DNA of 63,647 nt, the filler included, from Reticulomyxa filosa (Eukaryota > Protista > Foraminifera): the NCBI GenBank assembly GCA_000512085.1. It is 21 parts of 21 records of this genome, joined end to end, with 100 filler letters (N's around TTAATTAATTAA, not from the genome) between each part and the next. Parts side by side here need not be neighbours in the genome. Positions count along the whole stretch, not along the records: positions 14,556 to 21,814 come from ASPP01023234.1; 20 more parts are not named here. One strand, written 5' to 3'. Below are positions 1 to 63,647 of the stretch, one piece after another. Positions within the stretch are counted from its first letter, which is position 1. Every line of letters starts with the position of its first letter. The position numbers and the translations under genes are program-made. The notes under the pieces were generated by a model that saw only the letters and a list, made by a program, of their open reading frames with translations, made no database searches and was not told where the DNA came from.

Positions 1-87
1 TTCGTTTTTTTTTTTTTTTTTTTTTTATAATAATAATGCAGGTTGAGATTGTCACAATGAAATAACAAATAACAAACAAAATTGTAG

Positions 88-437
88 AGGCCCAAAGGAT
101 GGAGTGAAGTTGGCGACATTGTTGACGTATACAGTTAAGTCTTCGTCGTTGAAAGTGTGCAAACGGAGAGAACAAAATGAAAAAACAAAACAAAACAATA
201 ATCCAAATAAAATAAAAAAATAAAGTGGGCGAAGGAAGAGTGAGAATTTGGGCTACGTTGTTCGGTGGTACGTTTGTGATGCACTGCCATTTCCTTCAAC
301 ACGAAGATCTTGGAGGTAAGAGGTGTCTTACACTTTTTTCCCCTTCCTTTGCTATCCTCTTTCCCTTTTATTCCGTCAATCAAAAAAAAAAACAAAAAAA
401 AACAAAAAAATACAACACCAATAACAATCATAATGGC

Positions 438-489
<52 letters not shown>

Positions 490-1239
490 AATAATAATAG
501 CAATGGGAACGATCAAAATAAAAGGGGGTTGTGATGCAAATTGGGGCAATTATGACTCGACGAAGAGTTGCGGATACAAACAAATCCAACAAACTCAGTG
601 CAAGACAGCGAGCCCGACAAGCTTTCCCACTGTGTCGCCGACGACAAGCAAGCCCACAACAAATCCAACAAAGACCCCGACGCGAAAGCCGACTCAAATT
701 CCAACGAAAATTCCAACACGAAAGCCGACTCAACATCCAACGAAGCAACCAACGAAGCAGCCAACAAAGCAACCAACGAAGCAACCAACGAAGCGACCAA
801 CGAAGCAACCAACAAAACAACCAACGAAGCAACCTACAAAGCAGCCAACGAAACAGCCGACATATGCACCGACAAAAAGGCCAACGAGTGCGCCAACAAA
901 AAGGCCGACATATGCACCGACGAATAAGCCAACGGATGTCCCCACGAACAGGCCAACAAATAAGCCAACAAATGAGCCAACAAACTCTCCGACAGATGCA
1001 CCGACAAATAAGCCAACAAACTTGCCCACATGGCAGCCAACAGCAGCACCGACGGATGTTTCGACAGGCGCACCGACAGAAGCCTCGGTGGTCACGTCGA
1101 CAACGACCATGTTTGCGTCGACGACCATGTTTCCCGAAGGCACCACCGACGTAGTGACATCCGAGCCTCCGCTATTGCCAACCGAAGTTGAAACGAGTCC
1201 GTATCCGACATCTGCCCCTTCATCGAAGCCCATTTTCCC

Positions 1240-1270
<31 letters not shown>

Positions 1271-1567
1271 CCGGCTCCAACTCGCTATCCCACTGTTTTA
1301 TTTTTGAGCACCACCAAAGTTCCGACTGTCACCACTCCAAAAATTTTCCAGTCAACAACAAAGAGGCCGACAAATAGAGAAAAGCCAACCACGACAAAGC
1401 CGACCACACAGCCGACGATACCGACTACAACGGAGACTATGAATATGTCAACCACCAATTTTTGGAATCAAACGTCTGTGGTGAACAAGGCTGCATGTCG
1501 TCGATGTCATACAAATTTGGTATTTGCGTTTTTGCCATTTGTTTTGCTTTTGTTGTTTGCACTGTAG
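88..1567 (+). CDS. Multicopper oxidase (laccase-like) C-terminal domain + PT-repeat stalk + hydrophobic C-terminal anchor; 5' truncated, spliced
   Basis: Exons ~88-133, 226-315 and 501-1567, joined by GT-AG introns, give ...GWSEVGDIVDVYMGEGRVRIWATLFGGTFVMHCHFLQHEDLGAMGTIKIKGGC..., which matches the HCHxxxHEDxGxM copper-site signature. This is followed by xPTxxPT repeats, poly-Thr and LVFAFLPFVLLLLFAL*. Confidence 0.85.
436..500. repeat. (AAT)n microsatellite in intron
   Basis: Long AAT run ending at the acceptor AG at 499-500; source of the spurious poly-I/L/N ORFs. Confidence 0.9.
610..1085 (+). repeat. Coding 12-nt tandem repeat (PTKQ/PTxx, PT repeat)
   Basis: Repeated ccaacgaagcaa-type units encoding PTKQ PTKQ PTKR etc. 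Confidence 0.92.
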
Positions 1568-1809
1568 AAAACGAAGTAGAATAGTCAAAGGGGTCTGCAT
1601 AGATACCATGTAGTTTTATTAATAATCAATAACAACGACAAAAAAAAAGTAATCGTCATTAATCAAAGTAAAAAAAAAAAAAACAAGTAAAAATAAACTT
1701 TTGTTATTGTTATAATTTTATAGAGTGACTAGGTTATGTATTACTCATGTGCAATTCTTGCACAGTTAGTAGTGCATCTGCACTACAACATGACACTCCT
1801 TCCTTTCCT

Positions 1810-1847
<38 letters not shown>

Positions 1848-1947
1848 NNNNNNNNNNNNNNNNNNNNNNNNNNNNNNNNNNNNNNNNNNNNTTAATTAAT
1901 TAANNNNNNNNNNNNNNNNNNNNNNNNNNNNNNNNNNNNNNNNNNNN
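1848..1947. other. Artificial contig linker (N44-TTAATTAATTAA-N44), first of 20
   Basis: Identical 100-nt spacers with stops in all six frames at 1848, 5564, 8320, 10674, 12609, 14456, 21815, 23626, 33663, 39509, 42289, 43988, 45955, 49730, 51255, 53701, 55005, 56368, 57536 and 61698. ORFs ending in XXX...LIN are linker artefacts. Confidence 0.98.
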
Positions 1948-2149
1948 AAAGAATGTTGATTTTTTAATAACTTTTTTTTTTTGGATGAAATCAATATCAT
2001 ATTTAAAAACTACAAGACTTGTAGATATTTTTTTAAAAAAATTAGGTCTAAATGTTGATTTTTCATTGATAAAATCAATTATCATCATAAGATATGTTTT
2101 AGGCGTTCAGTTTTCTTTGCAACCTACTGTATATACCCCAACGAAGAAT

Positions 2150-4720
2150 TCGTTTTAACTCGTAAGACGAACTCATTTATTTGTTTTTACTATTTGGCAA
2201 CGTTGTTATTTAGAGACTTTGTGAAGTCATATGTGGAACTTCACATTGGCAAGAAAAAAAAGATATGCTGGAGATGAATCAACGAAAGTACTCATTCGAC
2301 TAAAAATACTAGTAGGTGCCCCGCTTGAAAATCTAAAAAGAGACTTCCTAGAATATGATTGTAAGATTATCATCACATCAATATCATATTGAAGATGTGA
2401 TTCACTTGAAAACCTTAGTATCAAGTAAACACTGAGACCTTTAGAATAAAGATTCCATAAGAAGAAAACAAAGAAATAAATCAAAATGAAACAGATCAAA
2501 ACGAAATAAACTAAAACAAAAATGGCAAGAATGATGACAATGTGAACTAAAAAAGTAATTAAAAAGAAAAGGCCTGAAAGTAATTGCTCACCAGCAAGTA
2601 CGTATCAAAATATTAGAACCAAGGAAGAAAATAAAGAAAATAAGTATTGGTATGCAAAAGAATGATATTATGAAAGACATCACCAATGAACTAGACGAAG
2701 AACAGCAATCGGAATCAGAAAGCGCAAGCACAAATACTGATGACGATAATGAACCGCAAAAGCCAATCGAACACGAACCAAGACGATAAGCTAAAAATCG
2801 AAAAATAATTAATGCGCTGAAAAAGGAAAATGACAACTTACGTACACAAATGGAAAAATTGGATAGCAGTTACAACTAATTGATTCAAAAAATGCAAAAT
2901 GAGATAAATGAACTCAAGAAACAAAATAGTTTATTGAATGGAAATGGATAGAAAAAAGATATAGATGATACAGCAGTAATAACAAAAATACGAATCAAAA
3001 GAATGATGCGCCATTGAAGGAACAATCACAAAACATGTAAGCAAAGGTAGTATTATTCGTTTGGATATTTAATAACTATTTGAATTTCTGATATAATTAA
3101 TATATTGACTTAATGTGTAGTACAAAAACAGGACCTTGGAAGAACCAAGTTTCATACTTATATTAATGGAACTATGAGATATATCACTGGAAGTAAAAAA
3201 CAAAACAACAGAGCAAAAGTAGTCGAGAATGCAAGAAAGTCAATAGAAAATAAAAATGCAAAAGGAGTATTGTGCAGACATATATAATGAAGAAAGAGCA
3301 AGAATAACAAGCAAGTTAAAAAAGACAACTTCTTCTTACCAAGATGAAACAACCAAATTAATGGATATAAGAGACTGAACAATGACAGACGATTTGAACA
3401 TTACCAACCAAGAAGTATAAACCAATACATGAATAACCCACAAAGAAGACATTGGCAATACAACAATGTAAACGGATACTAATACAAATATACAAGATAA
3501 AGAAATAACATATCAAATTTATACCAATCGAAAGCTTGGAAAGTGGACTAGCAAGAAAAGGTTGATAATGACCATAATAATAACAGAATATAATAAATAA
3601 AGATGACGAAATGTCAGATCGAAGATCGAACTGGACATAGTTCAACTATTGTCAACCATAATATCTATCTAAATATTGTAAATAACTCCGAATCAAGGAA
3701 CCAGTTCATTATCATGTTTATCATAAATAAATAAATTATAATTATAATAAAAATATAGTAGTAGACCCAAACATAAAAGAAAGCACAAATAAAATAAAAT
3801 TAATGTATTATTCTTAAATATGATAGTTAACTTTAATGAAAAATTTAAAACAATATGCATTATGCAAATTCATAGAAAACGAATTTACGGATTTTGTAGT
3901 ATGCTTTGATACAAATTAAAATAAAATATTAGTACAAAATAAAAAAAAAGACAATGTGATAACATATCATATGCCATATTTGAAAGATCAAATAAGAAAT
4001 ATACTTAACATATCATTTAGTAATGTGATTTGTATAATAACTATCAAAAATAGACACTATTTGCTAAACAATCAATTTGCAACAATAATGTTATGCAATA
4101 ATAATACACAAATATAATTTAATTATAATATTTGTATATGTTCCGCATAATGATGACATAATAAATAATGAAATAATTAATAATACAATACATACAATTA
4201 ATAATTTGGTACAAGTGTCCAATATAACGAAGTATGCGATATTGATAATGTGATATTTAAATGCAAGAATGTTTGAAACATGATACAAAATAAATAGTAA
4301 TGGTAACCTATTAAAAGAATGGTGCAGAACAAACAATCTAAAAATATTAAATATAATACATACAAAAGGGCAAATAACGTACCATAATAATAAAGAACAA
4401 TCACTAGCATCATCAATAATAGTATTAAATGAAAACTATTCCAAATATTGTGAAATAATAACATAAAGCAGCATAATTGTAGCACATGGCGATTGTAGCT
4501 TAAAACCCTTCCAAATAAAGGCATGTGCATGTTAGTTATATTCACTGATCAGTCTTTGTTCGTCCTACATACAAATGATATGATTAATGAGATAATAACA
4601 ACAGAATAGAATAATACATATAATATAATGACGCCAACCTGCTTGCTATACGCAGACTACATCTTGATATTGACAAATAAAAAGGATTTCAACAATAAAA
4701 TTCTAAAAAAAAATAAAGGG
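2150..4720 (+). mobile_element. Degenerate non-LTR retrotransposon (LINE) relic with RT motifs; boundaries approximate
   Basis: Same-frame RT-like motifs SLFVLHTNDMINEI (~4553-4594) and CLLYADYILILTN (4640-4678; YADD changed to YADY), with an in-frame stop between them. A broken charged/coiled-coil ORF1-like region lies upstream (~2600-3000). Confidence 0.65.
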
Positions 4721-4961
4721 TCACTTAAGAATTTTCTTAATTAATATACATTGTATATATACAAAATTTGATTGTACTTAAGAAAATACGTAAAACATGA
4801 TAGCCATTGAAATTTAATTGCTATTTCTTGATTAAAAGTTTGATATATTTCGTATTTTTTGTTTTTTAAAGTTTTGCTGACATATTTTAATTTGAAAGAA
4901 ATTCGATTGAAATATTAGTTAAATGCGAATGAGTGACTGAATGGAAAAAGCTATAATTTGG

Positions 4962-5418
4962 TTATCTTGTAGTTTTTTGGATCTTAAATGGAGACAGTTG
5001 TATTTCTCTGTAATGGTCATGTTTTAAGTTGTCAACCATTAAAACACAATTTGGAAACAACCAGCGCGTACTTCCGTCTCTGTATCCGACGACGTGTACA
5101 GTTCCTTTGTGTTTAGGTCCTTCGAGCAATACTTTGATGTTGCAAGAGCGACTCGTCAGCTTGCCTTTCCATCCATCAGGTTGCAAAGACACAGGTATAC
5201 CAAGTGTCCTCTTGACAACGATGTGATTTTTTAATTCATCTTGAATGTATAAAGTTAAGCCAGGAGGAGAGTTGAAGTAAAACCTGCTAATTAGGATGAG
5301 AGCAATGATAGGGACGAACATCCACGCATGTTGAAAGAAGCCTTGTAATTTTTCACGACGTGACTGTTTAAACCATTCCATAATGGGGAACAAATCGGGC
5401 GGACATAATATTACCGCT
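4962..5418 (-). CDS. Coa1/Tim21-like mitochondrial inner-membrane assembly factor (5' end uncertain)
   Basis: Single TM (WMFVPIIALILISRFYF) followed by ELKNHIVVKRTLGIPV...LEGPKHKGTVHVVGYRDG..W, the Coa1/Tim21 pattern. Confidence 0.65.
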
Positions 5419-5517
5419 TTTTGTTTGTTTGTTTAATTTTTGAAATTTGAATTTTATTAAAGTATCAAAATATATACATATATGTACATATGCATATATG
5501 TATATGTACATATATGC

Positions 5518-5557
<40 letters not shown>

Positions 5558-5663
5558 GTATTTNNNNNNNNNNNNNNNNNNNNNNNNNNNNNNNNNNNNN
5601 NNNNNNNTTAATTAATTAANNNNNNNNNNNNNNNNNNNNNNNNNNNNNNNNNNNNNNNNNNNN

Positions 5664-5702
<39 letters not shown>

Positions 5703-5705
<3 letters not shown>

Positions 5706-6251
5706 TGGTACGTTCAGATCCCAATCGGTTTCTACTGATATCCAAATTTTGCAAGCTGCGACTGCGGGCTAAGATAGTGCTCAGTTCTTTAGCCCCGTCA
5801 TCGCCAAATCGATTGGCGCTCAGATTTAACGACAAAAGTATCTTGTTCCTTTCCAATCCCCGCCGAATGTACTTGATTCCGCGGTCATAGATTTCACAGT
5901 TTTCCAAATCCAAATGCAACAACTTGTTATTGATACTCAAAGCCTTGCCCAAGAACACACAGCCGGCGTCACTGGTCAAATTGAAGGATAACAGCAGCGT
6001 ATGCAAGCTTGTACGTTGCTCATTTTGTTGGTGGTACACTGTGTAATAATCAAATGTGATATCGTTGGTTTGTGGATTTTGAATGGCCGGGGTAAAGTTG
6101 TACTTGTTCAAATCGATTGCAGGACTGAGTAAGGTTTGGCATATGGCCAGCGTGCCACTCACACCAATTTCATTTCCTAAAAGTTGTGATATGTATTGTA
6201 TGTATTGACATATGCATAGATACGCACAATATGCACACCCATTCGATTACG

Positions 6252-6282
<31 letters not shown>

Positions 6283-6954
6283 GTATATGTACATATATAT
6301 TATTTTTTTCTTTCTATGTCTTGCAATTAGTTTGTGCTTGAAAAAAAAAATCCAAAAAAAGGGGGTACCCCTCACGTCCCCTCCTTCCCTCCCCTCCAAA
6401 AAAAAAAAAAAAATACCCATCAGGTCCAACACTTCCAAATTTTGATGAATAGTGCATTGATACAATCCGTCCATTAACAGTTTGATACCGTTGCTTTGTA
6501 ATGCACACCACCGAAGCTTGATTTCCTTAATATTGGAATAAGCGTTTCCGCTATGTGACAGAACGTGGTGCCACAAGTGCATTTGCTCCAATCTCACTAC
6601 TTTTTTATTAAACATTGTGTCATCCAATTTGCCTTGTTTGTGACATTTTTCAAATGTTTTGGACAACATATGTATCCATTCCCTATCGCTTTTGCTATCT
6701 GATGGCTTTGGTACTACTACGCTCACATTCGCTTCATTTAGAGTGTTACCTTCCCCTACATCACTATCCCCGTTTTGGTGCAAACTTTCATTGTTTGCTA
6801 AAAATGGTTCATTACGCCCATGATATTCTCTTGGCTCTCCCCCTGTACTTCCTTTTCTCTTCTTCTCTGCATTATTATTTTCAACTCCCTGAGGATTTTC
6901 TCTCTCATTTTCCTCTTCCATGGAATCAACACTCCCCAAACGACGAGTTTTCAT
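5703..6954 (-). CDS. RNI-like leucine-rich repeat protein; spliced, 3' truncated
   Basis: LRRs LEVLDLMG|NEIG, LLHLDLENCEIYDRG, LLSLNLSANRFGDDGA and LQNLDISRNRLG; (TA)n-rich intron ~6180-6416. Confidence 0.85.
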
Positions 6955-7629
6955 TCCCCTTTTTTTGTTCTTATTAATCTATTTTGTTGGGTGTACGTAC
7001 GTTGAGTTCTTTTTAGCTTAAAACAAACAAAAAAAAAAAAAAAAGGAAGAGGACGGAAAAAAAAAAAAAAAAAAGGTAGTCAACTCCAAGCGATTACTTA
7101 AAAATATGAAATTATCTCTATGCTTTCGTTTGCAAAGACAATCAAAAATTAGTCTGTTTTTTTCTCTCAACGAAAAATCATGGAAGAATCCATCCACTTC
7201 GTTCAAACTTTTCTTTTCCTTAACCCCTCTACAGTTTTGGACGAAGAGAACGAGTAAGTTGTGACAAAATTTTCGAAACAAGTTATGGCGAGTTCATGTT
7301 AAAGGCTCAGCTTCAAATATTATGCAGATACATTATCTTTTTTTCTTGCGCAAAGAAAGAACGGCAGAAGCTGCTACGATTGAAAAAAAAGTTACAATGT
7401 GCCCACATTGATAAAATGGTGTATTCTACTGACTGCACGGACAAACATTTTGACACTGTCTTGAATGTGTACTGTTGGCAGTGGTGTTTTTTGGATTTTT
7501 TCATTTGTTTTTCCCCCCTGTTGCAGATTGTAATCAATTTAAAATTAATATCTCCACTCGATGTCTATGTTTACGTGTGGCTCACGCTCTCTCTCTCGAA
7601 GATCATGTAGAATAGAGCACACTCTCCAT

Positions 7630-8319
7630 ATGGCACGCTTCTTTAGTTTTGGTAAAGTAGTTCTTCCTTCCGTTCAAAACGAGCCATTCCAACATTATGC
7701 CCCACATTCGCCCGAAAGGGCCGCTCTCAAAGAAGCTCTAAAAGTTTGGCACTATCTTCACTCGATGAGCAACACAACAAAAAAAAACTGCGCAAAAACT
7801 ACAGAAATGTCGCAGTGAGGTTCCTGAGATCCCTTGCATTATCGGTGGAAAAGAAATAAAAACAGGAGACATTGCCACCCAAGTGATTCCGTCAGAACAT
7901 TCACAAACATTGTGCAAGTACCACAGAGCAACTCCTGACGTAGTGAAGCAAGCAATCAAAGCGGCACAAGAAGCCAAAGATGTGTGGGAAAATATGCCAA
8001 TGGAAGAAAGATTGGCAGTGTTCACAAAAGTTTCTTGATATTTCCATAAATTTCTGTTTTTTTTTTTTTTTTAAATAAAAAAAAAAAAAAAATAGAACAA
8101 AGCAACAATAGTAGTTTGAGAATAATAATACGTAATGACAATAATAAAAGGCATCATGGATATTGTCAAAAGTTCAAAGGTATGAAGTAATGGCAGCAGC
8201 AATGTTGGGAACCGGCAAAACAGTTTGGCAAGCCGAAATTGACGTTGGTGTCGAGATGACAGACTTTTGGAGATTTGGAGCCAAGGCGGTGGAAGAAATA
8301 TATGGTACACAAGTGAAGG
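7630..8319 (+). CDS. ALDH4A1: Delta-1-pyrroline-5-carboxylate dehydrogenase (ALDH4 family), N-terminal part; 3' truncated
   Basis: Exons 7630-7743, 7805-8029 and 8151-8319 give VQNEPFQHYAPHSPERAALKEAL...EIPCIIGGKEIKTG...AAQEAKDVWENMPMEERLAVF...AAAMLGTGKTVWQAEID...DFWRF, typical of P5CDH/Put2. Confidence 0.92.
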
Positions 8320-8419
8320 NNNNNNNNNNNNNNNNNNNNNNNNNNNNNNNNNNNNNNNNNNNNTTAATTAATTAANNNNNNNNNNNNNNNNNNNNNNNNN
8401 NNNNNNNNNNNNNNNNNNN

Positions 8420-8559
8420 GTCAGTGCAATCTCTTCATTGGCATTGGGCTTTCCCTTTGTATGTAGTTGCAACTGTGTCTGTATCTGCATCTGCAATCGT
8501 GCGTTGTCATTTTCAGACTCCGTTTTGGACTCACTCACATTTTCCATCAATCTCATCAT
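8420..8559 (-). CDS. Possible N-terminal fragment of an unknown gene (truncated by linker)
   Basis: Short ATG-initiated ORF running into the gap; no recognisable motif. Confidence 0.3.
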
Positions 8560-8911
8560 TGCCTTTTTTTTCCATTGCTTTTAACTTTGAAGTTAAGAAA
8601 TTTTGATAATAATCTTCGATTATTAAAATAAGAAATTTTGTTAAAAAAAGAATTTCTTATATATGTCGCAAGTTTTTTTCAAAAGATTTTCAACACAAAC
8701 TTTGAAAATAGCGTTTTGTAGTTTTTGACCAGAATTTCAAAGATTATTTCAAAAATGTGATGCACAATTGCAAAAAAGCGAAGTTGCATCTAAAAAAAAA
8801 ATTCCAACGTTTGAAACTGCAAAAAATAAAAAAATACATCGAGTCATTAAAAAATCCAAGTCTAAATACGCTCGTCTGTCGTAAAAGAGAAATTGAAGAG
8901 CTTTTGGAGTT

Positions 8912-10610
8912 TTGTTTATCTTTTTTTTAAAAAAAAAAAAAAAATGGAGTTTAAAAACAAAACAATTCAAAAAAAAAAAAAAAAACAAACAAACAAACAA
9001 ACAAAAAAATGAAAATATTAGCGACTTAAAAAGCGTGAAAGGATCAAAAAAAGTGCATCTGTTACTGATCGGTCGCAGTGGCTCAGGGAAAACAACATTG
9101 CGAATGGCCATCCGAGATTATTTGCTCGATAAACCGTTTGAAGAAGTGATATCGACAGTGGAAAATGAAAAGAAATGGTACAAAGATAACAAGTTGGAAA
9201 AGCCTGAACTTAGCCAGGCACAAACAATTATGTGTATTACAGAAAATTTTTGGAACGATGAGTTTGACGTGCACATAATCGATACTCCTGGATTTTCTGA
9301 CCCGCGAGGATTTGAGCAAGACAAAAAAAACTTTGATTCCATTGCAAAGTATGTGGACACACTACAATTCAACGCGGTACTTGTGGTCATTCCAGTTACA
9401 ACCAATCGTAACAATAAGAAATTGAAAGCAGAGATATCGAAATTGCTGAAACTGTTGTCTGATGACCACAAACGAAATTTCTTTGTAGTTTTTACTTTTT
9501 CCACAAGCAAACCTGACGATGATATGTTGAAAGTTATCCAAGATTTGGGATTGGAGTCATGTCGCTATGTGTACATGCACAACTCCCACTATCAATCCAG
9601 TTTTGATCTGTCTACAGATTCTATCAGTGGCAAAATCTTTTTCGACAATTCCAGAAAAGCAATCCGTCAACTGTTGACAGAATGTTCCAACTTTTTAGTT
9701 TCCTAACTTCTCTTTCTTTATTTGTGTGAATGTATTGTTGGTGGTTGATCTTGGTTTCCGTCTCGTTATACGTACATATGACGTATACGAGCAAGGCCTA
9801 TTGACTATATTGTTATATTTACTAATAGCAAATACAACAATAACAAAATTAAGCTTTTCCAAGGGTTTACTTTCAAAAACACACACTTTCGAGCAAATCG
9901 AAAAAAATTGGCGCTTTTAAAGCTTCGGGTTGAAAGAGAAAACAGAGTCTTAATGATCAATGCTTTGCAAAATGAACTCAATCGATTGATCATTGAACAG
10001 TCTCAAAAACATCAATTGTTTGTCGATTGCTGGCAATTGAAGAACGCCAAAGACAACAAGGTTTCTTATCTCAATGACACTCCTTCTCTTATATATGTAT
10101 AATTTCTTTGTTTAAATTTTTTCGTTTACCACATACGCATACATTTGGGATTTGGGACAGCTGAATATAATTTGCTTGGAATGTTCTCTCTATAAGAAGC
10201 CATGCTGCGTGGGTTGTAAGAAAAAGAAAACAGATAACATTGGAGAATGCGATATCTTTTCTGTTCCACGTATACCACTGCTTTTGAGTGGAACGTCAGC
10301 AATTTTGGCACTAGGAAGAGTTGCAAAAGTTACTGTTAAAAAGATACCATTACTCGGTGGAGTGGCTGTTCTAGCAACGTATTGCTATTTTGCAGAAAAA
10401 TTTAAGTGCAAAAAACAATGCGGTCACTTGCCATCTCAACATGTATTAACTGCTGAAATTCCACAAAAAACACATCGAATCGATCTATTTACTCATTTGT
10501 CTTTCACTAACGAGACTCAGCAGGTCAAGAGTTTAATTCAAAAAGATATTCTACATTTGGAACACGAAAAAAATAATTTGGATAGAAAGCTTAACTCCTT
10601 TTTTTTTTAG
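8912..10610 (+). CDS. AIG1/septin-like P-loop GTPase with coiled coil and Cys/His-rich region; spliced, ends uncertain
   Basis: G1 LLIGRSGSGKTT, G3 IIDTPG, G4-like VVFTFS. Phase-0 GT-AG joins connect these to a coiled-coil exon (~9854-10060) and a Cys-rich exon (CLEC..PCCVGC..C..CKKQCGHLPSQH). Confidence 0.8.
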
Positions 10611-10783
10611 TGGAGTCAGTTTAACGTTTAACTAAGTGTATGTTTTGTAATTGTTCGATTTTGTTACGTTCAANNNNNNNNNNNNNNNNNNNNNNNNNNN
10701 NNNNNNNNNNNNNNNNNTTAATTAATTAANNNNNNNNNNNNNNNNNNNNNNNNNNNNNNNNNNNNNNNNNNNNCCTTTTTTTT

Positions 10784-11310
10784 TTTTTTTTTTTTTGTTT
10801 TCGGTTCGAAACTGACGGCGTTGCTTTCGACCACGCTTTTTGTTCGATGACGAAAGCTTAGAAGCGCCAGCAACTGTTGAACCATGACCAATTTGAGGAC
10901 TTTGCTGCGATGCTCTTGGCGTGTCACACATCGCACAACGCAATTCATTCATTGCATTGATATATGTGCTTTTTTGTTGTTGTTGTTATTATTATTATTG
11001 TGTTGTCTGAATGACTCATTTTTTATTTTACTCTTTTTCTTCTCTCTCTCTCTCTCCACACATACATACAAACAAACACACAAGCTTTGATCATTACCAA
11101 GCGCCACAGCTCCATCCTTTCAAAGGTAACGATGAATTTGCAGTAAGCTGCGTTGATTGTCCTATTCAACATCATCCCCTTTTTTTTTCCTCCTCCCAAA
11201 TAGGCTCGATTAATCAAGCACACAACAAATCAACTCACCATATTTCGTCGTGGTGTTGTTCAATGGCAAAGGTGAAGAACGCAAAGGTCGCAATGGTAGC
11301 TCAGTACTTT
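10784..11310 (-). CDS. RanBP2-type zinc-finger protein fragment; spliced
   Basis: Joining exons across the intron at ~10969-11097 gives WSCGAC-TYINAMNELRCAMCDTPR (W-x-C-x2-C-x3-N-x6-C-x2-C). Confidence 0.75.
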
Positions 11311-11782
11311 GCTTGCTAATTTGGGAAATGGTGACTTAAGGACGGAGAAGAAAGGTTGTCTGGAATATTGTTTGTCCGCTTGCTGCTGGGACAAAAATGC
11401 CGCTCAATTATAGCAATTGAAACTTTGATCGCAAGAACTAAAGGGGGAGAGAAGAAAATTTCTCTATTTTCTGTTACAAAGGACACCGAAATAAATAAAT
11501 AGCTCTCAAGCACGGCAACTAAAGCACTGCATATTAAAACAGGATGTACGTTGTGCACGATTTTACTTTCGTAGTTAATGACCAATGCACTAAACGTCAT
11601 GACAATGGAAAAAGTTTTGATAAGAAAAAGTAACCATTGTGTTCATGTGGCATATAAGTTGTTCAAAGGAAGGAAGAAAAAACAAAAAAGAAAAATATTA
11701 CTGATATTTAATTATCTTCCTCACAAATCAAGCCACTACAAAAAAAGCTCCTTTCTTCTGTCCCTCCTTTTTTTTTTGGATA

Positions 11783-12500
11783 TTAGTGCTTCAATTTCAG
11801 GTGGGCCTTCAACGACTCTTTTCTATAAAGTACAAAATACAAATGCAATGATCTGCATACGGGTTGCCAAAAAACAAAACAAAAAAAAGCGTACCTTGCA
11901 AATGACTTGTGACAGGAAAGACACACAAACGGTTTCACCATTGAGTGAACATGAAGGACGTGGCGGTTCAAGTTTGTGCTGTCGACAAATTTCATGACAC
12001 AGTAATGACAATTGTATATTCTTTCTTGTCGGTGGGTTCTTTCGTGTTTTCGCAAATCCCATGACGTCCCAAACTTTTTGCCACATCCCGTTGTGGAACA
12101 ACAAAACGCTTTTTTGTGAACACGGGTCGTGTGACGTCCTTTTTTTTTTTTTTGGTGTTGTTTGTTTTGTTGTTTAGTCTTTATTTGTTTTATTTTCCTC
12201 CCCCTTTTGCTTTTTCCTTTTTTATGTAAGGTGTCCACAAATGTACCGTTAGACGCTGTAAACAAAAAAAAAAATTAACGCATACCTAATTTCTGTTTTG
12301 AGTCGTAGTATTTATTACACAATTTACAATGGTGAATCGTGTGGGCACTCTTCTGTGAACGGGTACATTCTTTTTTATGTCTGAGACATGCTGGCATGGA
12401 AGGAAAGCATTGCCCACAGCAACGACATAGCACTTCCTTGGGAGAAGCTGGTTTATGCCTTTCCTTGAATAAGCTTGATTTAAAATCTAGAAACCACTAT
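11783..12500 (-). CDS. C2H2 zinc-finger transcription factor; spliced, 5' truncated
   Basis: CSTTGCGKKFGTSWDLRKHERTH, CHYCVMKFVDSTNLNRHVLHVH, CLSCHKSFAR|KESLKAHLKLKH*. The upstream exon has CRCCGQCFPSMPACLRHKKEC and HCKLCNKYY. Confidence 0.88.
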
Positions 12501-12708
12501 TTTTTCCTTTCAAATTTATGTTGTAATTGAAAAGATTAACAAAATGGTTCAAATCATAAAAAAAAGTCTCTACAATATTAAATGATACCACCAGTACTGA
12601 TTAAGCGCNNNNNNNNNNNNNNNNNNNNNNNNNNNNNNNNNNNNNNNNNNNNTTAATTAATTAANNNNNNNNNNNNNNNNNNNNNNNNNNNNNNNNNNNN
12701 NNNNNNNN

Positions 12709-14304
12709 AGATGTTGTTGAGTTGAGTAGACATGTCAGATGTACTTTTTTTTAAAGTATTCTAACAGCCCCTTTTTTTTAGAACAAATATTTGGATACGA
12801 AAATTGAAAATTTACTTGGAAATGATGGAATGTTTGTATTTTCAACAAATAATCATAATTTTGAAATTATTTTAAAATTCATTTATTCAAATCTTGTTTC
12901 ATGAAAGAAGAAATAAATTCGTTTCAACTGACACATTTAAAAAAATATTTGCTAAAAAGATGATATTATCTGGACAAGTTGTAACAAAAATTGAAAATGG
13001 CAATAAGAATACAAATTCAATTAGATTATTATCATTTGGTGGATTGGCATCCAAGTGTATGTAATTATGAATTATGTAAGTGTTTGGAAAAAAAAAAAAG
13101 GAAAGGAAGAAAAAAAAAAAAAAACGTGTAAATGAATGACCTTTCGCTGCTAAAAGTCAGCAAACAAAAACTTTTGCTAGAAATCAAGATAATTTATCTT
13201 GGAGTTTGTGCATTAATTAGCGTCAAGGATTTTCCATTCAATATGAGTCTAAAAACAACACTTTTAAAATGTTCTACTTTGCTTGAAAGGATAGAATCCA
13301 ATTACAACTGAATTACCGAATGATTGCTTTACTTTTGCTGTAAATTTTGCACTTTGTTAAAAAAATATCAATATATAACAAATCATTTTTCATGGCAGTG
13401 ATGCTTTATCATCAAAATATAAAGCTATGATTTGATTATCGTACTTTGTATTATTTTAAATTAAAACGTATCATCAAAATATATTGTCTAATTCACAACT
13501 CTCACACTTTCTCAAAACTTGAAATTTAGTTGAGAAAGAATATTTGTGCACGAAATAGCGAAGTAAAACAAAAACTATTTTGTATCTTTTCGTTTTGGGC
13601 CACACAGACTTGAAACAATAAAAAAATCATGCAGCTAATGCTTCATACAACAACCAAATCTATTTATCTCAATCAATGCCATAGGCCTTTTTTAGCCAAT
13701 CCCTTACTTGGGGTAGAATTTCTTTGGTTCTTCAACATAAAAAAATTCTGTTTTACACTCTAGTTTTTTTGTAAATCTTTTTCAAAGAAATTAATTTTCG
13801 AATACATTATTATGTGGCACGTACAATGCTAAACTGTCAATTTTTTTATTTTTTCGTCGTGTAAAAATCAACAAATCCGAGCTGTCTTAAAAGTTGGTCA
13901 ACTCAGAATAAGTTTAAGCTTCAATATTTGAGTTTGGCTTTGTCTCTTGAAAAAATTTTTAAAATAAAGTTCTCCCTCCCCTGTCTCAATAGTCAATTCC
14001 TTTTTCCTTTTTCTTTCAGCACAACGAAATAACTAATCTTTTACCAATACTTTTGTTTCTTTGCTGTTGTAATTTTGTTTAGCAAGAAAGAAATAATCCA
14101 AAGAAATTCAATAATAAATCTGCAAATCATTATTCATCTAATCAAGCAAGATTGAATTTTAAAATAGTTAAAAATACAAACATTCCATCATTTCCAAGTA
14201 AATTTTCAATTTTCGTATCCAAATATTTGTTCTAAAAAAAAGGGGCTGTTAGAATACTTTAAAAAAAAGTACATCTGACATGTCTACTCAACTCAACAAC
14301 ATCT
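12709..14304. repeat. Perfect 134-bp inverted repeat (12709-12842 / 14171-14304) including the Kelch start codon
   Basis: The contig start agatgttgttgagttgagtagacat...gtatttt is the exact reverse complement of aaaatacaaac...atgtctactcaactcaacaacatct. Confidence 0.93.
12900..13350 (+). pseudogene. Decayed Kelch-family paralog
   Basis: Remnant peptides NKNTNSIRLLSFGG (~13003-13044) and MNYVSVW (~13067-13087) resemble this Kelch family and are interrupted by stops and frameshifts. Confidence 0.5.
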
Positions 14305-14455
14305 TTCAAACTTTGACTGAATTACCCAAGCCACTAGAGGATTCACAATGTCTTTTATTCAAGGATGAACTCCTTATTTGTGGAGGCTATGAAACTAACG
14401 ACTGTTATTCCTATCATACCCTGAAAAAACAATACAAATACATCTGCTCTTATCC
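14280..14455 (+). CDS. Kelch-repeat protein N-terminus; 3' truncated
   Basis: FQTLTELPKPLEDSQCLLFKDELLICGGYETNDCYSYHTLKKQYKYICSY: Kelch GG...Y motif. Confidence 0.85.
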
Positions 14456-14742
14456 NNNNNNNNNNNNNNNNNNNNNNNNNNNNNNNNNNNNNNNNNNNNT
14501 TAATTAATTAANNNNNNNNNNNNNNNNNNNNNNNNNNNNNNNNNNNNNNNNNNNNCTTAGAAACAAATAATGCACCAGAGTCCCTTCCAAAAAAAAAAAA
14601 GCAAAGATGCATTTCAATATGAAAAAACCTCCCTAGCCACACCACAAACGAAGTTTAATTGTGTAAAAAAAAGGAGGTTAGGCAAATGGCAGCGCAGTGG
14701 ATTTATTTGAAAGAACATCAAAGAAAATCAAAAATGTGGAAT

Positions 14743-15347
14743 TTATGATTTCTTTTGATTTAAGATCATGGATACAATGAGTCCGTACAAACCCAAGGCG
14801 TTGGCAAATGCTTGAATAAGCATAGTTGCAACGAACAATGAAGGCTGTTGCCCGACTGCTCTTAATCCAGACTCGCCTACATCTCCTATTGCATAACCTG
14901 AGGCTGTTTTATTTGTTATTGTTCCCCGCCATCCATGTGAAGGCCACAATTTAATGTGTAACCAATATGTTATATTTATTTGTTTTTTGAAACGAAGAAA
15001 AATATAGGCAGATAAGGAATACCTAAAGAAGAGAAACCACAAGATAAACCAGCAGATAATTGAGCAAATGCGATAAATGGTGTGTAACTGTCCCAGTTTT
15101 TGGAGTTTTGCAAAGCAATAATACTTGTAATCAAACCGTAAATTCCCAGCACACCAGCCATGACCACAGGAATCATATTCCTCATCACTGCGCCTGGATT
15201 CAATACACCCATACTTGCCAGTGCTACACCTGCTTTTGCAATCCCATAGGCTGACCCCAAACACGACAGAGATATTGAAAAGGTAATTCCCAAATACCCA
15301 AACATGGCATATGCCACTGAGGGAAATTCATAAGTCGCTGACGACAT
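14743..15347 (-). CDS. V-type ATPase V0 proteolipid subunit c (16 kDa, c/c'-like) lacking the helix-4 Glu
   Basis: Exons 15347-15023 and 14903-14743 (GT-AG intron 15022-14904). Four TMs with CLGSAYGIAKAG, IPVVMAGVLGIYGLI, ASGYAIG.VG, QQPSLFV...FANALGLYGLIV. Confidence 0.93.
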
Positions 15348-15587
15348 TTTCTTCCTTTCAAGACTTAATTATTAAAAAAGATGAAGTGTTTATAAGAGGG
15401 GTTTTTTGTTCCCTTAAAAAAAAAAAGTTTGGAAAGAAATGTTTCGGAAAATGAGTAATCTACATGTTGCAATCAAAAGCAGAAGGAAGCCATATTTTTT
15501 ATTTTGTGAATCACAAGAAAATTTGACCACCAAAGGCAACTGAAGGGAACACGCTTCATTTGAAAGAAAATATATACAAATTGAGTT

Positions 15588-17726
15588 TTAGTGATTTGGA
15601 GCAATTGATTGTTGCATCTGAGTATTATTGATGACAGATTGGGATCCCCATGCTTTAGAACAACAGCCACAAAAAACTTTGCGAGTTTGCTGAAAAAGCC
15701 ACTTTCGGAATGTTTCCGATTTCATGCGATCGATCTCCCGTTCACCAGGGGCCAAGCTTTCGTCAACATCCACTATAAATTATGCAAAAAAGAAAAAAAA
15801 ATTTGCATGTAACAATTATCTATATACATGTATATAAGAAATACCAAAAGCAGCAATTCTTCCATAGTTTCCACACCAAAGAATATCAGGAGAAAAGGGA
15901 TCATGAGTCCAAGAGACAAGGAACTGTTTCCTGGAATGTTGAGTCATAGGGGTCGACAGTTGCCAGTCAAAGTAGAGTTTTTTGGACTCGACACGACGTT
16001 TCCACACGCTCCAAACCCAAAAGCAAAAGTTGTAAGTGACGAACGCGATAATAAACACAATGGCACATGCCTCATCAAACCAATCGTGTTCGAACCAGTC
16101 TATTGACGTGACCATCAGCAATGCGGATTGAACGACCACACAACAAATGAACAGAAACGATACGATGATATATTTATGTAGCAATGTCAAATAAGGTACC
16201 TATCAATTTCATTGTTTTTTAAACGCATAAAGTCATTTAAAAAAATATTGCTTTGAATATAAAAAAAAACAAAACGTTAGGCAATTGATTGGAAATGACA
16301 AATTGAAAAGCGACGGCGGTCAAAAGCAGAGTGATGGCGAGATTGAGTCGATCACCGCGAGTGGAGGGCTGCGGCAAAGCAAAGCAAGTGAGCGATAACA
16401 GCGTGATGAAAAAGATATAAAAGAGCAAGTTCCAAAAGTAAATGGAATATCTGCGTCTCATTTTGAAGCGCATTTGAAGCAAATGGTATTGCGTGGTGCT
16501 CCGTGATTGGCCGGGGTCACTCCACGCAAACTCGATTCGACTTGTGTGGAATTCCCATTCATCCAACACACTATACGTAGGATCCACTCGCATAAAGTCG
16601 CTCGGTCGTCGTCGTTGCTGTTGTCGATTCGCATCATCACTACTTTTCGTCTTCTCTTCTTGCCCACTCAACGTCGACCTCATTTCATTCGTTCGAAGCT
16701 CGGGTGCAAACGTCGCCAACTTTGCCCCTTGCGATGCACGCATCACTATTGTAAAGTCTTGACAGCTATATTAATACAAATACAGAATAAATAAATAAAT
16801 AAAAAAAAAAAATACATATATATATATATATATGTATATGTATTTTATTTATTTACTTATGTTTATATTGATTTATGTATATGAAAAACATAAATCAAAC
16901 TTGAGCTTAACTCAACTGGAAAGTTCTCCAACTCCAATTCTTCAGCAAATGTCATGTCCGCTTCCATTTTGCATCGTGCAAAATAGGCCCGATTTGGATC
17001 GAATCCCGCCAGCTTTTCGTCAAAGTCTTTCAAGGTGTCCACCTTAAACAGCGCGCCATCGCTAAATGGTACGTCCTCCAATGAGTGGATCTCCACCACA
17101 TTTAAGAATTCATACTTTGGAGTAAATGATGGTATCCAATGCTTTTTCTCTTTTTCTTTTACTTTCTCTTTATCCTTCTTATCTTTCTCCTCTTTATCGT
17201 TGTCGTGGTCCTTTTCTTTTTCTTTTTCTTTCTCTTTCTCCTTCTCCTTCTCCGTATTCTTGTCCTTGTCCTTAACTTGATTGTACACTATGTCCCTTTT
17301 CTTCTTTTTGCTCGCTTGAAAGGCCAAGTAAGACTTGTATTCTTCCAATGACAACAGTGTGTTCATATATATGTGAAATCGACAGCGAAATGTCTCGCGC
17401 ACGTTATCTATGTCACTTATTCGTTTTATCTTTATCCCCACGTATACTCGTCGAGGTTGCTTTGGATCCGCAAAATATAATGTCTCTTCTGTGTTTCTGT
17501 CTTTCCATTTTTTTTTTTCAACGCAAAATTCATATTTATTTCACTCCTTTCCTCTCCTGTTCCCTTCTCACTACTCTTGCTTTTTTAAAAATAGTTTTTT
17601 TTTTTAGCTGTTGACAACGGTTTCTGAAATCACAGCTTGCTTTAATAAATTAGACCATTGAAATTCGTCTTCAAGTTCTTGTTTTTGGGCTGGCTCATCA
17701 ACACCAACCAACACTTTCTCGGTCAT
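15588..17726 (-). CDS. Pentameric ligand-gated ion channel (Cys-less/Pro-loop receptor); multi-exon, start uncertain
   Basis: ECD: VYVGIKIKRISDIDNVRETFRCRF, Pro-loop LENFPVD|CQDF, EW, pre-M1 RR..YFWNL. M2 GDRLNLAITLLLTAVAFQFVIS, M2-M3 LPNVPYLTLL, then M3, a short loop and M4. Confidence 0.9.
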
Positions 17727-17949
17727 TATAATGCTCGAAATTCTTTAGAGTTTTTATCGTACCTTTTTTTTTTTTGTTAAAAAAGTATTTAGAAAAAAAC
17801 AAGGAGCGATATGTCGAATGAAACATTTGAGAGCCAATTGTATTCAACTGTTTTCAACATTGCACAAAAGATTTGGGCCAGTTTTGAGCGCGGAGAAAAA
17901 AAAAAAAGAAACGACCAAGTTTGCTGTTAGTTTGGTGACCATTGAGTAT

Positions 17950-20900
17950 TTATACAACTTGCACTAAACAGATAATGTGATACACTTTCCATTGGACAGA
18001 CATAAGTAAAATGAACTCGTTGCAATTTGTATTGTTACTGTTAGTTCTTTTGCCATTGCTGCAATGGACGATTCTGTGATGTAAATCCCCCCCCCCCGAT
18101 AAAGAAGCAACAGGAATAATGTTAGAATATGGCATATTGTAAAATAAAAAAAGAAGCGACAAGAAGATACGCAACTGATTGCCCAGGTTGTGGCACAGGA
18201 GGAGGACCAGACGAGCCATTTTGCTGACCACCCAGAGGACGAGCAGCTTGCAAAGGCCTTGCACTTTGAACGGGCGATTTTGATTGTGTATTTTGAACGG
18301 GTGATTTTGATTGTGCATTTTGAACAGGCGATTTTGATTGTGCACTTTGAACAGGTGATTTGGATTGAGGCGCAGGTGGTGGTCCAGAGCCATATTTTTC
18401 TTGTTTTTTGCGATAGTATTCATCGTCACTGTCACTATCTTTGTCTTCTTCTTCCTCATTCTTCTGCGGCTTTGATGGTGGCTTTTTGCTGGAAGCAAAG
18501 TTATTTTGGCTTTGAAATTGCTGAGGTGGCCTATTGGTAGAGCTGCCAGTTTGGAAAGAAGAAGGAGGAGGTGGAGGAGGCCCTTCTTCTGTGTCCACCG
18601 TTTTCTCCACTTGCACATAGTTACCCAGTACTTGTTTGACTTGGAAACCTAGTCCTCCAACGTGTTCGGCCACACCAACCACTTGCGATATGTCGCCAAC
18701 CATGGTTTGGTGTGTTTTCTTTTGCAAAGGGTCTGCCGAAGATATGATGTTGGGTTTATTGACGGGCTCCTTTGCGTGGACTCCCAATGCAACTGTAAAG
18801 TCTTTTGCACCACAGATTTGATAGATGCGGTATGGTCTCATGTATTCAAAGATTTTGGGGGTTGTATGCACCATGTCCGTCACAGGCTCAAATCCCCACA
18901 TTAACACACAGCCTTTAACAACCAATACAATATACATTATATGTGTACATATATATATATATATGTATACACATGTACTGCAGAAAGATTGTTTGATGGT
19001 TTATCAAAGCAAACCTAATTTAGTAATAGCAAAGGTACGATCTTCAATACATTCAATTCGAACAATTGGGTCGTCTTTCAATATTTCCACGTGTTTTGGA
19101 ATCCATTGTGTTTCTTCGTTACCATGTCCTAATCGATAATCTGCTCCGACACTAATTTGATATTATATGTCATTCATTACAATGAAATAATATGTACAGA
19201 TATGCACATATGAATATATTGTATTGTAGAATAACCCAAAAGTGAAGACTTCTCCTTGTCTGGACAACAGAGCAGCATGGAAAGGACCAGCGCTCATGTC
19301 GGCTATGGCAGGCATGTTTTCCAAAAACATAGGTTTGGCAGTTTCTGGAATGTCTTGGCCAATGCCCATGCGTCCGTGTTCGTTTATGCCACTTGCGCAA
19401 ACCAGCCCATCGGTGAGCAGAACCAAAGTGTATTGTGTCCCGCATTCCACTTTTGACACACCCAAGTTCTTATCCTCTGTCAACAAACAAATAACAAATT
19501 TGATAATTGATAAGTTTATTTTTTTTAAAAAAAAACAAAAAAAAAACAAACCTTGAACGGAAGGATGAAAATCAACACGGCCAAAAACCTTTTGTTGATT
19601 TTTATCTTCGAATCCGAGCCATGGACCAGGCATTCCCCAGGTGTAGACGTCGACATGAGCGGAGTGCCAAGCCGCAGAATGTGTATTGGAACAAGAAATG
19701 CCGGTGACCCCCAAATTGTTCAAGAACGGTAGTATTTTGGGGGCGTTGACATCGGCGGGCAAATTGGTGAGTTGTTTGGCACCCCACCCAAAGACAGTGG
19801 ATTCCAAAGTCAAGGCCAAGCCGTGACGAGATGAGCATTCCACTTGAACCACTTTTTGCTTTTTCAATGGATGTAACAAGAAAGGTAAGGTGGATTTCGT
19901 GTCTTTGCCCAATCCCAGAGCAGGGGCAAAATTCGCTTCGCCCCAAACTAATGTCCAATCATTGTCAGTCACTCCAAATGCGTGACTACCATCCTTGGCT
20001 GCTGCGATATACACCAGTCGCTTTTGGCTCAATGTTTCATGTCGAAATGGGGATGCTTGATTCGAATGTTGTGGAAACATCTTTTTTAAGTTTTATTTAT
20101 TTCATTTATTTGTTCATTGATTTATTCATTTTTTAAAAAAGAAAGACAACATTGCACTAGCAATTGTTAAAAAAAAAAAAGGCTAAACTCGTGAAGGACG
20201 CGCGTGTCCCCATAGGAAGATAGACGCAGTGTGTTTGCCAGGTTTGAAAGCTTTGTCGAATTTCAGACGTTTTGCTCGCTTCATACCTTGGGCAAACTGT
20301 TGAATGTTGGCTTGCGTTTTCGACGCATCTTCTTCCTTTGTCAGGTCCAATTGCATTTTGGAACCCGATGGCAATATCACACTCGATTGTGTAGGATTTG
20401 CCGCGTTCAATGTACGCGTACTTTTCATTTCGCGTTTTGACACCATTTCTTGACGATTCATCATGCCCTATCATACATAAATACAAACATATATTTTTAT
20501 TATTTGTATATGTATACATACATATGTACACATATTGGTAATTACAAAAAAAAAAAAAAAAAAATAAACTTTTTGACGCATGTTAAGCATTGACTTTGAC
20601 TCGGCCATGGTTTTTAAGTCGTGATAATGCTTGGCTTCTCCAATCATACGCTGACGCATTCTCTCCAATGTATCCACTAAATTCTTAGCTTCGACGTCAT
20701 CTTTCAATTGAAAATGAAAAGGTCTTTCTTGCGAATTTATCTTTTTATATACATATATGTACATAATATTATAATTGATTATTGATACGTATCAAATAAA
20801 ATAAAAAAATAAAAACGTATACGTATTTTTATTTTATTTATTTATTTTTTTTTCTCTCAAATAAAAAAAAAATATTGAATGAAAAACCTGAATAGCTTTT

Positions 20901-21420
20901 TCGTATTGGTCACTCAAAGAAACAAAAATATTGGGCTCCAATAAAGAGATCATATTCAAAGGGAACTGAGACTTATCGTTACTTCGAAAGATTAAGATGC
21001 GATTTTTGACAACGACCATTTGCCTGGATGCCCATTTCAACTTGCCTTTTTTGAAACATTCGGTTTCCAATTCGGCTTTGGCACCAACTCCTATCGCTAC
21101 CTCTTTGAATTTTCCTGCTGGAATGCTGGCCAACAGTTGATGCAATGAGTCGCGGTCTTGCTCACTGTCGCAAAAGAAATGCAATGGCTCTTTGCCATTG
21201 TTGAAAAAAATCATCAATGCATTGTCGTATTTCATATTCGTAAAGACGCACATCACTGATTTAAATGGATACACTGTTGAGTCTTCTTCATGCTGCGCGA
21301 TGTTTATCTCCTGCTTATTGATGTTTATACACACCAACCAACGGTTCTCTTTGTTTGACTTTTGATCATTCGATGTAAAGTAGCCTCCCCACACGAGTAG
21401 ACTTGTGTCCACGTTTTCTG
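17950..21420 (-). CDS. Tandem PH-like domains + RCC1/BLIP-II repeats + Pro/Gln-rich tail; multi-exon, ends uncertain
   Basis: PH-like: KKGKLKWASRQMVVVKNRILIFRS...PFHFQLKDDVEAKNLVDTL. RCC1 repeats: VVQVECSSRHGLALT..VFGWG, VECGTQYTLVLLTDGLVCASGINEHGRMGIG, MSAGPFHAALLSRQGEVFTFG. Confidence 0.85.
18262..18365 (-). repeat. Coding 27-nt tandem repeat (QSKSPVQxA x4)
   Basis: Four near-identical units in the C-terminal exon of the RCC1 protein. Confidence 0.85.
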
Positions 21421-23079
21421 TTCATTTCCAATCATTTTTTTTTATTATTGTTTACAAGTTAAAAGGACAGAAACACCACTTGATCGTGATCTTTTACTTG
21501 TTTTTTGAAAGCACGCAACAAGAAACACAGTTTTCACTTAACGCATGCTCCAATCTTTGCAATTCTTTTCAAAAACTCAAAAAGAAAAAATATTGCAATC
21601 ACCCAAAATTAAAATTTTGCTTTTGGCAGCCCCCCCGCGAAGGGAGAGAAAAATACAGTATTATGTAATACCATTTTGCTATTGACTTTGTAAAGTGTTA
21701 AAAAATTATGTTATTGACCAAAGAACTGTCCCAAAATGTCAACAGACGTCATACTTTTGAGCTAGCTTTTTTCAAAACACTAAAAAAAAAGTTCTTCGAA
21801 GTGTGTTTTTGTTGNNNNNNNNNNNNNNNNNNNNNNNNNNNNNNNNNNNNNNNNNNNNTTAATTAATTAANNNNNNNNNNNNNNNNNNNNNNNNNNNNNN
21901 NNNNNNNNNNNNNNGTGTGTGTGTGTGCGTGAGTACAATTCACAACTTTGGATTTTGATTCGTGAGTATGCTAATATGAGTAATCGTGAAAAAGAAAGGA
22001 AGAACAACAGCGAATACGTCTAGTAATGAAAAATGGTACCCTTCTTCATCGGATTGAGAATCCCAAAAATTGTCGAATGGACCCATGACATTACAAGTTG
22101 GAAATCCAAAGAAGTCGTCATTGGAAGTGCACGCTCATATTCAATGGTATAATGACTTTGATGATATTGAAGCGAATTGCATTAAGTGGACATGTCTCAT
22201 TCTCAACAATTCTTGGCATTTCCGTACAAATGATTCTTTTGAGAGGAAGTATTTGTCAAATTTCTGTGCAGTTGGATAAGATCATTTATTATGTTGCATC
22301 CGTTTACATTCATTTCATATATTAATATAAACGAGAGTTAAATTCATTCAATGTCTCATGGATAGATGATGGTAGATATAATCCTTATGTTATAACTTTT
22401 AGGAATGCAAGGAAACTTTTAAAAGACAAATTAAAAATAAGTGACTATTTGAGTAACGGGACAGATAAATGAATAACTTGTTCATTTCTCATTGACAAAA
22501 GTAGGGACATCATATTTGTGCAATATTGTTATATTATGGAAAATCCTGTGCGCCGAATTCAGTTATGACCAAATGGATTTTAAGCATAACAGATGGAGAG
22601 CTATTTGCAAAGTGTTATTACGATATTATCTAAATACGAAAGACGAGAAGAAAGTGACATGGATTTGCATTGTGAATTAAAAAACGTGAGATTTGCAAAT
22701 TTTGATGAAATTAAAGGAATGGAATTAAGTGTGTCCAATTTTTGCCGTCAGAAAAACAAACAAATGGTATTTTGTGTGACTTCTTTTTGTCTTTTGCAAA
22801 AAAAAAAAGACATTTTTTTGCATTTTTTAAACAATGTTTTTTTAGACAATCAAAGTTGGTAACAAAAAGTGAGCGTTTTAAGTAACCTTGTTTTTTGAAC
22901 CCTAATCAATTTTTTTTATAGTCCCGTTCCCTTCCCCTTCCAATTTAATATTGTTATAAATGAAATTATTATGTGTTTGTTATGTACATAAATGCATATA
23001 TGCACATATACATATATAATGTGTATATATATACATATATATCATTGTGCGAATACCGGAAATGCGCTGAAAAGCGACA

Positions 23080-23360
23080 AGACTCTATTCTTCGTCTCGT
23101 TCGCACAGCCAAAGCACCAAAAGTAAAAGTAAAAGCAAGAGCGACAGAAGCAAAGGCAGACATCGACACAAACATAATGGCCGAGGCAGAAGCAAAAGTA
23201 AAAATCGATCACGCTCGTATTACCGCAGAAGACATGGCCGAAGACCTTCTCCAAACTACTGGCTCATTTGTCCGTTCGAAAAGACAAAGATGAGGATAAG
23301 GACAAGGACAGGGAAAAAGAAACAAAGGACAAGAATGAGAGCGAAAAATCCAAATGAACT
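23080..23360 (+). CDS. Arg/Ser/Lys-rich low-complexity exon fragment
   Basis: A frame not in the ORF track reads SSSRSHSQSTKSKSKSKSDRSKGRHRHKHNGRGRSKSKNRSRSYYRRR after a (TA)n-rich intron-like tract. Confidence 0.4.
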
Positions 23361-24440
23361 GAAACGGAGCGCACAAAGGAAAGACAAGATCACAAAGGCG
23401 GTCCTGCTTCAAAACATGATGGAAATATCTCACCAAATTAAACCAATAGCACCACGGGCTTCAAACAAGAAAAATTAAAGTTGTGTCTCAAAGATGTGAG
23501 AAAAGAAGAAGCAATCTCATTTTTTATTTTTTATTTTTTATTTTTTGATTGGGTCAACATATCACATACACACAGAGGGCGGCACTGGAAAAAATTCAAA
23601 GCAAACACCCAATCGCTTGTGCAAGNNNNNNNNNNNNNNNNNNNNNNNNNNNNNNNNNNNNNNNNNNNNTTAATTAATTAANNNNNNNNNNNNNNNNNNN
23701 NNNNNNNNNNNNNNNNNNNNNNNNNCGTCTCCAATTTCAAAAAATTCTCTCTATTGATGGTCTTCCGTTGTTTGCTAATGATGTTCCATTATCAATATAT
23801 GTATCCATATCCTTATTTTGTCTCTTTTTTAATTCATTTAATTGATTATCCACTAAATTTTGCCAATTTTGAATTAATAAATTAGGATCAGGTAATAATG
23901 ATCCTGTTGTCTTTGTGGATGTTTTCCCAAAATACAGGCTAATAAAAGCAGAAACTCTTTTATGAGCATGTGTTTCTAGACCTGAGTATAGCATCTATCG
24001 ATTACGTCTTCAAAGGGAATATATACAACCCCGTAACAACCTCACTAAAAAATGAAGTTGCTGTCTATACCTTTGTTTGGCCGGCAAGCCTTGCCAAACG
24101 GCTTTCTCGTTTGCACGTACTATCCAAAAGATTCTTTCTTTTAAAAGCTTGTGCCTCAAAGTTGGATGGGGAGTTATTACTGAACCGACGATACCCCCTA
24201 CCCAAATAAACTGCAACAGATAAGTTGCCAAAAAGGAAATAACAAAATGGTTGAAGACACACTCAATTGTACAATATTCAATTACAATAATTTATTTTTT
24301 TAAAAAAATTTCTTTGTTCTTGATTTTCTTGACTTTCTTGAGATTTCTTGGCTTGAAGTTTCTTGACGATCAAAATCTCTAATCTAGATTTTCGAAAAAA
24401 CACTTAGATAGCGAAGTATCTTGCTACTTTAAACGTTATC

Positions 24441-24500
24441 TCCTTCAAAATACAACTTTTTTAACAAAAGTTAATATCGGTGATGAATGGGTCGAAATGA
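24441..24500 (+). repeat. Dispersed ~55-bp repeat with internal AACTTTT-N3-5-AAAAGTT palindrome (copies at ~24441, ~27093, ~34181)
   Basis: The motif ccttcaaaatacaactttt...caaaagtt.atat...tgatgaatg recurs three times across two contigs. Confidence 0.75.
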
Positions 24501-25116
24501 ATTTATTTTATTTTATTTTTTTTTATCGAAAATGCACGGAGGCCGAAGGTATCCGCGAGCACGAGCCAAACAAGGTTGTATGTTGTCTCCCAATCCCTGT
24601 GACAAATGCGACTTAAAGAGCTTTCAGTCTCTGATGAATTAATTATAATCATCTAGGACTTGCAAATGTCTATGGATACTTTTAACCAAAGTGAATTGGA
24701 TATTTTTTTTCATTGATTTGTTTGAATTAGTGTCTCATTTTTGACAATTTTTATTCAGTACGATTAAAGTTTTTGTGAATGCAGTTATAATCAACTCCAC
24801 GCTGTGCTTCCTTTTTGATTGTGAGCTACTATGTTTTTTCAGAGACTGGAGGCTTTGTGATATCAACCAGTGATCAAAATTTACGTTAATATTCCACAAT
24901 TTAAGAAGAAGTATTAAATATGTTATTTTGCTTTTGATTTTGTTTCCTTTGGTTTTTAATGATGCATGAAACGTGCAAGTGTTGTTTTATTATTTGTAAG
25001 ACATTGTAATTTTAGTACTGTATTCCGTGTGAGTGATGTTTTTTTCCTTTTTCGTTTCTTTCTTTTTGTAATTTCAATATCATAACATTCTCCATCTAAA
25101 AAAAAACCATATACCA

Positions 25117-25358
25117 ATATCAAAGTTGTGAAAGCAGCAGCCAAGTTTGCAATCGATACTAAGAGAAAGATTTAAACAATTATCAAGTTTCTTCAAATCA
25201 ATTTAAATTGAAATAACTTTATTGTTTTTCTTTTGATTATTTTTACATGGACCTTTTAGTCGTTGTAAGATTTTGTGTGTCTTTCTTTTGTCATGTGTTT
25301 CTTTTAAGTACTTTGTTCTATTTCTTAGAACGATGTGCTCATTAACTAGAAAGACCAA
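25117..25358 (+). mobile_element. LINE 3'-end fragment (ORF2 C-terminus + 3'UTR), copy 1
   Basis: IKVVKAAAKFAIDTKRKI* plus UTR; strongly similar to 34361-34571 and 35003-35200. Confidence 0.65.
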
Positions 25359-25979
25359 AATCGATTGTCTTGACAATAAAAATTATTACATAATAACAAT
25401 ATCTCGTAAGAACGTAAAACACTACCAAATTGCAATAATTTTGATAACTACGGTTATAACATTTTTTTTTCTTAAAATTGAATAGCAATTATTAAGAAGC
25501 AGTATTTAATTGATATCAAAAGTTATATTTTAGTAAAGAAATAAAAAATTATTTGCTGTTGAAAAAAAAAATGTTAGTCTTTTAGCAATAAATTGTAAAC
25601 TTTTTATCTAGAGATAATATAAATTGTTTGAACCATTAAGGAAAGTCTAAAAGAAAAAAAAGATTAAAATGAAAATTTCAAAGTAAATGTTTATTTGCAA
25701 CTCTTGATTTGAATGTAGATAAAATAACTTTTTTCTTCCTTTATTCAACAACTTTTATCATCAAAAAGTAATACACTCAATTTTTTATATTAAAAAAATT
25801 TTTTTTTGCAGATTTAATGTTATTTTTAAAGTTTGTGCATTGTAAAGGCATGATAGTTTTGACTACTATTTGCTTTGTATCCATTCGTCATTTGTTTTTT
25901 TGTCTTTTTTTGTTCAATGCCAAACAAGTCAAGTTCAAAAGCATAAGAAATGATATTTTTTTTATCATTTAGTTATATC

Positions 25980-26870
25980 ACCTTTTACATGTATACTGTT
26001 AGTATTCGCTCTAGTATTGATTTTATTAAATTTGTGTATGTTTCTTTATCAATTTTTCACCTTCTAATTCAACTTGTTTCCAAAGTTCTTCTTTTGATCT
26101 GAATGGTCCATTTTTGTATATTTTGTTTTCACTATCCACCACATATTTTCTATTGTACTCATGCTGGAGAATTTGTATGGAAATCTAATACTTTGACAGT
26201 TTTTGTTCAAACTATTCTTTTACTGTAATTGCTGTATTAATGATGACATTACCTTGCTTAAATATCCAATCTTCATTATATTCTAAAAATCAATAAATGC
26301 TTTTGAGCATTTTATAAAATTTCTTTATAAATATCTGCATTACTACATCAATTTTACATACATAACCATGTCCTAACACTCCAAAGCAAGACCACACGAA
26401 ATTCGTTCTGGTACTTTTAACGAACTCAATTTTCTTGGTTTCTTCTTAATAAGTTTTTCAGTCTTTAACGTCAGCTTCTATTTACGCACATATTCATGAT
26501 TTACACTAAATTTTTTCAACTTTGCGCAAACTCGTTTTATTTGTCAACTTTATTTTGCATTCTACTGTACAATCGAATCAATTGGATGTTGCCTTTTCAT
26601 AATACATTTTTGTACTCTTGGATTCTTTTTGTGATGATATTATTCTGATTTATGATTTCTTCTTCCACAATACTTGCATACATTTGATTTGGAACAATAT
26701 TTGGCGAAATTGTTTAATTTGAAACATTTTCTATATTTTATAAAATGTTATTTTGTACGTATTCGATATTTATCAAATAAATCACATTTCGCTTCGTTAA
26801 ATCCAATTGTGATTACCTTTTCTTCAAATTCTTTTTTTCAGCTTGAATTAAAATTTAACATAGTTAAATA
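25980..26870 (-). mobile_element. Degenerate Tc1/mariner (IS630-Tc1) transposase
   Basis: Minus-strand remnants FVWSCFGVLGHGYVCKID, NADIYKEIL and VLDFHTNSP/MSTIENMWWIVKNKIYKNGPFRSKEELW match the Tc1 motifs VWGCF..G.G, NA..Y..IL and SPDLNPIEN.W. Stops and frameshifts are present. Confidence 0.8.
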
Positions 26871-27682
26871 GCATCTTGTCCCAAAAGAAACACATCTAAT
26901 AAAAAAACAAAAAGCAAGTAAAAGATCCCAAAAAATTTTTTTTACTATTTCGTTTTCTTTTAATCTGTCTTTGCTCCGCTTTTACCACGAACTTTGACTA
27001 CGACGAAATTGTTAAAAATATTTCAAGTGATTCTTTAAAATTTTTCGTATTGACCGATGTTGCAATATCTAGTTCTTCTGTCTTCAATCTCATTCAAATA
27101 CAACTTTTCGCAAAAGTTTATATTAATAATGAATGACGTTAAAATTATTTTTAAAAACTTTGAATTGCTATTCAAAATTCTTTCTGATCAACGCAATAAT
27201 TATAAATAACAACACAAAAAAAATTGAAACAAAAGAGCGACAATATCAAAATATTAAAGAAAAATTAGATTTACTACTTCACAAGAAATTCTGTAGTAAT
27301 ACTGAAATTCTCTATTAGCTTCATATAGGATAGAACAGTTTCATCAACGATAAGTTTGAATCCTTTACAATGAGATAATTAACCACAATATAATGACATT
27401 GCACAAATATGATGTAACAGGAGTATTCCATTATTTATGAATATCATCAGTATAATCAATTTTTATGTTAGTATGAATAATATATCTATTTTCTTCCTTG
27501 AATAGTATATTTTTTGCATAAGACAACATTTAATAAACATATTAAGAAAAAGCTCCTTATTTTGTTCTAAAGGCTACTTTTGAAAAAGAAAAAAAGCTTT
27601 GCAGCTGCAGATCTTATATTAACTCCGTTTCTGCCCTAATCTAAGTGATAGTCAAGTATCCCTCAACGTGTGAGGTTTGATC

Positions 27683-29343
27683 ATGACTGAAGTTAATCTT
27701 TTAAATCCTGTTTCCTTCAAGCGACCAGACGAAAGTGAGAAGTCGAACTACGAAAAAAAGAAAAGCATGCAAAATTGTTTGATTGAGTGTGTTGCTTGTT
27801 GTCGGACTTTTCGAACGCAGGCACAATGTAAGCTTTTTTTACTGTGAGATAAATCTGCATCACTTTGATATCGAATGGATTGTTTTTTGTCAATGATACA
27901 GTCGGACAACATTCACGAGTATGTGCATACGGAGGCAAGCAATGTAGAAAAATTTTTGGGGTTTAGTACATACATAATATATGTAGATTTATCAATTGTA
28001 TTGAATAAAGAAAAGACGACAACAAACTTCAAGTATGTGGATGATAAAAGAATCAGAAGTATCAGTGTAGTTTTCTGATCAAAGGAAAGACAGAACTAGA
28101 AGTTACAAAAAATGAATTAATAGAATAAAGTGGAAGCAAAGGGGGAAAAAAAACGAGTAAAGAGGTCTTGTTTGAATAGATAAAGACTCGTTACCTCTTG
28201 AAGTGTAGCTTCAAAGAATGGGAGGATTTGCGAAAAAATGTGTTTACAGACGAATGGATAAGTGCATTGTTGGCAAACAATCATGTGAATGATGTCCGGA
28301 TCAGTACACGTAAAAAAAAACTAGCAAAGGATAACACAGTAATTATAAATTTTATAATTTCCAAAGTGAACAAGGACGCAGCGGCGATTCACTGTGCTAA
28401 GTCAAATATATGCAAAACCGTTGAATTGTTTGCAAATGCTGTCACTCAACACGTATCCGTTTTTGTATATGTATTTTAAAAAATACAAAAATATTTGTAG
28501 CAATTTTTTTTTAATTCTATCGAACGAAGTATGTCATCACACAGGGACTGACGATCGAAATGCATATGTGTCAGTGGGAGGGATGTAATGACATTGTGGT
28601 GCGAGACACAGAGGGATTTTGCTCTCGTCATCGTCAACAAAAGTATCACCAAGCAAGAAACAGCGAACCCAAGTCAAAAAAGAAATGGGAAGGAAAGAGA
28701 AAAGGTATACGTGAAAAAAGAAACGATGACCCGAGAAATGAACCACAACATTTGTGGTTACAATCCCAACTTTCAATGGAAAATAGGATATCAAATACCA
28801 ACCCAATCGTGGAATTGAACCACATTCCATCGAATAAAACTGTTGTTGATTATCCAAATGTATCTGTAATGCCAACGTTAACATCAATACCAATGTCAAT
28901 ACCAATGTCAATACCAATGTCAATGCCAATATCAAAGCCGACATCAATTCCAAATATCATCGAATCAGTGATTCCACAAGGACAGAACCAGATTCCAAGT
29001 GAACATCAGCTTCATTCTGTAGACACACCACAATCCATGCCACAGGTCTACACAACGCAAGAGAGTTGTACGTTGTTCCAAATGGTTGTCAATACCAACG
29101 GCTCGTCCGATCTCAATTCCAACATTGTGCCCACCGTTGTTACGTATATCCTAATATCTCTTGTTTCTTTAAATTGCAAACAAAGAATAAGTACAAAGGG
29201 AAAAAGCAGAGAAAAGTTTTGCAAATACGACATTTGTGTCTTGTATGTAAAAGCTGCCTTTTTATTCAAACCAAGTATCGCTATCGTTGACAAGTGATTT
29301 GAGACCGTTGTATTCAGTGCTTCAAACACATTACGGTAATTAC

Positions 29344-29392
<49 letters not shown>

Positions 29393-30829
29393 GCAATAAT
29401 AACAATCAAAATAGCAACAATAAAATAATAAAGCAAGCAGCCAATGTTAATGGCAAGGCCTATTGGATTGCATCAGCGACATCTCCACTGCAATGTCAAG
29501 GCACCATTCCTCAACTGCTGCCAGTGACAACTGCGCAAATGAGTTGGAATGGATTGAACCACGTGGTAACGATGCAAACTATCGCAGACGCAGAATCGAA
29601 GGCAAATGCAATTGAACCAAATGGACATGAGCGAGAACACGCAGTTCCAAGTGTGTCCGATCATTCCAATCCGCGTTTTCCAAAAAAGCACAGCATTAGG
29701 GAAATTAAAGATTACTCCCAAGCTCAAAGTGAAGCAGAGAGTTCTGCTTTGCTTTGTCCGTCAAAGCGAAGAAGAGTGTCTAATAAGGTAATCATCACAT
29801 TACATACATGTGTATATATATTTGTATATATACGTATATACATAGAAGTGTGACTTATGTGTGAAAAAGATTGCAAACGTGTGCGAAGCCAAAATGGATC
29901 ACATGGATTTGTACATACCTGAAGATGAGCTAATTCCAAGTGGCAGCTTGTTTTCAGCGTGGTATCCAAGTAGCGTCAGTATGAGCGAAGCCAGTGATCA
30001 GGAGGGCCTTCGTAAGGTCTCTACTCCGCTCATCAGAAATGATGATAGTTCCAATGCGACCAAATATCATTTACCCACCAACAGCAACAACAACAACAAC
30101 AACAGCAATAGCAACAACCATAACAACGATAGCAATTGTTCGAATTCACACGCAACAAACGAAAGTGAGGATCAACACAAAAAGGTAAGATGTAAGACAA
30201 AGATAAGAGGAGGTCTCTCTCTCTCTCTTTTCCTTGTTTCGAATACGTATACATAAAAACGTCAGATTCAACAATTTGTAGAGAATCATATATTTGTAAT
30301 TCCTGCACCAGAGGCATTGGCTGGACGAACATTGGCAGGGAGCAATCTCAGAAACTTTGGATTGAATGTGATAAGCATTGACTACAATACGAACAGCCCT
30401 CCTCATGCGCAACAAGTGATTGAGCCCGGTGATAAGCTGATTGTCATTGGCAATTACGACGACGCGCGCAAATATTTGGTGACTATTGGCGCCAAAGACC
30501 ATCATCCCATTATTCCAGCAGAATCCATTCGGTTAAAACAGTTTTCAAAAGAGTTGGCTGCTTATTACTTAGACTTAGTTCGACCCCCTCAGCAATTACT
30601 CGGTCGAACTCTGCTTAGCACTCCTCAGGTTGCACAGAGTGGTCTCAATGTCATCGCTTGCAATCTCGAGATCTTGCACCCGAGTCAATTGGCTCAACAT
30701 CGTTTCGCCACCAATGACATGTTACTATGTTATTTCCCAAAAGCGTTTGACAAAGATCAGCAAATAGAAACCCTTGTTCATCGCTTGGAAACAGCCAGTT
30801 GTATCGTTTCGCCTGTTCATATTTCTTAA
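27683..30829 (+). CDS. Seven-exon protein: C2HC zinc finger, CxxxGC..CxxH finger, Asn/Pro-rich linker, C-terminal tandem TrkA-C (RCK_C) domains
   Basis: Phase-consistent GT-AG joins give CVACCRTFRTQAQF|GQHSRVC, CQWEGCNDIVVRDTEGFCSRH and poly-N. The last exon contains LAGRTLAGSNLRNFGLNVISID...VIEPGDKLIVIG and LLGRTL...SGLNVIA...RFATNDMLL. Confidence 0.7.
28883..28950 (+). repeat. Coding 12-nt tandem repeat (SIPM)n
   Basis: Repeated caataccaatgt units. Confidence 0.85.
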
Positions 30830-31287
30830 TAATAATACCAACAGCGAAACGGACTATACACACAATGTCTATTCGAACAAAGGGCTTACAGAAAATTATC
30901 ATTAAATGTGTTTATGTTTTTTTTTGGCCTTTCACTCGCAATTCAATTGAAATTTCATTCTTTTTTTTCAAAAGATCGAGCCTAAAAAAAAAAGATTAGT
31001 TGAAGGTGTTCCAAAGGTGTTTAAGAGAAAGTAAAGTTTCATCTGACAATAAAGAAAGATACAAAAAAAAAAGACGGGTGGGAAATTAATGTCTCTTATG
31101 TAAATAAACATATTTTTTTAGTCAATTGGCAATATTACACTAATTCCACTCGAACTTGTTTTTTCTATTGGTCAAAATATAACTCAGATTACACCCACAA
31201 CGAGATCAGCAGGATAGTGCTAAACAACAGAAAGTTTGACAAAGGCGAGTTTGAAAGAAAATAACGGGAAAACCCTTTCTGGTCACA

Positions 31288-32966
31288 ATGACAACCCGAA
31301 GAACCGCTGGCTCTTCTTCAGCAAAACAAAAAGCATTGCATGATTCAAGCACAAACTCCACTGGTGGCTCGAAAGCGTCATCACATGACAAAAATGCAGA
31401 ATGGTTGAAAGCCATAGAAAGCGAAAAGTTCACAGAACAAGACGACCAGCCGCTAACGCTGCATAACGTGAATGTGCTGCGAGTGTGTGGTTTTCTTGAG
31501 CTAATTGACGACTTGGATCAAAAGTATCTAAATTTTTCGATTCCATCCCCCGAAGAGTTGATAACCTGGCTTTCAGCGCCGCAGCCATCCACGGAAGTGC
31601 GTGAGATATTTATAGAGCTGTTGGGCAAGTTGTCCCCTGATATTGCAAAAGCAAGAAAGAACATAATGCTGAGCGAGTTCAATGACGCATTGTTTGGCTT
31701 CTTCAGCAAAAAATCGCAAGAAGACAGCAATCCCGTGGTCATGTATTGCAATTATCCGACAAACAGTGAAGCGATAGCGTGGGAAGGGATGACATGGCAC
31801 GACCTACCTGTCGGAGCGCGTCTGTCCCTATTGCAAAATTTGATTGACTTCTGTTTGACCGAAGACAAGGACTTGCACAAGCTCATCAACGCCAATCGCA
31901 AAGCTTTGATTTTGCCAAGCATTTGTCAGACTAGTACATATGACGGTAACTTATCAATGAAATATATCTAAATATATGTGTGAATTGACTGTTGCATGTG
32001 ATAGTGATAATGTTAATGTTAATGCTTTGCACAGAAGAGGAAAGCGACGAAACGCAAACGAATGACAAAGACTTGAATGGAGGCAAAGTGCATTATTACT
32101 TATTTGGCAAAAATCGTCTGCTGCAATGTCTATATGGATGTGTGATTCCACACAACGATGGGGACGACGAATGCGAAGATGACGACGAACAGAATCTATT
32201 GGATAACTACGATAATTTCAGATGCTTAAGTGTCGGTATGATATCTACTGCTTCAAAGAGAGGAAGGAGGAGAGGGGGCTTTGTTTGGTGGCTTGCCAAT
32301 GCAGCTCTTTATTGTAACACCACATTTGCAAAAAGGCAAGGAAGGATATCAATTATTATTATCAAAACTACAATCACTCTTATCTTCCGACGAAGGGAAA
32401 GAAGGCGGGCAAGAATTAAAAAGCTTGCAAACGCTATATGAAACAAACGACAAAGAAAATGTGACATTTTATCTTACTAACAGAAATATCCATAGTCTCA
32501 TTGCAATCGTAAAATTACAATTGCATCAAATTGATGTGTTAGAAAGAAAATAACACGACAACAACGTCGACAAAGGATGGATTTTAACTCTACTCTAATA
32601 AGCTCTTTTCAAGATGATCTTGGACAGAGAAGATCTTCTCGAAACAAGGAAAAACATGTTGACTATCGTGAAGACAAAGAAAATTCATTGCCAAATAACG
32701 AAACCATTTCTTCTGAACACAACCACTCGGACCAAAAAATACAGAAAGTGAAAAAGTTGACAACATCAGTGTTGAATCCAGTAACAATGGAACTGAAACA
32801 CAAATTTCTAATGAAGAGGATAAGCAAACCCAAAATGATATTTTTCATACTTCTGGCAGACTCAAAAGGAAAGGCACACGCGCCGTTTCCTATAAATTTT
32901 AATACACTTGCAAATATGAGGAGTTTATTTAATCAAGTACATCCCTCTTTTTATGAAAAAGACTAA
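31288..32966 (+). CDS. DDT/WHIM1-like chromatin-remodelling-associated protein; multi-exon
   Basis: DDT-like VLRVCGFLELI...SPEELITWL...IFIELLGKL; WHIM1-like WHDLPVGARLSLLQNLIDFCL; C-terminal RRSSRNKEKHVDYRED. Confidence 0.6.
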
Positions 32967-34259
32967 ATCTCAACGAAATATTTCTACATCGTATAATAAA
33001 CAAATTTTTTTTTGTGATTAACCTATTCTCAAACACTACTTTAGAAATTCAATAAGAAAAAATATTTAAGTTCTTTTGATAATTTGCTTTTAAAAGTAGA
33101 TCTTGTGGATTTTTGATTAAACAAATACAAACATTTTTAGAAATTATTGACTGTGGCATTAAAATAAGTTATTCAAGCTAAATAAATCATTTTTTAATTC
33201 TTCGTTAGTCAGGTTTTGAACTTTTCATAACTGCCAAAAAGGATTTTTCGGCAATTGAGATGTGTTGTAGAAACGTAATTTGATTTAATGAATCAAAAAT
33301 GTTGGCTCCAAGAAACCCCGCTTAAAAACAATACAAAGGTCGGCGCATAAAAACAAGTATAATCAAATTTAAAACATGTTGCGTGAAACCAATAAAAAGT
33401 AAATAAAGGAAGAACAGAAAAGATGCTGATACACTACCAGCCTTGTGTCCAAAAAGTAACAAAGTTGAAAAGAGAAGATTGAGATTGAGGATTAACAGGT
33501 TTTTGAACGTTTCTGTTTTCTAAAACCAATTCCGAATTTGAATTCGACGTTTTATGTTGTATTCCTCTAAAGTGTATAAATATAATTTTATAAAAAAGGA
33601 TATGAGGAGAAATAAAGTAAAAAAGAGTTTAACTTTGAATGAAAGGAAGGACGAATAAATTCNNNNNNNNNNNNNNNNNNNNNNNNNNNNNNNNNNNNNN
33701 NNNNNNTTAATTAATTAANNNNNNNNNNNNNNNNNNNNNNNNNNNNNNNNNNNNNNNNNNNNCTTGCAAGCTTTGTTTGGTCTTTCTATTCTGTTTCAAT
33801 AGCTATTTTCAGAAATTTCGCTTGGTTGTTCGATATCAGATCTTACGAAATATTGCAAGATCAGATATATGAATTTTCAACTAGTATAAACATTTTTTTT
33901 ATCTACGATAAAAAAAATTTTACTGACACTTGTCCTTTGGCGGCATCAGTATAAGAATAATTCTTTGATTGCCGCTGCATATTTGATTTAATTGGAATTG
34001 GTTGTGTTGAAAAAATTTTCTTATTAGTTTGAAAAGTTTGTTTTCTTTGTGTCTTTGTCTTTGTTTCTGTTTTCGCCTCAATCTTGTTGAAGACGAAAAT
34101 CGTTGCTAATAATCGAAGATTAACTTCGAACTTCTTCAGATACTGCTAGATGTCAGTAACTAGTTGTTTTGTGCTTGTTTTCCTTCAAAATACAACTTTT
34201 TTTTCAAAAGTTTATATCGATGATGAATGATATTTAAATGAATTTTTTTTTTTACGTCG

Positions 34260-35200
34260 CAATTGGTGGACAAATGTCCAAGAATTGCTTCCAGATATCA
34301 ATGTATTGTCCCTGTCAATGAAACAATTCATTATTGTGGATTGTGGAAACCAGATGTCAGGACCAAAGTTATGAAAGCAACATCCAAGTTCGTAGTTGAT
34401 CCAATAGAATATTTGAATAATTGTCAAGTTTCCTCAAGTAAATCTCAATTTAAATTAAAATAACTTTATTGTTTTTCTTTTGATTATTTTTTGCATGGCC
34501 TTTTTGGTCGTTGTAAAATTTGAGTACTGTGTTCTATTTCTTAGAACGATTCTCTTTTAACTAGAAAGACCTGAATTTGTGCATGTAGAGATCGACTTTG
34601 AAGAGTGATATTAAATGGAATCCATTCAGATTGGATGGACATCCAATCCCAAATGTTCCACCAATGCAAATTGCAATGATGCCACAATCAAATAAGTCGC
34701 CAGCCAATATCATCGTTGGATCTTGATTGTCATAAGATTTTGATTATTTAATGAAGATGTTCCAGAGATCTATTGGATTAAAGGTCATTCTGGTATTCCC
34801 GCAAGAAAGCCCAGCATTGCAACCAGATTTGATTCAACAACATAGATCAGCGGCATTCCTGAATAATCATGGATCGAATCCCTTGACACAGCAACGGAAC
34901 AGACGATTGATATTCCAAGACATACAATGTCACGATATTTACTGTCTAATCTGATGGAGGCGCAATTCATTATTGGGATCGATCGTGGAAACTAGATGTT
35001 AGAATCAAAGTTGTGAATGCAGCAAAGTTCGTAATCGATACCAAGAGAAGGATTTGTCAAGTTTCTTCAAGGCAAATCTCAATTTAAATTGAAATAACTT
35101 TATTGTTTTTCTTTTTGATTATTTTTTGCATGGACCTTTTGATTGTTGTAATATTTGTTTTTGTGTCCTATTTATTAGAACGATGTGCTCTTTTAACTAG
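34260..35200 (+). mobile_element. Two tandem decayed LINE 3' fragments, one with an RNase H motif
   Basis: YWIKGHSGIP at 34771-34800 (RNase H W.KGH.G..GNE motif). Two copies of WK.DVR.KV..A.KFV.D followed by the shared 3'UTR (34361-34571, 35003-35200). Confidence 0.7.
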
Positions 35201-35229
35201 AGTTTGTACGCAAAAGGCAGTGCAAGTTG

Positions 35230-36430
35230 ATGACAAAGCTAGATAGTAGTCCAACACTTGATACGCCCCCACTTATTACGACATAAACACATTTGTGTTT
35301 GCTTGTGTCATTCTTGTTTCTCAATATGATTCAATCTGTATCATTCCTGCATTGCTTGAAATGATACTTTGGACTTGATTTATTTTTATCGAAGGGCTCC
35401 ACTTTCACTATTGGATATCCAATCTGAATATTTCAATATCTTAATGGCATCTTCAGTCTTGGCATCTTATTGAATCTTGGACATACTTATTAATTTCTCG
35501 TTTTCTCTTTTGTTCAGCCTTACAATTCGTTACTATCATCTTTACTTTCTTTTTGTTCTATTTATCCATTCTTGATTTCGTTGAAATTATTGAATAAGCT
35601 GCTCTCTGATATCAATCGCAAAATGAACAAATAGTGTACGTAAATTTCCAGAAAATGTATGCGCTAATACCTTTCTGGACATAATATTCTTGTTCTTTAA
35701 TCCCATGAATTTAATCACTGAATTAGCATTTTAGTTCTATATGCTTAATTGAAGTTACGACAATTGTTGGAGTATTTGCACACATAAATTGTCGTTGAAC
35801 TTGCATATTCTTTTTCAACACGTTTTCAAATGTAATCTTGTTCTACTGTTTTGACATTGCGTGATTTTGTGAATTTAATGTCCTGTAATTTAGCATATCA
35901 ATACCATAATCAATACCACATTTATATGTTCGAAAGTGCAGTTAACACGTCTGACTGTTTATCATTAAATTGGATTCTTGAACCAATTCCATGTGTGGTA
36001 TTTTGTCCCAGCATTGCTTGCAGTAAAATTGATTATGGTAAAAACACCTTGAATCGGTCACAAGCCTTGTTATCAGCCAGTGGGTTTCTGTTTTGCCCGA
36101 TGTTCAGTAGAAGTTGCCCGACCCTCTGAGTCTGCCAAACAGAAAAACAATTTGTATGACGCATTTGAAAAATAGTCAATTTAGAGTCAAATAATCTTTG
36201 GGCTATGTTCGACCTTTTCCCACAAGCCGCTTGTTTCCAGTAAAAGAGTTACTATTTCATTACCAGTAGCTTGCACCTGTAATCTTAGCAACTGGTGACA
36301 ATATACTCTCGAAGTTTTAACAAGCACTTTTACTTCTCACAGTCACAACACACTAAGGTGCTAGATCGACTACTCTCCGAAAATAAATTAAAACAAAACG
36401 TTGCCAAAAACAGTAATAAAATGTAAGAAT
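35230..36430 (-). mobile_element. Decayed LINE ORF1/gag-like relic
   Basis: Minus strand reads PIVKVEPFDKNKSSPKYHFKQCRN.YRLNHI, a broken CCHC knuckle (~35330-35415); the surrounding frame has many stops. Confidence 0.5.
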
Positions 36431-37379
36431 TCAAACGCCAGTCACTACCATAAAAAACTTTATATAAGTCTTCATTCAATTCTGTTTACTTCTTTTGCTT
36501 GTATTTCAATTGTTATTTCATTGATTTCAAATGATTGCCTATTTTGATTATATTCTTGTACATCACTATTTATTTGGTTTGTAAAGTTTGGCAATGACGA
36601 TAATGAATTACCGTGTTGATTTTGACATTCAATTTGTTATTAACTTTCACACGCACTAATTACTGTTTATTTTACCTTGCTTATGTGAAAAATTTTACAA
36701 GTAGACATCTCTATTCAGTAAATAAAACTTTGTATCGCTGTTTTTGGCGCCATTGCTGATCTTATATTGAGCAATAAATGTTTTTGCTTTGTTTGCCCTT
36801 TATTCCAAAAAAAAATCCCATAAAATAAAAATAACAACTTAATAAATATTGAATACCATTGAACCAAATAATATTCCAATGAAGATTGTTATCATAACAA
36901 ATGTTCAAAGTCTCTTAATATTTGAATATCACAATATATAAATTTCTAAAATTGAAATCTAATGAACTTTAGATCTTGGAAGATGTTGAAGTATGTTTGC
37001 CCATTTTTAAACGGCGTCTTATATATAAGAAAAGTGTACCAAATGCAATAATGTGATATTCTACATACTTGGAGAAAATGGTTCACCTGATACATATCAT
37101 ACATATCATGTGGTTATCGTATAAGAAAGAGTTATAAGATTGCATAAAAAATATATAAAATGAATGTAGTTGAAAAAGAGTAATATACATGTACTGACAC
37201 CATATTGTGGAACAACCATTAGAGAAATGAATGATTAATATGAAATCTGTTGTAGCAAGAAGAAAAATTTAAATAGATAAAATACTCAATTTTCTTATCA
37301 AAAATCTTTTAAAATAAGTTAACGCGACTGCGTTCTTTGGACTAAGACTTTCACTTGCTAGTTTTTGAAGGAAAAAAAA

Positions 37380-38647
37380 ATGCCAGAGTTCCAAAATAGT
37401 GCTGTGTATCCACTTTTCACTTTATGTCTCTCCAGTGTATGTTTGGCTCTTCTGCTTGGTTTAACTAGTTGGTTTTTCTATCAAGATTATTATTTCAAAG
37501 GATCACTTCCCAAGCGACGCTACAGTCCATGCGTACCATGTTCCAAAGGATTAACGTACATGATGTTGCTAATCGATATGATGTCTGCAGGCCTTAATAT
37601 TATTAATGGCTGTGGTGTAGCAAAAATGATGTTTACGTATGTCTCTATGTACAAAAAGATATTTTTTCTCATATTAGTTCTGCAAAAAAATGTTCACATA
37701 AAATAATTTTCAGATGTACCGGTTATTATGTGTTATACCGATTATTATTTTTACTGGGAAAAATACTACTATTTTTGCTGTTTATTTTCAGACTAAAAGT
37801 TTTGTTTGCCACGTAGAATTTTTTTGTTTTGCAGTCCTTTAATAGGCCAATAAAATTAATTAGTTGTGGAAATATAAGGATGGTTGTTGATGACTACAAT
37901 AGACTATTTCTATTTCTTCCACGTATTCAACGAATTATGTTTGGATGTTTCGATTGCTGATTTTGATAATATTCTTGTATACACTAACTACTTGTTATGA
38001 GACGGGAACGGAGGTTATACCTGGAGTTTATTGGGAAGACAAAAAAAAATTTTGTAATTACGATAGAAGGTCCACTGGGGACAAAATTGAGCTTATTGTG
38101 ATGATGGTATTGGAGATTCTGTCACACGTATTGTTTTCTTACATGTTCATTCGATTATTACAAGCGGTTCACTTACATTCCAAAGAGTTTCGAAAACTAT
38201 CTATTTATCAACCCCAAATTTTTATTTTCAACTTTAGAAGTAATTTGGCTTTTCTAAAAGTCTAATATAAATGTGGAATAATTGGCAAGAGGGGAGGGGA
38301 AGAAAAATAAACAACCGACTTAAGGTGAGCGTATAACGACAAATAGACATGATTTATCGGCAAACGAGCGCGCTCTATTGCACTTGATCTCAAAATGTGT
38401 AGTTTTGGTTATATTCACTGGGGGAGTACTTACAATTACTGTTATCATCATCGTTATTACTGACATTGGCGTATTAGTAATGGTTGATTATTTCTGTAAT
38501 AGTCTCAGTGTTGTGTTATTAATGAAGGCCCATAATAAAACGTACGAAATGTTGTGTCACCCTTGCCACAAGAAAGTGCTCCCAATTGTAGATCGGATCC
38601 AAGCAACTGAACTTATGTCCCAACGAGAACAACTTAGCGAAACATGA
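37380..38647 (+). CDS. Seven-TM GPCR-like membrane protein; multi-exon
   Basis: About seven hydrophobic helices across the exons, ending VDYFCNSLSVVLLMKAHNKTYEMLCHPCHKK (helix-8-like with Cys). Confidence 0.7.
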
Positions 38648-38905
38648 TGATAATTATGTCTCTTTTTTCCTGTTTTGTAAATTTTAATTTGAATTCTTTC
38701 AAAACATAATTCTTTTAATTGTACGCTGAAGTCTTAAATTTACAGCCAAACAATTTTTTTGATTTTGCCAAACAACATTGAAACGTTCATTTTAAAAAGG
38801 AAAAAAAAGGAAGAGAACCACTGTCACAAACGCAAAAAACTTACAAACAAACCACAAAAAACAAAGACAATTACTTGACAAAAAGAAGCGAGCAGATCAT
38901 TTGTT

Positions 38906-39508
38906 ATGTCTGAGTATGCATTGATGCAATGCTTTCGTTGTCCACTTGTTGGCGCGATTGCAATGTTGAAGAGCGGCTCATTGGTGACGCTTGCGAAATT
39001 ATGGGCATGGTATACATAGGAATGTAGCCTGTCCCTGGATTGTTAACATGTCAACAAAAAATATTGTTATTAATGACAAATTATTTCAACGGAAAGCATT
39101 GATACCTGGTGGTGGATAGGGATAGGCTGCGTTATAAGCATATGTTGTATAAGGTGCGTAAGGAATGTTGTAAGGTGTCCATGCTGCAATGTTCCCTCGT
39201 TGGGGAGGAAGAGACGCTGGAGTGACTAAGGATGATTGTGATGAAGACAATGGAGATGCAGCGATAGTCGCAGACAAATGTGACATCTGCGATGACGCGC
39301 TGGAGTTTTGATGAGAGTGGTGATATACCCTGGGCGGACCAGTAACTATTGTTGTTCCGTTTGTTGTTGTTGGATTTGTAGTCACGTGATATTGTTGTGG
39401 TTGTTGTTGCAGCGATTGTTGTGATTGTTGTTGTGGTTGTTGTTGTGATTGTTGTTGTAATTGTTGTTGTGATTGCTGTTGTGATTGCTGCTGTGATTGC
39501 TGTTGTGA
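38906..39508 (-). CDS. C-terminal fragment of a Gln-rich / Pro-Tyr-rich low-complexity protein
   Basis: (CAA/CAG/TCA) poly-Q/S run into ORF 39086-39385, plus a probable last exon; 5' truncated. Confidence 0.55.
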
Positions 39509-42500
39509 NNNNNNNNNNNNNNNNNNNNNNNNNNNNNNNNNNNNNNNNNNNNTTAATTAATTAANNNNNNNNNNNNNNNNNNNNNNNNNNNNNNNNNNNN
39601 NNNNNNNNTGAATGATATTACAAATTGCACACACACAAAAACTTTACCAGCCATCTGCAAGTGTGTCCAAGACTGCAATGTTCAGTTTTTGTTTTTTTTT
39701 TACTTTTTTTTTTAAAAAAACGTCAAAAAAAAAAAAAATGGATAGATCGTATGATAAAGCAGACCCCAAGAGTATGTGCGGTGGCATTGCCAAGTGAAGA
39801 ATGGACAAATGTTATTGATACTTACACATTGTCAGACAGTGCTATTGCTGGTGGAAAATGTGGCAGACAGTCTATCTTCATGGCCAAATGGCTTAGTGCA
39901 TGCCTTTAAGGAGACAGAGTGTTGTTGGTGCATATGAGAATTTGGGCGATAACGTATACGACGAGCAATTGAATTGCAAGTCGATCGTGATTGCCCATAC
40001 TCTGTTATGCAAAGCAGCGCTGCTTTCTCCTAGGCGTGGTACTCAATGGCACTTATGCCAAAAGCAAAACTATCTTGCACTATGGACTAAAATGGATCGC
40101 ATTCAAAACTATCAAATTCATAAGTATATCTTACTAATATCCAAAATATATATACGTCGCCAATTATTTGATGACAATATCAAGCTATGAATGCTTCGCT
40201 ACAAATACAAACGTTGGTTATGTCTTGTGATGCGCCAAGTTACTTTTATTTACTTTATTTTGTTATCGTTGCAATAATGAGTATTATTTTTTTTTTTGAT
40301 TTGTATGTACATGTTATGAAGCTAATCGATAAACATTGAGCGAATGGTTGGAAGAGAGGAAAAGCGACAAATGATACTTGTTGCTGTTTACGCAATGCGA
40401 GCGGTCATTGCAATTGAAATACAAAGAGAAGGTAAATCTTTAGTTTTTTTGTTTTATTTAACTTATGACTATGATTGAGTACTGTTTACAATATAGTCCA
40501 CCCAATGCCATGCAAAGAAAAGAAGAATACGGGGTAGAAACAGCCCCGTCTCCGAAAGGAGAAACAAATGTTTGTTTTATTTCTTTATATACTTCTTAAC
40601 ATGTCCAAATGTTTTGTGTTTCATGTTGTGTAAATAGGTTCCCCCGTCCGTCAATGCCAATGTATCTTTATGCCACACTGCCATACACACAAAAGAAAAA
40701 AAAGAATTGGGTTGAAATCCATCCCGTCTCCACAAGGAGAAAAAAAAGTTTGTTATATTAATATTTATTTATATGCAAATTATATTCTTTTGTTACATAA
40801 TGTTGTTGTGTTTGTGCAGCAATAGGAATTCCCCCACCAAAGAAAAAACGTATATACATATATATTTCTGTTTGTGTCCCTCCCTAAAAAAAAAAACTTT
40901 GAAGTGGCTTCCACAGGAAAAAAAGAAAGTGAAGTGGATATTTTATCACAGGTATAAGTATATATTTTTCTTTAAAAAATTATAAATATACTTTGTTTGT
41001 TTGTATATATATAGACGTCCAGATCAAGAAAAATGCCAGATGTTAATATCTTTTTAAAGGGGGAGTTTGGAGAAAAAGTGGGGATATTATTAATTGGGAT
41101 AGGAAAAAAAGTGGAAAAAAAGTGGAAAAAAAAAAGAAATAGAAAATAAAAAAGGAAAAAATAGTGGAAGAAAAAAAAAGTGATTAATAAAAAAAATTTA
41201 ATAATAAATAAGAAAAAAAAGGTTGGAAGAAAAAAAGAGATTAATAAAAAAAAATGGAATAATAAATAAGAAAAAAAAAAAGAAAAAGGAACAAAAAGAA
41301 AAAAAAAAATAGATCAATAACAAAATAAGAAAATAAAAAATGAGAAAAAGAAAAAATGAAATTAAAAAAAAAGAATATGTTAATGAAAAAAAAGTCAGTG
41401 CAATAGAAAGTCTCATTGATCTATTCTGTCACTGCGAGTGTTTTGATATTGATTTTGCTGTCAAGTAATATAATGTTGTGCGTGTTGAAGAGTAATCAAA
41501 GACTTGGTATTAAATATAGAACACAAACATAGACAAATCAGCGTTTGGCCACATTCGATTATGCTATCTTCTACTTTGTCAATACAAACAATGCCTCCCA
41601 AAAAAAAGAGTGTTTGGATATTTGATCAGTGTATGAGCCAAATGTGGAAATGGAATTTGAATCCAAGTCCGGAGACTGAGTGGTCAGCGCGATTATTCGC
41701 AGATCGAACGAAGTTTAGACCAGGATTGGCATTGGCGAGTATTTCGAACAGTGGATATTTCATGATCGATCCAGCCATGGTGGTGTGTATTATACTTTTT
41801 AATTTGATCGACCAAAAGGAAAAGAACCACTGTATGTTCTACTGCAATAAAAATCAACTGAAGTTAGTAGGGTAATCACTCTTTTATATCAAATGACCAT
41901 ATATAGTCCATTCTGTGTTTTTTGCTTGAAATTAGATTAACGGAGTGCTATTGACATATATTGGCCAAATACAAAATTGGCCGTGAAGTCAGACAGCTCA
42001 TATCGTGTGAATTTTGCGCTTTTTTGGCAAATGCTTGGCTTCCAAATGTGTGGTATTGCTTTGAAAAGATGGACCATTTTCCCGTGAATACAAGTGCATG
42101 CAGATATTGAAAGCAAATAAGCAAAGACAAAGCTCGAATAATAACAAGCTTGTCCAAGAATGAAGTCAGTTACAAGGGTGAAGTATCAACAATTGTCTGG
42201 AACTTGCTGTTAAATATAAAATAACAGATTAGAAAGAATTGTGGTACTGGTCAACAGTGTCTTTATCACCTTGTATGGACCTCGTATGNNNNNNNNNNNN
42301 NNNNNNNNNNNNNNNNNNNNNNNNNNNNNNNNTTAATTAATTAANNNNNNNNNNNNNNNNNNNNNNNNNNNNNNNNNNNNNNNNNNNNTCGATTCTCTTC
42401 ATATAGTGCCATTTATGTATGGCAGTTTTTTTGCAATTTACTGTAATTATCCATATACAACAATAGTTATAAAAAAAAGTGAAAAGCAAATCATTTCAAG

Positions 42501-42526
42501 ATTTACAAATAAATCAATAAAGAGTT

Positions 42527-42760
42527 GATGGATGTTTGGGAACAACCTATTGCAAAATATATGTTAAGAAGAGTTGATGATAACAAATATCAATTTTTGC
42601 ATAAGCCAGATTAAGGATATTATGCTGCACAAAAAATAATATTTGATATGCCCAATAATGTTACTACTAACAACAAATAACAATTTAAAGCACATATTCG
42701 ACAATTAGCTATCAATTGCAAATAATCAAAAAAACTGGAATTATTATATCCGTTTTTCAT
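42527..42760 (+). pseudogene. NACHT-family winged-helix region remnant
   Basis: YMLRRVDDNKYQFLHKP../YYAAQKIIFD resembles the NACHT FxHxSxQEYxAA motif; frameshifted. Confidence 0.6.
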
Positions 42761-43417
42761 GTTTTTGAAAAATTGATAAAAATTATTCTCAACAGGATGT
42801 ACATTTAAGATATTTGAAAGTTAATTTAATAATAAATATGCTCATGAAATGTCAAATGAAAACTTATTAGCTCTGTTGTCATCCAAAATACACTCTTTCA
42901 TTATGTAATTATAGAATTTTCGTTTCTTTAAATGCTTTAGACTAAGTTACGTTAAATAACTTAACATATTTAAAAATCAAGTCATACATTTGTCGTTTTT
43001 AATAATATGCCATCTGCAGTAATTCACAATTGGATAAAATATTTTTTCAAAGTACATTTATTGATCAAAAGAACTGTCCTCACTTTGCTGTCTGCCTTTC
43101 GAATTTAGGACACCTTTTCTCTTCTTTCAAAATATCACGTGTTCTTCAAAGCAAAAAAGAAATATATGATGAATTACTACAAAAACAATAGTGTTTCATT
43201 CTATACAAAAGATACAATACTTGAAATATCTTGCAATTCATTTGATATTTGAATACAATTTTTATGTATTATGATTTTTAATTCTTCAAAAAAAAAAATT
43301 GAACGCAGTTTTTTCAATTTTTTAACAACAAAGTAAGAAAAAACAAATCTTCAATGCCTGCATTCAATCAAATCAAACTTTTCAAAAAAAATTCATTGTT
43401 ATTCGACAAAAAGTAAA

Positions 43418-43987
43418 TTATCCCCAAATACGAATGGGACCTTTTTTTGAACCATAACACAAATTCAAATCATATGTAACATTCTTTGTTTTCTCTTTCT
43501 TTTTCAATTCAATAAATTTAAGACATAATATTCCACCATCTTCATTATTATCTCCTTTGATCATATACAATTTATTCTTATTTGATCGAATATCCCAAAA
43601 ACAAATTGTATTATCTTCTGATCCAGAACATATCACATTCGAATTACCAATACTATTCTTTATTACAAATGGTGAATATTCAACATAAATCACACAATAT
43701 TTATGTCCATTGAATTTTTGAATTTTTTGATTAGATCGAATATCCCACAAACGAACACAATCTGATCCAGATAATATTATATTTAATAGTTCATTTGGTC
43801 CATATTTTACACTATTCACTGGACTTTCATGTTCTTTGAATATATTTAATTGTTTGGTTGTTTCAATATCCCATATTCGAATGGTTTCATCCCATGATCC
43901 AGAACAAATTGTATATCCATTTCCACCAATCACACCAATATTATTCATTTTATTATTATTATCATTTTTGTTATTGCTTTGTAATGG
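43418..43987 (-). CDS. WD40-repeat protein, C-terminal part; 5' truncated
   Basis: ICSGSWDETIRIWD, VRLWDIRS, ICSGSEDNTICFWDIRS, NLCYGSKKGPIRIWG*. Confidence 0.92.
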   Translation of the reverse strand, partial: PLQSNNKNDNNNKMNNIGVIGGNGYTICSGSWDETIRIWDIETTKQLNIFKEHESPVNSVKYGPNELLNIILSGSDCVRLWDIRSNQKIQKFNGHKYCVIYVEYSPFVIKNSIGNSNVICSGSEDNTICFWDIRSNKNKLYMIKGDNNEDGGILCLKFIELKKKEKTKNVTYDLNLCYGSKKGPIRIWG

Positions 43988-46736
43988 NNNNNNNNNNNNN
44001 NNNNNNNNNNNNNNNNNNNNNNNNNNNNNNNTTAATTAATTAANNNNNNNNNNNNNNNNNNNNNNNNNNNNNNNNNNNNNNNNNNNNACGACAACGATGG
44101 CGTGGCACTCAAACCTCGCTTCGATACAAAGTATGCGTCGCCTCTGCATCGCATCGCTGCCTGTCTTCGTGGCCGGCTGCTCGCTTTGCATGCGCTGCGC
44201 ATCAACACCGTGTCCAGCTCGAGCTTCATTATGTTTTGCATTTTTTCTGGACCTTTTGATGGATCCAATAGCTGCTGGAACCGCAACAAGTCTTGATTTT
44301 TCTTGTTCCTCATATGCTGATACCACAAGCAAGAGCCAACCCAATAGTTGAGTACCAAAGCATTGCGACAGCCACGCCACCATAGCACAAGCATTTATCC
44401 TTAAAGATGCCTTGCTCTAATTGGTCCTTTTGAAGGAGCATTTGAACGTTGTCAACGCAACTCAAACCAACCCCTCATTCCCACGTTGTTATCATCCATA
44501 TATTCGTTTCTTTTTGTAATGAGTGACAACGATCAAATTGACAGTGACTATTTCTTTGATCTTTGGTACAATCCAGACAAAAACAAGATTTAAGAATTCT
44601 ATATACTAAAAATAGTTTGTAAAAAAAGCATAACAAAAAAAAAAAGTATAGTAACTACAAAAAAATAGTTGTTAGAAACCACGAAAGTGCAAGAAAATAG
44701 CTTAGTATCCAGACAGCAACAAGTTGCTCTTGTGACAGCAAGTGATATCAAATTTTTTAATGAAAACTCGATTTTACATTTAGCCGACGAAAGAATTTCA
44801 TAAAAACATTGAAGGTAAATATTACACATAATGCAAGTGATAAAATGAGACCAGATTATATATATTCGGAAACTGGCGTTTAGCACAAAAATAATTTTAA
44901 TAGAAATGGTAACTAAACAGCAGAAAAGATAAAAAATACAGAAAACAGTGCTAAGTGGACGTTGGTATATTATCAAACATATTATTTTGATTAGTTGCAC
45001 CAGCGAATTAATTGTTAAAAAATTATTCAATATATATAAAATCACGCATTTGCAAATCTTATTTCTAACTAAAGTGTATGAAGATCAAAAGCAGTTTATG
45101 CATGACTTAATGATATAGACAAATAACAAGTCAGTTTGATTTGTTTATGACATATTTTATTTGCTGACAATGATTAGTATATGTTAGAACTCCAAAAGAA
45201 GGTCATTTGTAGTCGAAATTGTAATGTGTGTTGTAATTTGTGACAAGAATGAAAAAAATTAGAAAATAAAAGATAATAACAACATGGACGGAACTGCTTA
45301 TATGTAGTGTCAATTCAATGTATGCCCACATTTAAATAAAGGATATATCCTAGATTTAGTTGAAAATAAAAAAAGTTAAGTGTAGTTATTATTTCACGAA
45401 AAGAAAATAAAGTAAATAAATTACAGTTGCGACAAAAAAAAATTAGCCAACCATAAAATATGAACTTTTTGTGTTTCTAACTAAAATTTTAGTAGCAAAT
45501 TTTTATTATTTTTTCTGGTTTACTGGATATACATTTACACTTTTATAAGTAGTTTGTAAAAACAATAAACAAAAATTTAGAAAAGTTATTATAAGAAAAA
45601 ATTTTTCAAAAAGATTAGAATTGAAGCAATATCTCCAAATCACCTTGCGGTATGTAGCAGAATGTATTTTCTTTTTACAAAATTATTTACAAGAAGATGC
45701 TTCCACAGTATATATATATAACTACCGCTGAATTTTCCTTTCAATTGTTCATTTTATTTTTTATTATTAATTTTTTCTTTGCATTTGCAGCTTTTATTAA
45801 AATTACTTTTTATGTTCTTTTTTATTCTCTAAAATGGTTATAATAGCCAAAATGACGTTTATTTTGAAAAAAAAATTTTTGATAATTTTTCTTAATTATT
45901 TTTTAGTAATACTTATATCGTTTATTATTGCCAGTAGCACTTGAGCAAAATACANNNNNNNNNNNNNNNNNNNNNNNNNNNNNNNNNNNNNNNNNNNNTT
46001 AATTAATTAANNNNNNNNNNNNNNNNNNNNNNNNNNNNNNNNNNNNNNNNNNNNCTTCAGTGTGAAAGGAGAGGAAAACCTTTTAAAAAAAAACAACTTG
46101 TTTTTTTTTTTTTCGTAATGCAAAATCGCTTGTATTTGCTCATTCTTTATGGAATCGGTTGTTTCTTTTCAAATATATTTCTTGTACTTCCAAAAAAAAA
46201 AAATACTTTTTTTTTTTTTTGATAGTAACTGTTGTGTGTTTTCCATTTTTGTTGAGTGTATTTTCGCGGACGTTCTTTCGTTGATTTTCTTTTTTAAAAA
46301 AGAGCAATTTGCGTTATTCCAATTTTCACATTTTTATTTGTGTACCCCTTTTTTTCACCGTTGTGTGAAAGATTTCAATACAATACTTCTTTCAAAAGAT
46401 CTATTTGTATTTTGGCTTCAATCAATTGAGAGATTTATTTTTGACTTGTAGCGATGGAGAATTTTGTTATCATTTTACTCTCATGCTATGGTAGGCTTGA
46501 ACTCTAAAACATATAGCAAATATCTTGGCCTCGGTTGAACAAAAGGAAACCATCAAACCAAAATCTACAACATTATCCTGATTTTGAGTTTCACAAGAAA
46601 AGCTTCTAAAATTTGTAAAAAAAGTTTCTATCAAAGAAACTTTCACTCCAAAAAAGTTAAAAAACTTTTGCTGACAAACATACTTTAATCCGTTCATTCA
46701 AAACGTCAAACATTTTTTATTGTTGGAAAAACGAGA

Positions 46737-48101
46737 CTATCCCCAAATACAGATAGAACCATCGCGTGAGCCATAACACAGATTAATACAATAACGATTA
46801 CAATAGATTTTTCTTTTCTGTTCTTTCTTTTTGCATTTTAGAAATTTTAAGCAATATATTTCGCCATTTTTGCCTTCGAATATGTGCAATTCGCTCTTAT
46901 TTGATCGAATATCCCAAAATCGAATTGTACCATCCAAAGAACCAGAACATATTACACCACTGCCACCTACTTCACAACTATCCACTGTAAATGGTGAATA
47001 TTCAACAGCATACACATAATGTGTGTGTCCCTTGAAAATTTGAATTTGTTGACCAGATCGAATATCCCACAAACGTATACTTTTGTCATCTGATCCAGAT
47101 AATATTGTATTTGCACCACCGATATTTCCTATTTCATTTGATCCATACAATACACTTTTCAATGCATTTTCATGTCCTTTAAATACAACGACTTGTTTGG
47201 CTGTTTCAATATCCCATATTCGAATGGTTGTATCAAATGATCCAGAACAAATGGTATATCCACTACCACCAACAACGCCAATACTATTACTTTTATTATT
47301 ACTTTGCAACGGTGAAAAATCCACACTCCAAACAGAACTTGTATGTCCATTGAAAACATGTAATGATTTGGAAGTTTTGACATCCCATAAACGAATAGTC
47401 TCATCACCAGATCCAGAGCATAAATATCGACCTCCATTGAACTGTGACAATTTAATGCTATAAACACTATCAGTGTGTTTATTGAATATTTGTAATTGTT
47501 GATTATTTTTGATATCCCAAAAACGAATCGTATTGTCAAATGACGAAGAACAAATTACATTACAACCACGAGTACGATAATGATATGGTGAAAATTTCAC
47601 ACAATATACCCAATCTGAATGTTTGAATGATTGAATAAGTCCACTGTTCTCTAAATTCCACACATAAACTTTGTGATCAGATGATCCAGAACAAATAAAT
47701 TGACAATCATCAAATATCGAATAATCGATGCTATACACACTATCGGTGTGTCTGTTGAATTCCTTGAGTAATTTGGATGATGAATGAAATATATCAAGCA
47801 TAAAAACTGTTGTTACCTGATAATCATTGAACAATAACAATAAATAGATATTTGTCATTAAACGTAACACAAAACAAACAAAAAAAAAAGCATAACATAT
47901 TTGGCGACAAGTTTGTCTAAGTCACGGATCCACCCAAATTTAATGTGTAATATTCGATTCCAATGTTCAAGAATTATTTGAATTTCTTCTTCTTCTGACT
48001 GATTCGTTAAATTTCATACATATACTGAGTGAATACAGTAACCTAAAGATAACCAACTTTTCGAAGCTTACCAACTCTAGTTTTTCATTGGCAAGGGCCA
48101 T
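46737..48101 (-). CDS. WD40-repeat protein (lineage-expanded family); spliced 5' exons
   Basis: Seven WD repeats in the main exon (to ~47816). Upstream exons MALANEKLEL and EEEEIQIILEHWNRILHIKFGWIRDLDKLVAKY. Confidence 0.93.
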
Positions 48102-49049
48102 TGTTTAACTTTTTTTTTGGGATCGTTCAGTTGATATTAAATGAAAATGTTTGAGCTTTTTATATCAGTGAACGGGTTTCCCTTCAACACCTTTTTTTTG
48201 TAAAGAAATGTGTAATTATTAGTAGTAATTTTTTCAGAAAAAACTTTGCAAAGCTTTATAAACCACAATATTTTTCTACAACAAAAGGTCAAATTTTGCG
48301 TTAGTGTTAAAAAGCAAAGTCCCGAATTTTTCGCAGAGTTTTTCTCTTTGAGAAAACATTTGGAAAAGCAGCACCAAGGCTTAACAGGATTTAGCGAATC
48401 CACCAAAGGCAAGGTAAGGTGATTGCTAAACTATATCGAACACACAATTGAAAATTGTCAATTAATATTGTAATGATCGATACATACATAAAAATTTAAA
48501 CAACGTTTACGAAAGATCAAATAATTGTCACTGTGGCAGTTATTTTGGCCTTGTATTTCAAAAACGTTGTATCAGAAGTGTTGCCGATATAGATGAACGT
48601 GCAAAAAATACAAAAAAGTATCAATAAGCAAGGGTGTTGTAGAATTGCAAACATGTAGTTTGATCGATTACCAGTTTGTCATATACAATTAAATGCAGAA
48701 TACTGCGTATGACGTAGTATTATGTGCAATTTATAAGTCAAAAATGAAAGCAAATATTTCCAAATTATAAAAAATAAATTTTTATTTTTATTATGTGAGA
48801 AAATCGTTTATAGTTTAGTTTCAAAAAAGTGACAGAATTATCAATTGAACAGCATAGAAATAAAAACAAAGCTGTCGTTTGTCTCACGTGTACTGAAGAA
48901 TTTTTCACTAGTCTCAATGTGGTCATTTCAAATCAAATATACAAGCAAAAAATGAATACCCAAGTAAAAACAAAAAAAATTGCAAAATAGCCATTTTTTA
49001 TATAGAAAAAAAAAACTCAAAAAGTTCCACCATATTATTCAACAACTGA

Positions 49050-49173
49050 CATCTACAAAAGAGATAAATCTGTCTTAAATTTTTGCCTTTAAAAAAAGAA
49101 AAGAAAATGAAAATTAAAAATGGCGATTATGGTTTCAATTTGTGTTATGGTTCACAATTCCTATTTGGGAATA
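49050..49173 (+). pseudogene. Orphan WD40-family C-terminal remnant
   Basis: CLKFLPLKKEKK...NLCYGSQ..IW matches the tails of the two WD40 genes; no upstream repeats. Confidence 0.6.
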
Positions 49174-49829
49174 AGATACATTTTCCAAAATATGTAATTA
49201 AAAAGACACGAAAGAAAATAACAATGCAACTGAACCAAACGCTGTCGTCAGGCAAATTAGTGAAAATACTATTTAACATTTTTTGCTTGTTTGCATATAA
49301 ATAAAAATTTAAGTTTATTAATAATGAAAATTCTGTTTTCTTTTTTTTCAAAAATTTGACGCACAAAGTGTTGATTGATGTATTTTTAAATTGTAAAATA
49401 ATTATCATCAAGAGTTTTGTTTAGCTTGATGGAAATAAAGAAAGAAAAAAAATAAAATGTAAATAAATAATGCTAAGCACACAAAAAAAAAATTACCATA
49501 AGGTTTCACTTATGCAATCAAATAAATTCTACAGTTCATAACTGCATTGAAGATAGGCGATTTATTTGTAAAAAATCTCATTTAATATAGCAAACAAAGA
49601 GTTGCTATCATCAAGAAAAAAAAAATCACAAAGTAACAAAGCATAATCTACACGCAAACAACAAAAACAAAAAAAATATAACAAACATTAAAAAAAAGAA
49701 CAAATACATCGTCATAAAAAGTGCTTAAGNNNNNNNNNNNNNNNNNNNNNNNNNNNNNNNNNNNNNNNNNNNNTTAATTAATTAANNNNNNNNNNNNNNN
49801 NNNNNNNNNNNNNNNNNNNNNNNNNNNNN

Positions 49830-50764
49830 GTTTTCATTGTTTTCATTGTTGCCATTGTTACCATTGTTGCCATTGTTGCCATTGCTAGCATTGGCAATCT
49901 CGTGTTCATTTTCCACAACAATCTCAGAGTCGTGATTGCTAAGCTGGTGTTCGAGCATTGGCTCCTTGCCTTTGTTCGCCGCTTCCGAATGCGTTGGGTT
50001 GAAGCTCGATGCGCTGTGATTGGAAGACGTCTGTGTCAGGCCCAAGTGTTCCTGTTTTGCTGTTTGATCTTTTCTATTTTCGTTTTTCTTTTCTTCGTCC
50101 ACATCTTGTTTCGGTGCTTGTTGTTGTTGTTGTTGCACTAAGTTATTATTATTATTATTATTATTATTATTTGTACATAAAAAAATTACAACGACTGTTT
50201 TTTTTAATAAACAAACAAAAAAATGCAATAAACATATCACCTTGCTGAACAGGGAGTGCCTGAGATGCAGATGCCTTTTCTTTTGCTGGAGCAGACTCGA
50301 CTTTGTTAGCATGCCCAGACGAACGTCGATCCTCTTGTTTTTGTAAGAAAGCGTGACTGTCATTGGGGACGACGGCGTGCGGGCCCTTTGGAGACAACTT
50401 CATTTTCTGCAACCCCGGTGATTCTGCTGTCCATGGGGAAGTCTCATTTGCTTTTTCATGTTCGTTAGGGTCTCGTTTTGGTTTTTCCTTTTGGAATTCC
50501 AGCGAAGACTTTTTGGCATTGGCACTGCCGTTCGTCGCATTCTTGCTGTCTTGACCGTCGCTCAAGTGGCCCAAGTTCAGCATGTGCACCGGGCTTTTCA
50601 TTTTTGGCGTGTCATTGTCTCGAACCGGCAGAGGGGTCTCCTGGAAATAGTGTTCAGTTGCTATGCTTACCAAAGTATGTGTGCTTTCGTGTGAGGGTTG
50701 ACGTGCTTGATGATTGCGTGGATCCTCTAATAATTACGTGCATGTACATTCATTCATAAATACA

Positions 50765-50795
<31 letters not shown>

Positions 50796-51225
50796 CATAT
50801 ATCATAATCCAAACATATATAAAAAAATTATACCCGATGGTGTCAACAAATCTTTTTGTTTTTGCTCTTTCTGTGGCTTTTTGAGTTCCAACTTCTTGGA
50901 TAGTCTCTTTCCATCTTCTCGTCGGCGGTCCTGTGCTGAATCATCAATGATGTGAACTTCGCTCAGGTTGGACGAGTTGTGCCGATTTTCAGTAGGTGGA
51001 ATGGAAGAAGGACTAGGGGGTTGATCCAAGTCATCTCCATCCTCGTGTTCGTTGGGTGGCGTTGAGGTCCTCTGCTTTTTGTCTGCGTGCGTTTCTATTA
51101 TGTACTTTTCCGCGTCATTGTTAAAAGGGAATTTGGAATTGGAATGGGAACTGGAACTGGATGCAGAGTTTTTGTGGATTGGAGTGTTGGTGGGATGTAT
51201 TGGTTTATTGCGCTGTCGTGAGTTC
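49830..51225 (-). CDS. Low-complexity hydrophilic protein fragment; multi-exon, truncated at both ends
   Basis: Three GC-richer ORF segments separated by (TA)n/(AAT)n intron-like tracts; no domain recognised. Confidence 0.55.
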
Positions 51226-51354
51226 TAACCTTTTTTTTTTTTTTTTTTTTAACCNNNNNNNNNNNNNNNNNNNNNNNNNNNNNNNNNNNNNNNNNNNNTT
51301 AATTAATTAANNNNNNNNNNNNNNNNNNNNNNNNNNNNNNNNNNNNNNNNNNNN

Positions 51355-51389
<35 letters not shown>

Positions 51390-53621
51390 AAATGATGAGA
51401 AAGAGAATGAAGTAAATGCTGACAATGCAAACAAAAAGGACAACCTGCAACAAATAAAAAAAGAACAAAAAAGATTACAATTGGAATTGAAAAACACGAC
51501 ACAAAGACGGAAATATCTATTGAAGCAACAAACAGCATTGCAAAACAATTTACGAGACTTGATTGGAGTGACCATATCGACCCGAAATTGGAACAAAACA
51601 ATTCTACCAATACCGATGCTGATATGAATGTGAATGCGAATACCAGTGTAAATGCAGATGACAATGAAAATAGTGAGAGTGGTGGGTTAACGAAGAATGG
51701 AGTAAAGATCAAAGCGAGACCAAACAACTTGTATGAGTTGGATGTATCGCAGTGGTCCATTGCACAGGTGGGTCAGTGGATTTCATCTTTGGGATTGATC
51801 CGATACCAATTGGACTTTGAGTATCAAAAAATCGACGGCAAGAAACTGTTGCGATTGAAGTATGAAGACTTGGGAGACTTGCTTCGCAACAAGGACGACT
51901 CTTTTTATTTATTCCAGCGATTGCAAAAATTGCAAGTGGCAGTTTGGTTGTGTTTTTTTTTTTTTTTTTGTTTTGTTTTTAAAAAGAAAAAAAAAAAAAA
52001 ATCATCATCACATACAATATAATATCAACTGGAAGTGGCGAGATTTGTACGTGACATTGCGCAAAGAACTACATTCTAATCGAAGACAACAAAAGACAAT
52101 TGAACAACAATTACAAGACATTCAATCCAATAAACAATATGTGTTGAAAATTGAAGATTACAATAATGATAATAACAATAACACTGAGTTGGAATCAAAA
52201 GCCCCCTTTGACAATGTAGATACTGATCATACGATACTAGTACCCCAACCTCCGACGTTGCGCGCGTTCAATGAATTGAAAAGAAACTTTCAAACGTGGG
52301 TGTCTCGCAAAAAGCTGCAATCAGGAGGGACCGAAGACATGAAAGTAGACGCCTCCCACGTGATCCCATCGTCTGACTCTGGCGTGCAGCAAGACTCGGA
52401 GCCTAAAAACGCGCACCAAAGCAGTCACAGCTTGAAAGGATTGTTGGACAAGTTTCGCCACAAGGCGGCCGCATCCACACATCTCAACCCCGTGACAACG
52501 GAAATACACAGCGCACTGGGACAGCAGGGACAGACGCAGCCTTCGGAAAGTGCGTCGCAGATTGTGCTTATGCCTTACCAGCAAAAAGCGCCTATTCACA
52601 GTCCATTGTCGGAAATTGCCAAGGCAAAGCAAGGGGCGTTGGTCCAGCGAGACGTGAAAGATGATGACAATAATGATGACGCACCTGTTATTGATAATGA
52701 TGACGATGACAATGAAAACGATGGAGATGACGAACATGATGGTTATAATGAATATGACGACTATGATGGAGCAAGTGATGACAGTGGTAGTGGCAATGAT
52801 GATGATGATAATAATGATGACGATGACGACGATAATAATAATGATAATAAACCAAGTCATCATGATAGCTTGAAGACGGTACAATCCGCACCACTTCGCA
52901 GCAAGCCGACAAATGACAACCTCGTTGGACGACATATAGCGTCACCAATGTCTGAAGATCACAGAGCAAAGCAAAACAAAACACAAGCCAAAAGCACCAG
53001 AAAGACCAAACCAAACAAACGAAGCAACGATGATGATGATGACGGCAAGCAAGAATTTTTAGAGGATAAAGCATTCGGCCAAACATTCACATTCCAAGCC
53101 AATACTGCAAGTTTGCACATTTCCATTTTTGTTAAACAACAATAATAACAACAAAAAATAATGGGACGGATGATTGCACAGAATTCATACAAATAATTTC
53201 TTTCTTTTGGAAAACAAAAAAAAAAAAAAAGAAAGGGACAACCGATGTAAACGAAGCAAATCTTGTGATAAATGAGTCTCAAAGGATAGCTGAGAAAACA
53301 ATTCGATCAATGACCGGATTCCGGAGAAGTGTGTCCAAATCCCCTCCTGCCCTATCTCCGCACTCTGCGGATGACACTTCAAACCACAGTGACAAACGAA
53401 GCGGCGGCTTCGGCAAGTTTCTGTTTGTGCGATCGCAGCCTGAAGACGGCAATCTGGACCACGCCGGAATTGTTGGATACGCACGACGTTTGAGTACAAA
53501 GTTAGTATCCCCTCTCTTTTTTTCTTTTTGAGTTCATTTGCGACGATTTGTGTGAGTTATGTATACATACATATGTATGTATGCGTAACAAGTCAATTTG
53601 GGGAGGATGAGTGCATTAACC

Positions 53622-53658
<37 letters not shown>

Positions 53659-53690
53659 TCAACAGATGTCCGGCACAGCCAAGCGAATGG
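51355..53690 (+). CDS. SAM-domain protein with coiled coil and acidic low-complexity region; multi-exon, truncated
   Basis: SAM: VSQWSIAQVGQWISSLGLIRYQLDFEYQKIDGKKLLRLKYEDLGDL; Asp/Asn tract ~52660-52850. Confidence 0.8.
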
Positions 53691-53800
53691 ATAAAGAAGA
53701 NNNNNNNNNNNNNNNNNNNNNNNNNNNNNNNNNNNNNNNNNNNNTTAATTAATTAANNNNNNNNNNNNNNNNNNNNNNNNNNNNNNNNNNNNNNNNNNNN

Positions 53801-55004
53801 AAATACTTGACAGCTTAAAAAGCAAGCGGGAGAATTGGAAAAAGATCAAAACAAAGAAATGGAAGAATTAAAAGAGAGTTGAAAAGATACCAAGAAATTC
53901 AAAAAGAATATCAAAAAGAAAGTGTGATATTGGAAACTACCTCCAAATTTTTAAAGAATCGAGATTTTTCAGACTCTGAGATTTTAGAATTGATCAATGA
54001 TGAAACCTTACTTTTTGAAAAGATCCAAAAATACGAAAGAGAAATTAGCAGTGCCAAAGGCGTGGGGCTATGTGTTTGACATATTGAATCCATCAAGAAC
54101 GGAAAAGGTATTAAATTATTTGAAAGAGTGCAAAGCGATTTCCTTTTCTTTTACAGACATTGTAGCAGCCAATGATCAAGTCAAGGACCAAAGAGGAGAA
54201 AAAAAACAAAGTACGTTGAGACAAGACCTTGTCGTCGCACTACATTCGGTGGAGCATTATTTGCAATGTTACGGTGAATTTGTTCAAAGTCAACTCCGAT
54301 CATTGGATTATACGGAAATATCGTCAGCATCCAAAACAGATGCAAATGAATTTATGGAAAAATGGAAACAATTGTGAATCGATTGAATGAAATAAATAAA
54401 TTAGAAAAGAATCATCCTGTTATTTTTGCATTTTTTCCACAAGACATGACGGAACAATTTCCCAGCAAACTTGAAAAAACCTGGTTAAATTTATCCGGTA
54501 AAATGACGAAATGTGCAAGACAGAGCAATTTTCGGGCATTAAATAATAGAATATCTGCAACCAAGGCATTGAGTATGTTGGATGATTATACCAAGCCCAA
54601 TTGTAAATTTCGTGATTTATTTTTGAAGCATCAAGAGGCTCTATTTAATTATGTTATCGATGCCAGCAAAGTGCTTAAAGCCATAGAAGAGCATCGCTAC
54701 ACTGATGTTGATGCAGAAATGTTCAAAATCAACCAGTATAGAGATGGAGATGTACAAGCGGAAAGAGTATTTGAAAAGCTCCAAAACTCTCTGTCACGCT
54801 CGCTGAAAGGATTGATCAACAATGTGATGATGCTAAGAGGCAATGATATGAATTTAGAAAATGTGATCAAGTTGGAAGAGCAATTGAGATGGATTGAAGA
54901 AGCCAAAAATTTTGTGTTTGAATACATAGAGAATAATACAAAAAAAGAAATCGAAAAGATGGAGCGTGAAACGAAATCATTGATTGAAAAACGAATACTC
55001 GAAG
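53801..55004 (+). CDS. Internal fragment of a large alpha-helical protein with frameshifts (sequencing errors or pseudogene)
   Basis: Three overlapping ORFs (53879-54079, 53997-54377, 54362-55004) form one helical protein with shifts near 54055-54068 and at the A-run 54358-54362. Confidence 0.55.
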
Positions 55005-57659
55005 NNNNNNNNNNNNNNNNNNNNNNNNNNNNNNNNNNNNNNNNNNNNTTAATTAATTAANNNNNNNNNNNNNNNNNNNNNNNNNNNNNNNNNNNNNNNN
55101 NNNNACCCAAAAAACTTGAACTTTAACTTTAAAAAAAAAATATTAACTTCTCCTAATTTGATAACGACGAGCAAAAAAAATGAACTAAACAACGAAAAAC
55201 TTTTTTAATGTTTATCAAAGCTAAAGACTATTACTAAATCGATAAGGTTTTGATAGAGAAAGATGTTTCTTTTTTTTGTTTGACTTAACATTCTAATTTT
55301 TCAAAATAATTATTATCAGAAATCCAAATGAATCTCATAACTCCCTTTCTTCTGGTTCACTCAGTCGTATTTTAGTCAGAAATTCTATTCAAATGAAAGG
55401 TTCCTATGGCTATGTTTCAACTCAAGAAATTAAAACTATGCACACGACAAATAAAAAAAGTTTTTTTTAACATTTCACAAAAAAAGCACGAAATTTCATG
55501 GACAAATACTCGATAACAGAAATAGCTTGTTTTTTTGTTGCTGCGAATACTTATTAAAAATTGATATTTGCAATTTTGAGAAAATAATTTGAAAATATGT
55601 ACGCGATTATAGTATTAGTGCGTTTCATGTTTTTGAAATAAAACAAAAATGATCACTAAAAGGAAGCGGTGTACTGCTGAGGACAAACTGTGACAACAAA
55701 AAGTGCAAGTTAAAAAACAAAAAATCCAACAAACTCGTCAGCCTCACTTGGAGCATCGGCTTCGAAATTCTTTTCTTGGGTCGTTTTGAACAGTTATGTT
55801 TATTGTGTGGTTTTTCAGAGTCATGTCTCAATGAATTTTTCTTGTCTTGTAAACAAAACAACAAGAGCTTTTTTGTGTTGTTTCTTTCAAAAAAAAAAAA
55901 AAAATGTTTCAATTTAAAAAAGATAAGCAAAACGAAACAAGGATAACATTTTTTTTTGTTCATTAAAAAATGGTTTGATTAGAAATAAAACAATGGATTG
56001 GCAACACTGTTGTACAATAGGAAACACGAATCTAAAAGATGAGTCATGTTTCATTGGATCATTTCCAATTGTCGACAAACCGCTTGGCATTGGCGCTTCC
56101 ACAAAAAAGCAAAAAGTCATCCAAAAAAAGACAAGTTTCAAACGATCCCAAAAAAAATGGCCAAAGCAGTCGCAGCTCCAGCAAGAAAGAATCAAAGAAA
56201 GGTTATGACAGTATCAAAAAGCAAAAGAAACGTCATGAACTTTCTTATCAAAAAAAGGCACTTCAAGTTATTTGAGTGAGTTTGTGAAATGCATACAGAA
56301 TTTAGTTATGTTCACTGTGTGCATTTGATCAGTGTGAATTATTTGGACATGTTTTCATATTGCAATTNNNNNNNNNNNNNNNNNNNNNNNNNNNNNNNNN
56401 NNNNNNNNNNNTTAATTAATTAANNNNNNNNNNNNNNNNNNNNNNNNNNNNNNNNNNNNNNNNNNNNTAATGTGTTTCCTTATATTAATTAGAGTGTATA
56501 AAAAAAAAGAACCCAACAGCGACAGAAGTACCGACACATGTGAAAGCGATGATGCAAGCAAACGAGGAGTATCCACTGGCAGATAACATTGAAGTGGAGT
56601 TTGAACTGGAGAAAAGGGAAGGGCACAATCGGAAGAGTAATACATTGGAATATAGCAAGAAGAATATGGCAAATGGAATCGTTTGATTAATCACAATAGC
56701 AATGACAATGATAATTATTATTATTATTATTATTATGGCTATTATAATGGCAATAAAAATTAGAGCAATTTTTATCCGAGTGGTTTGGAATTACAACCCA
56801 CTCGCTCAAATTTGGCATTTGCAATTGGAGTACTCGCGAATATACAACACAGTGCACACATTAACTTGAATAAAAACGTCAGTACCAATGTGAGCATCAA
56901 ACATGAGTACGACCGATTCAAGTGTCGACATATGGAGTGTATGCAAAAATGTTATGCTGTTATAATTGCAAAAAGAACCAGTTTATGTACATTTCCAGCA
57001 GTTGTATAATTGCCCTCTTGCGAGATTTGGTCGGCGATGTTGCGTTTATATCTCTGATTTCTGACTATGTACTCCGACGACAACTAAATATCAATGGCTG
57101 GGACAAAGCTTCGTATGGCTTCAACCAACGTATTACCTGCAGCTGCTCTTGCAACTTCTACATGAAAATGTAGTGACTTCCTTATATTTTTAATTCTCAC
57201 ATTGATCCTCGTTATTGCCAATTTAATATTTTTGTATAATTGGATCGCCGATGGTGTTCGTCGAAATCAGGAAGATTTGAATGAGATCATACGATTACAA
57301 ACAGTCTTCAGTTGCGGTCGCATTTTTTTGTTTGTTTTGCAAACAATCATCGTGATGCGTTTTATATGCAGCGATAAAAAATATTCACACTGACAACGCA
57401 ATTGTTTAATACATAAAAAAGTAACTGCGGAAGTAAAATTTTATTTTCTGAAACACAATCCAAAAATAATGGCAAATTTCACAAATAAATAAGTGTTAGC
57501 CTTTTTCCAAGAATTTAAAAAGTAAGCGAAAAATCNNNNNNNNNNNNNNNNNNNNNNNNNNNNNNNNNNNNNNNNNNNNTTAATTAATTAANNNNNNNNN
57601 NNNNNNNNNNNNNNNNNNNNNNNNNNNNNNNNNNNAGAGAGAGAGAGAGAGAAAAACAC

Positions 57660-60600
57660 AAAATAAAACCTTAAGCTTTTGGGCATTCTTGGAGGGATAG
57701 TGGTACTCAAATCCAAACCTAGACTGTTACTGTAACTATGTCCGTAGACTCGGGGAACAGTCGGGGGCGGTGGGGACTTTGCTTGCGCTCGCTGACTTCG
57801 GACTTTGTGTTCTGACATTGGATAGCTCTCGTCTGGGTTGCTTGCGTTCGACTTCGACTTTGGCTTCGTCTTAAATGTGACGTCGCTGGCCGTGTTTGTT
57901 TTTTGAATTTGGATTTGGATTTTTGGCTTTGGCTTCGAATTTGTATTCGCATTTGCACTGATGTTTGCATTTGCACTTGTATTGGAATTAGATTGAGGAA
58001 AATCGTCTGGTAGAGGCTGTTGTAATAGTTCTTCTTCTTCGTCGTCTTTAGCGTTGAATTCGGAGAAGTCTTTCTGTTTTGGAAACGCCTTTTCGTCGTC
58101 GCCGCCGCCGTCACGTTTGCGGTCTTCTTTGACATTTGCCTGGTCATTGAGTTTTGCATCGTCACCATCATCTTCCGCGGTCATGTCATCAGAGCCTACT
58201 TGATCTTCATCAATTTCCTCTTCTTCTTCTTCGTCAACTTCTTTCTCTGTTGCGTCTTCTCTTTCGAGATCATCTGCGTCGTCACCATCATTTGCTTCGT
58301 CTTCCTTTTCCTCGTCTTCTTTTTCTTCTTCTTCTTGTTCTTCTTGTTCTTCTTGTTCTTGTTCTTGTTCTTCTTCTTCTTCTTCGAGCAGTCTTTCGAT
58401 ATCATCGTCATCGTCATCTTCATCGTCAGGCAGGTCCTCTGGCAGATCGTCGTCGTAGTCCGGCCACCACTCGTCGGACAGCAGTTTCCAAAACACACGG
58501 GAGCACTGGCAAATAGCCTTGCTGATCTTCACGCGGGTCAACCCCGTGAGCAAAGGGATGCAAATATCGTTGGCGGGCACATCGCTGTCACTAAAGTACT
58601 TTCGCAAGTCCGCGATTATTTGCTTAGCTCCAATGACTGTCAGCAGGTGCTTGTTGCAAAACTGCTTCCGAGCAAAGATGTTGTTCAAATTCACTTTTTG
58701 ATAGAACGGCTGTGACATGTTGCGGACTTCTAAGTCCATTGGAGGTTTTTGATTTCCAGTCGCGCACTATTTGGCCAAATGTTAAAAAAAAAAGGGGGGG
58801 GGGGGATCAAAGATTATTACATATATATATATATACATACATTTATGTATATATGTATGTACGCATGTATGTAATAAAATAATAAAAAAATAAAAAATGA
58901 AAACAAACCACCAAAGCGGTTAAAAACGCTTCGTATTCTTCGGCAGTGATGAAAGATTCGTTGTCTTCATTGATCAAGCGAAAGAGTTCATCACGATAAG
59001 GGGGCGGTAAAAGATTGAATATGCGGTCCATTGATGCTCTTGTCACTTCTCCTTGCTGTTGGACCCCAGGCCACGCGCCAACTAAAATGCCCATAAGCCA
59101 CGAGTAGTTCTATGGTGTGCGTATGTGTGTGTGTGTGTGTGTGTGTTGCATTGGTTTCTGCGCATGCATGCATGCACACGTGTGTACGTTTGTGAAAGAC
59201 AATTCGGGAGGGGAGGAGAGGAGAGGAGAGGGGGAGTAACATGTAAATTCGTTAGAGTGGTGCGCTTGTCTTCTATCCTCTCTCGCAATTCGGGTCTGTC
59301 CGCGTTGGAGCGATTTGGATCCAATATCCAGGTATACGACGGTCGAAATCGCAATTCATGGATCATAACTATATATATGTATATACAGATTAGAAATATC
59401 GAGCTTTTTTTAAACAATTATTCACTTAGGAGGAGGGGGGGGGGTAGAAGGGAGGGAAAAAAGTACAAAAGTTGGGACACATAGCTTTTATAATTTTTCT
59501 TTTGATCGGAATTTGTTTCGGAATGTTCGTGTCCGTATAAATCTTCAATGCTGTCTCCAGTTTTTGTTTTCGTCACACTTTGTTCTCGAAACTTGACTTG
59601 TCCAGTTCGACTAGGAGCAATGATTCTTAGCAATGTGTCATCTGACACGACTATAGATTTTAGAATTTTTTTTTTTACTTTGAGAAAGAAGAAAAAAAAA
59701 AAAAAGATACAAGTAATGTCTTGTTTTGTTTTGTTTTTTTTTTTTTTTTGCAATAACTTTTTTCATCGCCATAAATATCCTCAAAGTCCGCAGACAACGG
59801 GTCCGGAACATCTTTTTCGGGATTCATGTGTGCGTTTTCCAATATCACCCCAATCTTTCCAAACAATTTGCCTTGCTTGATATCCGGGAACAGTGCGGGT
59901 TCAGCTTCATGTTCGACCTCGGCTTCCTCTTCTTTGTGTGTTTCCAAGATCTGTATTTTCTTTCCCATTGACATTGTTGCGGTAGTTGTTGATGTCGCCG
60001 TCGCGCTTGCGGTCGCGGTCAAAGGATACTCGCGTTCTTTGTTACTCGAGGTGCTACTGCTGCGCCGATCCAACAACGGCAAGTCGGGTACCGTGGTCAC
60101 TACCACATGCATCCCCCCACCACTGATTCCATCATTGAGATTCGCAGTGGTGCCACTGTTAACGTTGGTGGCACTGACATTGGTACCGCCTTTGGTCGGT
60201 GGCAATGGTTCGTTTAGGTTCAAGTCCGGAATGAGTCCGGCTATATCTTGATGCAGCAGCGGCGAGGCGGTGAGTGTGCTACTGTTTGAATACCTGCGAC
60301 TGGCCATTTTGGGAGAAATAGTGGGACTCCCCTCCACACGATTGCGTTCATTGTTGTCAATACCCTTGGGTTTGTCGTCTCTGGACTCTCCGTGATCGCT
60401 ACCCGCAAATGGGTTAGGCTCAATTATGGGATGGTCACTGGTAATCACAATCCGACCTTTCACACTGTGGAGAAGTTCATCATCCGTATCATTGCCCTGT
60501 TTTTGGGAAAGGCCATCCATTATTATTACTTTGTTCTTGTCTTTGTTATGTCCATCATTATTGTTATTTGTGTTATTAATATTATTAACATTATTATTAT

Positions 60601-61620
60601 TATTATTGTTGTTACTATTATAAGTATTATTGCTATTATTATTATTATTACTATTATTATTATTATTATTATTATTATTGTTTGTGTTGTTATTATTAAT
60701 GTGATCCTCTGAGCTTTTTTTAATGGGCATCAATGTCATATCGACATTACGCAATAACGGCTCAAAGACAACCATCGACAGTCCAGATTGCTTCGACGTA
60801 GTTCCTGATCTGTTCTTGTCTTTTTCGTCTGAGAAATTCTTTTCCAAATCACCGGTGTTCCCATCGCCTGCAGCAGAGGATATACTCATGCGAACGGATG
60901 GACTCTTTTTCTCTTGCTGCGCAAGCCCAAAGTCCGAGAGCGAATGGAACGAGTTGTCGATATCTTGATGAGAGTGTTCATCCCCTCCCAGAGGCAAGTG
61001 TAGCAATGAAGTGTGTTGATCTTGCATGTCAGCGGCCCCAGCCCTTTGCGCCTGTGCCACCATTGTCATGGTCATCATCAAGGTGGTTCGTCCGTCGTGG
61101 TCGCTTCGGATTATTGTTTCGTCCTTGTCGGCCGCAGGTGTGTTTGTTGCGCTGTTCGTCAGCTCCACATATTGACTGGTCAATATCGACGAAGGGGATA
61201 TCAGCTTCGATGTCATATCATCTCCACCTCCTCCGATTCCGATTCCATTTGCATTGCCAAGTATAATGGGTCGAGTCATTCGCTCCATCATGTTTTTGCC
61301 TTTGGGGTATTGCTTCTTTTTGTCACTCTTGATCGTTGGTTGAGATAGTTCCGCGTCTTCTTCTTCTTCTTCTTCTTCTTCTTCCTCCTCTTCCTCTTCT
61401 TCCTCTGCGATTGTTGCAGCTGTGATATGCTGCTGCTCATTGGCTCGATCTTCATCCGCTCTGATCTGTTTTGCCGCGGCCGCGAATGCGTCCCTTTCAC
61501 TTTCGTACACGTGCCAATAATTAAAGACTGTTTCTGGCAAAGACCATTTCCAAAGCACTTGACTTACGTAGTAGATCATCCCGCCAAATGCACCACACAA
61601 TGCGTAGCGATAATATTTGT
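57660..61620 (-). CDS. Large multi-exon protein fragment: end of a TM region, long disordered linker, EF-hand-like segment, acidic tract
   Basis: ORFs 59675-61600, 59418-59753, 58843-59094 and 57588-58739 are linked by intron-like AT/microsatellite tracts; ELFRLINEDNESFITAEEY is EF-hand-like. Confidence 0.55.
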
Positions 61621-61855
61621 TCCATCCCTTTATTTATACATATATACATATACATATAAATATATACATATACATATATATATATATATATATATATNNN
61701 NNNNNNNNNNNNNNNNNNNNNNNNNNNNNNNNNNNNNNNNNTTAATTAATTAANNNNNNNNNNNNNNNNNNNNNNNNNNNNNNNNNNNNNNNNNNNNTAC
61801 GTATATAGTGCTGGTATAAATTACCAAAAAGGAAAATAAATGTTGCAACATATAC

Positions 61856-61894
<39 letters not shown>

Positions 61895-61898
61895 GATA

Positions 61899-62645
61899 TT
61901 ATATGTGTATATACGTATATGTAAAACTTTTGTATACGTAACTCAGTTTTGCAATGGCACCTAGAGCGTAATTGAAGTTGTCGTCGGGACAACATAGCCA
62001 TAGATATGGAGTCCGGCGATAAGGCATGAAATGCAGCTCAAAGGTGTTTTTATTGGAAGTGAGCCTCCTCAGGTCAAGACGATAGGCCATGTTGAAACTC
62101 CTCGGAGATCGCAGTTGCAACAGGAAACGCCGGGACACATATTGACATTGCTTTCGATCTTCCCACTCCAAATAATGAAATATTTCTGGCCACAACACGT
62201 CGGGAATGTCTCCAAAAGTTACATATGGACCACCGCAGCTTTCAAAGTATTCCGATATCTTATGATGTCGTGGCTCCTTACTCGGTTGATTGTTCAATGA
62301 TTTCGCAAATTGTAAACACTCATTCACCTCCAATGCATTTGAGTAACTTAGGGTTGATTGCATTATCCAATACATTATCTTTTGCCAGCTTTGCACTGGA
62401 GCGTTCATGTTACTCAAGTTAAGCCACATATTCAAAAAACTTTTGAACTCGGTTGGTGTCTTAAACTTTTGAAACTGCTCGTTCAGTAAAAGCAATAATG
62501 AAAACAAATCATTCGTTCCAGAGTCCATTTTTCGAACAAGATTGCAAGAGATCTTTTTTCTTATCGAAATATTACAAATATAACTGTTCTGAGATGTTTC
62601 CTTGTTCTGGTTCAGGAACCAGGGTTTCTTCTTCTCCGCTCTCTT
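61899..62645 (-). CDS. F-box protein; truncated
   Basis: FGDIPDVLWPEIFHYLEWEDRKQCQYVSRRF is an F-box consensus. Confidence 0.8.
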   Translation of the reverse strand, partial: KRAEKKKPWFLNQNKETSQNSYICNISIRKKISCNLVRKMDSGTNDLFSLLLLLNEQFQKFKTPTEFKSFLNMWLNLSNMNAPVQSWQKIMYWIMQSTLSYSNALEVNECLQFAKSLNNQPSKEPRHHKISEYFESCGGPYVTFGDIPDVLWPEIFHYLEWEDRKQCQYVSRRFLLQLRSPRSFNMAYRLDLRRLTSNKNTFELHFMPYRRTPYLWLCCPDDNFNYALGAIAKLSYVYKSFTYTYIHI

Positions 62646-62948
62646 TTATCGTGAAAATGTTCCTGAACATTACGTTTCAAAAAGGTTTTACATAAATAAA
62701 ATTAATTTGGGCAGTGACTTCGTTTACAGGATCTACAAGTAATTAGATTTTAAAGTTTACTTCAGCGTTGATGTTGCATTTGACTGCTATTTTTTGATAC
62801 TTTTTTTTTAGTATCGAAATGGATGCATGCTTCTTTGCAAAGACATTTAGTCATGAACGATTTGAAAAAGTGACAAGGGAAGCTTTGCTTTCCGTCAACT
62901 TCGTTCACTAGCCCTTTTATTAGACCTAATTTCGTTTTGTTCATTTCG

Positions 62949-63647
62949 CTAAAAAAGAGCGTATTTTGTGTTCCACTTTAAATTTTGAGCTAACAAAAGG
63001 AACGCCCTTTTCACAGTGTCAGTTGAAGAACTTCTGAAAGTGGGGTCGTAGTGTGAATTGCAAAAACCAACATTTGGAATACATATGTTCAAAGCAAAAC
63101 ATAATACAATGCCAAAGAATGAAAAGACGTCAAAAGCAACTTCCGACAAAAGATGTTCACGACTTATTCCATAAAAAAAATTTGATGTGTTACTTTGTCT
63201 TTTTTTGTAGTATGTGAATTTTTTTCTCCAACAATTGAATTCTCTCTTCTAACAGTTCATTTTCCTTGGCTTCCAATTCCAATTTTGGCCTTTTTTTGTA
63301 TTATTAAGAAAAGAAATGTATTATTTCAGACAAAGTAAATAAACAAATGAACATTAAAAAAAGGAAGGGGAACAAAACTTCAAGGCTTTGTATTTCTATT
63401 CAAAAAAAAAAAAAAAATAGTTTCGATTTGATTATTTAATTAAATAAATAAAAAAGAAGTGTTACTTTGTTTAAATTCGAGAATTCGACTTTTAGATTTG
63501 TATAAGTCGGCCAAACGTGATGCGGATCAGCAGCTTCTCCTTCGACTTGTTTTGTATGCAACTCTTGTGCGCTTGACAAGGACTTGTTATCATTTCCGCC
63601 GTGGTTATTACTATTGTTATTGTTGTTATTGTTGTTATTGTTGTTGT
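62949..63647 (-). CDS. Upstream exons (poly-Asn, coiled coil) of an unknown protein, possibly part of the F-box gene
   Basis: Minus-strand exon NNN..HGGNDNKSLSSAQELHTKQ..., then KRPKLELEAKENELLEERIQLLEKKF after an A/T-rich intron. Confidence 0.4.

Follow-up and report, generated by a model that had tools for sequence, protein, structure and literature searches.

A V-ATPase c subunit lacking the ring glutamate is under purifying selection in Reticulomyxa filosa and is probably a working, silent ring subunit

Of the residues in the membrane motor of the V-ATPase, the ring glutamate alone is regarded as essential to each proteolipid. A two-exon gene of the foraminiferan Reticulomyxa filosa, found on the minus strand at 14743-15347 of the window (the whole stretch of DNA analysed, 63,647 nucleotides with filler included), encodes a c-type proteolipid from which this residue is missing. 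The question raised by the locus is whether this is a broken copy, a misread one or a working part of the enzyme. If selection maintains a Glu-less c subunit, then either rings are able to turn in spite of a silent position, which amounts to variable gearing, or V0 sectors unable to rotate are produced deliberately. Variable gearing is a long-standing idea, said to go back to Cross and Taiz. Both readings touch on extreme pH gradients, the cost of the '0-glu' step and the roles of V0 that are independent of pumping. The literature searched, the coverage of which is incomplete, yielded no account of a eukaryotic c subunit that naturally lacks the Glu, and the claim of novelty is provisional.

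The coordinates of the gene and of the codons discussed here are collected in Table 1. Translation places TM1, cytoplasmic loop 1, TM2, the luminal loop and most of TM3 in exon 1, and removal of the intron gives a product of 161 aa that aligns ungapped, and is colinear throughout, with an environmental ortholog, P0001. The description of both open reading frame and intron as intact in the initial annotation is thereby borne out.

Table 1. Window coordinates of the parts of the gene and of selected codons
Feature	Positions	Strand	Details
Exon 1	15347-15023	minus	ATG at 15347; Met1-Leu108 and first base of codon 109
Intron	15022-14904	minus	119 nt, GT..AG, phase 1; between Leu108 and codon 109
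Exon 2	14903-14743	minus	End of TM3, cytoplasmic loop 2, TM4; TAA at 14745-14743
Codon 36	15242-15240	minus	ATT, Ile; TM1 motif AYGIAKAG; canonical Thr in 99% of rows
Codon 116	14883-14881	minus	GAT, Asp; TM3; canonical Ile/Val of AIG[IV]VGD
Codons 134-135	14829-14824	minus	Ala-Thr; canonical Gly-Met
Codon 139	14814-14812	minus	CAA, Gln; four residues ahead of Asn143
Codon 143	14802-14800	minus	AAC, Asn; site of the essential TM4 Glu, yeast Vma3 E137

For homology searches each exon was queried separately, with P0001 serving as the full-length query, and the exons were joined for translation, dN/dS, alignment and trees. Both exons match the Pfam family PF00137 (ATP-synt_C) above its gathering score (E 3.6e-13 for exon 1 and 5.4e-14 for exon 2), such that a protein of approximately 160 aa contains two ATP-synt_C hairpin domains, as is usual in the c family. 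Against solved c and c' chains in the PDB, from Citrus, yeast and mammals, exon 1 gave E values between 1.4e-23 and 1e-16, and the best value for exon 2 against solved c chains was 1.7e-14. The product is therefore a V-ATPase c proteolipid, which resembles the eukaryotic 16-kDa c subunits (yeast Vma3, mammalian ATP6V0C) in its four TM helices and pair of hairpins, and which has its closest relatives among these in the Glu-bearing c subunits of the foraminifera Ammonia (P0006) and Sorites (P0007); it differs from them in having Asn where c has the essential TM4 Glu.

Yeast also has two specialised ring paralogs, c' (Vma11) and c'' (Vma16), each present in a single copy; as the window protein is likewise a lineage-specific duplicate of c, it may by analogy hold a special place in a mixed ring. 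However, c' (E145) and c'' (E108) both keep an essential Glu (PMC7541076), whilst the window protein has none. Exon 1 does score slightly higher to c' than to yeast c among the PDB chains; the c'' chains match it with E values of 1e-9 to 5e-5, against 1e-23 for c. An identity as c'' (Vma16/ATP6V0B) was rejected on the lack of a fifth, additional N-terminal helix and of the c'' Glu, and an identity as fungal c' (Vma11) on the absence of the Glu and on placement in the foraminiferal c clade with support of 100/99, which points to a separate duplication. On sequence grounds, the protein is best described as a Glu-less derivative of c that is distinct from c, c' and c''.

HMMER alignments to the solved c and c' chains set Asn143 opposite the Glu of ...LIFAE[AV]LGLYG; the whole of helix 4 reads MLIQAFANALGLYGLIV, and it is the Asn of MLIQAFANALGLYG that is aligned with the Glu of those chains, confirming the substitution reported initially. 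The codon lies in the context gccaacgcc, outside any homopolymer. Glu is found at this position in 70 of 70 canonical rows, and by construction in all 320 of the Glu-bearing sequences collected, so in mid-TM4 the window protein lacks the proton-carrying residue that marks the family. Helix 2, VVMAGVLGIYG, has Gly65 at the site where c''/Vma16 has its Glu, and hence is also without a Glu, as the initial annotation had noted.

Two further claims made from the sequence, that there is a new Gln one turn before the Asn and a new Asp in helix 3, correspond to codons 139 and 116. Of the 320 Glu-bearing c subunits, 318 have Leu at position 139 and none has Gln there, nor does any have Asp at position 116; these helix changes consequently fall far outside the normal variation of the family. 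Thr135, Gln139 and Asn143 (i, i+4, i+8) give TM4 a polar stripe of the form T-x3-Q-x3-N, which runs along the face that normally bears the Glu, towards the cytoplasmic loop. In comparison with 70 Glu-bearing c subunits, the near-invariant sites replaced are T36I and G42A in TM1, V76I in TM2, I116D, D119E and V122L at the end of TM3 and in the loop, and G134A, M135T, I136M, L139Q, I140A and E143N in TM4; the sites of E143N, G134A, M135T, L139Q, I140A, I116D, D119E, T36I and G42A are 86-100% invariant in canonical c. The remodelling represented by G134A, M135T, L139Q and I140A, the change T36I and the independent parallels in diatoms and a nematode described below go beyond the initial annotation.

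Much of the rest of the protein is unchanged. In the same comparison, canonical c shows conservation of at least 85% in 79 columns, of which the window protein and P0001 both keep 59; in TM2 both keep 15 of 16. G31, G35, G40, G111, G115, G118, G121 and Q127-Q128-P129 are present in both, position 123 is Arg in the window protein and Lys in P0001, and the end of TM4, LGLYGLIV, is retained. The glycine packing motifs, TM2 and most of the cytoplasmic-loop residues for contacts within the ring and with subunit d are thus in place, and these packing and loop residues make incorporation into the ring plausible. The small number of replacements, and their clustering, indicate that the ion site was rebuilt selectively while the surfaces used for assembly were spared, a pattern unlike decay.

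The predicted fold agrees with this. The AlphaFold model of P0001 (pLDDT 88.8) has helices at 11-49, 56-81, 90-127 and 129-158, forming a four-helix bundle that superposes on solved c subunits with an rmsd of about 1.1 A: the TM-score is 0.87-0.94 against yeast and mammalian c chains (rmsd 1.0-1.3 A) and 0.86-0.90 against the top Citrus c chains (rmsd 1.3-1.8 A), at 43-52% sequence identity to the solved c chains. Judged by distance from the turn between TM3 (90-127) and TM4 (129-158) in this model, Asp116 lies at roughly the depth of Gln139 and Ala140.

P0001 was recovered by a word search with exon 1. It is also 161 aa long, is 91% identical to the window protein and has the identical Asn143, Gln139, Asp116 and Ile36; in TM2 and TM4 the two proteins do not differ by a single amino acid. 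Its coding sequence lies on L001 and L002, two JGI contigs that are each about 1 kb long and intronless. At the nucleotide level the window gene and L001 are 80% identical, with 80.8 synonymous against 14.2 non-synonymous differences; the proportion of synonymous sites that differ is saturated (pS 0.71), that of non-synonymous sites is 0.039 (pN), and omega is approximately 0.02. L001 and L002 themselves differ at 23 coding positions, all of them third positions and all synonymous. The window gene is under very strong purifying selection. The initial annotation had looked to a clade sharing the Glu to Asn change with dN/dS below one, and P0001 supplies an ortholog with the same substitution at an omega far below that value.

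These data bear directly on the least favourable view of the gene, namely that it is a young pseudogene, a neutral copy or a product of sequencing or assembly error at codon 143. In its favour is the absence of the gene, as an annotated protein, from the databases searched. However, codon 143 is AAC in the window and AAT in L001, and the retention of Asn through a synonymous codon rules out a read error, which had already been considered unlikely. A young pseudogene was expected to have no ortholog and to evolve neutrally; here there is an ortholog, selection between the two genes is strong with synonymous sites saturated, each of the 23 substitutions that separate the environmental variants in their coding sequence is silent, and the open reading frame and splice sites are intact. 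We therefore consider this view effectively refuted. With similar helix-4 changes having appeared independently in diatoms and a nematode, as set out below, it probably encodes a functioning 'silent' subunit of the ring and is not a broken gene.

The two environmental contigs also suggest that the gene is expressed. On L002, approximately 370 nt past the stop codon, AATAAA precedes a stretch of about 20 A, and the sequence beyond is unrelated. Given this signal and A-run, and the lack of introns in L001 and L002, both contigs fit cDNA from a metatranscriptome, and transcription is likely. All 25 differences between the contigs fall within positions 54-317, positions 318-912 being identical; such a mosaic pattern suggests assembly chimerism between two variants, which leaves the argument from selection unaffected. 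An open reading frame on the opposite strand of L001 and L002 was rejected as a gene, as it contains several in-frame stops. The canonical foraminiferal c transcripts come from samples other than those of P0001.

The window protein pairs with P0001 under full support in maximum-likelihood trees, and the pair is sister to the Glu-bearing foraminiferal c subunits of Ammonia (P0006), Sorites (P0007) and environmental relatives. Support for this placement is 99/97 with all columns, 100/97 when the seven trait columns are left out and 100/99 in the final 55-row tree, from which ten trait columns were removed. The gene of one Glu-bearing relative, on the genomic contig L004, is interrupted in the identical codon by an intron, likewise of phase 1. 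The sister placement at 100/99 and the common intron position together indicate that the window gene is a lineage-specific duplicate of an ordinary foraminiferal c. In its N-terminal half the window protein shares 73-76% identity with foraminiferal c, and 45% with a clade of diatom proteins with Ser at the Glu site. The stem branch of the Asn pair is long, at 0.87-1.3 substitutions per site.

Public data contain very few members of the Asn clade. A word search of 5.8 billion clustered proteins with the C-terminal half of P0001 returned P0001 and one Glu-bearing protein, and an exhaustive search of 1.84 billion representatives gave no relative closer than about 56-60% identity. Scans for members of the clade found none in prokaryotic genome contigs and, in metagenome contigs, canonical relatives alone, at 54-59% identity.

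All retrieved homologs were screened at the Glu column for other proteins lacking the residue. Fifty-five such sequences came from Bacillariaceae diatoms (the P0186 cluster), in transcriptomes and one genome, the species being Pseudo-nitzschia australis, P. multiseries and Fragilariopsis kerguelensis; their motif is LIQVFAS, or in full LFVATILIQVFAS, with Ala-Thr at 134-135 as in the window protein, Ile at 116 and a long insert in cytoplasmic loop 2. The nematode Acrobeloides nanus has two Glu-less paralogs, P0174 and P0285, that read LIQAFAS. In both the diatom and the Acrobeloides paralogs the Glu is replaced by Ser, as against Asn in the window protein. I116D recurs, alongside Q139 and A140, in the Acrobeloides sequences P0174 and P0295, whilst P0285 has Ser116. 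Glu-less singletons were found with Ser in Dysnectes brevis, and with Asn (P0192, P0247) or Gly (P0095, P0232) in unidentified eukaryotes. What the diatom and nematode paralogs have in common with the foraminiferal pair is the change of Glu to a small polar residue, of Leu to Gln at -4 and of Ile to Ala or Val at -3; what sets them apart from it is that each falls in the trees with canonical c from the lineage to which it belongs, which it also resembles outside the trait positions.

In the tree from which the ten trait columns were removed, the Acrobeloides pair falls within the nematodes (100/100), the diatom proteins join stramenopile c (96/98), and the Glu-less state requires a minimum of three changes. 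AU tests that included lineage-matched canonical sequences, with the groups named after the trees had been seen, rejected all eight Glu-less rows as one clade (p 9.6e-5) and the foraminiferal and diatom groups as one clade (p 9.4e-4). Before the lineage-matched sequences were added, a single Glu-less clade had p values of 0.35 with the trait columns kept and 0.055 with them removed. With those sequences present, descent from a single ancient Glu-less paralog is rejected at the p values given. Gln139, which is found in 0 of the 320 Glu-bearing sequences, is present in 3 of 8 Glu-less lineages, a rough count since the sequences are not independent. Hence the combination L139Q, I140A/V and E143N/S arose independently at least three times, in a foraminifer, in Bacillariaceae diatoms and in Acrobeloides, a recurrence that speaks for design over decay. 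These independent origins, together with the Gln139 counts, indicate that loss of the Glu is repeatedly coupled to Leu to Gln one turn above and to a smaller residue at -3. We regard the independent helix-4 changes in three lineages as the most interesting new result.

The possibility that Acrobeloides P0174 is a contaminant from a protist was rejected: it nests in the nematodes with support of 100/100, and its nearest relatives are nematode VHA-1-type proteins, 66-69% identical and all Glu-bearing. A quick tree built without nematode sequences had placed P0174 near the foraminifera.

Rotor rings with lost ion sites are known from prokaryotes. In 2014 Matthies et al. are said to have described the c1 subunit of Acetobacterium woodii as having its carboxylate site replaced by an amide side chain in a working ring. 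The P0001 model superposes on a chain of the A. woodii ring (PDB 4bem_J) with a TM-score of 0.72, at about 24% identity. The stoichiometry of that ring is c2/3(9):c1(1) (PMC8904574). As a four-helix proteolipid with a lost carboxylate site c1 is like the window protein, in resemblance only; c1 is bacterial and Na+-coupled and has one functional site per four helices, whereas the window protein keeps no canonical site. The triplicated c subunit of Methanocaldococcus jannaschii is a further point of comparison; in general, duplication with loss of ion sites or ligands changes the ion/ATP ratio (PMC2359735).

As regards function, the window protein most likely still takes its place in the V0 c-ring, since the four-helix fold, the glycine packing motifs, TM2 and most of the loop residues are kept. 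We infer that it is unable to carry a proton at the canonical position, the Glu carboxylate being the established proton carrier (PMC7541076). In yeast, where c' and c'' are each present once per ring, pumping is lost on mutation of c' E145 or of c'' E108, and the '0-glu' gap that occurs naturally in the ring (the term is that of Roh et al.) already limits the rate (PMC7541076). On the E145 and E108 precedent, which is the chief evidence against regearing, a Glu-less subunit would be expected to stall the ring. The reading that we put forward, and which we hold to be about as probable as all else taken together, is of a functional Glu-less paralog that is silent yet rotates in the V0 ring, its polar stripe easing rotation. 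The working A. woodii ring, and the changes of ion/ATP ratio that follow duplication with loss of ion ligands, are precedents for it. Where canonical c presents its Glu on TM4, this protein would expose the uncharged stripe of Thr135, Gln139 and Asn143, with Asp116 on TM3, and the amide and hydroxyl side chains of the stripe could form hydrogen bonds with the arginine in the stator subunit a and with the waters of the half-channels. The Glu-less position might thereby pass the a/c interface, with the cost of the '0-glu' transition lowered. A ring of this composition would move one proton fewer per turn for each silent copy, and the lower H+/ATP ratio would allow a steeper pH gradient to be attained.

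A broader form of this proposal, which is possible but which we advance tentatively, is that proton-silent 'spacer' proteolipids have evolved repeatedly in eukaryotes, with Asn or Ser for the carboxylate and Gln one turn above, so that the stator arginine could move by the vacant site and cells would have a genetically encoded means of altering the H+/ATP gearing or the reversibility of the enzyme. Further polar residues are often present on the same face in such proteins, and the window gene would represent one of at least three inventions.

An alternative that accepts ring membership, and which we consider unlikely though worth serious attention, is that the subunit enters the ring and blocks its rotation, giving a proton-tight V0 for regulation or for membrane fusion or scaffolding. 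A regulatory form of this can be envisaged, in which acidification is under dominant-negative control. That conserved assembly surfaces should be combined with strong purifying selection is in keeping with a block, as is the yeast work, in which removal of a single Glu from the ring ends pumping and ATP hydrolysis is unable to drive a '0-glu' gap of greater length (PMC7541076). Blocking would, however, need the loss of the Glu and nothing more, and so leaves the threefold recurrence of L139Q with I140A/V unexplained. It also has to contend with other rotor rings, in which, as in A. woodii c1, sites without a carboxylate are tolerated.

Two other interpretations depart further from the canonical enzyme. 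The ion site may have been relocated or altered, such that Asp116 together with Gln139, Asn143 and Thr135 binds H+ or another cation, for example Na+; I116D is found in both orthologs and recurs with Q139 and A140 in Acrobeloides P0174 and P0295, the Asp is at about the depth of Gln139 and Ala140 in the P0001 model, and known Na+ sites are built from a carboxylate, Gln and Ser/Thr, including a TM3 residue (PMC2359735). Against this, Asp116 is on the inner-ring helix TM3, two residues off the position equivalent to NtpK Gln110, and is therefore likely to face away from the pocket of TM4; its access to the stator Arg is doubtful. Moreover, the diatom clade (Ile116) and P0285 (Ser116) have no Asp, so that this residue does not belong to the solution shared between lineages, and we rate a relocated site as improbable. 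More improbable again is neofunctionalisation outside the V-ATPase, with no part in V0, the protein forming an oligomer of its own or joining another membrane complex as a channel-like or 'ductin'-type component. The defining catalytic residue has gone, the stem branch of 0.87-1.3 substitutions per site is long and the diatom counterpart has a large insertion within cytoplasmic loop 2, all of which count in favour of such a role; yet TM2, the Gly motifs and most cytoplasmic-loop residues, Gln127-Gln128-Pro129 among them, have been kept, and the changes are concentrated on the Glu face of TM4 instead of being spread over the interfaces.

Returning to the silent but rotating subunit, the convergent motif, with Q at -4, a small residue at -3 and N or S at 0, constitutes a concrete set of mutations for yeast. 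Foraminifera and diatoms are biomineralisers reliant on the control of vesicle pH, for which a Glu-less c is a candidate regulator. Lastly, the T36I change in TM1 parallels the T32I mutation reported to confer bafilomycin resistance in Neurospora.

Proteolipid c subunits lacking the proton-carrying glutamate of transmembrane helix 4 (TM4) were found in several other eukaryotic groups. One is a Glu-less paralog conserved in Bacillariaceae diatoms, comprising the P0186 cluster (P0269, P0270, P0281 and others; 55 members at the 90% identity level), which was drawn from transcriptomes and a genome of Pseudo-nitzschia and Fragilariopsis. In these proteins TM4 reads LFVATILIQVFAS, and an insert of around 30 residues is present in the cytoplasmic loop between TM3 and TM4. 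A further two or three paralogs of the VHA-1-type c subunit are found in nematodes (P0174, P0285 and P0295, from Acrobeloides nanus and a Logan contig), with LIQAFAS where canonical sequences have LILIFAE; P0174 and P0295 also share an Asp at the position of Asp116 in TM3 of the window protein. All the other nematode c subunits retrieved have kept the TM4 glutamate. The remaining instances are single, putative c-like proteins, in which the glutamate is replaced by Asn (P0192 and P0247, both with long, Cys-rich N-terminal extensions), Ser (P0242, from Dysnectes brevis) or Gly (P0095 and P0232).

The two intronless environmental contigs encoding the ortholog of the window gene, L001 and L002, align without gaps over L001:51-916 and L002:1-866. 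They differ at 25 sites, 23 of them synonymous third codon positions, all of which lie between L001 positions 54 and 317; from 318 to 912 there is no difference. This pattern looks like either two variants, the 3' parts of which were merged by the assembler, or a recent gene conversion. At L002:860-972, an AATAAA motif is followed by approximately 20 A and then by unrelated sequence, and L001 has a different continuation from the same point. Judged from the sequence, the A-run looks like a poly(A) tail within a chimeric contig, which, together with the AATAAA, suggests that L002 is cDNA-derived.

In foraminifer-like c genes that encode the glutamate and lie on genomic contigs (L004:1670-2325, P0002, P0004 and P0008), a phase-1 intron falls at the codon where the window gene has its own. 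Because gene callers read through this intron, the database entries for such genes are truncated 'proteins' of 112-142 aa.

Other features of the window
Feature	Position	Strand	Evidence
Next gene upstream of the c gene, same strand	16237-16746, possibly to 17441 and 15816	-	Weak Neur_chan_memb match (Cys-loop ligand-gated channel transmembrane region), E 0.0018, below cut-off
ORF rich in Glu-Lys repeats	16863-17441		
Tandem repeat inside ORF 18122-18937 (-)	18260-18367		27-nt unit, 4 copies, 88% matches
RCC1-repeat protein gene	19163-20080	-	RCC1, E 1.5e-22; RCC1-like domain, E 5e-31
Weak PH-domain match	20834-21412	-	

The gene encoding RCC1 repeats is apparently interrupted by introns. The tandem repeat codes for repeated SKSPVQ-type peptide units within a Pro/Gln-rich protein that has no match in Pfam.
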